Of a stretch of DNA of 64,000 nt, positions 1-64,000 are shown one piece after another. The DNA comes from Eledone cirrhosa. Lineage: Eukaryota. The stretch spans positions 16,058,001 to 16,122,000 of the forward strand of contig OZ024747.1 of NCBI GenBank assembly GCA_964016885.1, read 5' to 3'. The notes beneath the pieces were generated by a model. That model had not been told where the DNA came from. It worked only from the letters and a program-made list of their open reading frames with translations, and did not search any database. The translations under genes were made by a program, and so were the position numbers. Numbering within the stretch: the stretch's first letter is position 1; each line of letters starts with the position of its first letter.

Positions 1-2472
1 AACCATCTTCACGGACACGTGTTTTATCAAACGGATTTTCAATGAAATTTGGTAATGTTAATAAACATTACGTAAGTGCACGAGTTGCGTTTTCAGCAGA
101 GATTAAACTTCTCGGCCACTTACTGGTTCACAACTTTTTCTATATATATATGTGTGTGTGTGAGTGTGTGTGTGTGTCTTGGACAGTGTGTGTGTGTGTT
201 TGTGTATCGGAAAAACTGTGAACCTGTAAATTGCCCATTCGAAACCTATACTAATATGAAGAAAGTAATCGATATCTAAAATATAAATACAAGTTTCTTG
301 AAACTGTTTCTTTCGAGTTAAAATAAGTTTAAATCTTGGAAAGTTTATGTTAAAAGATTGTTACTATTATTGTTTTCTGTTCAAGATAATCAAACCTTGA
401 ATAAAGAGGAACCTTTAGATGCTGCTACTTGTAATGTTATTTTTTCGTTTTCTTTTCAATTTTAGTTACTTTTAATATGTCTTTACCTATAGTTATTGTG
501 TTATTTTCTACCACATGCGTAGGTTGATTATTCAAATATAGATGTTTTTATAGCAGAAAGATTGACTCAGAAAGAAGAAAATGTCGTAGATATATATATA
601 TATATATATATATGGTAGTATATAAAAAGAAGAAAAAACAACTGAATGTAAAATAAAACTGAAACTACAAATAATGAGATATATAGTATGCATAGTCTAT
701 TCAGTAAATACAATATTTTAAATGATGTAACATATATTCTAAAACTGCAATTTCTGTCAATTCACTATTTTCTTAGAACATAAATATATCTCAAGAAGTT
801 TATGTAATAGGAAAATTCAAGAAATGCAAGAACATAAAAATTTAAGAATATTTCAGGATAAAAATTTGAAGACACGATTCAACAGTTATATTCCGAGATA
901 TAAAATAATTGAAAGAATAAGATAATATAGGATCTATAAAGAACACCTAGAATTCATATCCATTACATGAATCCAATGGACGGGCTCCCGTGACGACCAA
1001 TTTAACGAACAAAGAAAGGAGCCTTGATATTATTATTTTGTCTTTGATAATTAGTAGCCATCTCATCTCAATCGAATTTTCGATCGAATTAAGGAAACAT
1101 ACTGATCGTTTCTCAACCCCCGTTCGTATAACCGGTACAGTCATGATACTGAGGCGTTTTCAGAAAACAAGTCATCTGATGGATGCCACGGCGTTAGATT
1201 TGGGGCAATTTCATCGGGATAACTACAGGTAGAAGACAAAAAAAAGAAAATAGAACAAAACGTAAGAATTTAGTGTATCAGACACAAACATACATTTTGG
1301 TGTTAGAAATGTAGTGGAGCCGATTCCCTGTACTTAACCACCATAGAAGAATGCAACTCTAAGTTGGGAACTGGAGTATTTGATCTCAGAATTTAATAAA
1401 TTTCTGGTATATTTCCTTACGTCAAATCCAGTACCTTACTGGCATTTTGTCTCAACCAGAAAACTATAAATAGATAAATAAATAAATAAAAGTCGAATCA
1501 TACTCCTCAGAAACTAGAGCAATAAATGTACTCGAGTGGCTATGCTGCTCTTTCGAACAACTTATCACATTCACATCGACAAAATCTATGTGGTCGATCA
1601 TCTTGATAAGCATTACAATGAGATATATTTCAGTTGAGAGTCAATACTCTTTAAAAAGTTGTAATTGTCATCTTAAATATAATATATACAGGAAAGCAGA
1701 CTAGGTTTGTTGAACCAAAGCTGAGTTGAAACAAGATAATAACATGACACTATCTCACACTTCACTAAGACACAATTGATATCATTGGAATTTCCATTGA
1801 ATATGCAGAGGGAGTGATTGTTAATATCATTCAACGTCAATGTTTCCCTGTTTTTGCCGACTCCTTGGCCTCTGGAAATGTGGCAATGAAAGAATGAAAA
1901 GAGATAGTTTTATAGAAAAAAATTGAATATACTTATTTAATCCAAAGACCTACTGTATAGGTCAACATACGTCGTCATAGGAATGTTGGCAACACGATAA
2001 CAAAAGACCATGGTTTTGTATAAAGGTATATTTTATAATCATCTATATAAAACTGGAATGTTGAGAGTTATTGATGTTGTTCTTGTGGAATATGACCTCT
2101 TTGTAATACAACTTCGGGACTGTTTTCCAGACTATTTTAAACTACTTATTATTTTCATGAAATGAAATTCTATGTTATTCATACCGGCTTTTATTCATTC
2201 CAAGAGAGGCAATTGAATGCTGTCGCCTGAGATAAGTAGTCTGGTTTTACAAGTCTGTTCTTAGCAGGCTCACTCTTAGCTTAACCTTTATATTTCTCTA
2301 GGGAAAATGATGAAAATAATAAAAAAGTACAAAAAATAATCAATATATGTTGATGCTCGTGGTATCTACTATATATATTTATCGAATGAATAAACACTGA
2401 AAGTATAACAGTCAATAGTTTATTCACTATTTTAATTTATCGCTGTTTTTGTTTGCTTCTGTATTATTATTA

Positions 2473-2540
<68 letters not shown>

Positions 2541-3144
2541 AACATCATCATCATTATTATTCTTAAGCCTCATTCTATATTCTGTTTCCAAAAGAAACAA
2601 TGTAACTTACAAGCTTGCAATCGTGGCAGCTCTTCATCAAAACATAAAATAACTTTAGCAAATACATTATACAAAAGCTATAAAACAATAATAACAACAA
2701 AATAAAAAAAATATAAAATCAAAACCAAACAAACAAAACATGTATGAAATATTCTAATTCCATAGTTTGCCTGAAAAATGTGTAACAAGAATTTTCTTTC
2801 TAATTTGTCTGTTGAAATCAAACATTATTTAAAAGTTAGTTTGTATAGTTTTTACCCATTTTTTTCTTGCAGGAATTCGATATTTATTTGACAAGAGGAA
2901 ATTAAAGCTAAAGGTTAAATTACTTATGAAGCACATTTCTGAAACTGCGGACACGTGCAAACAGACACACACACAACACACACTGACACAGACAGCCACA
3001 AAAACAGAGGCACACACACACACACGTAGAAGCACGCAGGCATATATAGATATACACACATGTAGCTATACACACACGCGTAAACACCATTGCCCATTCA
3101 TAAATAATAGTTTGACTTAAAAAAACATACTTATTAATATTATA

Positions 3145-3290
3145 TTGCAGAATCGATAGAGCGTTGGAAATAATACTTTGCTGCATTTGTAATGGTTCTT
3201 TACGTTCTGAATTCAATTTCGCCTGAGGTCAAATTTGCTTCACATCCATCTACGGTCGATGAGATAAAGTACCAATAAATTACTGGAATC
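3145..3290 (+). mobile_element. Old, diverged copy of the tRNA-derived SINE
   Basis: Degenerate A box (gcagaatcgatag), B box (gaattcaatttc) and core (catccatctacggtcgatgagataaagtacca) align with the young copies. Confidence 0.65.
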
Positions 3291-3630
3291 TATTCAGAAG
3301 ACTCTACTCGCAAGTTAAAAATTGCTGGACTTAACTCTAAAGCATTATTTAGAACAATGTACATTAGATTGCAAGACAAAACATTTCTGGAATTTATTTA
3401 TAGTTTTGGATTTTACCACCTAGCTAATCTAAATCTGTTATACACAGATACACAGAAAAACATATGAATTTGGTATATTAGTTCGGTCTGATGTGTTCTT
3501 GAGCAAAATACTTCATAGGCCATTGGTATGGATTGCGACAAGCAGAGCGATCCAGTAATGGAAAGACCAATTGTTTCTTAAGCCTGGTCTGACGTTTTGA
3601 GACCTTGTTTTTCATATACATGTATATATA

Positions 3631-3757
3631 TTCTTTCTTCTGATGAAGGACTAGCGTCCAAAACGTTAAGACCTTCTTCCTGCTATATCAAGCGTTAACT
3701 TAATATATCCCTTCCATATACTGTACCGATTGTGTTGATATTTCTGTTTAACTTTTA
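3631..3757 (+). mobile_element. Short PLE-like non-coding element with a minimal hammerhead (G12 mutated), between microsatellites
   Basis: tctt-CTGATGA-a-ggac[tagc]gtcc-AAAA-cg-TT-aaga at 3636-3671; its 3' part recurs at 50459-50525. Confidence 0.6.
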
Positions 3758-3779
3758 CATACATACATATATATATATT

Positions 3780-3851
<72 letters not shown>

Positions 3852-3911
3852 TGTGTATGCATGTGCGTGGGTGTGTGTGTGTGTGTTTTTGCGTGTGTTT
3901 ATATGTTTGTT

Positions 3912-4070
3912 AGGAAATCGGGTCCCGACGGCTGATCTCTTGACGTTTCAACAGTCTGGAATTTGCTGTCGAAACGGCAAGAGCACAATCGTCTGGCCCC
4001 AACTTTCTACTATATTTACAATCTGCTATCCGAAGTATTGTGTATTCTGCTGAACAACGGTCTTACTATT
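3912..4070 (+). mobile_element. Snap-back palindromic element carrying HHR 3' halves (same family as 63675-63870)
   Basis: Imperfect hairpin 3912-4008 with GAAA-cggc..gccg-TC on both arms; tail aatctgctatccgaagtattgtgtattctg resembles actctactaccctaagtattaagtactctg near 63800. Confidence 0.65.
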
Positions 4071-4585
4071 TTAAAACTAGTTTATTCCTCATATTTATAT
4101 TAGCAATTCATCAACTTTAGTTTCAGTTATGACGCCGCGTGGGCGTGAATGTTTTCTTTAAGCCAACTACTGAAACATTTAGAAAAACGTTCTGAATATA
4201 TATAAATAGGATAGATCTAGTGTTTAAGCTTGCTCATGAAAACAATGGATATGCATTAGTGTTAGTACGTCTCTTGAGCGAAATATATTGTGCAGAGGGA
4301 TTTGTCATTTGGGTATCACGTGTACGTCACTATTTTAACTATATTTCATATGCAAGAATAAATAACATCAATAACATCACACCATTGTGAATAAAGTAAC
4401 GATAATTCAGGAGAAGATTGGAAATAAAAAGTCAGCAAATAGTAAAACAAAACAATAAATATATGGCTCCGTTGTAAAATTAGTTCTAAATGTAATAGTA
4501 TATCTAACTTCACACTTTCTTAGTGGACATAAATATAAGAAAAAGTTAACTTATGTGTAACTCGTATACACCCAAGTTCGGGGGA

Positions 4586-4617
<32 letters not shown>

Positions 4618-4948
4618 TACACATACATGTAATATTTTACGCTGACAAAGTGTCAAACGTCTGGAAAATTCCCAACTTCAATTATTAACACCCATCTATT
4701 ATAGTTTCAAGCAACTGTTCAAATACGAAAATAAATATTTATCTTTTCTATTTATTTTCGTTTCACTTTTTTATTTTAGTATTTTTGGTTTTGTAATTCA
4801 TCAATATCAAGTTCTTACTTAAAATACCAGAACAGTTACCCCCCCCCCCCCACCGACAAACACACACGCATATATATATATATATGTGTATATATATATA
4901 TATATATATTTATATATAAATATATATATATATGTATATGTATATCTG

Positions 4949-4989
<41 letters not shown>

Positions 4990-4990
4990 G

Positions 4991-5024
<34 letters not shown>

Positions 5025-5256
5025 TATTATATACTATATATATATATATTATATATATATTATATACATCGTCATGAAGTTAAATCGAACGGATTATATT
5101 TGTCTGCAAATATATAAAGTATAATCATTATATATTCGTCATAGGTTTCAGACAAGATGGCTTACTTTCAGATTATATGGGTAGAGAAAAAATGACACAC
5201 CAGTTAGATGGAGGCAAACATCTTTATACACACACACACACACACACATATATATT

Positions 5257-5323
<67 letters not shown>

Positions 5324-5355
5324 TATATTTATATTTATGATATATATATATATAT

Positions 5356-5415
5356 GCGGTGCCCCAGCATGGCCTCAGCCGGATGGCTGAAACAGGTAAA
5401 AGAGTAAAAGAGTAA
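5356..5415 (+). mobile_element. 3' tail of a second SINE/LINE family, inserted in (TA)n
   Basis: gcggtgccccagcatggcc-tcagcc[ggat]ggctga-aacagg followed by a (taaaagag) repeat tail; stem-loop plus short-repeat end typical of non-LTR 3' ends. Confidence 0.55.
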
Positions 5416-5531
5416 TATATAAATATAAATTACCGAGAATCGTATTTCGGCTTAGGAATTAACGAAAAACAACATCCGAGATGTGTGGCAAGCGCTCAAT
5501 GATTCAGATGAATCAGATCTACAACATACGT

Positions 5532-5569
<38 letters not shown>

Positions 5570-5963
5570 TATATATATAAGAGAGTATTGAAGTTTTCTT
5601 GAGGCATTATGGAATAATAAGATTTTTTTGTCTTTCGGAAGCCTCAACAATGCAGATGGGTAAATCTCCGGGTAACAGAATCCGGTGGTGAACAGAGAGA
5701 TGTAAGAGAATGTAGAATGAGATGTATAGTGTGTAGAGTAACGTAAGAAAGAGCGTAACAAATAAAAATAATAACACGAAATAGAGGTACCTTGGAAGAG
5801 ATTTAATAGTCCCTATATTTCGGATTCGCATCCATCAACTGGGTGGGGGGGGGGTTCCGGGGGTTTTCCGGGAGGGAAAGTTTTCTGTCGGAGAGGATCG
5901 GTACGTGGCCTCTGCTGTCCGCTATTTGTGTGTAACTGAGTATATATTATAATTATATTTATG

Positions 5964-5994
<31 letters not shown>

Positions 5995-6287
5995 CATATA
6001 TATATGAGATTGTACATACATGTGCTACATATAAGCCGTTCTGTTTGAATTAATATAATGAATACGGAAGAAAGTTATCTGAATAGTCTCCCAGATCAAA
6101 TAGTTGTAACAGAACAACTGGCACTTGAACAAGACCGGTTTCCTAAATCCAACCTGTGACATACATTATCATCTAACTCATCTAATTTCTAACAAAGAAT
6201 CAGCACTAAAAGCGGAATATTTCGTCGCAGCCATCCCGTAGCTACTCTTTAGCCATTTATTCGAAATGATCGAGATTTAACAACCAA

Positions 6288-6514
6288 TTAACCCTTTAGC
6301 ATTTAACTTACTCTATATTTACTATTACATTTTTGTGATAAAGCCTTTACTTCACATAATTATCTGATATAATATAGAATCTATGAGATTTTGACATTAT
6401 TGATTTTGAGAAAAATACCTCAATATCAGCATGTGTGGCTGATTACAGCAAGTTTAAACCGAAAGAGCTGTTAGATTTCTGGTCGTATACGGCTAGTTTA
6501 AATGCTAAAAGTAA
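6288..6514. mobile_element. piggyBac-like MITE (degenerate)
   Basis: TTAA-ccctttagcatttaa at left; ttaaatgctaaaagtaa at right as an imperfect inverted terminal repeat. Confidence 0.5.
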
Positions 6515-6764
6515 CAAAACGTTTTGGAACTTCTTTTTTCACAGATACGTTGTTCCTTTAACGTGGCAGAATTTTCTATAATACCTGGGTAATAAATGTC
6601 AAAAAGCACTTTGTGTGTAAATAGATTTATTAAGTAGATTTACTACTCGTTGATATTTAACAAATCCACGCCAGCTACTTTGACTGAAACAAGGAAAAAT
6701 GAAAAATAGTTCTTAATTAATGGAATATGTTATGATAGTGGTACCGACAGACGTAAGTCTGGCG

Positions 6765-7120
6765 GTGATGTCATTTATGATGATAATGATTATGAGAAGA
6801 AGGAGGTTGAAAAGAAGGAATAACAAAAGGATGAAAAAGATGATGATCGTTCTCGGGATCGTGACCATCATCATCACCCTCTTTTTATTCAGTCTTCTAT
6901 TTTCAGCATGATCATGATGATGATTATCATCATCATTATTATCATCATTATCATAATCCTCCTCCTCATGATCATCATCATCGTCGTCTTCTTCATTATC
7001 ATTATCGTCATCATTATCATCGTCACCGACGTCGTCGTTGTCATCGTTATATTTGCAGTCACCATCGCCTTTATCATCTCCTTTACAACTATACTGGTCA
7101 TCTACATCATTATAATGACT
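6765..7120. repeat. Compound (ATG)n/(CAT)n/(CGT)n low-complexity tract
   Basis: Degenerate trinucleotide repeats read directly. Confidence 0.85.
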
Positions 7121-7475
7121 AGTAGAAAAACCATCCTTCGGGTGGTTTTCTGCTGGCCTGTACATATTGATATTATATGCAAGTAGATATGATACATCAA
7201 ATAAAGTCGTAATTGACAATATACACAGAAATTGAACGAAGACTGCGTTACACTGTCTTATGTAATCAGTAACATAATCCACTGACGGAAATATATCACT
7301 GTTTATTTAAGCGATCGCTAACCGAAAGTGTTGACATTTGAACATTTGGAAGAAGTGAATCTTAAAATAAGCGACAAAATTATCATTTATTCAAAGTAAT
7401 CCAACTTATTTTACAAACGGGATAAAAAAAAATATATTCTGGACGCTGTACCGCACTCTTCCCTTTATTATAGTT

Positions 7476-7660
7476 TGGATTGGCAGTATCGGTAGAGGGT
7501 CGGACGCCATGCTTTCCAGCATAGTTACGTCCCTTTACGATCTGAGTTCAAATCCCGCCGAGGTTGACTTTGCCTTTCATCCTTACGGGGTCGATAAAAT
7601 AAAGTACCAGTAATGCACTGGGTAATTGCTGGCCTTGTGCCTAAAGTAGAAACAATTATA
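7476..7660 (+). mobile_element. tRNA-derived SINE with Nin/Deu-like core
   Basis: A box tggcagtatcggtag, B box gagttcaaatcc, core gcctttcatccttacggggtcgataaaataaagtaccag, tail gtagaaacaatta; TSD attatagttt. Confidence 0.92.
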
Positions 7661-7780
7661 GTTTAGATAACATAGTGACTGATATTGCAATCCCCCAAAA
7701 CTTTATTTTCTGTGAGAGTGTGTTTGTTTTTGAAAATTAATCTAGGACACGAGGTAATTTAGCAGAAACAAGTCTATGTA

Positions 7781-7879
7781 CAGGGTGTCCCCAAAAATGT
7801 CTACGCACTTCAACAACATTCTAATAAATATTGCCTTTACAGGTAATCAAGTTGTGTATACATTTTTTTGGATACCCTG
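7781..7879. mobile_element. 99-bp Tc1/mariner/pogo-type MITE
   Basis: ~30-bp imperfect TIRs cagggtgtccccaaaaatgtctacgcactt and aagttgtgtatacatttttttggataccctg; preceded by TA. Confidence 0.75.
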
Positions 7880-7893
7880 TTTATATATATCTA

Positions 7894-8085
7894 TAATAAT
7901 TGTTTCTACTTTAGGCACAAGGCCAGCAATTACCCAATGCATTACTGGTACTTTATTTTATCGACCCCGTAAGGATGAAAGGCAAAGTCAACCTCGGCGG
8001 GATTTGAACTCAGATCGTAAAGGGACGTAACTATGCTGGAAAGCATGGTGTCCGACCCTCTACCGATACTGCCAATCCACCGCCC
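7894..8085 (-). mobile_element. tRNA-derived SINE, full length
   Basis: Reverse complement of the 7476 copy; 21-bp TSD tttatatatatctataataat at 7880 and 8086. Confidence 0.93.
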
Positions 8086-8481
8086 TTTATATATATCTAT
8101 AATAATATAGATCTGAACAAAATACAAGAATGTCTATTATGTAAACATTTTAAATTGCTTTACCAAAATATTTATTCATCTATTTATTTCTTCATTCGCT
8201 TGTTATAACTTTTTCTCCTCTATCTTAATCAAAACAAGGAAGAAATGTGTGAAGATGTTTACACATAACAATTTTGGGAGTGCAATTCGTCAACAGATGC
8301 AATTTTGAAGTCTGATTGTTAAACTAATCAGCAATGTAGTATAGTCCACTTGATAATTACACCTACTAATTAAGTATGCAAATCACATATTTCACACGAA
8401 TAAATCAATTGCGAATTTATTCATTTCATTCAAATAATTTTCATTTGTCCATAAAATTTATTTCAGAAATATGAACAAGCA

Positions 8482-9043
<562 letters not shown>

Positions 9044-10834
9044 CCTTATTTCAAATTTCATTACCTTTTTTGGTTGTAAATGTGGTTTACGTCTCATCTG
9101 TGACACAAATGCTGTCAATATGAAATTTATATACAAATTCAAGCAATTACGGACTCCCTGGTACTATAGGCAATAGGGACACTTGATTGATTGAAATATT
9201 AATCTCTAGTAGCTTTGTATTTGTTTGTTGCTATATAATCAAACCCAGAACATGATTTATGATTATTGAATAGATACATCTCATACAATCTAGTAAACTA
9301 ATTATCTCTACTGACGTCATTGATAAGCATTCTCTCATTGTCTTGAAAGTTTGTGGGAGAATACATAGATGATTTTCTGTTTCTGTTATTTGGGATCCAT
9401 TGAGAAAGCACTATTTTATTTGCTACAGTTAATTCAGGATATTGAGATAGAGAACGAAGAAGAATTGATTCAAATATTTGACTGGTACTGTATTTACCAA
9501 TCTCCAATTAGAAGAAAGCAAAGGCAACCTCAGTGATCCAACCATAAAATCCCTGGAAATAGAGACAATGATATCATGCATGTAGAACTTCAGTGAATTC
9601 TTCTATGAGATTAGCGCTAGCATCTAAATCCTCAATTTTGCAAACCAACTTTTGATTTGTTTTGCTTCTCAGCACTTGTATGAGAGAATTTGACTAAAAT
9701 GAACAAACATATATATGACATATATCGAACATTATCCCATTAAAATTACTTAATTAATCACATAGTTTCGATTCAGTTTTATTAGATACAAAACTTTCAA
9801 GATGTTAAAATGGTGTAGATTTGTTAGGAAATTTTCTGCTACAACGAAGACCAAGTTAGTCAGGATTCAAGAGGCTTTTGCAGAAAAGGAAAATATCTAC
9901 AAAACAAGTGGCATTAAAGTAAGGCAACATCGCTACTAATGATGAGAGTGTGTGTCAAGAAACGTTGATTAATATTATGTATTTCAAAACCTGATGTTCC
10001 ACACTAACTGTGGACGCATTACATGAAAATGCGAGAACACTCTTATAAAGAAAATTGAAACTCGAATGTGGTCATGTCTTCTACAACCCATATATAAAAT
10101 AAGTACTCATCTCCATTACACGCAAGTATACACACAAACACGCACGTATACATACACCACAGCGAGCCATGTACACAAATAGAAACATACACATAACAAA
10201 ATATGTATGTATGTGTATGTATGTGTGCATATATGTATGTGTGTATGTATATATGTATGTATGCATGTATATACAAAAATATATATATGGAGAGTGTAGA
10301 GAGATATATAGAAACAGACATAGAGTGTGAAAGGGATGAATTATCGAAGAAGACACAGTAAAGGTTCATGCCCTTTCTGATTAAGCTATATTTAGCTTCA
10401 GAATCAATATTAATTTACGTTTTTAACAATTCTTTGGCGACCATGTTTTTATTAATGAGGCTAGAATGACTATGCTGTACATAGAACTTTCGTTCATTAT
10501 ATTATTTCACTTAGCAAAATTTAAATATTTAATTGAAAGCTGTTGTTTGTCTTTTCATTTATTTATAACTTGTTGCTACGTTTAGATATTAGCAGACAGA
10601 CTTGATCGTTAAAATAAAAACAACCAGATGACGTTGCTATATTTCTTTTGATTTTCTCTATGCATCAATAATATATTTAATATGACAACCATATAGATAA
10701 ATTCTTGGTCAACACACAACATATCGGAAAAGTGAGTGAGTGTATGGAACAGTTACATCATATTTAAAACACAAATCTACAATCATATAACTCAGTGCAG
10801 ATATATATGAGCTAGTAATGTATAGGTAATGTAA

Positions 10835-11195
10835 ATAATTGTTTCTATTTTTGGCACAAGACCAGCAATTATACCAGTGCATTACTGGTGCTTTATTTTA
10901 TAGACCCCGTAAGGATGAAAGGCAAAGTTAACCTCGATGGGATTTGAACTCAAACCATAAAGGGCCCGACCCTCTACCGATAGTTCCAATCCACTCCTAG
11001 GTAATGTAAATAATTGTTTCTACTTTTGGCACAAGGCCAGCAATTACCTAGTGCAGTACTGGTACTTTATTTTATCGACCCTGTAAGGATGAAAGGCAAA
11101 GTTAACCTCGGCGGGATTTGAATTCAGAATGGCAAGGGCCGTAACTCTATGCATCAAAGCATGGTGTCCGACCCTCTACCGATACTACCAAATCC
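10835..11195 (-). mobile_element. Two adjacent SINE copies (10835-10997 with an internal deletion; 11010-11195)
   Basis: SINE consensus twice; taggtaatgtaaataat duplicated at 10823 and 10998 as the TSD of the first copy. Confidence 0.9.
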
Positions 11196-11657
11196 CTTCA
11201 TTTGCCTTTTGGTTTCAGAGAGTGACCCAAAGCTAACGAGATCAACACATTCAGCCACAAGTATTAACAATGATGCTATAAACGAAAGTGTATTCAATTG
11301 TTTTAAGTAATTGTGTCTGGCGATGCATGACATAATTGGATGTATTGCACATCTGATACATTTTGAAGAAAATATTCATAATTGCACCACGATGAATATT
11401 TATGTCGCAGAGAGATAAAATATCTAGTTGATAAAGTGTAGTTAAGTGGGTAAATAAATTCAATTTCGAAACAGCAAACAGTTACAGTATGATCGAAATA
11501 CATTTATGGAGTAAAAGTGTTAATGGAAGTCGATTTTTCCTTGACTACTCTGAGAGAAATTAATTGCCAGACATGTTTCGGTCGTATTAGAAATCATCAG
11601 CAAAAATATGTTTTATTACAACTTCGGCCCAGCGTCCGATTTTCTATAGATGAAATA

Positions 11658-11843
11658 TACTTGTTTCTACTTTTGGCACAAGGCAGCAATTATCCCAGTG
11701 TATTACTGGTGCTTTATTTTATCGACCTCGTAAGGATGAAAGGCAGAGTTAACCTGGGCGGGATTTGAACTCAGACCATAGAGGGCCGTAACTCTTTGCT
11801 GCAAAGCATGGCATCCGACCCTCTAACGATACTGCCAACCCAC
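11658..11843 (-). mobile_element. tRNA-derived SINE
   Basis: Matches consensus; TSD ctatagatgaaatata. Confidence 0.9.
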
Positions 11844-13338
11844 TATAGATGAAATATAATAGTGGAGAGTGTATTCCGTTATTTAATAAAACTGACGCCC
11901 GGTTCGCCTTTCTTATGGCGCACAACGCAATACAATAACTTTAATGAAATTTGAATTCACGAACAAGGGCTTAATAACTACAGTAAGTTGATTTAGCAGA
12001 TATTTTGACTCTTAGTTAAACTGATACGATTTTTTTAATCTGTTTGTTATATCTGTGCTTTTTTTGGCAGAAGATTTTAAATTCCAATCACAACAAAGCC
12101 ATCAGTATTTATTGGTTCATGACAATAATCGAATTTGGTTTGCTTCTGATAACTCAAGTCAAAGTTCATATTTATCTCTGACCTTTCACCTACTAATCTT
12201 ATCAGATGAATTAATTTGCTTCATCTGTTTTCTCTATCTATTTCCTAATAACTTCTGATTCGGAAGATATGTGCATTTCTGTTAATGGTACACATTAGAC
12301 TTACACTAATTCTACGATTCTGTAATTGGATGAATTTAACGAGAAAGATATAAAAAAAACCTTTATAATGAGTGTCATGACCTTTTTGTTTCATATCTTG
12401 AATGCATTCTAAATCAATTCTCTAATTTTAGGTATCCCACAAAAGAGTATAAAAAGGAAGAATACAATGTTTCCGTTACAAAATTCATTAAAATTTGAAT
12501 AGTATATGTTTTATCTGACATTCTATTACTGATAAAATTATCTAAAACCAATTATATAAACTTTAAAAAATTCTCTTCACCAGTATCTTTACACATAATT
12601 TATATTACTAAGATTATTCTACTGTCATATGGAATACAAAATGTAATAAATGAAGCCAGCTAGTATGTTTAGCTTGTTGGTTGACGAAAAACCCTTCCAA
12701 CATTTTGCTAACATTTAATTTAAAAACATGTAGATGCAAGCGTTACAGTATCGGAAAAAACAATTCACTACGAAACTTAAGTTTATTTCTAATACAAATA
12801 AAGCCAAAGGGATCTATTATCAGAGACATTTCCACCGTGTCAACTCTATTCCGTCTCAGAAATAATGTGGGACCGATAATTTAAGTATTTCAATTGAAGA
12901 AATAAAACGTTCGTAGTTATAAATTCTTTATTAATTCCAGAACTGCTTTGATAAAGTAAACCTATGTCAAAACGTCCAGAATTCAGTGCACATTCGTATT
13001 CATTCGGTGGTGGTGGTGGTGATGGGGGGAGGGGGGGGGGGGGGGGTGTATGTGCGTGTGTGCCTGTCTGTGTCTGAAAATGTGGTTGTATACATACATA
13101 TATATATGCTTAGTGGTCACCGATCTGTGCAGTTCGTTTGTCTACCAGCATATCAAGAAAACAAATTATACATGTTCTATATATTTTATCTGAGGAGGAC
13201 ATGTGTTGCTTTATGTTATACATAAAACTTTACAACTTCAAAATATATATAATGAAATAAATAGAGATTATATGAAATATATATCATTATTATTATAGAT
13301 GTAATGATAGATAGATATAATGATATAGATAGATATAA

Positions 13339-13818
13339 CCCGCCGAGGTTAACTTTGCCTTTCATCCTTACGGGGTCAATAAAATAAAGTACCAGTAATA
13401 CACTGGTTAATTGCTGGCCTTGTGCTTAAAGTAGAAACAATTATTATTATAGATATAGGGCGGTGGATTAGCAGTATCGGTAGAGGGTCGGACGCCATGC
13501 TTTGCCGCAGAGTGTTACGGCCCTTTATGATCTGAGTTCAAATCCCGCCGAGATTAACTTTGCTTTCATCCTTACGGGGTCGATAAAATAAAGTACCAGT
13601 CACGCACTGGTGTCAATTTCATCGATTTTTCCCTCCTCCCAAAATTGCTGGCCTTGTGCCTATATAAGAAACCATTATTATTATATATATAGGGCGGTGG
13701 ATTGGCAGTATCGGTAGAGGGTCGGACGCCATGCTTTGCAGCATAGTTACGTCCCTTTATGATCTGAGTTCAAATCCCGCCGAGGTTAACTTTGCCATGT
13801 GCCCAAAGTAGAAACAAT

Positions 13819-13820
<2 letters not shown>
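13339..13820 (+). mobile_element. Head-to-tail cluster of three SINE copies (5'-truncated; full long variant; internally deleted)
   Basis: 13339-13450, 13458-13683 (extra segment gtgtcaatttcatcgatttttccctcctccc), 13692-13820. Confidence 0.9.
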
Positions 13821-13896
<76 letters not shown>

Positions 13897-14596
13897 TATA
13901 TATACACACACACAAATATATGTATATAAAATTATTGAATATAAGTAGGGAAAGGGAGTGAAAGAGAAAGAACCAGTTTTCAAAAATATGTGGAATACTT
14001 CAATTCCATTATTTCTGTTTCTTCAATGTACGGGATCTGATTAGCCAGTAAGACAGGAGAGATGTCAAACCTGGAATAGGCTCTGTGCTCTTAATATTGT
14101 TAATATGTGATAATTTGTTTTCACAAAAGACAAATTGCTACAAAATTGCAATATTGTGCCATGGGTTTTTTTTGTTTTGTCGCTTGAGTATCTTTGCTTC
14201 CAAAGTATATTGATTTGTTTGTGTGTTGAAGTATGTAAAGATTTAATGCTGATAAGTTGTCCCAAAGGACAAGCACATTAATTTGCAGTTTCTAGTGTCA
14301 GGTATCACCAAATCATGAAGCTTTATTTTTATATGTCGTATGAATTAAATTATCCGTAATGGAAAAACTTATCCCGATTGTATATTGTAAAATTGAGTGT
14401 ATAAAATAATTATACCAACACATTATCACACAGATCACACACATAGGGTGAATACATACAAACAAAACACACATGTGTTTATCTATATATATATATTCCT
14501 GTATGTGTGTGTATAACGTTTGTATGTATTTTTTGTAAATATATTTTGTATACACACACACACACACCCATACATATATATATGCGTGTGTGTGTG

Positions 14597-14662
<66 letters not shown>

Positions 14663-14848
14663 GAGAGAGAGGGAGAGAGGGAGGGGAAGAGAGGGGGAGA
14701 GGGAGAGACAGAGAGAAATAGAAAGAGCGAAAGAGAGCGAGAGAGATTCTTATATATATATTTATGTGCGTAATGTTCTCTTTGATCAGGAAAATTATTA
14801 CGAGTTTCGAACTCAGAAAACAGAGACCTAAAATTCTTCAATAAGAAC

Positions 14849-15039
14849 TAATAATCGTTTCTATTATTGGCACAAGGCCAGCAATTACCCAGTGCATTAC
14901 TGGTACTTTATTTTATCGACCCCGTAAGGATGAAAGGTTAAGTTAACCTCGGCGGGATTTGAATTTAGAATGGCAAGGGTCGTAACTCTATGCGTCAAAG
15001 CATGGCGTCCGACCCTCTAACGATACTGCCAATCCACCG
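14849..15039 (-). mobile_element. tRNA-derived SINE
   Basis: Matches consensus. Confidence 0.9.
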
Positions 15040-15339
15040 TGAAAATAATGGTTGAAAGTGAAACGAAGCATGAACGAGGAAGGAGATGTTACATTATTTG
15101 GCGTGTGTGTGAGAGGAAAGGCTATCTTTAGTTATTTATTTGTGTGGTCAGAGCAAGAATGTTCAACAATGCCCTTCGTCAGCTTGCCAATTTGCAAATT
15201 GAATGTATTTTATTTCGGATAAATGGGCGCCCATTACAATTTTGGCCTTGTTTGTTGCATGCGTTAAAAATAGGAATGGATGCGAAGTGGTCAAATCTGC
15301 ACAGTGGAGCCATTCGACGTAGTAACTAATTAGCTTTTA

Positions 15340-15760
15340 AAAGAAAGATGAAATTTGGAAGAACTAGCTAAAACTTGGGCAGCCCATGTTTGATAAAGTA
15401 TAAGTTGAAGGGAGAGCTATGTAATAAGTGTTGTGATGAAGCAACTGAAGTAATGATAATTTACTGTATCCTATCTAGATGTAAATTGCTTTTGCCGATA
15501 TACTACAAGCTGGGAGACGTCAGGTATGTTATGTGGTAGAGCAATTCTCAAACATTGCTGTCTTTTTACAGAATAAAGATTCGTTTGATTAAAAACGTGT
15601 TTGTTAACTAGGATTCCATTACCTTTACAATACTGGAAGTGGTAGTAAGAGGCGTTGATATTGATTGCTTCTGGATATTGAGAAGAACGTCGGATGTTAG
15701 TAGTATGCAAGCTCTTAGAGATGTTTGTTTTCACAGATTTGAACAATTGAATTTGGTTTC
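15340..15760 (-). pseudogene. Highly decayed non-LTR (CR1/Jockey-like) RT C-terminal remnant
   Basis: Minus-strand ctagataggatacag reads LDRIQ in a context resembling LINE thumb regions; many frameshifts. Confidence 0.3.
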
Positions 15761-15907
15761 GTCTTTTATGAAATCACGTCTTATTTGATATGAGATCATA
15801 TTTTTTTTCATTTCTTTTGCTGATAAAAGTTACTATTTGAAATTTGAATTCTAGCCGTCTTCCTTAATTCGTTTACATTGAAGTACCGTTTTATTAAATA
15901 ACATTTC

Positions 15908-16311
15908 AGGGTGGTTGGCAAGTAGAGTCATTAGAGCATCATACACAATAATTTGCGGCGTTTATTTACGAATATATACGATCTGAGTTCCAATGGCGCC
16001 GTTGTGAATTTGTCTTTTCCTCTTTAGATGTCAATGAATTAAAGTGTTACTTACCCATTGAGGTCGATATAATCAAATTTATCCTTTCCAATGTGCTGGC
16101 ATTGCTCATTTGTTAAAAATAATTGTTTCTACTTTTGGCACAAAGCCAGCAACTAAATCAGTGTATTACTGGTACTTTATTTTATCGACCCCTTAAGGAT
16201 GAAAAGCAAAGTTAACCTCGGCGGTATTTGAACTCAGACCATAAAGGACCGTAACTCTTTGCTGCAAAGCATGGTGTCCGACCCTCTACCGATACTACCA
16301 ATCTACCGCCC
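15908..16311. mobile_element. Old SINE (+, 15908-16120) with a young SINE (-, 16117-16311) inserted in its tail
   Basis: Consensus matches; TSD catttgttaaaaataat at 16107 and 16314. Confidence 0.8.
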
Positions 16312-17020
16312 TACATTTGTTAAAAATAATAACTATTGTTGTTATTAGAAGATTGTTTCTTTTTATTATCGAAAGCAGCTGCAAACTATTTAGTTATTGT
16401 TATATTCTGAAGTTTTATCGATGATTACTATAATGATATATCTACGCTTCGGCTAATCTTATACATGTTTATTAGTTTCTGTAAAAGTAATCTAGATCAT
16501 GTTCATCTGAAATATACTGACTTGACATTTTCTGCTTTCAAGAAGATTGTCTTGTATACGAACAGATACTATGTTTGATGACGATTTGATTGCATTATGT
16601 TCTTGCTCTTTGGTTAAGTAAAGGCCGAGTTTATAATCTATTGAACAGAGAGTATAATTCCAATTATACTGTAATAACGTAGAATAAACAGCCCTTGCTA
16701 AAAGATCAAGACCGTCTGGAAAGGAGCTGCACTGTACGTTGTATCAGTTCATTGCGCTTTCAAACTATCCGCCTAATTACATTGCGCTGTGGTACGTTCA
16801 ATGTCAACCATTACAATACACACCAATCAAAACAAAACACTATTCGTACCCAAATCACAAACAAATTGCGCTCGGTTTTGCAGTAAATAACTTTCAATAA
16901 AATATTACGATACACCTACACCGTGTAACATAATTTTTGTTCCCCGGTTCTAAGTATCATTTCATGGTTTGTTATATCCCATTATTATAAAATAAAACAC
17001 TATTATTTAATTAGGAGTTT

Positions 17021-17202
17021 GATTGGTAGAATCGGTAGAGGGTCGAACGCCATGCTTTCCAGCATAGTTACGTCCCTTTACGATCTGAGTTCAAATGCCG
17101 CCGAGGTTGACTTTGCCTTTATTCCTTACGGGGTCGATAAAATAAAGTACCAATAATGCACTGGGTAATTGCTGGCCTTATGCCTAAAGTAGAAACAATT
17201 AT
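17021..17202 (+). mobile_element. SINE inserted inside the transposon subterminus
   Basis: Matches consensus; TSD ttatttaat(t/c)aggagttt. Confidence 0.9.
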
Positions 17203-17397
17203 TTAATCAGGAGTTTGGTTTTGTGGTCAGGAGTTTGATATTTCGAAATTTTCATATTTTTCAAGAAAAAACACATTTAAAAAAAAATTATCAATTCATA
17301 TAATTAAATCAACAGAGTATATATTTATTTTATTACACAAGCTTATCAAAAGCAAACAAGTAAAAACAAATAACACTTATAAAGCAACTTATACACG

Positions 17398-18363
17398 TCA
17401 GAAATGACTGGATTTCCTGGATTTGCGGTTGTAGTCCAGGTCGCATTCCCGCACTAGCCCCCAGATATAGTCCCCCATCATTTTTTCATTGTAGTGGCCC
17501 TGGTACCCCTGCTCTATCTCTTTCACATCTTGGTGGAATCGTTCGACTTGTTCTTCTGAGTAGGCGCCCATATTATCCTTGAATTTTTCCTGGTCAGCGT
17601 CCAGCATATGGAGCTTAAGCGACATTCTGCATTCCATGGCGCCAAAAGCCTTTATCAGATCCTGCACCAGTTGCTGGTAGTTTTCAGCTCTGTATTTGCC
17701 CAGGAATCCCTTAAAAACTGCCTTGAAACAGTTCCATGCTGTTCTCTCAATCCTATTGAGCTTATTGGAGAACTCAGTAGACTCATACACCTTCTTTATC
17801 TGAGGTCCAACAAAAATTCCACCTTTGATTTTGGCCTCAGATAACTTGGGGAAGAACTCAAGAAGGTAATTAAAAGCGGCTGATCCTTGGTTGAGAGCAT
17901 TCACAATCTGCTTCATCAACCTCAACTTAATGTGCAGTGGCGGCATGAGCACAATCCTGGGATCAACGAGTGGCTCCCACGTGACGTTCCGGGTCCCAGC
18001 TACAAATTCTGTTCGCTGCTCCCAGTTCTTTCTTTTGTAGTGGTCATAGGTGGCTCTGCTGTCAGAAAGGCAGAGGAAGCATTGGAATTTGATAAAGCTT
18101 CCTTGGAGTCCATGCAGGAAAGCCACCATCTTGAAGTCTCCAATGATTTCCCAATTGTGCTGCTTGTATTGCAGAGCTTCCAAGAGGACTTTCACACTGT
18201 AGTAATCTTCCTTCAGGCAGACTGAATGAGCTAGGGGCAGTGTCGGGAACTTGTTTCCATTGTGGAGGAGGACAGCCTTCAAACGTGTGGTGGAGCTGTC
18301 TATAAATAGCCGCCACACCTTGGGCACAAACGGCACCCCAATAACATCAAACAGTCCAGGCAC
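17398..18363 (-). pseudogene. Chapaev3-like DDE transposase catalytic region (321 aa); N-terminus frameshifted or deleted
   Basis: Motifs WRLFIDSS..LKAVLLHNGN, IGDFK, CFLC, PPLHIKL, MSLKLH, SEEQVERFHQD; frameshifted upstream KQWNL segment to ~18490; consensus-breaking substitutions. Confidence 0.8.
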
Positions 18364-21300
18364 GTCATGGCAGAAGCAGAGGCATCCCTAAGAGTGTAAA
18401 AGCCAGAGAATGGTTCGTGTCGACTTCTTTGACTTGTCACCTGCACTTCCTCCTTGAACAAGTTCCACTGCTTCACCTGGAGACGAATGCTTAAAAAAAC
18501 AACTTAGCCTTTATTCAGGGTGCTAAAATCCAGTATCACTAAATCTCTTTAACCCACTTTTTAACAATATTATACTTTATTGCACTTTTATAATTTTCTT
18601 TAGGTATTACTCCTTATTTTATAATTTTAATTTAACCTGAAACATATATAAAAAAAATCATTTAACATAAGCAAATTAAACTTACATACAGCATAAAATC
18701 CAGCATACAAATAATTCTAGTGAATAGCTTAGAATGTTTACAAACCCCAACTTTTAACTGTTTAATAGCACTTTTTTATTTATTTGGGACCTAAGCAACA
18801 CAAACAAGTGATTACAAGCCAGGAACAGAGAAAAATGTGTTTTTTTGCTACACGGTGAATCAAACATACCATTAACCACCACAGATGTTCACATATATCA
18901 TTAAAGGTCAACGGCATGAAGTGTATTGTAGTAGTTTGGTATAGAACCTTACGCTGGGAGCCAGTATTACTCTTTGTTTGTGCTGTTAAACTTTCCTTAG
19001 AATCGTTGATCATAACATAAACATAGAAGTTATAGATATTCCAATTTAAAAAGCGACATACTAAAAGTAAAAGAAATAAAAATAATATGCAAATTTAAAA
19101 TATTTAAAGCAATTAATTTTAAATAAATGTGAAAATATAGAAATCATATGAATTATAAGAATTTAAAGAAATGTGAAATATTTAATAAACAACGAAGATC
19201 GACTATTACCCATAACCCATAATTAACCACCGTGTAATGAGAAAATGATCTCATGATTTGTTGCCAACCTAACTTTAAAATATAATAATATAAGTTATTA
19301 CGTTTTTTATTGATAAAATCTATAATATGAATAATAATAGACTGTTAAATATTGACCTGATAAGGGACTGGATGAGGAGACAATGAGTTTAACACTGACT
19401 GACATCGGGACTAAATTTAGGGACATTGCTCTGCTGGTCTACTCAAGTATTTCACTTCAATTTGCTGTAATCTCCCTGATTTCTGTTTCCTACTGCACTG
19501 TACTTAGAGTCATTTTTGAAAGGTTCCAGCAGCATATCAATTATTTTCTTCCAGAAGAGGCTAATATCTCGTTGAAACTCTCAGCATGTTTGGAGAAAAG
19601 GACGAAGTAAATGGTTTTCCTTTATTTATTTTTTGTTTTGGTAAAATAGTCGGTTTTGACAGATGCAGAGGGAGGGAAAGAGAGAGAGTGAGAGAGAAAA
19701 AGAGATAGGTAGGTAGATAAATAGATAGATAGATAAATAGATAGAAAGCGATAGAGAGAAAGGCAGAGAGAGAGAGGGAGAGAGAGAGAGGAGGAGAGAG
19801 AGGAGGAGAGAGAGGAGCTAGAGTAGTAGTAGTAGACTTCAGCATTAGAAGTATGGAATACAAGGTGATCCCGGCTGGATTTGAACTCGACACAGAGAAC
19901 TGGAATCAATACCGTAACCCAGATTCAGTCATATTTCCGCTAATGCTACCTGATATAATACGATTAAAATTTTCTAAAATTTGTAGGGTGAGTAGTGCAC
20001 TATCTTAACCTTACTTCTAACAGTTGCATCTCATTAAAATGAGATACTTATAGCACTTAAGTGCTTTGGACTCCCAGAATACTTCATGGCTTCAGGCTAG
20101 AAAGCATTAAACTATATAAATACTAACTTGGTTTGACATTGCCTAATTCTGGTGATCAAATGAAAACCAGTATTTTAAATATCACGTATCCGCTAGCGAA
20201 TTATTGCATATATAATTTATATCAGCAATAAAACATACTTAAAAAGCATATTGCTTTGTATTATAAAAGTGTCACTGAAAGGTGTAGAAAATGATTTAAG
20301 CAGCTCCATCTCACAAACAATTTAATTTTGTTCTTACGTTGATAGCTTTCCTAGTAAAGATCTTATACTGTGTGCTAAAATATGTATGTATTTACGTAAT
20401 AATAAACAGAAAGTGTAGATATATGCAAATATATGTAAACAAATGTATATATATGGCAATTATGTATACATTTAAACGCATGCTTATAAATGTGCAAGTG
20501 CATTTGTATGCGTTGATATATATGCATCTGTTTATTTATTGATTATTTAAATTGCTTAAGCATATATATGCATACACACGCATATTCTTTAATGTACATA
20601 AATGTTGCATATATGCTGCATTAGCTATGAAACAATGTTCAAATACGTATCAATTGTTTTTATTTTTATTTAGAATTCAATTATATACATGAGAATCATT
20701 CTATGGAAGTTTATAACAATTCAATCCATGTTTAGTGACCTTAACCGTACCTTCCAAGTTCCGCGGTCATTCTCGTGTTTTATACTGAAATTTAATATTT
20801 TGAAATGGACATGAATATACCAAATTATGGTAGAACACGTCGAGAATATCGTGTAATCTTATTTAACATTGTAACTTGAATAAATTATATATTTGCAATC
20901 TACACTGCAGTTCCATGCCTTTCCTCCCCAATTAGTATCGTATGCTTTATTCATGTATAAATAAATAAACCATGGCTGCATTGAAGTTTAGTTTGAAAAT
21001 AAGGTCCCTTCACTTTCAAAACTACCTCGTCTTAAATTACCTGTTTTACGATACATGATTCTTTGTTTTAGAATATTGATGATTATCTAAAACCTACCAC
21101 AATACGATTACGTAAGAAAGAAAGATTCCATTTATGAAAAAAGGTTAATTACAATTTGATATCCATCAAAACTCGTTTGTTTTCTCATATTTATTTCAAT
21201 ACACATACAATGTATTTTATTAGAAATGTGATAAATACGTTATTTACTCCAGTCAAATTACAAGCACTAAGCATTCTGTTAACAATCGAACGCAAAACTG

Positions 21301-21959
21301 ATTATAAAGAAATGTAGATATACATATTGGGAATATAAAACAAGGATATAGAAAGAATTGCTCCGAAACCATTAAAGTTAATAAATCCAGCAATTCTTCC
21401 ATAAGAGCTATATTCGTAATTGTTTAACCCCTCTTTCAGGCAGGTCACAAATATATTCATGAGAAACACCTGCCTCTCTATAAGTTATAGTCATCAGTGA
21501 ACATTACAACTATGTTCATTCGATGACGATGTATATGTTAATTTTAACCTAATAATATATGCATTCACTACACACACACTCTGCGTTTGGTACTCTCTAT
21601 CTTACTTTTGCTACCTCTCTTTTGCACCAACATAATTTAATTAACGCCTTAGAAACAGACACAGAGATAGGGACACAAACTAAGAACATCTCCCTTTCAC
21701 TCTCTCTATCACACATACACGCACATATATATGAAACTAGGATTATAATACTTAATATTGTTGCTAAGCAGTGTTTTGTTTTTATTCTTATTTCATCGAT
21801 AGAAAACTTCTTACAAAAATACGTGTACATATTTATGTTCATTGAATGTTGAGAAAAATAAGAAATAAAACGACATGCGATCAATCAGTTAAAGGTTTGA
21901 AAACCTACCTGATATGATCTTTTCAAATGTACACACTTGTCTGTTGTCAGATTTTCCAA

Positions 21960-22340
21960 TATGCTTTCGAGTAGTTGGGAACTTATCATGAAAGATTACA
22001 CGAGATAACAATTTCACATGCTAACTTTGAAGAACTCTCATCAGTATTAACACTTCAAATGTATCAGAATATCTTCAACAATCTTCATTTGGTGACAGTA
22101 AATAATGCCGTTCAACACTCGAGAAACTGCTTAACTCGGGACATGTATAAGATATGAATACGTATTATAGTATGACATTTTGAGATCGATAAAGATAATT
22201 CGGAACGTTACAATTCTAACTCCAGATTTATCGCTAACATCCATACTTCAGGCAGAATGTCCAGGAATCAGGGGTACGTGTCAGTGAAATTGAGTAACTG
22301 TTAGAAAGACTCACAGATGTATGTTGTATTATACTTATAA
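21960..22340 (+). pseudogene. Very decayed mariner-like transposase remnant
   Basis: Ordered weak motifs: NNAVQH (DNAxxH-like), ccagatttatcg (PDLS), EIE*LLERL (GIEKLPERW-like). Confidence 0.3.
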
Positions 22341-22599
22341 TAAAAAAAGGCAAGCTATATTTCATAGTTCCACACTTTTTTTCTGTTTAGAAATACGTAG
22401 AGGCTACAGCTCCTTATGAAAGACAAAGTCGGGTAAAAACACCACAAATTACAGAAATTCTTGCGTTGAGTTTTCAAATTGTTTTACTAAATTTCAAATA
22501 CATTCAGGCTTCGTTTCGGTTTTCGATACAGTATCAGCGCTATGATTTGTGAGCTGTCTATTTTAGGCAGGCACCATGACTTGAGGGTCACTACAATCC

Positions 22600-22930
22600 T
22601 TTTCCCTTCCCTTTCTTCTTTTTTCTTTCTTCCTACATCTCTCTCTCTCCTTTGTTTTCTTCCTTTCTTTCTTAATTTCTCTCTCATCTCCACTATTCTC
22701 TTTTCTTTTCCCTTTCTTTTCTTCTTATCTCTTTCCTCCTATCTTTCCCACACTCTTCTCTTTCCCTTTCTTTTCTTATTTTCTCTTTCTTCCTCTCTCT
22801 CGCCCACTATTCTCTTTTTCTTTCTTTTCTTCTTTTTCTTTCTTACTTTCTCTCTCATCCACACTCTTCTCTTTTCTCTTCCCTTGCTTTCCATCCCTTT
22901 TCTTTCGTCCCGTTTCTCTCTCCTCCACTC
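22600..22930. repeat. CT-rich polypyrimidine low-complexity tract
   Basis: Read directly; loose ~60-bp periodicity (cactattctc/cactcttctc). Confidence 0.8.
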
Positions 22931-23644
22931 TTATCTTGTCAATCGCTTATTTACTGCTCCTGCTGTGACAACCACTTGCTGCCACTTACATCAGTCCAGG
23001 GCTTATAATATATTTTTTTCCGGCGGCGTTATGATGATAGAACGTGCTTTACTTTTCTCTCTCATCTGTCTGATTGTCTACCCTGTTATGTTTGTCTAAT
23101 CGCGTACGAGTCATACCAGCAGAAACGTTTATTATTTATTGCATGATCTAGCAAAAGAAAACGGGGGTCATTTTCATTAATTCGATAGAAACTGTTAGCC
23201 TCTTTGAGAGGTGAGGGAGTTAACGTGAGTGCATGTGTGAATTTGTACATTTCTAATTGTTACTATGAAATTCATGTGAGTGTGTGTATATTTGTTGAGT
23301 GTGCATATGTGTATGTGTGTGTGTCTGTGTGTGAACATATGTATAGGTGTGTGTGTGTGTACGTGTATCTGTTTATCTATATATACGATCTGAGAATGGA
23401 ATATATATAATTATATGTTTATGCGTGTGGATTTCTACTTGGATGCCAGTACATTCCATTTGAACTCGCAAATACCCTTTAAAATAACCTTCTTTGCACC
23501 CAAGTACTGTTTGGGTAACTGTGTCGGAGTAATAAATAGGCAAGTGTTTCTGATGGGTTGTACTTCTAATTCAAAATAAAATGTTCTAACCCAGTGTTTC
23601 ACACATTCTCTTTGAGTATTTTGATATTCACCCACTTACAACTA

Positions 23645-23835
23645 TAATTGTTTCTTATATAAGCACAAGGCCAGCAATTTTAGGGGGGAGGGGAAAGTAG
23701 ATTAAATCAACCCCAGTGCGAAACTGGTACTTTATTTTATCGACCCCGTAAGGATGAAAGGCAAAGTTAACCTCGGTGGGATTTAATTCTATGCTGCAAC
23801 GCATAGCATCCAACGATACTGCCAATCCACCGCCC
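23645..23835 (-). mobile_element. SINE, long variant with internal deletions
   Basis: Matches consensus; TSD cttacaact(a/t)taatt. Confidence 0.85.
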
Positions 23836-24757
23836 TACTTACAACTTTAATTCCATAGGTTTAACTTCAATTGATGTAAAAACAAGGACCATTGTCGAAA
23901 TCAACCAAGGATCTTCTATGCTCCTTTCTTTCGGATTTAAGTACGTGTTTAATGTAAAGGACAGAATGTTGATATTTGTACAAAATCTCACTTATCGTTT
24001 TTATAACGTTTATTTTAATGTTGTTTTCCTTGTAAATCTAAGAAAATTATAAGCACTTTTAATCTATTTTCAGACCAAGTTGGGTATTCATCAGAGTGTG
24101 TCAATATCCGTTAGATTTTATCGTGTTCTATGTTTTTACGTTGTGCATTTCATTTGTGTATTTTGAAAGATTCATTTTGCTTTCATTCTATATGCCAAAG
24201 AAAACAGACTCCTCTGAATTTACACACAGGAATCCAGACGCAGAACCACTCAAAGAAACACACACACACGCACACACACACGCACACACATGCACATACA
24301 CACATATACACACACGCACGCTCACACACACAGACACACGCGCACAGACACACACACACATATATATATATGTATGCTTGTTTGTCTGTAGTGTTTTCTG
24401 TAAGCATGTATATTATATTGCCTGTCTAGTTATAATTGGTCGTGTTCTTGTAAGATCAATCGATACTTAATCAATATGAAATCATATATTTTGACTGAAA
24501 ACATGGTCTACAGTGTACAACTCCTCCCATGGGTAGGCATGAAAGAAATGTTGTATGCCATTGGTTTAATCCACATCCCCTAGAGTAATATGGCTGCTAC
24601 CATGATGTCTGTCTCTTAGATATAGGAATGAAATAGGTTTACCTATGTTTGCAGCGTATGTATATACACACATACACACACACACATACATACACACATA
24701 CATACATACATACATACATATATACATACATACAGTAATAATAATACATTTGAAGAC

Positions 24758-24831
<74 letters not shown>

Positions 24832-25165
24832 CTTGCGGGGTTTGTATATGTGTAAACGAGCGGTATTTTCTCATATATTTCTGTATACTTGTGTATGATT
24901 TTAATACGGGAATGTAACTTATTATAAGATTGGTTCTATTTACCATGTGGTTTAACGTCTTCATTTATGTTGGCTTGACTTCATGTATAGGAAGCTCACT
25001 TGGCATTCATAACCTTCCATGTTGGACGACAATTCTTTATCAACATAACATTGAGTCAACGTAAAACATGTAATTGAAATTGTTTCATGACACACTACGT
25101 TAGCTAGATCCACATATGTACAAGTGTAGATACACATTACTGTGAAACATCCAAATATTTACAAT

Positions 25166-25520
25166 ATAATTGTTTCTATTATAAGCATAAGGCTAGCAAT
25201 TTTTGGGGAGGGGTGTGTCGATTAAGTCGACCGGCATTATTTCAACTCAAACGGTCGATTGACAGTATCGGTAGCGGGGCGGACGCTATGCTTTGCAGCA
25301 AAGACTTACGTCCCTTTATGATATAAGTTCAAATCCCGCCGGGCTTAACATTGCCTTTCATCATTATGGGGTCGATAAAATAAAATAGCAATAATACACT
25401 TGGATAATTGCTGGCCTTGTTCCAAATGTAGAAACAATTATTTCAACTCAGATCGTAAAAGGGCGTAACCCTATGCCACAAAGCATGTTGTCCGACGCCC
25501 CACCGATACCGCTAATACAA
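25166..25520. mobile_element. SINE (+, ~25250-25441) nested in an oppositely oriented SINE (-)
   Basis: TSD attatttcaactca at ~25237 and ~25437; host 3' part on the left and 5' part on the right. Confidence 0.8.
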
Positions 25521-26921
25521 TATAATGCAACTAGTACGTTGCTCATTTAATTGTGATACAATAATTTTACTTAGTCAGTTGTATGATAAAAAGGAATATT
25601 TTATGGAAAATATCCTCACCTTTAAAATTGTGTGACATAGCATGAAGACAATTAGGCTTTCTATTTCTTATGAGCAAACACCATGTAGGTTCTGTATTGG
25701 TTCGATAATTTGTGATTGTGCAAAGTGGCCTGCTTCTGTGTTTGTGTGTGTGTCTATGAGTGCCTCTCCTTATATTATAATATAGATAATTGACAGAGTC
25801 GTTAGTGTGTTGCATTAAATGCCTCATTATTTACTGCAGCTATCTACACTCTCACATCAAATACTGTCGAGTTCAACATTGTTTATTACCTTTTTCCGAG
25901 TAGATGAATAAGGTACCAGTTAAGTGGTAATTGATTAGGGGAATCATAAAAACGTCTGTCATGATGTATCTATTTCTTCTTTGTGCATTCTGTATTTAAA
26001 TTTCTGAACCTGTCGTTATATCAATGGCGATGTTGGTGGCCGGATATGTGGCCAGAATATAATATGATATCAACAATGAAAAGCCCAATATCGCTTCATT
26101 TATTTTACATATGCCACTGTTGCAGATGTATTTACATATAATTATTTTCAATGACAGTTATGTTTGGAAAGAAAATAATCATACTACTATGCATATTCAA
26201 CTGAGTGTTATTGCGTTTTTCTATTCATACGACAGCATCACTTAGCCGTACAAGTTTTATGTGTATGTGCAACCCATTTCATTGTGTGTGATTATTTTAT
26301 GATGCTGTGGTCTTGTTATTGGGTGTTTAAAAAAAAAAATATATATTTTTTTTGTGAATAGATGTGGTGTGTATGTGTGTGTGTCAGCCCGCACTGTCCA
26401 ATGTACGACATTCTGAATTCCACTGTATATGTTTTTCTTGCAGCATATAGACATGAATATATAATATACATACATAAATGTGTGTATATACATACACACA
26501 CATATATGTATATTTATTGAGGGAGAGAGAGAGAGAGATTAATATATATATATATATATAGGGAGGGGGGGGGGTCGTGTGTGTATTTCCGAGTTATTAA
26601 GTTTTACGTTTAGGTGTCTCTGTATAAAAGTTGTTTACATTAGTGTGTATGCATATATGTATGACATTAGTACGAGGTACGGTGAAGTGGGTTGTATACA
26701 TATTTTGCTACGTCATCATTACTTGTGGAGAGAACTTCCATAAATGCAAACAAATATATAAACAATAATTTAATAACTAAGTTTAAAACATATAGATTTT
26801 ATCTTCTATAGATCAACATAATGCTATTAAATTTAGAGTGTTCTACATAAACAACAAGCATAAATGAATGGACGAAAAATACAATGCAATAATAAGTGTA
26901 GTACTTAAAATATAAACATGA

Positions 26922-27250
26922 TAATAATAATAATAATAATGTTTCTTCTTTTGGCACAAGGCCAGCAATTACTGGTACTTTATTTTATCGACCCCGTAAG
27001 GATGAAAGGCAAAGTTAATCTCGGCGGGATTTGAACTCAGAACGTAAAGGACCATGACTGTGGTGTAGCGCATGGTGTATGTCCCTCTACCGATACTATC
27101 AATTCACTGCCCTTGATGATAATAATAATAATTGTTTCTACCTTTGGCCCAAGGCCAGCAATTACCCATTGCATTACTGGTACTTTATTTTATATAACCC
27201 GTAAGGATGAAAGGCAAAGTTAACCTCGGCAGGATTTGAACTCAGAATGG
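26922..27250 (-). mobile_element. Two SINE copies with (AAT)n tails (26922-27112; 27121-27250 truncated)
   Basis: Matches consensus. Confidence 0.88.
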
Positions 27251-28040
27251 CATATAATGCCCCACCTCCAAAATCACACCCCCCGTTACCACCACCAACA
27301 CCACCCTTAACACAGAACCAGTTGAGAAAATTCTCTTACACCCCTTACAACTGCGATCATAATAACATCACCTCAATCTACACCAGTAATGGCCATAACT
27401 TTACTGTCATTATAATGGCAATAATGATTTCTATTCCACGCGTAACTCAAGCATGAATTACGGGAAGAAAAAAGAAAAATTAATACAGAAGACCAACTAT
27501 GGTTAATCAGGAAGCGTGTACCTCAGGAATGTACCAACCTGAGATCGAAAAGTCTGCCTCTTGAACACCGTCTTAGCATTTCTGCAGATTTTAATTCTTC
27601 ACTTATAAGTTAGTAATTATACATCCTAAATCAGTATTCCTATACTCAAGAATTAGTAGCAGGAAATGGAAGACATGTTAGTGGGAAACAGATAAGTTGT
27701 TTTCAGTATATATATATATATTTTTTTTTTAATCTTTCAGTTTATTAATTGCTTCATCCTATATCATAATAAAAAAAAAGCTGTACCAGCAAAAATTACG
27801 AGAAGAGTGGCTTTAGATTCTGGCGTTTAGTAAGAGATTTTGAGAACCTTGAATTCAGTCTAAAGCACGTTGCAAAGACTGTAGATGTGATAATTTGCAA
27901 AATATTCACTTTTAGTAAGTCACAGTGAAACAAAGTAACACAAAGCATCAACTCCACATGTGTGATTCCTCTTACCAATTTTATCAAAATCAAAGATGAT
28001 AAGGTGACTATGCTTGAAGCAAATTTAGCAATGTTAATTT

Positions 28041-28226
28041 AATAACTGTTTCTACTTTAGACACAAAGCCAGCAATTAGCTAGTGCATTACTGGTACTTT
28101 ATTTTATCGACCCCATAAGGATGAAAGGCAAAGTCAACCTCGGCGGGATTTGAACTCAGATCGTAAATGGACGTAACTATGCTGGAAAGCATGGTGTCTG
28201 ACCCTCTACCGATACTGCCAATCCAC
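28041..28226 (-). mobile_element. tRNA-derived SINE
   Basis: Matches consensus; TSD tttaataac. Confidence 0.9.
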
Positions 28227-28294
28227 TTTAATAACGGTGATCGGTTAGTAGACTTCTGTAGGGATTATATATCAGATAGTGATATTATATCCAA

Positions 28295-28800
28295 AGTGAA
28301 GTTTCACCTATAGAATGTGTAAATATTGAGAAATTTTCTAGCTCCATATTTTGAGGACGATCACATTTCTGATATAGGAGATTTGAGAAAATTTAGCCTG
28401 TATATAAATGAACCAAATGATATTTCTATAAATCCAATTTTAGGAATGTTTATCATATTACAGTGGAAATCAGAGAAAATGGTACATACATATCTCAGTA
28501 TAGTGTCTTTAGAAACATGTGATGCAGTATGGCAGTATCCTACACTTGTGTTGAAAGCCTACCCAGAAGCTTGTTTGTATCCGAAACCTGTAAGCCTAGA
28601 ATCTGCTTTACCATGCTATCAATGATAAGAAAACCTTGAAGATTGTCAGAAATAGTGCTTTACAGCTCAAACACTACACAAAATGTTTTCTGACTCTACG
28701 AATGAATTTTTCTCTTTAATTTTGCATCCAATTCTAAAACATGCCCAGAGAGTGGATCAACTTTTAATCAAATACTATTGACAAAATGAACTTACTTGAA
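28295..28800 (+). pseudogene. hAT-superfamily transposase fragment
   Basis: NFLAPYF..SDIGDLRKFSLYINEPNDIS..LG..MVHTYLSIVSLETCDA resembles the FSLxxDESxDIS first-catalytic-Asp region of hAT transposases. Confidence 0.6.
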
Positions 28801-29349
28801 TATATTTCAAATTTGATCAAATCTATTGCTAACAATCACATTGCCAACAAATGTAATAAATCCTCTTGGAAAGGTTCTTAATCCTAAACCAAATGTAGGA
28901 TTCAGGTTCAAGTGTAAGATAGCAGAGGTGATAATCCAGAAAACAATAACAGCTACCGATGACAAGGTTATTTTAGAGGCGGCCTTTACTCGCCTCATCA
29001 TAGCTACATCACTGGGTTATGAAAATATTCTTGGGTGCTACAGGTATCACCCATTTCTCCATCTACCCTAGTAGTTTCCTCCTGACTTGCTTATTCGTCC
29101 GCAAATGCCCATCATATCTGCTGGCCGTATTTCCACGCACCACCTGTGACTCGTTCTCTAGTATTGCAGCTCTGCTAAGAAACAGGTGTTCTTAGAACAT
29201 AATATATATTATTCTAGGGAAAACAATTAAACAATGGAATCAACCGCCGATATATTACTGAAGATACTAAAATATTAGCTTTATTGTTTGTTGGTTAATT
29301 TAACTGGCGATGGTGTCAGTGGTGGTGATAGTAGTCACGATGATATTAG

Positions 29350-29464
29350 CCGTTCTCGCCGTCGTCGTTGTCGTCGCCGCCGTTGTCGTCGCCGCCGTTG
29401 TCGTCGTCGCCGTTGTCGTCGTCGCCGTTGTCGTCGCCGCCGTTGTCGCCGTCTTCGCCGCCGC

Positions 29465-29514
<50 letters not shown>

Positions 29515-29552
29515 GCGTCGCCGTCGTAGTAGTAGTAGTAGTAGTAATAGTA
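29350..29552. repeat. CpG-rich (CGT/CGC)n plus (TAG)n microsatellite
   Basis: Read directly. Confidence 0.9.
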
Positions 29553-29698
29553 AAACAAACAAGCGAAATCGACAATCATTGCAATGGAATAAATAGGAGC
29601 ATGTTCCGATATGTCGGAATAGGAAATCTCCAAAATGGAAAATATGAATGCTTACTGTCACACACACATACACCCCCCCCCACACACAACGCAACACC

Positions 29699-29744
<46 letters not shown>

Positions 29745-29780
29745 TTATATATATATATATTCTCATATATATATATATAT

Positions 29781-30359
29781 GGGTTGCACATGGGTTACAT
29801 ATTATAAAATTAGTCATAATATGTAACCCATGTGCAACCACGCAGTATTTCTCTTTCTTCTCATGTGTTTTATACATATTTACCTCGGATGCGTTGTCTG
29901 TTTCTCTCTTTCTCTCTCACTGCTCCCCCGTTCTCTCTGTTTCTCTCACCTTCTTTCGCCCCCTCTGTCAGTTACACTTTCTCTCGACTGACCTCTTCCT
30001 CACACTTCCACTCACTCACTCTCTGTTCCTCCCCTTCTCACTTCCTCCCATTTCGTTGGACAGTGGGGTTCTTTCCTTCTTTCTCACATCTCACTCACGT
30101 CGGACGGTCTGTATTCTACACGCTCATAAAAGTCACCCAGCTTATGCTGACCGGATAACTATGTTGCTTGTTTTTTTTCCTATCTTCTGTTTGCCTTTAT
30201 CCTTCTACGTTGTTTACTCATCTCACTCGCTTTACGCGACTCACTTGTCCCAATAGCTTTTTTTAGTTATTGCTCGCACCAACCTGAGGTATATGATTTT
30301 TAATGCGATGAATACCAATGATGGTTGGCAAATCACTGACGAGGGACTAATTTTATAAT
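29781..30359 (+). mobile_element. PLE-like non-autonomous element with inverted junction, in (TA)n; diverged relative of 58572-60010
   Basis: Start gtaacccatgtgcaaccacgcag and end gctcgcaccaacctgaggtat..cactgacgagggac match 59390-60009; 29781-29815 is the reverse complement of the end-to-start junction. Confidence 0.7.
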
Positions 30360-30360
30360 G

Positions 30361-30394
<34 letters not shown>

Positions 30395-31242
30395 CACAAT
30401 ATATATACACATATATGTATATACACAATAACAATAACAAAAATACCTGTCAGGAAAATATCACACGATAAGAACATAAAAGCAACATATTTTAAAGGGA
30501 ATCCAGACAAAAGCATTATTCAGAATAAAAGGGAAAGACATCACATATACACGAAATTTAAAGCAAGCAAAATATACTGAGATATGAACCACAATAAAAA
30601 CAATACCAAAGTCAACAAGCACGAACCTATATTTGTTAACGATGTGAACTATGAGTGGAAGTATACATTATATATATTTATATGTGTGTGTGTGTGTGTA
30701 AACATATACATACATTATTTATATACACATACATATATGTGTGTGAGTCTGTTTGTGTATTTCCTATTCAGTAAATATTTTTCAGCATTTCATTTTGTGA
30801 GCCTATATAGTTGATAGTCTCATTGTGAATGTCATAATTAGTTCTAGAAAATAATATCTCGCAATATCTTCTCTTGCCTCAAATCTTGCTATACATCTAA
30901 AGGTTATATGGACACGTTGTTTTCATATAGCTTTTATATATGACCCACATACATATGACAATTATTTGGTAAACTTGTATTTTCTATTCAAAATACATTT
31001 GAAATTAGAAAATATAATCAATTTTAAATTCGATTACTAGCAATATTTGAGTAAAGGAAATTACGCCATTTCTGTCGAATTTCGATCTTCGAATTAACAC
31101 ACAGATACAGTAATTAAATAAATAAAGACATTCTAAGTAACTAGGATACGATAGAATGTGATATTTCTTTACTCGTGAGTTTTTCCAGCACCACATGTAT
31201 TGAACGGAATTATATTTTTAACTTTCATTATTAGCATTTTTG

Positions 31243-31341
31243 AGTTAACTTTGCCTTTCATCCTTACGGGGTCGATAAAATAAAGTACCAGTCATGTACT
31301 GGGTAATTGCTGGCCTTGTGCCAAAAGTAGAAACAATTATT
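31243..31341 (+). mobile_element. 5'-truncated SINE
   Basis: Core and tail; TSD attattagca..ttttgag. Confidence 0.88.
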
Positions 31342-31799
31342 AGCACTTTTGAGACACACAAAATGTTAGCTATTTTGAATTTGCAAAAATTCTTGGCAAT
31401 AATGTCAAGTAATTTTTTCAGGCCTTTATTTCTTTTACTATTTTAGTGCGCATAAAAAATAGCTTTAAGACTTCAATTTGGTAAGGTGAAAAACTAGGAA
31501 GAAATAATTTATTGGAAACAGTTTTCTGGTCGCAAATACGAGTAGCCATTGCAGGTGAAAGATATCAATCATTTCAACTACTCAACCGAACAGAGAAGTT
31601 ATTAAAATTGTTAAATGATTTTCCATGTATTTCGCAATCTTCTTAACTGCAGAGAAAAAGCAATGAAAGGGAAAATACATAGAAGTTTTATATGCTAGAT
31701 TATATGTTTAAAAAAGAAATTGTTGACTGATGAATAGAGGGAAATATGAGAAGGCTAGGAAAGTGACCCATCAAGCGAGAATTTTAATCATGTAACAAG

Positions 31800-32310
31800 A
31801 AGTAATACAGAGAAATCTAAATTATGTCCGGTAGTTTCTGTTGCAGCTGTTAAATGATGTGAACGAAAGCGGCTTCGTGTGTCACCGGCTGACAGGAGGA
31901 CACCTAGTTTCAATCAAGAGGTCAGATATGCCATCCGAGCAAAGAAGGAAGCTTGCAAATCATGGCTTGGGTATGAATCCTTTTTCAGTTGTGGTACAAC
32001 CAGGCGCAGAAAGCTGCAGTATGGGCAGTAAAGACATCCAAAGAAAAGACGGGGTGAATTTGGCGTTAAGCTGGAATCTGACTTCGTAATTAGAGGTCTT
32101 TCTCCACGTCAGCTATCAGGAATATCGTCGGTTTCTTGTCTCTTCAGTGATGTACATCCTTGCTAGGTAGAGCGAATACTTTTCTGATCTTCTAAACCCT
32201 GCCACAGCACCATCTTCTGATGTACATGTGGTCCATCTGTGATCGATGACTAACATCTTGTAGGCTGACATGACAAGAGCAAAGAAAAATCTCAAATGTG
32301 GCAAGAAGAA
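31800..32310 (+). pseudogene. RTE-clade LINE fragment (EN-RT linker)
   Basis: RRTPSFNQEVRYAIRAKKEACKSWL, GEFGVKLESDF, SEYFSDLLNP, LKCGK; frameshifted. Confidence 0.75.
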
Positions 32311-34489
32311 GACGAAGAAGAAGAAGAAGAAGAAGAAGAATGAGGCCTCGAAAGTGGAAGAAATCAATAATCCGATATAGTCAAACGATTATGCAAAAGA
32401 AAAAAAAGACAGGTATTCAAATATAAGATTTGGAAGTGTACAAGTCAATTGGTTGAAATGGAAGAAACAGATAGTCTGCCTATCTCCATTTGACTATAAT
32501 CAGTATGTAAGTTCAAAATTAGTGAAGCCTAACTTTGTCTTTGATTGTGCAAGAAGCTAGCTAACTCTACTCTGAAAAAATAAAACCAGTTAAATTAAAA
32601 ACTTTCCTGATATAATTTCGGTAATGTATTAATAACTTATACTGGAGCACCGCATATCAGCAAAATTTGAGAGGAGGTTATATAACCTTTTTTTCATCTA
32701 CTATAGTTTATGAGGATTTATTTCTTCTACACAAAGTGGGTGTGTGAGTGGTTTGTGAGTGGTGCATAATATTTCACATTAATTATACAATGTTGTGTGC
32801 TGAATGCAATTTGTAATAGATTGAGTTCGTATTCGGAAGGACATTTATCTCTTATTCAACTTCATGCAATAAAATCTAAAATAAGGAGTGGCACTCAAAA
32901 TTGTTTTGAATAAAGAAATTATTTAATTATTTTTTGTTAAAAGAAAACTGACAAAGATTTAACCAGCATTAACTGAACGTTAATTTAATCAGTTAAAAAC
33001 CATCAATCCCACCTGTCAAACATTACTGTAATGTAAAGAGAGGTTTCGCATTAAATGTGCCGAAATAATGGAGTACGTTGATTTCACATGAATAGTACAA
33101 TTTAGTTGCAAAATCCTTGAAAATTATCACCATACTTTACTACAGGTTTTATGTATTTTCATTCTTTTTTCGTAGCAAATTACTCAATGATGTTTAACTA
33201 ATGAATGCTTATTAGGAAGAAAATTAACAATTGATCATCAATTTAGATACTATCTGGGCTGCAGATATTCACAAGAACTCTATTGATAAATTTGGTTTCA
33301 TATTTGTGTTATTTTTTCAATTTAAATCAAGAATAATCAAATTAATTTATCAATGTATCTGTTATTGAAGTTAGTTTGGTTGGCCTTTTGATTTCTTTGT
33401 TTTTTCCATTTGTTTTTTTAATGCACTTCTGTTGGAGAACAAAAGTTGTTTTCTGTAATTGAAATAATATTATCCCCCCCCCCCCCCCCAGGCCTTCGTT
33501 ACCAAAGTCTATAGGAGACATTTTAACTTTTCTGAAAGTCTTTCTGTGTCATATATCAAATTAGATTTATTACTTTCAACTTATTACATTATTTAAACTG
33601 AAATGAGTTAGTTTCATTTAATCTCCAAACGTGTATAGGTTATGGCAGATATCTTAAAGATAAACGTAGGTCTCATACGTTCTTTGAAACGCATGTTTCC
33701 ATTGGTTATTTGCTATGTATCAATCATGGATTTATTCAATTTTTTCAGTCTATTAACCTCATCACTGGTCACAAATATATGTTGCTTAGAAATAGGATCT
33801 TTTGTTAGAAACTGTTTCACAATTGTATCATATCCAGTTAAACAACACTATGATTTCAATATTTGTAAATAATTAATTATATGGAATTATTAGAAACAGG
33901 AGAATATTAGGCTAAAAAATTTTATAATAAATAATTCTAAACGTTTAGAAATATTTTTACTAAAGTTGACATTCCCTTTCACACTGAGGTTGTTTAAATA
34001 AATATTCCTAAAATGCTTATGGGGATTTAAGCAACTACATATTTTTTTGGTTGAGATAAAAGAAATGATATTAAATCTGCAGGGATAGCATTATGGATGC
34101 AACAATGAAATAAAGACAGGCTGATAATAATGTAAAAAGAATGAAATTTGGACAGCAAAAGATAGGTGTTAGACAAAATCCTTTGTTGGGCTCGTTTCAG
34201 TCCTAATATAACCTACGATAATTTTACCTTTCCTACATTCGCAGTCAATAAAATAAAATGCCAATTCAGTTCTTATTTTTTGTTTATTATTTTCAGAGTT
34301 ATATTGAATTTTCCTTGATGAGGCGTATCCCTGTGTCACATTTGTGTGTTGGATTTGTAGTTGATATTTCTATTGTATTGGAAGTACTCTTCGGAATAAT
34401 TATGCTGTGCCTAGTGGCACTATTTTCTGAACGTTTTATATATTTGTAATTCATGTTAATGTTGGTTATATATCTGACTGTGCTTTTAT

Positions 34490-35630
34490 TATCAAAGTAC
34501 CTGTTATGAGCGTATCTGATTATGTATTCATTATCCGCATTCAGCTTATTTCAATGCATGTTTTGCACATGTTTGGTACTTATTTCTCTCTTTCCTTTCT
34601 TTGTTACCTGTTAATGTTACCTGCTTTGATGACGCTTTCATTGCTTTGCTCTACGTAACAAGTCAGGCATTTTCCATGCTCACACAGATATCGGTACCAA
34701 TAAGTCCTTGACCTCCATCTCTTCTTTTAATGTACAACTGGTACAGGTCTGCCCCTGGGTGATGGACACCATGCATGGTCAGCTATTTTCTGGTTTCCCT
34801 ATCAATTTCTTGGAATTCCATTTTGGTACAATCTGCAATGCCAACTCCATAACCTATCACTGAAACTATCTTTGAATTAATGGCTATAATCATGTGTTTT
34901 CCATTTAGTTTGCTATTAATAATTTTCCAAATCCTTCAGAAGTACTCAGTATTTATTATCTCCTTCATTTTTCATTTGCTGTATTTCGCCCGTGTCCAAA
35001 CACCCAAATATTTGTAGCTGGGAGTGTTTTCTATTAACTTCATGTACTCTTCATTTGGCATCGTGATTCCATTGCACATTATGAATTATCCAATTTTCAC
35101 GGTCAACATAACACATTTTCTCAATCCAATCTAAATTTTAATATCCTCTGAGAAAATTCTAACAGTTTGAATTAAAGCTGTCCAATAGATTCTCACGTTT
35201 GGGAAAATTGTTCAAGTTAACCATGAAAAGCAAATGATTAAATTTCAATTGCATTGAATTAGACGTGAGCAGATTCCACATTCTTCAATATTCAGCACAA
35301 ATAGCTATGGAGACATGCCTTGAAAATTCCACGTGAAACGTTTACAGTTCCTAAAAATTACCTCCTGACAATAATTGTGTTTTCCAACAAGACATTCTTT
35401 GTATCACTAAATTGGTAATATTGTCAACATCCCCAACATTGTTTACTCCCTTCAAATTCCAGCTGAACGGCAGCATATCATACAACATTTTATAACCTAA
35501 ATACACAACAGCTGTTTGTCAGTCTACTTTTGCAAACGTTTATTAGCATCTTGTCAATATGTGGTTGATCTTTTGTTTCTATACTATCTTCTATAAATCC
35601 CTTCTGCTCTAGTGGTAATAGATCATACAC
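34490..35630 (-). pseudogene. R4/Dong-clade non-LTR reverse transcriptase pseudogene
   Basis: Minus strand: TKDQPHIDK, NHLLFMVNL (FMDDL site decayed), YKYLGV, SKLNGKHMIIAIN, IDRETRK*LTMHGVHHP..LYIKRRDGGQGL. Confidence 0.8.
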
Positions 35631-35637
35631 TAGAGCA

Positions 35638-35880
35638 TATGGCAGTGATCGGTAGATCATCGGACAAAACTTATTGCAAAACTTAGATACAGTTCTTTAC
35701 TTTCTGAGTTCAAATCCCACCAAGGTTAGCTTTGCCTTTTATTCTTACAGGGTCGATAAAATAAAGTTTCAGTAATGCGTTGGAGTCGATTTAATCGAAT
35801 TTCCTCTCCCCCAAATTGCAGGCCTTGTGTCTAAATCAGAAACCCTTATTATTATTATTATTACTATTATTATTATTATT
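35638..35880 (+). mobile_element. Diverged SINE, long variant with (ATT)n tail
   Basis: A/B boxes, core and tail. Confidence 0.8.
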
Positions 35881-36353
35881 GTTGCTTGTCGTAACTGCAC
35901 GGCTCTATGCGCCTTCATCACATGTAAAGTGGTTTTATTTCTATTGAGTATTCCTAGTAATATATATGCACTATCTGGTAGTATTATATTTGTATGTTGT
36001 TTATAGTTTGAATCCTGGGGCTTTGATTATGTATTTGTGTTTTTTTAATCATTTCCAGAGCACCTCTTATTGTGGGTTACCATATACATTTGGGTTATTT
36101 CTCTTTCCAGACCATTATATTTGCAATTATTAGGGAAGTTATGGACAGTTGATTGAAAAATATTTAATGATACCTAAGCATATTCATCAGAAACAGCCTT
36201 AATAGTATGAAGTTTTGCCCCGATACGAGTAAAAATTGAAACATTAGATATCTTCATCCGGCAATGTTGCGCTACATGAAATAGAAGGCTTGCCACGAAA
36301 TAAGCACGTTTCCACAAGGAAGAAAAAAGTAATTGAGAGAAAAGGAAAAAGAG

Positions 36354-36364
36354 GAAGAAGAAGA

Positions 36365-36429
<65 letters not shown>

Positions 36430-36515
36430 GGGGAAGAAGAAGAAGCAGAAGAAGAAGAAGAAGAAGAAGAAGAAGAAGAAGAAGAAGAAGAAGAAGAAGA
36501 AGAAGAAGAAGAAGA
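36354..36515. repeat. (TAG)n and (GAA)n microsatellites
   Basis: Read directly. Confidence 0.95.
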
Positions 36516-36987
36516 ACTGTGATTAATTACAATAAGGATGATAATGATAAAATGATCCAAAAAGTTTGAATTATACACATTTCAAAATAATATTTTAGAA
36601 AAATTCTGCATTTGAATTTCATCAAAAATGTCTAAAAATGTATCCATCACATCAACCACCCTAATATGACCTCCACAAGCACAACAAAATCCACAACACT
36701 ACCACTACCCACCACCAACATAATATTCACCACAACGACCACTATAATAACAACCCCAATTTTGAACAATTACATGTGTACGGAGGGACGATTTTCTCCT
36801 TAAAACTAATGCATTTTTCTATTGGAATCCGAATGGCTGGTGCCACGTTGACAATAATAACAAAGCAACTAGAAAAGTAATGCCTTCAGCTAAATATTGT
36901 GCAATGATTATATAGAGATATAGATTTGAACTTCAAAGCACGCAACTGAATTATTAACAAAACACTTCCAGAAACTAAATTGAAAAT

Positions 36988-37659
36988 TATCATCATCATC
37001 ATTATTATGATGATGATGATGATGATAATCAACATGATAATGATCATCAACATGATTACTATCATCATTACTACCCCCCTCCTCCTTCTCCCCCTCCCTC
37101 CTCCCTCTTCCCCCCTCCACATTCACCCCTCCTCCTCCTCATCATTATCATCATCATCATCATCATCATCATCAACACTAACATCATCATCATCATCATC
37201 ATCATTACTATCATCATTACTACCAGTCTCCTCCTTCCCCCCTCCACATTCACCCCTCCGCCTCCTCATCTTTATCATAATCATCATCAACACCAACAAC
37301 AACATCATCATCATCATCATCATTACTATCATCATTACTATCATCATCATCCTCCTCTCGCCATCCACCTCCTTCTCCTCATCATCATTATCATTGCTAT
37401 CGGTGGATTGGCAGTATCGGTAGAGAGTCGGACGCCATGCTTTGACGCATAGAGTTACGGCCCTTGTCATTCTGAGTTCAAATCCCGCCGAGGTTGACTT
37501 TGACTTTCATCCTTACGGGGTCGATAAAATAAAGTACCAGTAATGCACTGGGTAATTTGCTGGCCTTGTGCCTAAAGTAGAAACAATTACCATTACTATC
37601 ATCTTCTACCTCCTCATCATCATCATCGCAATCATCACCATCACCAACAACACCACCAC

Positions 37660-37718
<59 letters not shown>

Positions 37719-37921
37719 CAGACATCATCATTATCATCATCCTCATGACCACCACAATCATCATCACCATCACCATCATCGTTATCAACTTCATCCTCAC
37801 CACAACCATCATCATCATCATCATCATCAACAGCGTCATTATAACCATCATATTCATCATCAACATCACCATCATTACCATCATCATTATCATTATCAAC
37901 ATCATTATCACCATCATATTT

Positions 37922-37965
<44 letters not shown>

Positions 37966-38060
37966 AATCATCATCATTGTAGTAAACATATCATGATCAT
38001 CATCAACCTTGTCTTCGTCATCATACCCTTCATCACTTTCGCCAGCATCACGATTACCGC
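36988..38060. repeat. (CAT)n-rich low-complexity region with local duplications
   Basis: Read directly; ccccctccacattcacccctcc at ~37111 and ~37238. Confidence 0.85.
37401..37590 (+). mobile_element. tRNA-derived SINE
   Basis: Matches consensus. Confidence 0.9.
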
Positions 38061-38082
38061 CATCACCACAATAACAATAATA

Positions 38083-38910
38083 ACACCACTACACCCAACA
38101 CTAGCCCCACACCACTACACCCAACACTAGCCCAACACCACTACACCCAACACTAGCCCCACACCATTACACCCAACACTAGTCCCACACCACTACACCC
38201 AACACTAGCCCCACACCACTACACCCAACACTAGCCCCACACCACTACACCCAACACTAGCCCCACACCACTACACCCAACACTAGCCACACACCATTCC
38301 ACCCAACACTAGCCCCACACCATTACACCCAACACTAGCCCCACACCACTACACCCAACACTAGCCCCACACCACTACACCCAACACCACTACACCCAAC
38401 ACTAGCCCCACACCACTACACCCAACACTAGCCCAACACCACTACACCCAACACCACTACACCCAACACTAGCCCCACACCATTACACCCAACACTAGCC
38501 CCACACCACTACACCCAACACTAGCCCCACACCACTACACCCAACACTATCCCCACACCATTACACCCAACACTAGCCCCACACCACTACACCCAACACT
38601 AGCCCCACACCACTACACCCAACACTAGCCCCACACCATTACACCCAACACTAGCCCCACACCACTACACCCAACACTAGCCCCACACCACTACACCCAA
38701 CGCTAGCCCAACACCACTACACCCAACACTAGCCCAACACCACTACACCCAACACTAGCCCCACCACCAACACCACTACACCCAACACTAGCCCCCACCG
38801 GCAACAACACTACACCCTACACTAGCCCCACCACCAACACCACAACACCCAACACTAGCCCCACTACCAACAACACTACACCCAACACTAGCCCCACCAC
38901 CAACACCACT
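38083..38910. repeat. 26-bp minisatellite (acaccactacacccaacactagcccc), ~30 units, with 15-bp and 32-bp variants
   Basis: Tandem units read directly. Confidence 0.95.
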
Positions 38911-39233
38911 ACCACAACCACTACCACCAACAGCATCATTATCACTACCACCACCATACCACTATCACCACCACGACCACCACCCCCATCATCATCACCA
39001 CCAACACCACTACCACTACCACCAACACCATCATTATCACTACCACCACCAACACCATCATTATCACTACCACCCTCACCACCGCCACGACCACTACCAC
39101 GACCTCTATGACCACCACCACCACCCTGACCACCACCACCATCACCATCATGATCACTACCAACAAAATCATCATAATCGTGGTAGAGAAAATCATACTT
39201 AGCAACAACAACACCAGCACCATCATTATTACA

Positions 39234-39381
39234 TGATTTGAACTCACGGCCCTTTACGGTCTGTGTTCAAATCCTGATGAGGTTAACTTTGACTTTCATC
39301 TTTACGGAGTCAACAAAATAAAGTACCAGTAATGCACTGGGTTAATTGCTGGCCTTGTTCCAAAAGGAGAAACAATTATTA
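39234..39381 (+). mobile_element. 5'-truncated SINE with a short 5' inversion
   Basis: gatttgaactca (inverted B box) precedes cggccctttacggtctgtgttcaaatc, the core and the tail. Confidence 0.8.
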
Positions 39382-39726
39382 CTACCAACATTATGCCTAA
39401 CTAATAACACCGACACCACCACCACCCCTATCATCACCACGAACATCACCATCACCACCACCAACAACAACATCATCATCACTATCAAGATCCTCCTCAA
39501 CATCATCATCATCATCATCATAATCGTGGTAGAGAAAATCACTCTCAGCAACAATAACAACAACACTAGCGTCAACATTATCTTCTTCATAATATTCGTA
39601 GACTACATCATCTCTATTATGATCAGCTTCAGCGTTGTTATCATTCACGTGATCTCTAATATCGTTGTAGTGATCACATTTGTTATTAACATCTCGCTAT
39701 CATCATTATCAACATCCTCCTCATCA

Positions 39727-42700
39727 CCCATCAATGCCACAAACACCATCACCTCCATCATCAACCCCACAAACACTATCAACACCTCCATCATCAACAC
39801 CACAAACACTAACACCACCATCATCAACCCCACAGACACTAACACCTCCATCATCAACCCCACAAACACTAACACCTCCATCATCAACCCCACAAACACT
39901 AACACCTCCATCATCAACCCCACAAACACTATAACCCCCATCATCAACCCCACAAACACTATCACCTCCATCATCAACACCACAAACACTAACACCACCA
40001 TCATCAACACCACAAACACTAACACCTCCATCATCAACGCCACAAACATCATCACCTCCATCATCAACCCCACAAACACTATCAACACCATCATCAACAC
40101 CACGAACACTAACACCACCATCATCAACCCCACAGACACTAACACCTCCATCATCAACACCACAAACACTAACACCTCCATCATCAACGCCACAAACATC
40201 ATCACCTCCATCATCAACCCCACAAACACTATCAACACCATCATCAACACCACAAACACTAACACCACCATCATCAACCCCACAGACACTAACACCACCA
40301 TCATCAACCCCACAAACACTAACACCTCCATCATCAACCCCACAAACACTAACACCTCCATCATCAACCCCACAAACCCTAACACCCCCATCATCAACCC
40401 CACAAACACTATCACCTCCATCATCAACACCACAAACACTAACACCACCATCATCAACCCCACAAACACTATCACCTCCATCATCAACACCACAAACACT
40501 ATCACCTCCATCATCAACCCCACATACACTATCACCTCCATCATCAACACCACAAACACTATCACCTCCATCATCAACACCACAAACACTATCACCTCCA
40601 TCATCAACACCACAAACACTATCACCTCCATCATCAACACCACAAACACTATCACCTCCATCATCAACACCACAAACACTAACACCTCCATCATCAACCC
40701 CACAAACACTAACACCCCCATCATCAACCCCACAAACACTATCACCTCTATCATCAACACCACAAACACTAACACCTCCATCATCAACACCACAAACACT
40801 AACACCTCCATCATCAACACCACAAACACTAACACCTCTATCATCAACACCACAAACACTAACACCTCCATCATCAACACCACAAACACTAACACCTCCA
40901 TCATCAACCCCACAAACACTAACACCCCCATCATCAACCCCACAAACACTAACACCCCCATCATCAACCCCACAAACACTATCACCTCCATCATCAACAC
41001 CACAAACACTAACACCTCCATCATCAACACCACAAACACTATCACCTCCATCATCAACCCCACAAACACTAACACCCCCATCATCAACCCCACAAACACT
41101 ATCACCACCATCATCAACACCACAAACACTAACACCTCCATCATCAACGCCACAAACATCATCACCTCCATCATCAACACCACAAACACTATCAACACCA
41201 TCATCAACACCACAAACACTAACACCACCATCATCAACCCCACAGACACTAACACCTCCATCATCAACCCCACAAACACTAACACCTCCATCATCAACCC
41301 CACAAACACTAACACGCCCATCATCAACCCCACAAACACTATCACCTCCATCATGAACACCACAAACACTAACACCACCATCATCAACCCCACAAACACG
41401 AAAACCTCCATCATCAACCCCACAAACACTATCACCTCCATCATCAACACCACAAACACTAACACCACCATCATCAACCCCACAAACACGAAAACCTCCA
41501 TCATCAACACCACAAACACTAACACCTCCATCATCAACACCACAAACACTAACACCTCCATCATCAACACCACAAACACTAACACATCCATCAACAACCC
41601 CACAAACACTATCACCTCCATCATCAACACCACAAACACTAACACCACCATCATCAACCCCACAAACACGAAAACCTCCATCATCAACACCACAAACACT
41701 ATCACCTCCATCATCAACACCACAAACACTATCACCTCCATCATCAACCCCACAAACACTAACACCCCCATCATCAACCCCACAAACACCATCAACACCA
41801 TCATCAACCCCACAAACACGAAAACCTCCATCATCAACCCCACAGACACTAACACCTCCATCATCAACCCCACAAACACTATCAACACCATCATCAACCC
41901 CACAAACACGAAAACCTCCATCATCAACCCCACAGACACTAACACCCCCATAATCAACCCCACAAACACTATCACCTCCATCATCAACACCACAAACACT
42001 AACACCACCATCATCAACCCCACAAACACGAAAACCTCCATCATCATCACCACAAACACTATAACCTCCATCATCAACACCACAAACACTGTCACCTCCA
42101 TCATCAACACCACAAACACTATCACCTCCATCATCAACACCACAAACACTATCACCTCCATCATCAACACCACAAACACTGTCACCTCCATCATCAACAC
42201 CACAAACACTATCACCTCCATCATCAACACCACAAACACTATCACCTCCATCATCAACACCACAAACACTAACACCACCAAAATCAACCCCACAAGCACT
42301 ATCACCACCTCATCAACGCCACAAACACTAACACCTCCATCATCAACACCACAAACACTATCACCTCCATCATCAACACCACAAACATTATCACCTCCAT
42401 CATCAACACCACAAACACTATCACCTCCATCATCAAGACCACAAACACTAACACCTCCATCATCAACCCCACAAACACTATCACCTCCATCATCAACACC
42501 ACAAACACTAACACCACCATCATCAACCCCACAAACACGAAAACCTCCATCATCAACACCACAAACACTAACACCTCCATCATCAACACCACAAACACTA
42601 ACACCTCCATCATCAACACCACAATCACTATCACCTCCATCATCAACCCCACAAACACTATCACCTCCATCATCAACACCACAAACACTATCACCTCCAT

Positions 42701-45700
42701 CATCAACACCACAAACACTATCACCTCCATCATCAACACCACAAACACTATCACCTCCATCATCAACACCACAAACACTATCACCTCCATCATCAACACC
42801 ACAAACACTAACACCTCCATCATCAACCCCACAAACACTAACACCCCCATCATCAACCCCACAAACACTATCACCTCTATCATCAACACCACAAACACTA
42901 ACACCTCCATCATCAACACCACAAACACTAACATCTCCATCATCAACACCACAAACACTAACACCTCTATCATCAACACCACAAACACTAACACCTCCAT
43001 CATCAACACCACAAACACTAACACCTCCATCATCAACCCCACAAACACTAACACCCCCATCATCAACCCCACAAACACTATCACCTCCATCATCAACACC
43101 ACAAACACTAACACCTCCATCATCAACACCACAAACACTAACACCTCCATCATCAACCCCACAAACACTAACACCCCCATCATCAACCCCACAAACACTA
43201 TCACCTCCATCATCAATCCCACAAACACTAACACCCCCATCATCAACCCCACAAACACTATCACCACCATCATCAACACCACAAACACTAACACCTCCAT
43301 CATCAACGCCACAAACATCATCACCTCCATCATCAACACCACAAACACTATCAACACCATCATCAACACCACAAACACTAACACCACCATCATCAACCCC
43401 ACAGACACTAACACCTCCATCATCAACCCCACAAACACTAACACCTCCATCATCAACCCCACAAACACTAACACGCCCATCATCAACCCCACAAACACTA
43501 TCACCTCCATCATGAACACCACAAACACTAACACCACCATCATCAACCCCACAAACACGAAAACCTCCATCATCAACCCCACAAACACTATCACCTCCAT
43601 CATCAACACTACAAACACTAACACCACCATCATCAACCCCACAAACACGAAAACCTCCATCATCAACACCACAAACACTAACACCTCCATCATCAACACC
43701 ACAAACACTAACACCTCCATCATCAACACCACAAACACTAACACATCCATCAACAACCCCACAAACACTATCACCTCCATCATCAACACCACAAACACTA
43801 ACACCACCATCATCAACCCCACAAACACTATCACCTCCATCATCAACACCACAAACACTATCACCTCCATCATCAACACCACAAACACTATCACCTCCAT
43901 CATCAACCCCACAAACACTAACACCCCCATCATCAACCCCACAAATACTATCAACACCATCATCAACCCCACAAACACGAAAACCTCCATCATCAACCCC
44001 ACAGACACTAACACCTCCATCATCAACCCCACAAACACTATCAACACCATCATCAACCCCACAAACACGAAAACCTCCATCATCAACCCCACAGACACTA
44101 ACACCCCCATAATCAACCCCACAAACACTATCACCTCCATCATCAACACCACAAACACTAACACCACCATCATCAACCCCACAAACACGAAAACCTCCAT
44201 CATCAACACCACAAACACTATAACCTCCATCATCAACACCACAAACACTGTCACCTCCATCATCAACACCACAAACACTATCACCTCCATCATCAACACC
44301 ACAAACACTATCACCTCCATCATCAACACCACAAACACTGTCACCTCCATCATCAACACCACAAACACTATCACCTCCATCATCAACACCACAAACACTA
44401 TCACCTCCATCATCAACACCACAAACACTAACACCACCATCATCAACCCCACAAGCACTATCACCACCTCATCAACGCCACAAACACTAACACCTCCATC
44501 ATCAACACCACAAACACTATCAACTCCATCATCAACACCACAAACACTATCACCTCCATCATCAACACCACAAACACTATCACCTCCATCATCAAGACCA
44601 CAAACACTAACACCTCCATCATCAAGACCACAAACACTAACACCTCCATCATCAACACCACAAACTCTAACACCTCCATCATCAACACCACAAACACTAT
44701 CACCTCCATCATCAACACCACAAACACTATCACCTCCATCATCAACACCACAAACACTATCACCTCCATCATCAAGACCACAAACACTAACACCTCCATC
44801 ATCAACACCACAAACACTATCACCACCTCATCAACGCCACAAACACTAACACCTCCATCATCAACACAACAAACACTATCACCTCCATCATCAACACCAC
44901 AAACACTATCACCTCCATCATCAACACCACAAACACTAACACCTCCATCATCAAGACCACAAACACTAACACCTCCATCATCAAGACCACAAACACTAAC
45001 ACCTCCATCATCAACACCACAAACACTATCACCTCCATCATCAACCCACAAACACTATCACCTCCATCATCAACCCCACAAACACTATCACCTCCATCAT
45101 CAACACCACAAACACTAACACCTCCATCATCAAGACCACAAACACTAACACCTCCATCATCAAGACCACAAACACTAACACCTCCATCATCAACACCACA
45201 AACACTATCACCTCCATCATCAACCCACAAACACTATCACCTCCATCATCAACCCCACAAACACTATCACCTCCATCATCAACACCACAAACACTATCAC
45301 CTCCATCATCAACACCACAAACACTATCACCGCCATCATCAACACCACAAACACTAACACCTCCATCATCAACACCACAAACACTAACACCTCCATCATC
45401 AACACCACAAACACTAACACCTCCATCATCAACACCACAAACACTAACACCTCCATCATCAACACCACAAACACTATAACCTCCATCATCAACACCACAA
45501 ACACTATCACCTCCATCATCAACACCACAAACACTAACACCTGCATCATCAACACCACAAACACTATCACCTCCATCAACAACCCCACAAGCACTATCAC
45601 CTCCATCATCAACCCCACAAACACTATCACCACCATCATCAACACCACAAACACTATCACCTCCATCATCAACACCACAAACACTATCACCTCCATCATC

Positions 45701-46675
45701 AACCCCACAAACACTATCACCTCCATCATCAACACCACAAACACTATCACCTCCATCATCAACACCACAAACACTAACACCTCCATCATCAACACCACAA
45801 ACACTATCACCTCCATCAACAACCCCACAAACACTATCACCTCCATCATCAACCCCACAAACACTATCACCACCATCATCAACACCACAAACACTATCAC
45901 CTCCATCATCAACACCACAAACACTATCACCTCCATCATCAACCCCACAAACACTATCACCTCCATCATCAACACCACAAACACTATCACCTCCATCATC
46001 AACACCACAAACACTATCACCTCCATCATCAACACCACAAACACTATCAACACCATCATCAACACCACAAACACTAACACCTCCATCATCAACCCCACAA
46101 ACACTAACACCTCCATCATCAACACCACAAACACTAACACCTCCATCATCAACGCCACAAACACAATCACCTCCATCATCAACACCACAAACACTATCAA
46201 CACCATCATCAACACCACAAACACTAACACCTCCATCATCAACACCACAAACACTAACACCTCCATCATCAACACCACAAACACTAACACCTCCATCATC
46301 AACACCACAAACACTAACACCTCCATCATCAACACCACAAACACTAACACCTCCATCATCAACACCACAAACACTAACACCTCCATCATCAACACCACAA
46401 ACACTATCACCTCCATCATCAACACCACAAACACTAACACCTCCATCATCAACACCACAAACACTAACACCTCCATCATCAACACCACAAACACTATCAC
46501 CTCCATCATCAACACCACAAACACTAACACCTCCATCATCAACACCACAAACACTAACACCTCCATCATCAACACCACAAACACTATCACCTCCATCATC
46601 AACACCACAAACACTATGACCTCCATCATCAACACCACACACACTATCACCACCTCATCAACACCACAAACACCA
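39727..46675. repeat. 30-bp minisatellite (atcacctccatcatcaacaccacaaacact), ~230 units
   Basis: Tandem units read directly; single-base deletions shift phase at ~42309, 44468, 44827, 45047, 45226. Confidence 0.97.
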
Positions 46676-46804
46676 TCACAAACATTGTAAACACCCTCAC
46701 CTCTCACACAACTACCAACAACCATCATCACCATCTTTATCATTATCAACATCAACAACATAATCAACATCATCATCATCATCTTCATTATTATCAACAT
46801 CATA

Positions 46805-46997
46805 GGCTGGAGAATTGGCAGTATCGGTAGAGGGTTGGACGCCATGCTTTCTAGCATAGTTACGTCCCTTTACAGTCTGAGTTCAAATCCCGCCGAGGTT
46901 AACATTGCCTTTCATCCTTACGGGGTCGATAAAATAAAGTACCAGTAATGTACTGGGTAATTGCTAGCCTTGTGCCTAAAGTGGAAACAACTATTAT
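46805..46997 (+). mobile_element. tRNA-derived SINE
   Basis: Matches consensus. Confidence 0.9.
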
Positions 46998-47476
46998 GAA
47001 CATCAACGATGTAATCATCATCATCATCATCCTCATCATCATTATCAACATCAACAATATAATAATCACCATCATTATTATTATCATTTTACAATGATGA
47101 TGATGACGATATGAGTAGTGTATAAACTGTTTCGTCATTTATCCCAAAGCTCTGTTAACAACAATTGAACATTTTTACTCTTTATTTTTTACGATTTACT
47201 TCAATGACATAACTTAAACGTTTTCCATTAAAAATACTAATTTCAAAATACGAACAAAAGATAACAGATATATGTTATGACAGAATATTTAATTCATGAT
47301 AAAGTTTTTGAATTATGTTTTGATTTCCATGCCTTGTAAATGAAATTCAGTAGATGGAAACTCCTATTGCTCGTCATATGTATGTATGCATGTATGTATG
47401 TATGTATGTATGTATGTATGTATGTATGTATGTATGTATGTATGTATGTATGTATGTATGTATGTATGTATGTATG

Positions 47477-48325
47477 TTCTTCTGGTTTTATAATTTCACA
47501 AAGTGTTACCAATAGAGAGAGAGTCGGTTTCTAACATAGACACAAGACTCTCTCATTGGAATTTACACAACATCAACTAGGTAGATATGTATGTATGCAT
47601 GCATGTGTAGATATGGATGTTATTGTATGTGTGGATGTGTATGTTTTGAGTTGTATGGGTGCATGTGTATATGCTTTGTATCTGTACATGTGTATATGCA
47701 GTTATTAGATGCAACATTTTTGGAATGTTTTACATATTTTTACTGTTCCATTAATGGATTGTACTTGTAGTTTCCTAACTAGTTGTGTTCTTTCTGTTCC
47801 TGTGAAACCTAGCTTCTCAAGATTTGTATTGAGGCAGTTACTAACATATCCCAGTACCCCAATAATCACAGGCATAAATCTGAAGGTGTAATCAGGGTGG
47901 AGTATCTGCAGATTACTCATCAGTTCTGCATAAATATTCTCCTTTTCACTAATCTTTAATATTATATTGTCATCTGCTGGGCAGCTAATTTCCACTACTG
48001 TGCATGTTTTCTTCTCCCTGTCCCATATCATCATATCTGGTCTGTTATGCCTGCATTTTATAGGGGTTTTTATTGGAACATTCCACCAGTACTTTTTCAT
48101 ATTATGTACATGGATGTCTTCCACATTATTGTAGCTTTTAATGTGTTTATTATCGGGGCTATCTTTTTTACGAACTGCATTGTACAGTGTGTTGGCCACT
48201 ACATCATGCCTCATAGGTAGATAGTACCGCGATGACATCTTTGGGCAGCTGCTGATGACATGGGTGATATCCTCGATGTTAGTTCTGCAGAGTCTGCACT
48301 TGTTATCACATCTTGGTGTTTTGCT
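47477..48325 (-). mobile_element. R4/Dong-clade LINE 3' fragment in (CATA)n
   Basis: CRLC..EDITHVISSC zinc knuckle, RHD motif, NRPDMMIWD..VVEISCP..K..Y restriction-like endonuclease, then 3' UTR and (CATA)n. Confidence 0.9.
47705..48238 (-). pseudogene. Restriction-like (PD-D/ExK) endonuclease domain of the R4/Dong LINE, 5'-truncated
   Basis: 177-aa ORF with RHD, RPD, E and K..Y motifs. Confidence 0.85.
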
Positions 48326-48362
48326 CTATGCATGTATGTATCTATGTATGTATGTATGTATG

Positions 48363-48937
48363 TTCCTTTATCAGCCGCAGCGCCGTTCGTATACGCTTAG
48401 GTTGGTTTTTTTGAAATATCCTTTTAAAATTTCCGATCGGCTTTCGAGAAAGCGGCCGCCTCGTTCGCTCGCCCCGTTTGCTTTTTCTCTTTTGCTCTCT
48501 TTGCGGAGCAGGAGGGAGCGGGTCGCTCTGGGAGAGATGACCCCTTAGCCTTTGTCAAGGCAGAATTCTAGGAGAAGGCAAACTCTGATATAACACCTGC
48601 AACCCTGATGGTATCCAATGATGTTGACTTGTTCTTCTTTTTGGTAAATATTATCTTGGTTAAGAGAGTGGGACTGGCTTTGTGCAGTGCCTTTGCTCAC
48701 TATAAAAGCTTCACGGCACAGGCATTGCTTTATATCTGGAGATCTCTCTGCACTTGTCGTCACATGGAACCATGGGCCCAGCACTATGTGTCAATAATTG
48801 TCACAAGTGTAGTGTTTGTACCAGAGTTTTCAAGTCGCTGGCTGGACTAAAAACCACACTCGTTCAGCGCATCCGTAGGGGTTCTCCTACATGGATATAA
48901 GGTAGTGGCCGTACTCGAAAACGAGTTGGCAGCCACC
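48363..48937 (+). mobile_element. Non-autonomous RTE-derived element (5' UTR joined to 3' end) with (TATG)n tail
   Basis: GC-rich head; taggagaaggcaaactctga (RTE 5' UTR-like motif); CSVCTRVFKSLAGLK finger remnant; 3' stem-loop tggc..ctcg..cgag..gcca. Confidence 0.6.
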
Positions 48938-49009
48938 ATGTATGTATGTATGTATGTATGTATGTATGTATGTATGTATGTATGTATGTATGTATGTATG
49001 TATGTATGT

Positions 49010-49403
49010 ACACTGAAAAGGAAGGTAAGTAAAGAAGACTGTCCTGAACAACCTGCTGTTGAACATAATCTGATTTGCCAACACTGTGGTCGAGTCAACC
49101 TGAGTAAATCTGGTTTGACTAGATACGAACAAAGTCATATCAGTAGACCTCATGACCTCATGATTATGATCTGAAAAGGTTTAAGGAATGTGGCAAGGAA
49201 TGTGCTAGCATGGAAGGGTTTAAAAGACACATGAGACACACAGTCAGAACAAAGCAATGGAAAGTCTCGGGGGAACCTACAGTTGCCATATATGTGCCAG
49301 AGGGTGCAAGTCTTTGGCTGGTTTAAAGAGCCAAATTCGTGCCTCACATTTTCTTAGCATTTTTCAGGCGATGGCAATGCTCGAACATGAGTTTCTAGCC
49401 ATC
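49010..49403 (+). mobile_element. RTE-like LINE 3' end with C-terminal C2H2 zinc fingers and (TATG)n tail
   Basis: ICQHCGRVNLSKSGLTRYEQSH and YSCHICARGCKSLAGLKSQIRASH; 3' stem-loop homologous to 48900-48937. Confidence 0.65.
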
Positions 49404-49466
49404 ATGTATGTATGTATGTATGTATGTATGTATGTATGTATGTATGTATGTATGTATGTACGTATG

Positions 49467-49914
49467 TTCTTCTGGTTTTATAATTTCACAAATTTTGTCA
49501 AAAGAGAGAGAGTCGGTTTCTAACATAGATACAAAACTCTCTCATTGGAATTTACACATCAGCTAGGTAGATATGTCTGCCTGTCTGCATGCATGCATGT
49601 GTATGCAAGTATGGATGTTATTGTATGTGTCGATGTGTATAGTTTGAGTTGTATGTGTGCATGTGCATATGCTTTGTATCTGTACATGTGTATATGCAGT
49701 TATTAGATGCAGAATTTTTGGAACGTTTTACATATTTTTTACTGTTCCATTAATGGATTGTACTTGTCATTTCCTAACTAGTCGTGTTCTTTCTGTTTCT
49801 GTGAAGCCCACCTTCTCAAGTTATGTATTGAAGCAGTTACTAACATATCCCAATGTCCCAATAATCACAGGCATAAATCTGAAGGTTTAGTAAGCGGGGA
49901 GTATCTGCAGATTT
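49467..49914 (-). mobile_element. Second, shorter R4/Dong LINE 3' fragment
   Basis: Aligns with 47477-47915; flanked by (TATG)n. Confidence 0.9.
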
Positions 49915-49966
49915 CTTATACGAATGTAAGTATGTATGTACGTACATATGTATGTATGTGTGTATC

Positions 49967-50116
49967 TATGGGCGGAAGTGGTGTGAACTAACTCAGATCG
50001 CTGAAGATCCCAGAGGAGATAACGAGGGACCGTGTGGAATGGAGAGATGCTATGCTGAAGAGAACTCGTCCTACCCTAGCAAGCTGGGAAAAGCGGACGT
50101 AAAATGATGAATGATG
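49967..50116 (+). mobile_element. RTE-type LINE 3' end
   Basis: WAEVV..LKIPEEITRDRVEWRDAM (DRxxWR motif), then atgatgaatgatg tail. Confidence 0.6.
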
Positions 50117-50519
50117 GTGTATGTATATGATTAGTTTTAGAAAAGTAAACAGTCCTTGAAAACCACATTTTATAGAGATCAGGTAAATATTTGGTGATGA
50201 ATAATTGTGAGATTGTCACAGGTGCAGAGAGAACTCCTTCTGTTTACATCTTCATCATCCCTCGGTATTCGATTTTGAGACGTTCAGACGTTTTCAAACT
50301 TGAAGGCTTAAGAAAAGCAGTCTTTTTACAGATTTTAATCATTCAATCTAAGCCTAACCATGAAAAATAATATAGCGTTATCAATACTCGACTGCACGAA
50401 TCATTATATATATATATATTTCCAAACTACTCGTCCCCTCAATCTATCTTATTTCTCATTCTTTCTTCTGATATAACCCTTCCGTATACTGTACCGATTT
50501 TGTTGTTATTTCTGTTTAA

Positions 50520-50580
<61 letters not shown>

Positions 50581-50642
50581 GAGTTTCCCGAAAAGCTAAG
50601 GAAGAACGAGTACAACGAATACACACACACACACACACACAC

Positions 50643-50673
<31 letters not shown>

Positions 50674-50705
50674 CATACACACACACACACATACACACAC
50701 ACACA

Positions 50706-50753
<48 letters not shown>

Positions 50754-50809
50754 TAAAAAAATAATGAATAAAACAATGAAACAGTTCCTTATATTAAACA
50801 AAAAATGTT

Positions 50810-50959
50810 CATTATTTAACGATCGTTTCTGGGATATATATGTGTTAGAATTGGCATGTATATTTAACAGATCTATGTACAAAATTATACAAAATTATAC
50901 AAACTATCAAAATTAAATATACATACCAACTCATATATATGCCGTCTTCAGAAATAATG
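50810..50959 (-). ncRNA. Type I hammerhead ribozyme with ~110-nt stem II
   Basis: Minus: cattattt-CTGAAGA-c gg..atatatatg agttggtatgtatatttaa..ttaaatatacatgccaatt..catatatat..cc a-GAAA-cgatcg-TT-aaataatg; perfect 8-bp stem I, palindromic stem III, GUU triplet. Confidence 0.8.
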
Positions 50960-50960
50960 T

Positions 50961-51061
<101 letters not shown>

Positions 51062-51703
51062 ATCTTCGTTGTACTCGTTCTTACTTAGCTTTTCGGGAAA
51101 CTCATTTATTTAGAGATTTTAACCTTGTTATATAATACATTCTATTAAGCAGAACCCAAACAAATCAAAACAGGAGCAAGTTCAAATTGTGTTGAATTAT
51201 TCAAATAAATATGAATATATAAAATAAATGTAAAACGAAAGCAAGTGTTAATTTAGAAAGTGACTGCATGTCAATATTTTTACACAGAATATGTTACAAG
51301 TGTACTAAGACACTTCTGAGAAATTGTATAATGGAAGAGACTTTATCAGGCTTATGATGCGGCTATTTTCACGAAGTTCAAAACATGTTTTCTATAATTC
51401 CGATTTACTGTTGCCAGTCACCTGACAGTGAGCATGTTGGGGGAAAGCTTAGAAATGAATAATCGATTTTAACAACCACACACTCGCATGCAGACTTATA
51501 AAGACCGACCACACACACGCATGCATACTTATAAAGACACGCACACACTCACCAGATACACAACACACCCACCCATACACAGAGATACAGACACGCACAC
51601 ACACATACACAGACACACATACACACACACACATACGCACACACTCGGAAACAGACAGATGAACAGCCACACACACACACATATACACACATAACACACA
51701 CAT

Positions 51704-51763
<60 letters not shown>

Positions 51764-54700
51764 CAACAAACCTGCAGTCATCTGTCGATATATTTTATAA
51801 TAATTATGTGAATTAATATTCTGAAAAGTGCATATATAATTGAAGCAAAACGGTTGCTTCTTTGGTTTAATAAACATCAAAATAATTCAATAATGAACAT
51901 GAATGGTCAAATATGTTAAAGTGTGAATGAATGATTACACTATAAAGAATTAGTGATTAGATTTTAAGTGACTAACTATTGGTAATCAATATTGGAAGAG
52001 AAGATCACTAATGAAATTCTAACAAGGTACATTTGTCCTAGATTCCATCTTGTCTGCGTGGTGCTTATTTTTCATAAACCTAATCTCTTTTAATTACTAT
52101 TTCCAGTTAACCTAAATAACATTTAAATCTATCTACAAAATATATTTGCACATGAGCTGATAAATTTTAATATAAGACACTTTCAATTATATATTTATAC
52201 AAAGTTTGCTTTATTCGTAATTTTTCTCTTGAGCCTCCCAACTGATGATGAATATTATATGTTAAGATTGATCTGATTGTAGGAATGTCTGCTTCAGAAA
52301 TAATTATTTATGAGCGATTTAATTCGCTGAAAAGATTGGAATGAACCAGATTTTGGTCAAAATACTAGTGTTGTTGACATTCTGAACTCAATTCCTTTTG
52401 TAATTAGTAGAAACAATATTACGTCGGTGTAAATGTCTTGCCCAATTCAGTCTATCAATCTGCACACTGATTTCAAGCGTCTCTAAGCTTTACTCTGTAT
52501 TTTATCCTTTCGGGTAGAGAAGCAATGTATATATCCAGCAAGGTGGAATACCGATTATATTTTGGTGTTGACTAAATGCTTTGTGATATCTGTCCCATTT
52601 TGTGTTTTATTCTGATGTCACCCCTAACAAACATACAATAACAATTTTGATAAATGTTATCAGGCTTTGTCAGCCCCGAGGAGAATATAAGTGACATAGA
52701 GAAGAGAGACATTCATTTACAAGCCACTAATAATCGTCCAAAAGAAGGAAACGTAAAATTACATTTTGTTTCATAAGTGGAGAATATATTGAATTAGAAA
52801 TAGTAGAGAAAATATCATGTGAGAGATGCCGAAAAAAATAAGTAACACTGTTGGAATTAATATATTTGCTTCACTGAAAGAGTGTTAACTGACAAACTCT
52901 CTCTGGAGCGAAAAGGCTATAATTTCCTACAATGTTGAGAAAACTGACACCAAAACAATAATTTGATACAAGGTTGAAAAGGCATTATTAGAAGGAATTA
53001 GATATAAGGTTATGAATTTGGTAACACATAGATTATATCGAATAACATTCAATGATAGTTGTCCATTTAATTGCTTGGTTATTGGTGATAATTCATCTAT
53101 GAATTCTTTCTTTATTCAGTGAAAGAAATTCCTCCCACAAGAAGTTGTGTGTAAAGAGCAATCAAATTATATGAAATATATGCACATCGTTTGCTTCAGT
53201 TACAATTAAGATTTATATTTTAAATTGTGTTTTGTGATGAAGATGATGGTGATGATGATGAGGAAGATGATAATGATGATGATGATGAGGATGATTAAGA
53301 TGATGATAATGAATATTATGAGAAGGCGGTGGTGTTTAGGCAGAAGGATGATAGCGATCATGAGAACCAGAAAGATGGATTCTTCTCCGTTCAAATTATG
53401 TGTCCAGCTCGGCAATAAAAAACAAAAAAAAACAACTTTGTGATTGATGATTTCACATTAATATGAGAGGGTGTAGTGGTTTAAGGCATTCGCTTTCAAT
53501 TCATGAAGCCACTGGCATCAATTCTACGTTTCCTTTTACTACAGAATACGTTTGATTAAAATCCAGCAGATGAAAACAATATAGACAACTGTCAGATGGA
53601 CTATACAGTGATACAGAGGGTTATATTTGAAACATTTCATCACACTGTTTCTGCCTGAGGGATACGTTAATAATACAAGGACCTAACCAATTATACTATA
53701 CATCAATAAGTAGAGAGAATGAATGATAGGGCCAGTAAAGCACTCATCGTTGTAACTAGCCTAGGATCCATTTCCTCTTGTGTGTGAGAGTGTTGTGACG
53801 GTTTGTGGTTTGCAATAACGGATTTGTTCACGTCAACATAGAAATATTTTTGTTTGATATTAAAAAGGCATTTATCTTTGAAGTCAGAACAAATTTTTTC
53901 CAGCTGCCAGTCAGGATTAAATATTTTTCATCTCTCTGATAACCTTAAACCCTCACTTAAAAAATAAAGAAAACTTGTATAAAAAAAGCATTGATCTATT
54001 TGTATGGTTTCATACACACCATTTTCAGAAATCAGGTGAAGAATACACAGTGGTTGTCATGTATCCGACCTATAGAATACTAAATCTGTTGCTATAGCTG
54101 AATATATCAGATTCTGTATATAAGGTAGATTGATTTGCAAAACATCAGTTTCAAAACTATACGTTTCAGTGATCTTGCAAATTTGATATTTGCATGACTA
54201 CACAAAAACAATAACGAAAAGAAAAGATAGAAAAATAAAAAAAACAACCTGCTCCTCTCTTCAAATAATAATGGTAATGTGAACAATAATTAAATTGAGG
54301 AATTGTGTTGGTCAAAAGAATGGATTTCGATATATACATTCTTACAAGACTATAGAATGTCATTATTATTAAAAAAATATTATTATGTGACAAATAAATG
54401 TGTAGTTTATTGGACATTCAGACGAACAGCCTAAATATAATGGCCAGTACAACAGAGTATCAGAGAATAACATTTGTAATTATTCCTAATACTTTCAAAT
54501 TTCATCTCAAAAATATTATATTTTATAATAAACTAGTTAAATAAAAATTAGATGTATGAAAAGACGCAAAACCTATGATTCGAGATAATTAACATTTCTA
54601 AAGGAAATACTATTACTCATTGTTGTACATCCATTGTCAGTTCTATTTTAAAAACGGTATTAAAATCAGTAAGTAGATACGGCATTGATTTACTACAAAG

Positions 54701-54800
54701 GTAAATATTATAAACATGTCATACATATGTCATGTATACATATGTACACACGTACATACAAACACATACTTATACAGAAAAACGCATACAGACAGAGACA

Positions 54801-55579
54801 TAAGATGGTGTGATGAAAAGTTCATAGACTGACTATGAAGGAATGATACCAGTGCTGCGAAATCTTGCATGCATTAATTTCAACTTTTATTATTGATAAG
54901 TGCATTTTGCTGTTAGGAAAACTGATATCTGTCTGTTCAAAGAAAATCTCAGATGTAACTTGTAAATAGATAAACGTTGGCATTGCGGTGTTAACAATTG
55001 CCTACAGAAAAAGGGTTTACTCCCCCAAGTACATTCATGTTGACATTGTTGCTACATTAGAGGATGGCACCCCAACTTTGGCAACAGTGCAAAAGTGGGC
55101 AGCTGAATTTAGGAGGGGAAGTGACAGTTTTGAAGATGATTCAAGGTCTGGACTTCTTTCAACTGCCACTACAGATGGAAAACATTGTATTTGTTCGGCA
55201 CCTGGTGATGGATGACAGGCGACTAACACGCATTGAAATAGCCAATGCAATTAGTATCTTGGTTTCAATGGTCTGAACTGGTTGATCACCCTTTCTATTC
55301 TCCTAATTTGGCCCCATCTGACTATGATCTGTTTCCCAACATGAAAGAACACTTCGATGGGAAGCAGTATTCTATGATGAGGAAGTCATATCTGCTGTTG
55401 ATGACATTTTTGACCAACAGGATGAAAGATTTTATTCACTAACGGGATCCAAGCACTGCAACATCGACCAAAGAATGGTGTGGACCACAAAGCGTACTAT
55501 GTTGAAAAATAAACCTCATTTGGTCAGATTCCAAGAGAGAATATTGGTCAGCCTATGAAACTTTCAGCCAATATTCGTA
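54801..55579 (+). mobile_element. Internally deleted mariner element
   Basis: TIRs tgaaaagttcatagactgac and gtcagcctatgaaactttca with TA ends; HTH region (VQKWAAEFRRG..EDDSRSG, DRRLT) joined to HPFYSPNLAPSDYDLF and YVEK*. Confidence 0.88.
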
Positions 55580-55675
55580 TGTTTACACACACACACACGC
55601 ACGCACACACACACATTGAGAGTCGTGATGCATTTAGGGCAGCGCAGCACAATTAATTCATATATGCATACATAC

Positions 55676-55763
<88 letters not shown>

Positions 55764-57999
55764 TATATATATACCCGTTGAGAAAGATTTATCAATCGTT
55801 AATGTGCAGGATCTAAGAGACAGCTTAGAAAAAAGCCTTTTCGTGTTCAGAGACTTTTACTTTATTAAATTACTGTATCTGTCATTTCTGCTAGGAAAGA
55901 TTCATGCCACAGTTGTAGCTGCCTTCCAAATCTTTGTAATGTTTATTCCTGTTGCACCGAGACTTTTCTAACCAATGTGGAAAATGTTCTAAAAACAATT
56001 CGATGTTGTTTTTGTTGATGTTCTTGTTTAGCCCCTAAGACAAGATTTTTTTTTTATATATAGGCTTAGATTAATACAGTGAAATATGAAGTTTTCTTTA
56101 AAAATATTTCTTGTATACTTAATCAGATTGCGGCGCATTCGTCGTCTTCAAGCTATATTCATTGCAAATTAATGATGCATTCAAAACTCGTACAATGGTT
56201 TCATTACTCACAATAATAAGCAATACCATGGCAATAAATCTTATACCACTTAAATTCATGAGACAAAATTATGAGTAATGATATAAAAGAGCACAAAAAG
56301 GATGGGAGTAAGTTATACACACTACATATGTATAACAATATATTTCAGCTATACCCAACGATTAAGGTAGAACAAGTGTTGCCAGAAAAAAGCAGTCAAG
56401 GATATCTTATGCACCAGGCATTCCACCAAATCTAATTTCTTTCCAGAGTACAATGGTTTCGTTTTGATTATACTGTATTCGGTGGGTGATGATGAGGCAT
56501 ACAAAGGTATCAAAAACGTAATAAACAGTACCACAGCCCATGCCTGCAACAGGACGTTGCCCATCTGTAATCGACTGGGTTTGAAGTACGTAGTAAACGT
56601 CTATTGTTCAGCGTAAATTTCATATTGGATTGTATTATATTAACGGAAGCAGAAGCTTTAACCTTCATGTCATTCTTTTTTATATTTAGTCTGAGATTAG
56701 AATAGTGTTCATGACCATTTTCAGTACATTCAAATATCATATATGTACATACACACACACGCGCGTGTACTCTAACACACACATTCACACACATACATAT
56801 ACATAAACATGAATGTCTCTTTCTTTCTCTCTCTAAATGTATATATATATCACAATAGAATATATATATATATATCTGCGTGTGTGTATGTGTGTGTGCG
56901 TGTGTGTGTATAGGTGTGCGTGTGTGTATGTGTGTATGTGTGTGTGTCAGTGTATAGATGAGTGACTGAATGTACTTATTCAAATCCTAGAAAGACAATG
57001 CTTTTTGTTCTGTTACAGACGTAGCTATTGTAATATTCTCATATGTATATCTTAGACATTTAATATTTCTAGACATTTCCTGCATTTCTTTCCTCAGAGC
57101 ATTAAGTGCTATTCTTTTATTCAAGATAACACAACTTTATTCCGTATTTAATGAATGCACTGTAACCAATAAATGAAAGTTACTGAGATAATGATGTCCT
57201 CGTTATGTATCGTGGCTGTACTATTGGCTAATTAGTTAGTAGAGTTATTCTCAGATCAAATCAGAACGTCTTACATATTTAAATCTTAATAACGGCAATG
57301 TGATAGTAGGATAATGGTGGCTAATTATTAAAGGTATTTAACTACATGGTGTGAATGAAATATTGTTGTTGGTAATATTTCTTTATTTAACCTGACATCT
57401 ACCCACAGGCGTGATGGCGTCTTTGTGGAGTTCGTATCGCAATCAAGAAGTTCATATTTTGTCCAAATGCATGGCTTCTTCAACAAGTTCTATTTACAGG
57501 CTACATAATATGCTAAATATATCATGAACTAGGTGAATACATGCTTTATTAGCAAAGATATTTCTACAATAACGTAAGGGGTGAGCGCACTTCAAGTTTA
57601 AACACATTTTAAATAAGAATATTAGTTCCATTAAATATATGCCATTATATATATATATATATCAACTAGAAATTGATTGACATATATATATTTAAAATAA
57701 ACACATGAAACAATCACAGGGGATAATTTGTAAAGTGTGTAATCACACATAGCTAGGTAGGTAACTAATTAAAGTTTAACTAGAGCTTCAATTCTTTGAG
57801 CTTATTCTATGGTGGATATGGCGCACGTCTCGGACATGACTCCCTTAATTTAATTTAGTTTAATTTGTTTCGGATATATATACATATAAATATATAAATA
57901 CATACGATTTCAAACGCGCATGTTTACACTCAACGATCCTTGTATTACAAATAACGTACCCAAATACAAATATAGATAACTGTCTCATCCTATATATAT

Positions 58000-58091
<92 letters not shown>

Positions 58092-58105
58092 ATAGGGAGA
58101 GACAG

Positions 58106-58222
<117 letters not shown>

Positions 58223-58272
58223 AGAAGTTTTTAAAATAAATTTGAAAAAAATTCGCTGTACTTACTATATGT

Positions 58273-58354
58273 GCCTTTACCGCGGTTTCAAGTTCCAGAA
58301 TAAACAGATAATCCAAGTGGTCTTTCATTCAGAAGGGAACCATCTTCAGAAGGC
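58273..58354 (-). ncRNA. Type I hammerhead ribozyme in a ~320-bp element between microsatellites
   Basis: Minus: gcctt-CTGAAGA-t ggttcc..gaatgaa..ttattc..ggaact t-GAAA-ccgcgg-TA-aaggc; 5-bp stem I, palindromic stem III, GUA triplet. Confidence 0.8.
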
Positions 58355-58571
58355 TCTTCTCCCCCGGAGAATATAATATTCCCGAGTTCAAATCACAAAC
58401 TGACGCCACACAGATGAGAGTGAATGATAAAAGAAATAATTCTGTCTGGTGCCGTGTGCAAAGACAAAAGGCAGGGTGGACAGGTCAATGTCCTGCCACT
58501 AGAAAAAGCAGCAGTCCAAACGGCCAAGTTTTATCTCTACTTTATATATATATATATATATATTATATATA

Positions 58572-60010
58572 TGATGATAAGGGCGCTGCGGAGTTGCAAA
58601 TGGGTTACATATGAAAAAAGTTTGTCCTTCATCAGTGATCTTCAAACTATCATAGGCATTTCATCGCTTTAAAGACCATATACCTCCGGTTGGTGCGAGC
58701 AACGGCTAAAAAAAGTCGTTGGGACACGTAAATAAAGGGGACGCGAGGGTAAACAAACAAAATGGTGAGGCAACAGAAAGTGAGGAAAGGAGACAAGTGC
58801 CAGATTTCTATGAATTTAAGTTCTGTGAAATCGTGAACGAGAGAATAAAGACCATCAAACCTGGTTGAAATGTGAGCAATGAAAGAATTTCGCACAGGTC
58901 TAACGGGAGGAAGAAGGGGTCTGGTCTGCGAATTCGGTAAACATAAGTTCTGTGAAATCGTAGACGAGAGAGAAAAAAAATTCCGACCAGCTTGGCCGAG
59001 AATGTGAGAGAAAAGAGTTACTCACAGGTTAAACGGGAAGAAAGAGGAGGAGGAGGAGAGGTAGTGACAGAGAATGAGTGAGTGAAGGGTGAGGTGAGGA
59101 AGAGGCTAACAGAGAAAGAGACTGCTAGAAAGGGTAAAGATACATAGAACGAAAAAGACGGTGTAGCAGCAGAGGAAAAAATATGTGTAAATATGATAAT
59201 AAGGGCGCTGCGGAGTTGCAAGTGGGTTACATATGAAAAAAGTTTGTCCTTCATCAGTGATCTTCCAACTATCATAGGCATTTCATCGCTTTAAAGACCA
59301 TATACCTCCGGTTGGTGCGAGCAACGGCTAACAAAAGTCGTTGGGACATGTAAATAAAGGGGACGCGAGGGTAAACATACAAAATGGTTGTAACCCATTT
59401 GCAACTCCGCAGCGCCCTTATTATCATATTTACACATATTTTTTCCTCTGCTGCTACACCGTCTTTTTCGTTCTATGTATCTTTACCCTTTCTAGCAGTC
59501 TCTCTCTATGTTAGCCTCTTCCTCACCTCACCCTTCACTCACTCATTCTCTGTCACTACCTCTCCTCCTCCTCCTCTTTCTTCCCGTTTGACCTGTGAGT
59601 AACTCTTTTCTCTCACATTCTCGGCCAAGCTGGTCAGAATTTTTTTTCTCTCTCGTCTACGATTTCACAGAACTTATGTTTACCGAATTCGCAGACCAGA
59701 CCCCTTCTTCCTCCCGTTAGACCTGTGCGAAATTCCTTCCTTGCTCACATTTCAACCAGGTTTGATGGTGTTTATTCTCTCGTTCACGATTTCACAGAAC
59801 TTAAATTCATAGAAATCTGGGACTTGTCTCCTTTCCTCACTTTCTGTTGCCTCACCATTGTGTTTGTTTACCATCGCGTCCCCTTTATTTACGTGTCCCA
59901 ACGACTTTTTTTAGCCGTTGCTCGCACCAACCGGAGGTATGTGGTCTTTAAAGCGATGAAATGCCTATGATAGTTGGAAGATCACTGATGAAGGACAAAC
60001 TTTTTTCATA
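58572..60010. mobile_element. PLE/retrozyme-like non-coding element: 622-bp unit as partial tandem (-) plus inverted full copy (+), in (TA)n
   Basis: gggcgctgcggagttgca at 58581 and 59203 (period 622); 59389-60010 is the reverse complement of one unit. Confidence 0.8.
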
Positions 60011-60383
60011 TATATATATATATATAAGTGTGTGTGTGTGTGTGTATAGGTGTTTATATATATATATATATGCATATTTTTGGCAATAAATGTACAGAAA
60101 ATTTTAAAATTTGCGAGATGAAATATTTATCAAGTCAACATATGTTGAAAACCAACGAAATTACAATGAACAAATAAAAGAGGAAATATAATTGTTCATT
60201 CTGAGTTGTAGTTTCTTGTTCTTTTGTTTTGTCATCATTTTCAAAGTATATTTTATATAATTAGACGATGTCAACACAAAATGATGTCTATGTTTGCAAT
60301 TTTAAGTAATAAATGGGTCACTATTTCTTTCATTTCTTCCAAAATTGATGAAAACTGCTTCAGGCATAATGGTTTGTAGACTG

Positions 60384-60468
<85 letters not shown>

Positions 60469-60788
60469 TTGCAAATACACACACAAGTTTATAGATACAT
60501 ATATATATTCCACGTGGCATCTACATGGACAGGGCATTCAGACATTACAATAGAAGTAGGTTAAATGATTGAAATCAAATTAATTGGAAAGAAGTAAACT
60601 AAAGTGTAAGTCTCAAAACAAAGCCTTCCCTCTATCCCTACAGCAACACAAAATATTAAAAAAACAAATTTAATGTCTTCAGGAAAATGTCTGCTTATGT
60701 GCTTTGACAAATAAATATAATTATTTACTACTTCTGAAGTCTGCACTCTCAATATCTTTAGCAATATCTGTTATCTCCTCTTCCTACT

Positions 60789-60899
<111 letters not shown>

Positions 60900-61067
60900 A
60901 GAATTAGTATATCTACCAACATATATATACAGATGTATACCTATGCTAGCAAATATATAGGTTTTGTCTTAGTAACTGTGTGGTTCAATGCAAGGGGATG
61001 CAGAACAATTATATGAAAGACGTAAAATAAGAAAATTATAAAAATGTACTTACTTACTAAAATTTCA

Positions 61068-61151
61068 CTCCAACTAATTAGTTTCTGAAAAGGAATAAAC
61101 ATGGTTTCCGATTGGAACAACATGGAGAAATATCCTTTCGTCATCAGGGAG
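61068..61151 (-). ncRNA. Type I hammerhead ribozyme (left arm)
   Basis: Minus: ctcc-CTGATGA-c gaaagg..cttttc a-GAAA-ctaattag-TT-ggag; perfectly palindromic stem III. Confidence 0.7.
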
Positions 61152-61335
61152 ATCTGTTCTCAGATAAGTTCCCAGGCAAAGCGTGGACACAGGGAACTTA
61201 TACACAAATAATTCAGTGGATGGAAAAAAGCAAGCGAGGACTAGATTCCAGGACAATGAAAAAATCACTGACTACTTAGTCGGTGGCGAATTCCTTGTGT
61301 CCACGCTTTGCCTGGGAACTTAGCTGAGAACAGAT

Positions 61336-61419
61336 CTCCCTGATGACGAAAGGATATTTCTCCATGTTGTTCCAATCGGAAACCATGTTTATTCCCTTTC
61401 AGAAACTATTTAGTTGGAG
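61336..61419 (+). ncRNA. Type I hammerhead ribozyme (right arm)
   Basis: ctcc-CTGATGA-c gaaagg..cctttc a-GAAA-ctatttag-TT-ggag. Confidence 0.7.
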
Positions 61420-61468
61420 TGAAATTTTAGTAAGTAAGTAAATTTTTATAATTTTCTTATTTTACGTC

Positions 61469-61544
<76 letters not shown>

Positions 61545-61557
61545 CAGGTGTGTCAGT

Positions 61558-61637
61558 TTGGCAGGTGAACAGTGAGCTGTACTGATGAAGGGTGATACCC
61601 AGAAACAGTAGTGTCTGCAGTTCTGTTCACATGCCAA
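61558..61637 (+). ncRNA. Type I hammerhead ribozyme with extended, bulged stem I
   Basis: ttggca.g.gtgaacag.tg.agctgta-CTGATGA-a gggt[gat]accc a-GAAA-ca[gtag]tg-TC-tgcagtt.ctgttcac.a.tgccaa; GUC triplet ends at 61615. Confidence 0.88.
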
Positions 61638-61749
61638 CACAAGAGAAAGAATGATGTGTTCTTTCTACTGACATGGCTAAAAGATTGAGGCTTGTTTGCA
61701 TAATTGCAAAGGAATCGAATGTTATTATTAATATTCGAAAAACTCAGAT

Positions 61750-61839
<90 letters not shown>

Positions 61840-61902
61840 GTTAAAACTGGATGAGACAATTTAGACATTATTTAATAGAGCCCCATATTGGCCATATTAC
61901 TA

Positions 61903-62023
61903 TTTCTGAGTTCAAATCACGCCGAGGTTGACTTTGCCTTTCATCCTTACAGGGTCGATAAAACAAAGTACCAGTAATGCACTGGGTAATTGCTAGCCTT
62001 GTGCCTAAAATAGAAACAATTAT
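61903..62023 (+). mobile_element. 5'-truncated SINE
   Basis: B box, core and tail; TSD attatttaatagag. Confidence 0.88.
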
Positions 62024-62139
62024 TTAATAGAGTACTCGATGCTTTGTATAGTAGAGTATGGGTATATTATATGATTGTGGAACTAGCTGTTGAAACAACG
62101 GCATAAGCTCCGACACTGAGCCCTGATTCTTTAAAAAAA

Positions 62140-62499
62140 CGGAAAAAAACGAAGATAATACGTCATGACTTGGAGGGGTGAAAACAATTACACGCCAGAG
62201 AACGTCTCCACGAACCACCTAATGGAGTATTAGTCTACAACTTCATTTATACCATTAACGTGGTTTTGTCTTTGCGTGTAATTGTTTTCACGCTCAGAAT
62301 AAGGACGTATTATCTTCGTTTTTTCCAGTCTTTGCCAGATAACGTTTCCACGAACCAATGTATCGTCTTCCTGTCTTCCTTCGGCTGCAATGTTTTTCGA
62401 AATATTTACTTCTGCGTTCAGAGATTTAATTAGTTTCAGAAGATCCCGTTAAGGGTGAAAGCAGCAATTCATTGCTTAAACTTTAATCTGTTATTTTAA

Positions 62500-62502
<3 letters not shown>
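62140..62502 (+). mobile_element. PLE-like element with variant HHR (62432-62482) and short 5' inversion, ending at (TA)n
   Basis: 62140-62196 is inverted relative to 62274-62326; agttt-CAGAAGA-t ccc[gttaa]ggg t-GAAA-gcag..ttgc-TT-aaact. Confidence 0.65.
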
Positions 62503-62577
<75 letters not shown>

Positions 62578-62666
62578 TGTATGTATAGTATATTTGGCAA
62601 TATACCGTATGTTTAATTAAAAACATTTAGAAGACCATACGCTATCAGTTTTAAAGTAGTGACTAT

Positions 62667-62729
62667 GTCACTTACTTCTTTTCGGCATGAGAAGGGAGAG
62701 CAACTGACAGTCTGGCTCATCAGAGTCAC
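62667..62729 (-). ncRNA. Degenerate hammerhead-like motif
   Basis: Minus: gtgact-CTGATGA-gcca..tgcc-GAAA-agaag-TA-agtgac; one mismatch each in stems I and II. Confidence 0.4.
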
Positions 62730-62949
62730 GTACCTCCCTGCAGTCGCCGAAAATTATAGAAGGTGGTTTCTTATAGAATTGCATGTGTGTGTGTGTGTAT
62801 GTGTGTGTGTGTGAATGTATGTATATATATATGAATGTATGTATATATATATATATATAGTAATAATAATAAATGTGAAGACTAAAATCCAAAGAGGGCT
62901 CGATAAGGATAAATATATATAAAATATATAAGAACCCTAGAACAAATAT

Positions 62950-63243
62950 TTCTTAAAATAACCGATTAAAGTTTAAGCAAAGAATCGCTGCTTTCATCCT
63001 TAAGGGGATCTTCTGAAACTAAAAAAAAAGTCAGTCTGTGAACGCAGAATTAAATATTTCGAAAAACGTTGCAACCGAAGGAAAATAGGAAGACGATACT
63101 TTGGTTCGTGAAGACGTTCCCTGGTAATGAACGGAAAAAAGCGAAGAAAATTGCCTCGTTATGTGGAGCGATGGGAACAATTACACGCAAATACAAAACC
63201 ACATTTATGGTATAAATGGAGTCATTAGACTAATATTCTATTT
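62950..63243 (-). mobile_element. Second, diverged copy of the 62220-62500 element with the same variant HHR (62970-63020)
   Basis: Colinear reverse-complement similarity over ~290 bp. Confidence 0.75.
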
Positions 63244-63674
63244 AAGAAACCGAATGATTCTTGGCTTCGGAGTTAAGAATAATGTAAATAAATTAGTTGA
63301 ACGAAAATGACAGAGGTTATTAAAATCATAAAAGTAATACTAATTACATACACACATCTATACATACATACACGTGCATACGCGAAAACACACGTCATGC
63401 ATGCATATACATGCACGTACACATAAGCATGCGCACACGTACGTAACCTAGCGCGACACATATACCCGCACACATACGAACGTATACACCAAATACACAT
63501 ATATGTGTGTATATTTATTTATGTATAAAATTATATATCTCCATATATAAATATACACGTATAAATGCGTATATAACGCACGCACACACATATTTACAGG
63601 CTTAACATTTAATGTTATTTTAATAGATTAATAAATAAATAAATAAATATCTATCTATATATATATATATATAC

Positions 63675-63869
63675 AGGAAAATGTAAGATCCCGACGGCAG
63701 AGCTCAAGCCGTTTCGACGGCTATTTCTGGAGTAGTCCAGAAATAGCCGTCGAACCGGCTTCAGCTCTGCGTCGGTGTCTTACATTTTCCTATTACCCAC
63801 TCTACTACCCTAAGTATTAAGTACTCTGGTGCGTTATTGTCCATCTGGTTCCTTACCACAACTCCTTCG

Positions 63870-63870
<1 letters not shown>
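63675..63870 (+). mobile_element. Snap-back palindromic element (117-bp hairpin) with HHR 3' halves, between (TA)n tracts
   Basis: Hairpin 63675-63791 with gtag loop at 63732-63735; left arm reverse complement reads cGAAA-cggc[ttgagctct]gccg-TC-gggatc. Confidence 0.75.
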
Positions 63871-63930
<60 letters not shown>

Positions 63931-64000
63931 GAATACATTGTATACATACATATATTTGATTTATGAATTAAGAGCTCTATGAATGAAAGAATCATTTTAG

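What the first reader, a model, noticed from the sequence alone, without database searches (positions are those of the whole stretch)
58572..60010. 622-bp ORF-less unit arranged as partial tandem plus short tail plus inverted copy
Seen: the minus strand reads the last ~155 nt of the unit, a full unit, then a ~38-nt extension into (TA)n. At 59388/59389 it flips at a microhomology (aaatggt versus aaatgggtta) into a full plus-strand unit ending in (TA)n. The unit has an internal ~135-bp duplication. Known: partial tandems, short 3' tails and inverted pseudo-LTRs are hallmarks of Penelope. Inference: reverse transcription of a circular or concatemeric RNA, with both ends primed in TA repeats.
Basis: partly seen in the sequence, partly recalled or inferred. 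Interest (0 to 1): 0.75.

Follow-up and report, generated by a model that had tools for sequence, protein, structure and literature searches.

The report
Non-coding Penelope-type retroelement in TA repeats
This is one copy of an abundant 622-bp non-coding repeat that shows every insertion hallmark of Penelope-like retrotransposons and was likely pasted into a TA microsatellite by a borrowed reverse transcriptase priming on both cut DNA ends; a tidy but ordinary example of a known kind.

Summary
Window 58570-60010 reads, on the minus strand, the last 157 nt of a 622-bp unit, a full unit and a 40-nt tail. At 59388/59389 it flips into a full plus-strand unit. Both outer ends abut (TA)n.

The unit has no long ORF and no Rfam ribozyme. 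The genome (3.0 Gb) holds thousands of copies, about 97-98% alike. They have variable 5' ends and only two 3' ends, about 40 nt apart, each ...TCATAT next to (TA)n.

In a position-ordered sample of 56 loci, 36 are single arms and 20 are head-to-head pairs. In 19 of the 20 pairs one arm ends at site 1 and the other at site 2. No (TA)n lies between the arms.

This matches the published Penelope-like (PLE) signature: partial tandem, 30-40-bp tail at one end, inverted 5'-truncated copy, (TA)n targets. An RT plus GIY-YIG PLE in the same genome shows the same two-site geometry.

Sister families share a roughly 200-nt 3' module with covarying helices.

I did not find the autonomous partner, and no RNA data were available, so circular versus multimeric template stays open.

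Verdict: non-autonomous PLE-type retroelement, a new member of a known kind, of modest interest.

The parts
58540..58569 (.). Left flanking (TA)n microsatellite (target remnant).
   Evidence: Sequence.
58570..58609 (-). Tail: unit positions 1-40 beyond the full unit. It ends ...CCCTTATCATCATAT at (TA)n (3' end 'site 2').
   Evidence: The same terminus occurs at 442 exact places genome-wide.
58610..59231 (-). Full 622-bp unit, minus orientation.
   Evidence: 97.9% identity to the plus unit. I1.
59232..59388 (-). 5' partial unit (unit positions 466-622), forming the pseudo-LTR-like partial tandem. Its 5' end meets the other arm.
   Evidence: (D4).
59389..60010 (+). Full unit, plus orientation (the inverted arm). 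It ends ...GGACAAACTTTTTTCATAT at (AT)n (3' end 'site 1', no tail).
   Evidence: The same terminus occurs at 267 exact places genome-wide.
60011..60027 (.). Right flanking (AT)n, followed by (GT)n.
   Evidence: Sequence.
59895..60010 (+). Conserved 3' module of the plus arm: GUCC, the P0 hairpin, P1 and P2 helices, the GAUGAAAU and CUGAUGA boxes, GGAC, then site 1. The same module lies on the minus strand at about 58610-58725 and 59232-59347.
   Evidence: Alignment of 23 copies from family A and its sister families, with the consensus structure. Covariation counts.
59649..59803 (+). Internal duplication (unit 261-288 and 388-415, 93% core; about 127-bp period). Its minus-arm counterpart is 58803-58867 / 58930-58994.
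   Evidence: (D6).

Best explanation
The locus is one insertion of a young, high-copy, ORF-less 622-bp repeat that carries the full Penelope-like insertion signature. It was likely made by target-primed reverse transcription from both cut ends of a (TA)n microsatellite, using a reverse transcriptase/endonuclease supplied in trans by a Penelope-like element that I could not identify.

Shown directly:
- the anatomy of the locus;
- the variable 5' ends;
- exactly two alternative 3' ends about 40 nt apart, each ...UCAUAU next to (TA)n;
- head-to-head pairs joined 5' to 5' without microsatellite between the arms;
- the rule that a pair has one site-1 arm and one site-2 arm;
- a 3' module shared with sister families;
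- the same geometry in a coding PLE of this genome.

Inferred mechanism:
1. A transcript longer than one unit is bound through its 3' module. It could be read-through of tandem copies, a circle, or successive template jumps.
2. The GIY-YIG endonuclease cuts both strands of a (TA)n tract.
3. Each DNA 3' end anneals to one of the two AUAU sites and is extended towards the RNA 5' end for a variable distance.
4. If only one end is extended, a single 5'-truncated arm results, with or without tail.
5. If both are extended, the two cDNAs are joined by end-joining, giving the inverted arrangement seen in the window.
6. The strict one-tail rule suggests that both ends use the same bound RNA or complex, one site each.
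For: Anatomy of the window locus.

Abundance and youth:
- 3459 first-look candidates; the 40 scored gave full-length matches at 96-100% identity.
- Exact-pattern counts: 794 site-1 read-throughs, 267 site-1 termini and 442 site-2 termini. Controls gave 0 in each search.

Termini and pairs:
- In 27 distinct loci of the best-scoring sample, nearly all arms lie in (TA)n. Their 3' ends fall at position about 620 or about 40-51.
- In the position-ordered sample there are 60 loci, 56 of them distinct: 36 single arms and 20 head-to-head pairs.
- 19 of the 20 pairs combine one site-1 arm with one site-2 arm; one pair is odd.
- 7 of 7 pairs in the other sample, the window's included, do the same.
- With site shares of about 0.62 and 0.38, independent choice would give mixed pairs only about half the time.
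- Arms meet with a 9-nt overlap to a 15-nt gap and no (TA)n between them.
- The 5' starts of 76 arms fall in every 50-nt bin of the unit, and single-arm lengths run from 60 to over 1528 nt.

Literature match:
- pLTR partial tandems, adjacent inverted 5'-truncated copy, a 30-40-bp tail often at one end only, (TA)n bias, and HHR-less clades (PMC8557442, passages).
- Two adjacent internal RT start sites that define the tail, cleavage and extension of both strands, a predicted dimer, and a multimeric transcript (PMC11167929, parts 1-2).

Same genome:
- 10,596 GIY-YIG candidates; all 150 scored are over the Pfam cut-off.
- Long ORFs carry RVT_1 plus a C-terminal GIY-YIG.
- One such element (L043, 1024-aa ORF) has an inverted left arm ending ...CTGTCTTAATAT|(AT)n. 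Its right arm ends 38 nt further at ...TTTTCCAATAT|(AT)n.

Sister families:
- Units are about 0.5-0.6 kb, with 6404 and 699 exact pattern matches.
- They share the 3' module and the two-site ends.
Against: - No autonomous partner carrying the module was found. There were 0 hits in 18 PLE loci and 0 of 20 regions downstream of other endonuclease hits. Three adjacency leads proved to be separate insertions.
- No hammerhead or other ribozyme turned up (12 matches at E<=10, none a ribozyme; none among the 150 rows shown of 212). So the HHR found in many PLE pLTRs and in animal retrozymes is absent, although Naiads lack it too.
- No RNA evidence of any kind was available.
- Target-site duplications cannot be read inside microsatellites.
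- The arms of a pair are only slightly more alike than arms of different loci (97.7%, n=21, against 96.9%, n=462). A shared template is therefore not demonstrated.
Confidence: 0.8

Rival explanations
1. This is a retrozyme-like element that propagates through a circular RNA copied by rolling-circle reverse transcription. That would explain arms longer than one unit without any tandem donor copies.
For: - Arms longer than one unit exist: 9 of 36 single arms exceed 622 nt. Two-unit arms occur in L010 and L027.
- Termini map cleanly on a circularised unit.
- Animal non-LTR retrozymes are reported as PLE pLTR derivatives (bioRxiv 10.64898/2026.07.22.740005, abstract and section 14 read; PMC7229834, listing and abstract start only).
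- The module keeps CUGAYGA and GAUGAAAU boxes.
Against: - No self-cleaving ribozyme was detected.
- The two boxes stand in the order GAAA...CUGAUGA, with no helix II next to GAAA (my reading).
- Tandem genomic copies that could give multimeric linear transcripts are common.
- There are no RNA data.
Confidence: 0.1
2. The inverted arrangement is two independent insertions that happened to land head-to-head in the same (TA)n tract.
For: (TA)n tracts are hot targets, and the genome holds thousands of copies. One locus (L106) has two pairs side by side.
Against: - 20 of 56 sampled loci are head-to-head.
- The arms abut directly, with no microsatellite left between them.
- No tail-to-tail counterparts were seen.
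- 19 of 20 pairs, plus 7 of 7 in the other sample, combine site 1 with site 2. Independent events would not do that.
Confidence: 0.03
3. This is a SINE-like element mobilised by a microsatellite-targeting non-LTR (LINE) retrotransposon rather than by a PLE.
For: It has 5' truncation, fixed 3' ends and insertion in simple repeats. LINE-type RT ORFs are present in the flanks of some loci. No PLE partner was found.
Against: Three features are described as PLE-specific and not seen in LINE target-primed reverse transcription (PMC8557442, passage): the optional 40-nt tail from two start sites, the partial tandems, and the frequent inverted 5'-truncated arm. A coding PLE of this genome shows them base for base in kind.
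Confidence: 0.05
4. It is an assembly artefact, or a DNA-level element (Helitron or other rolling-circle or foldback transposon, or a satellite).
For: Inverted and tandem repeats are prone to misassembly. Helitrons insert at AT and can form tandems (recalled, not from a call). The Logan contigs could not bridge the flip.
Against: - The same architecture, with different arm lengths, is found at dozens of dispersed loci.
- 5' ends are variable.
- The element has no terminal inverted repeats.
- The ends are ...CATAT, not CTRR.
- Copies are dispersed rather than arrayed.
Confidence: 0.02

Closest known systems
Endonuclease-positive Penelope-like elements (Neptune/Naiad-type; Craig et al. 2021; Frangieh et al. 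2024).
   Same: Partial-tandem pseudo-LTR, a 30-40-bp tail at one end, an adjacent inverted 5'-truncated copy, a (TA)n target bias, two internal RT start sites, and (as in Naiads) no canonical hammerhead.
   Different: The unit encodes no RT or endonuclease. It shares no detectable sequence with the PLE copies I examined. Both of its start sites end in AUAU next to (TA)n, so priming by microhomology is possible, whereas the anole element starts at a site not homologous to the target.
Animal non-LTR retrozymes (Cervera and de la Pena 2020; Li et al. 2026 preprint).
   Same: Short, non-coding, tandem-forming, non-autonomous retroelements, thought to be pLTR derivatives mobilised by PLEs.
   Different: Retrozymes are defined by type I hammerheads and circular RNAs. 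No hammerhead scores here, and circles are untested. The unit is also larger (622 bp).
MRC1 and other non-autonomous Chlamys elements of Chlamydomonas (Craig et al. 2021).
   Same: Non-autonomous PLE derivatives that form pLTRs and multicopy head-to-tail insertions, with a microsatellite insertion bias.
   Different: Those share their 3' ends with identified autonomous families; here the partner is unidentified. The host lineage and targets also differ ((CA)n/(C)n against (TA)n).
L1 5' inversions by twin priming (recalled, not from a call).
   Same: Both DNA ends of one break prime cDNA synthesis, giving an inverted 5' segment joined by microhomology.
   Different: In L1 the second primer lands at an arbitrary internal place on the RNA. 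Here both arms start at the element's own defined start sites, one at each site.

Membership tests
Penelope-like elements (as a non-autonomous derivative) | Single ORF with a telomerase-like RT plus a GIY-YIG endonuclease. | tested here: not met
   The longest frame is 123 aa. There was no tblastx similarity to PLE ORFs of this genome. The element can therefore only be a non-autonomous dependant.
Penelope-like elements (as a non-autonomous derivative) | Partial tandem (pseudo-LTR): a full copy preceded by a 5'-truncated copy. | tested here: met
   Window 59232-59388 plus 58610-59231. It is family-wide. 9 of 36 single arms are longer than one unit.
Penelope-like elements (as a non-autonomous derivative) | Optional 30-40-bp tail, set by two adjacent RT start sites. 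| tested here: met
   There are two 3' ends about 40 nt apart, with 267 and 442 exact termini. The window carries one of each.
Penelope-like elements (as a non-autonomous derivative) | Inverted 5'-truncated copy adjacent at the 5' end, with the tail at one end only. | tested here: met
   20 of 56 loci are head-to-head. 19 of those 20 have one tailed and one untailed arm.
Penelope-like elements (as a non-autonomous derivative) | Sequence shared with an autonomous PLE (usually the 3' end or pLTR). | tested here: inconclusive
   The module was found in 0 of 18 PLE loci and in 0 of 20 regions downstream of endonuclease hits. Only a small part of 10,596 candidates could be sampled.
Penelope-like elements (as a non-autonomous derivative) | Hammerhead ribozyme in the pLTR (canonical clades; absent in Naiads). 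| tested here: not met
   Rfam at E<=10 on the locus gave no ribozyme. None appeared among the 150 rows shown for five tandem loci of family A and its sister families, plus the coding PLE locus L043.
Animal non-LTR retrozymes | Type I hammerhead in each monomer. | tested here: not met
   The CUGAYGA and GAAA boxes are present but in permuted order, without a helix II.
Animal non-LTR retrozymes | Monomeric circular RNA in vivo. | not testable with these tools
   No RNA run was listed.
Helitron / DNA transposon | Fixed 5' and 3' ends (TC...CTRR, or terminal inverted repeats with target duplication). | tested here: not met
   The 5' starts of 76 arms are spread over the whole unit. The 3' ends are ...CATAT.

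The most novel reading that the evidence does not exclude
The strict one-tail rule is the genomic footprint of a single two-headed Penelope complex. One bound RNA offers two AUAU start sites 40 nt apart. They are held by a conserved three-way-junction module that looks like a hammerhead that has lost catalysis. Each cut DNA end takes one site. On this reading the family is a ribozyme-less counterpart of animal retrozymes.
Probability: 0.25. Interest if true: 0.6.

Novelty: new member of a known kind. Interest (0 to 1): 0.35.

Why it matters
On its own the locus is an ordinary repeat insertion. Its value is as clean natural data on a poorly understood transposition mechanism.

The family is young and abundant. 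Its termini can be read base by base, and its head-to-head insertions always combine the two start sites. That is a testable constraint on how Penelope enzymes handle the two DNA ends, beyond what the single in vitro study reports.

It also shows that short non-coding PLE dependants can thrive without a hammerhead. This bears on the debate over whether the ribozyme is needed for PLE or retrozyme mobility.

For annotation, these families (over 8,000 modules by exact patterns) and their link to (TA)n tracts explain a visible share of this genome's repeats. They also explain assembly-unfriendly inverted structures.

Tried and rejected
**Ribozymes**
- Rfam at E<=10 on 58300-60300 gave 12 weak matches. 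They were miRNA/snoRNA look-alikes from microsatellites and the inverted repeat, with no ribozyme.
- A second scan covered five tandem loci of family A and its sister families, plus the coding PLE locus L043. It gave only microsatellite miRNA look-alikes in the 150 rows shown of 212.
- I tried by eye to fit the CUGAYGA and GAUGAAAU boxes to hammerhead types I, II and III. The order is permuted, and no helix II adjoins GAAA.

**Folding**
- The window's own module copy is no more stable than shuffles (z = +0.55). Structure rests on covariation only.

**Coding start inside the module**
- The idea of an ORF start (MIVGKSLMRD...) inside the module came from third-position-like changes. Those same changes are explained by helix P1, and one sister family has a stop at codon 11. 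Left open; not used.

**Partner hunt, all negative**
- A regex and peptide motif over PLE loci L031-L048.
- blastn of modules against those loci (the output was cut, and the only real hit was a stray sister-family fragment in L046).
- Two spacing leads, L139 and L140.
- ORFs in the flanks of 60 module loci.
- A GIY-YIG fragment 0.7 kb downstream of a D-type copy, which proved to be a separate 5'-truncated insertion beyond a (TA)n tract.
- 20 regions downstream of endonuclease hits.
- tblastx of units against PLE loci.

**Other dead ends**
- RNA evidence: no RNA holder was listed.
- The Logan contigs of four runs (one study) are 40-110-nt pieces, and none bridges 59388/59389. There is therefore no independent check of the assembly at this locus.
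- The repeat finder on L043 returned only microsatellite noise.
- Earlier findings of this scan: none for this genome.
- The organism was not determined. Pfam on eight window ORFs gave nothing useful.

Full report
**What is there**

The repeat finder gives a 201-nt direct repeat at spacing 622 (58566-58766 against 59188-59388, 97%). It also gives inverted arms of 626 nt (58606-59231 against 59389-60014, 98% complementary).

I took 59389-60010 as the 622-bp unit. On that numbering the minus strand carries three pieces:
- unit positions 466-622, at 59388..59232;
- a full unit, at 59231..58610;
- positions 1-40, at 58609..58570, which run into (TA)n.

The plus strand then carries one full unit that stops at ...TTTTTTCATAT followed by (AT)n.

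No stop-to-stop frame exceeds 123 aa. An internal duplication exists but is weak: 65 nt at 72% with spacing 127, and a 28-nt core at 93%.

**It is a dispersed, young, abundant family**

The window's genome is 3.0 Gb. A search with the unit gave 3459 first-look candidates. The 40 that were scored gave full-length matches of 96-100% identity on many chromosomes.

Whole-genome exact-pattern counts, each with a control of 0:

| Pattern | Exact matches |
|---|---|
| Module read through into the next unit or the tail | 794 |
| Termini at 'site 1' (...GGACAAACTTTTTTCATAT + TA repeat) | 267 |
| Termini at 'site 2' (...GCGCCCTTATTATCATAT + TA repeat) | 442 |

In the 27 distinct loci of the best-scoring sample, almost every arm lies inside a (TA)n tract. 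Arms start at variable unit positions and end at one of these two sites.

**An unbiased look at the architecture**

The pattern searches list places in chromosomal order. I therefore used the first 30 loci of each terminus type. That gave 60 loci, of which 56 are distinct after dropping three loci hit by both searches and one segmental duplicate.

- 36 loci are single arms, 60 to over 1528 nt long. 9 of them are longer than one unit.
- 20 loci are head-to-head pairs like the window's.
- The 5' starts of all 76 arms fall in every 50-nt bin of the unit, as expected for 5' truncation.
- In pairs the arms meet directly, with a 9-nt overlap to a 15-nt gap and no microsatellite between them.
- 19 of the 20 pairs combine one site-1 arm with one site-2 arm. 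The twentieth has a 42-nt internal scrap as its second arm.
- All 7 clear pairs of the first sample, the window's included, follow the same rule.

Since the sites are used about 38:62 overall, independent choice would give mixed pairs only about half the time. The two arms are therefore coupled, which argues for one event per pair.

Arms of a pair are only slightly more alike (mean 97.7%, n=21) than arms of different loci (96.9%, n=462). That is compatible with a common template plus later mutation but does not prove it.

**Comparison with what is known**

Craig et al. 2021 (PMC8557442; passages read) describe the following for endonuclease-positive Penelope-like elements:
- partial tandems forming pseudo-LTRs;
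- an inverted 5'-truncated copy adjacent at the 5' end;
- a 30-40-bp tail, often at one end only;
- a microsatellite bias, (TA)n in Naiads;
- absence of canonical hammerheads in Naiads;
- non-autonomous derivatives in Chlamydomonas.

Frangieh et al. 2024 (PMC11167929; parts 1-2 read) studied an anole PLE in vitro. They report that:
- reverse transcription starts at two adjacent internal sites whose spacing is the tail;
- both DNA strands are cut and extended;
- the protein is predicted to dimerise;
- a multi-copy transcript is the likely template.

A 2026 preprint (10.64898/2026.07.22.740005; abstract and section 14 read) argues that animal retrozymes are pLTR-derived non-autonomous PLEs.

Every structural feature of that signature is met here. 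The coding capacity and the hammerhead are not.

**PLEs of the same genome**

A Pfam GIY-YIG search gave 10,596 candidates, and all 150 scored were over the cut-off.
- In 6 of 6 long ORFs fetched, the endonuclease is C-terminal.
- The same holds in 7 of the 12 top loci, the ones that gave an ORF under my filter.
- It is often preceded by a CX4CxxC motif.
- Pfam finds RVT_1 with GIY-YIG in two of the three ORFs scanned and RVT_1 alone in the third (L043).

One element with a 1024-aa ORF (L043) sits between TA-rich microsatellites. Its inverted left arm ends ...CTGTCTTAATAT|(AT)n. Its right arm ends 38 nt further, at ...TTTTCCAATAT|(AT)n. That is the same two-site, one-tail geometry.

Several other families end ...AATAT next to (TA)n. 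The family under study thus behaves like the coding PLEs around it.

**The shared 3' module**

Weaker matches near some copies led to sister families with units of about 0.5-0.6 kb. They give 6404 exact matches to one degenerate pattern and 699 to another, with controls of 0.

These families share about 200 nt at the 3' end with the 622-bp family, and they use the same two kinds of terminus.

I aligned 23 copies. RNAalifold predicts a three-way junction:
- a long-range GUCC/GGAC helix;
- hairpin P0;
- helix P1 enclosing P2.

97.2% of cells are paired, against 30-38% when partners are slid. Six pairs show compensatory changes, four in P0 and two in P1.

These are few independent events. The window's own copy is also no more stable than shuffles (z = +0.55). 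The structure is therefore plausible, not established.

The module keeps invariant CUGAYGA and GAUGAAAU boxes, but in the order GAAA...CUGAUGA and without a helix II next to GAAA. No Rfam ribozyme model scores. I read it as the likely protein-binding platform that positions the two start sites. That is inference.

**What I could not settle**

- I did not find an autonomous element carrying the module. Only a sliver of the PLE population could be sampled.
- No RNA run was listed, so circular, multimeric-linear or template-jumping sources of arms longer than one unit cannot be told apart.
- The public contigs laid on the flip are too short to bridge it. The assembly at this one locus is therefore supported only by the recurrence of the same architecture elsewhere.
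- Target duplications are unreadable in microsatellites.

**Verdict**

The element is best filed as a non-autonomous, hammerhead-less, (TA)n-targeting PLE dependant, a new member of a known kind.

The one point that may interest specialists is the strict pairing of site 1 with site 2 in double-ended insertions.

Noticed in passing
window 29782-30362: A copy of a sister family (about 85% to the F/C-type units) with its tail, preceded by a 31-nt inverted scrap of the same unit. It is a miniature head-to-head insertion of the same kind.
   Followed up: partly
window 39729-46673: A 30-bp minisatellite (consensus CATCAACACCACAAACACTAACACCTCCAT), 231 copies, 92% matches. It explains the huge overlapping 'ORFs' in several frames there.
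   Followed up: yes
L006 (about 3000-3100), L013 (about 2500-2545), L045 6160-6275, L173, L177: Another recurrent (TA)n-flanked terminus, ...GACACCTCGGTTATTTTTCATTTTGTAAAAAAACCTCACTTTCTAATAT. In L173 and L177 it lies about 1.1 kb downstream of a C-terminal GIY-YIG hit, so it is probably the 3' end of a coding PLE family.
   Followed up: partly
L043 5130-6270: The coding PLE in L043 carries about 1.1 kb of TG/TA microsatellite between its stop codon and its terminal 390 nt. This suggests microsatellite growth inside the element's 3' region.
   Followed up: no
unit positions about 235-301 and 373-395 (window plus arm about 59623-59689 and 59761-59783): The 5' starts of arms are somewhat enriched just at the two copies of the internal duplicated motif. 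The 251-300 and 351-400 bins hold 10 and 8 of 76 arms. This could mark RNA 5' ends or pause sites. The windows were chosen after seeing the data.
   Followed up: partly
G000 C4:103846054-103848707: An array of about five units of a shorter variant (period about 497) of the family, whose first 325 nt are only 86% like the unit. It is the longest tandem seen.
   Followed up: no
L129 and L130 (G000 C1:205107021-205110045 and C1:205446363-205449387): Two loci 339 kb apart carry an identical pair structure (a 50-nt tail-only arm plus a 614-nt arm). This is probably a segmental duplication that copied one insertion.
   Followed up: no

Follow-up and report, generated by a model that had tools for sequence, protein, structure and literature searches.

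The genome of Eledone cirrhosa contains a short insert with a hammerhead-like motif between two (TA)n tracts, and the question raised by this locus is whether the insert is an active ribozyme and a retrozyme-like monomer, as a preliminary description of the sequence had proposed. The window, i.e., the whole stretch of DNA analysed, comprises 64,000 nucleotides (GenBank assembly GCA_964016885.1, contig OZ024747.1, positions 16,058,001 to 16,122,000 of the forward strand). Unit positions equal window positions minus 61550. The insert and its surroundings comprise the following features:

61473..61539, no strand: (TA)n tract, left side of the target
61540..61550, no strand: 11-nt filler at the 5' junction, not family sequence
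61551..61758, + strand: 5'-truncated, single-armed copy of the unit (unit 1-208; genome search, flank comparison)
61558..61581, + strand: 5' strand of stem I, UG bulge at 61573-61574 (sequence, fold, descriptor)
61582..61588, + strand: catalytic core CUGAUGA (core motif, descriptor)
61589..61601, + strand: stem-loop II (GGGU/ACCC, loop GAU) on an A.A mismatch at 10.1/11.1
61602..61615, + strand: GAAA; stem III of 3 bp, capped by a GUAG tetraloop (UUAG in the family); GUC, with the cut predicted to follow 61615
61616..61637, + strand: 3' strand of stem I; the predicted 5'-OH product begins here, and 5' ends of family copies accumulate
61644..61666, + strand: hairpin; family register at unit 98-105/109-116, AGAAAGAA/TTCTTTCT register private to the window copy
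61687..61752, + strand: candidate RT-binding region made up of two predicted hairpins that directly precede the first 3'-end site
61753..61836, no strand: short 3'-end site (unit ~203-208, putative RT start) running into the right (TA)n tract

The motif and the window copy

Read from the window sequence, the motif consists of a CTGATGA core (61582-61588), stem II (GGGT/ACCC, 61590-61593/61597-61600, loop GAT), GAAA (61602-61605), stem III (ACA/TGT, 61605-61607/61612-61614, loop GTAG) and a GTC at 61613-61615, which places the predicted cut at 61615|61616. Stem I comprises 21 bp (7 bp, a TG bulge at 61573-61574, 8 bp, one mismatch, 6 bp). The window copy therefore has the CUGANGA...GAAA...UH core of a type I hammerhead, and helices I, II and III are present with helix I open, which is the type I layout; a UG bulge lies 7 bp from the core and loop II ends in A. 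A structural hammerhead descriptor has its single match in the window here and none in 100 shuffled windows, and the 213-nt insert folds with z = -5.8, a value reached by 0 of 200 shuffles. An Rfam search of the window gave no hammerhead match at the gathering score or at E<=10, only microsatellite-driven noise. Positions 10.1/11.1 (61589/61601) are an unpaired A.A. Canonical type I hammerheads have an R-Y pair at 10.1/11.1, and the core is for that reason not fully canonical. Most of what the preliminary description had read from the letters was recovered at the same positions (the intact core, the GUC triplet, the ~21-bp stem I with its UG bulge, and a highly structured insert between (TA)n tracts at 61473-61539 and 61753-61836); its "near-canonical full hammerhead" holds for the presence of a descriptor-specific motif but has to be qualified by the A.A mismatch.

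The element itself occupies 61551 to ~61758, corresponding to positions 1-208 of a 438-bp unit, and is 94% identical to a natural full unit, 5'-truncated and single-armed; the 11 nt at 61540-61550 are filler outside the family sequence. Nine rare letters set the window copy apart from its family. A private letter at 61553 produces the perfect tgtcagt/actgaca pair, those at 61646 and 61662 produce the AGAAAGAA/TTCTTTCT register, and a private T>G at 61608 produces the GUAG loop III. Both the hairpin (AGAAAGAA at 61644, TTCTTTCT at 61659) and the 7-bp closing pair (TGTCAGT at 61551, ACTGACA at 61667) that had been described are thus present, but their distinctive letters are rare in the family. 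The hairpin string of the window copy occurs once in the genome and the GUAG loop III in 11 of 2,312 copies, so that this copy has left no visible offspring. The suggestion of a retrozyme-like monomer fits the family, with its tandem 438-bp unit and thousands of copies, but not this copy, which amounts to under half a unit with a single ribozyme: it is an ordinary decayed, one-armed, sub-monomeric fragment. As a separate observation, the changes at 61646 and 61662 jointly make a new perfect 8-bp hairpin register, possibly through a quasi-palindrome template-switch mutation.

The insert has several repetitive neighbours. Window positions 61010-61477 hold an inverted repeat of 187 bp (97%) that is flanked by TA tracts and has a hammerhead-like CTGATGA...GAAA core in both arms (61340, + strand; 61147, - strand); it looks like a two-armed fragment of another family of the Penelope-like element (PLE) type, and related sequence occurs in 5 of 359 loci. 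On the other side, 61837-62030 is a partial copy of a ~190-bp repeat that is very common (137 of 359 loci). This repeat frequently lies within the retrozyme, at unit 174-191, where an AT-rich target seems to have been duplicated. A CTGATGA...GAAA motif at 62723 (- strand), with a possible 6-bp stem I, is probably a degenerate hammerhead of a further family. Farther away, 38083-46673 holds two arrays, one with a 26-bp and one with a 30-bp repeat (231 copies, ~7 kb). Their C-over-G skew is extreme and both strands have long open frames; they are either a minisatellite or a mucin-like coding repeat.

A 438-bp repeat family and its ends

A search of the 3.0-Gb genome with the window copy returned 1,504 candidates, of which 40 were scored, the best among these being 95-96% identical, and a search with the other half of the unit returned 1,682 candidates. 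Comparison of flanks revealed head-to-tail repetition with a period of 438 in locus L021 and 439 in L029. Exact matches to the core plus stem II number at least 2,600 in the genome and those to a 3' 23-mer at least 3,801, with 0 matches to the reversed control in each case. As to the tandem multimers for which the preliminary description had proposed to look, two ribozymes stand in tandem in L021 and L029; the core is intact in 125 of 173 copies examined. Over 383 arms, the median length is 180 nt and the maximum 966 nt; 50 arms exceed one unit and two exceed two units. At least two subfamilies of the unit are present, and loop II varies across the family (GAU, AAU, AAUC); an apparent second family sharing only the 3' hairpins was rejected as a subfamily of the same 438-bp unit.

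The unit has a GC content of 0.41, a fold z of -7.1 and, if circular, a predicted 66-67% of its bases paired, and contains no tRNA-derived part. No sense frame is open over unit 1-207 in any copy (202 of 202), sense ATG frames of 46-47 aa occur only in L029, and no RT plus GIY-YIG frame was found among the frames examined in the unit. On the opposite strand, a frame of ~70-75 codons spans the hammerhead half (L029:2213-2440 (-), window 61554-61757 (-)); it is stop-free in at least 64 of 202 copies, has no Pfam match and is probably incidental. These properties fall within those of retrozymes (150-450 bp tandem unit, GC <50%, full type I hammerhead), and judged by sequence the unit defines a new non-LTR retrozyme family with a putative circular RNA, of which the window insert represents a truncated copy.

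Loci were sampled by exact 3' motifs, with no selection on 5' ends, which yielded 249 distinct loci (discovery set, 163 of 170 fetched; replication set, 86 of 90). The 3' ends of 407 arms fall largely at two sites ~36 nt apart (357 arms), comprising 191 short ends (unit 199-214) and 166 long ends (unit 226-248), with 50 elsewhere and modes at 208, 213 and 244; they thus lie 143 or 179 nt past the unit's own predicted cut site. In the discovery set, a TA/CA repeat begins within 3 nt of the end in 165 of 231 short or long ends, and in 83 of 163 loci there is a second arm, inverted and attached to the first at the 5' ends. Among 133 arm pairs in the 249 loci, 103 could be classified, and 96 of these combine a short with a long arm (5 have two long and 2 two short arms) where about half would be mixed if the arms were independent; the replication set alone gives 33 mixed pairs of 38. 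Arms of one locus agree at polymorphic sites in 0.83 of cases, versus 0.52 (maximum 0.66) in 500 shuffles, and share 27 rare letters versus 6, indicating that both arms derive from one RNA or one source lineage. The family accordingly displays the anatomy of PLE insertions (5' truncation, partial tandems, an inverted 5'-truncated arm, a tail at one end and a microsatellite target). Loose ends that run into (TA)n, at unit 208, 213 and ~230, are also seen in reads of three sequencing runs, although these runs come from one sample, of a kind not on record and possibly the source of the assembly, and are not independent support.

Predicted folds and 5' ends at the predicted cut site

In the predicted minimum-energy fold of the window copy, the core pairs with letters of stem III and no hammerhead forms, the predicted probability of stem III being 0.02. 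In the family, CUGAUG can pair with CAUUAG of stem-loop III in a fold predicted to lie 6.5 kcal/mol below the active one. The T>G at 61608 narrows this predicted gap from 6.5 to 2.5 kcal/mol, so that monomeric cleavage could be more efficient in the window copy than in the family. Nine of the 256 possible tetraloops block as strongly, and UUAG is one of two that also self-pair for a double hammerhead; the window copy has neither a strong block (gap 2.5) nor the self-pairing loop. When a dimer was considered as a remedy for the self-blocking, the double hammerhead was about equal in ViennaRNA energy to two blocked monomers (-70.8 vs -71.6 kcal/mol) but was beaten by the blocked dimer (-79.4 kcal/mol). 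The A.A at 10.1/11.1 is present in 162 of 173 copies, and a loop I-loop II contact is putative, with the UG bulge present and loop II variable. For comparison, the axolotl HHR_Amex2, with U.U at the same mismatch, reached 22% cleavage in 1 h as a monomer (PMC7229834). Because the energies ignore tertiary contacts, they suggest rather than show a slow ribozyme; the modelling suggests that the family hammerhead is slow and dependent on a dimer or a protein. The fast monomeric hammerhead of the preliminary description is not supported, given the A.A in 162 of 173 copies, the predicted self-blocking fold and the read-through of 194 of 204 arms.

Helix conservation was assessed in 46 of 204 eligible copies (the window copy and 45 others). 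Paired cells make up 94.9%, compared with 94.1 +/- 0.2 in shuffles (0 of 500 as high) and 33-42% with slid partners, while pairs changed on both sides number 2 versus 1.9 in shuffles; since the copies are related, the support is moderate. The common stem I polymorphisms all retain pairing; all changes in stem I are one-sided (G.U), as are almost all changes in the hammerhead helices. Subfamily differences that keep their helices are G.U/A-U at 26:71, U.G/C-G at 30:67, G-C/G.U at 17:78, U-A/U.G at 16:79 and G.U/A-U at 171:182, and the single true compensatory change is A-U/G-C at 105:109 (226 vs 100 copies).

The 5' ends of the copies bear on cleavage in vivo. After 27 of 343 arms with inversion junctions that could not be placed had been dropped, 204 arms were at risk at the cut site. 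Eight of them start at precisely the base that follows GUC, unit 66 (window 61616), versus 1.0 expected (p 1e-5), and the cut site had been predicted before the ends were counted. One of the eight (L125) looks like an internal deletion, and L345 and L346 are near-duplicates. By set, unit 66 starts number 6 of 133 in discovery and 2 of 71 in replication (p 0.047), where the top position is 68. More broadly, 27 ends fall in unit 66-71 and 4 in 60-65; the replication set gives 11 versus 1, or 10 versus 1 without the near-duplicate (p 0.005-0.008). Stops per nt amount to 0.0094 over unit 89-67 and 0.0029 over 65-1, and the 3' strand of the larger hairpin shows no excess (0.0034 per nt). Control positions with T after C or G predict 0.66 ends where 6 were seen, leaving the spike unexplained by sequence context. 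Of the arms that reach the cut site, 194 of 204 cross it, which implies that most templates were uncut or re-ligated.

This step is most simply read as run-off at the end of RNA that had been cut at GUC|, a few bases having been lost on joining. Stalling within stem I could account for the broad excess, but less readily for the sharpness of the edge. It is likely that part of the family RNA is cut at the predicted site, and the step lends indirect backing to the cleavage that the preliminary description had placed after 61615. Other accumulations of 5' ends were set aside: a pile at unit 80 was produced artificially by two private letters of the reference and disappeared with a profile, piles at unit 71-74 were largely ambiguous inversion junctions, and a pile at unit 319 sits in internal repeats and palindromes. 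Arms that stop after one complete turn of the unit would point to circular templates; ends at unit 232-257 occur in 10 of 21 tailed arms and 6 of 26 short arms, which a fixed pause fits equally well.

Relatives, proposed mobilisation and meaning

Metazoan non-LTR retrozymes (Cervera and de la Pena 2020, PMC7229834; review PMC7761336) share with this family a full type I hammerhead in a non-coding, low-GC tandem unit that is highly paired, present in thousands of copies and accompanied by PLEs in the genome, and HHR_Amex2 likewise has a mismatch at the base of helix II (PMC7229834). At 438 nt, the unit is longer than the reported retrozyme RNAs of 170-400 nt, yet within the 150-450 bp range of the repeats. 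The family differs in its dispersed partial tandems of at most ~2.2 units, as opposed to long arrays, which reach 62-mers in corals; in its (TA)n ends, inverted arms and tail, which are undescribed in the portion of PMC7229834 covered; and in its predicted self-blocked core, an exception in the same portion. Schistosoma Sm-alpha and newt satellite 2 (PMC6155905, PMC4209133) resemble the family in a bulged stem I near loop II and in a short helix III with a self-complementary loop (UUAG with G.U here), from which a double hammerhead can be drawn; unlike them, this family has A.A at 10.1/11.1 and no Rfam hammerhead match.

The ends of the family, on the other hand, are those of PLEs. Features listed for PLE insertions are truncated 5' ends, partial tandem arrangement, a second copy in inverse orientation, a tail of 30-40 bp at one of the ends and insertion into microsatellites (PMC8557442), and in vitro a PLE protein acts on both strands of AT-rich DNA, which it cleaves and extends, starting at two internal RNA sites that define the tail, with a protein-assisted hammerhead (PMC11167929). 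For PAc of Anolis, uncut RNA is the main substrate and hammerhead mutants still insert, and the study found no RNA reads that start or end at the hammerhead site (PMC11167929). With PAc and with Neptune/Naiad (PMC8557442), the family has in common the 5' truncation, the partial tandems, the inverted 5'-truncated arm, the 30-40 bp one-end tail, the AT-rich or microsatellite target and two internal start sites downstream of the hammerhead; unlike these elements, the unit lacks an RT-endonuclease frame and has a full rather than a minimal hammerhead. Chlamydomonas, which has non-autonomous PLEs with head-to-tail copies, provides a further parallel in MRC1 (PMC8557442), which like the unit is non-coding and arranged head to tail and is assigned to PLE machinery. 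MRC1-type PLEs generally resemble an autonomous family at the 3' end, whereas for the unit no such resemblance was found in the 40 PLE loci sampled. On these comparisons, the unit and its ribozyme appear to be those of a non-LTR retrozyme, the mode of insertion appears to be that of a PLE, and the unit is not an autonomous PLE.

Candidate machinery is abundant in the same genome. A search for GIY-YIG sequences gave 10,596 candidates, and all 150 scored were above the cut-off. Pfam analysis of six genomic frames identified RT plus GIY-YIG in three, RT alone in one and GIY-YIG alone in two shorter ones; the frames carry a CX2-5CxxC linker like that of Neptune/Nematis (motif as given in PMC8557442). 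In one RT plus GIY-YIG family, two of six copies terminate ~125 nt and four of six ~172 nt past its own minimal hammerhead, mostly in TA repeats, and one two-armed copy (L096) has one end of each kind; ORF-bearing Neptune-like PLEs of this genome thus terminate in the same manner as the unit. Neither blastn (word 7) nor nhmmer found an autonomous element resembling the unit among 40 PLE loci drawn from these candidates; apparent partner matches in L071/L094 and L089 were merely nested neighbours, and that in L093 was a remote non-coding relative. This element (L093:1230-1700 (-)) is a ~470-nt partial-tandem element with a hammerhead-like core, located between TA tracts and with a fold z of -6.7; it is remotely related to the unit (nhmmer E 0.0013) and is likely a sister retrozyme family. 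A Neptune-like PLE family was also observed (L081, L082, L086, L088, L089 and L093; 938-aa frame in L081), the terminal hammerhead of which reads as the U3-A8 core variant mentioned in PMC4209133; five of its six copies end at a long site and one at a short site, all into (TA)n.

We consider it quite probable that the family is a 438-nt non-LTR retrozyme, likely pasted into (TA)n by a PLE RT-endonuclease and likely from slowly self-cut RNA. Read-through transcripts of partial tandems would be cut at GUC| by the slow, self-blocked hammerhead, which may need a partner copy or a protein, and a host ligase would probably close the monomer between two cuts into a circle. TA-rich DNA would be nicked on both strands by a PLE protein (probably a dimer), and reverse transcription would begin at internal positions of the RNA, unit ~208 for one strand and ~244 for the other. 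About a tenth of the cDNAs would run off a cleaved 5' end while the rest would read across an uncut or re-ligated junction, and two cDNAs would then join head to head via microhomology; the window copy would represent a one-armed dead end. The broader proposition, that an animal retrozyme has been caught using Penelope machinery and that its copies record in vivo cleavage, circle-sealed templates, a two-site priming rule and an off-switch formed for the circle by pairing of the core with stem III, is held more tentatively, as plausible rather than probable.

An explanation that departs from the foregoing only in the circle step is that the family is a non-autonomous PLE derivative (an orphan pseudo-LTR plus tail) moving as linear read-through RNA, with occasional hammerhead cuts and no circle needed. 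It would account for every insertion feature, each being a PLE feature, and for arrays that seldom exceed one unit, and it has precedents in the insertion of uncut and hammerhead-mutant PAc RNA (PMC11167929) and in the head-to-tail elements of Chlamydomonas (PMC8557442). We nevertheless find it fairly unlikely in view of the full type I motif, in which stem I is long and bulged whereas the ORF-bearing PLEs of this genome have minimal motifs, of a unit that closes on itself with a circular fold predicted to be 66-67% paired, and of 40 loci in which no parent PLE was found. Retrozyme RNA cut in vivo, the preferred reading, would also be called into question if the hammerhead were a dead relic and the 5'-end excess came from RT stalling in stem I or from microhomology in the TA flanks. 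This is improbable: the edge is sharp at the predicted bond, yet the predicted blocked helix runs to unit 56-62, the T-after-C/G controls leave 6 ends against 0.66 expected, the larger hairpin's 3' strand has no excess, and the core is intact in 125 of 173 copies with common variants that leave stem I paired. These points are weighed against an excess spread over unit 66-89, exactly the 3' strand of stem I, and the in silico dominance of blocked folds. Still further from the evidence, and very improbable indeed, is the proposal that the window copy acts on its own as a fast ribozyme in monomeric form and serves as a retrozyme monomer or source copy. With 208 of 438 nt and one ribozyme, a unique hairpin string, a loop III variant found in 11 of 2,312 copies, no visible offspring, A.A at 10.1/11.1 and a predicted stem III probability of 0.02, it has little of what such a copy would display, even though its core is intact, its UG bulge lies 7 bp from the core, its loop II ends in A and the T>G at 61608 weakens the blocking helix (2.5 vs 6.5 kcal/mol).

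Retrozyme papers have proposed PLEs as mobilisers on the basis of co-occurrence, tandem arrangement and a common ribozyme type (PMC7229834, PMC7761336), and the repeats lack a motif pointing to a partner according to the part of PMC7761336 covered. In the literature covered, which leaves out most subscription papers and Repbase/Dfam, nothing was found on this family or on PLE-type retrozyme ends, and within the same limited scope no genomic test of the proposed PLE-retrozyme link was found. The family now supplies counts: hundreds of copies have ends of the PLE type, and 5' ends form a step at the predicted cut site. Models of PLE integration have to accommodate the pairing of one short with one long arm (96 of 103), and the small size of the unit suits it to the published in vitro PLE assay. 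If the broader proposition is true, it would name the missing mobiliser of non-LTR retrozymes and provide a natural cargo RNA of 438 nt for PLE integration.
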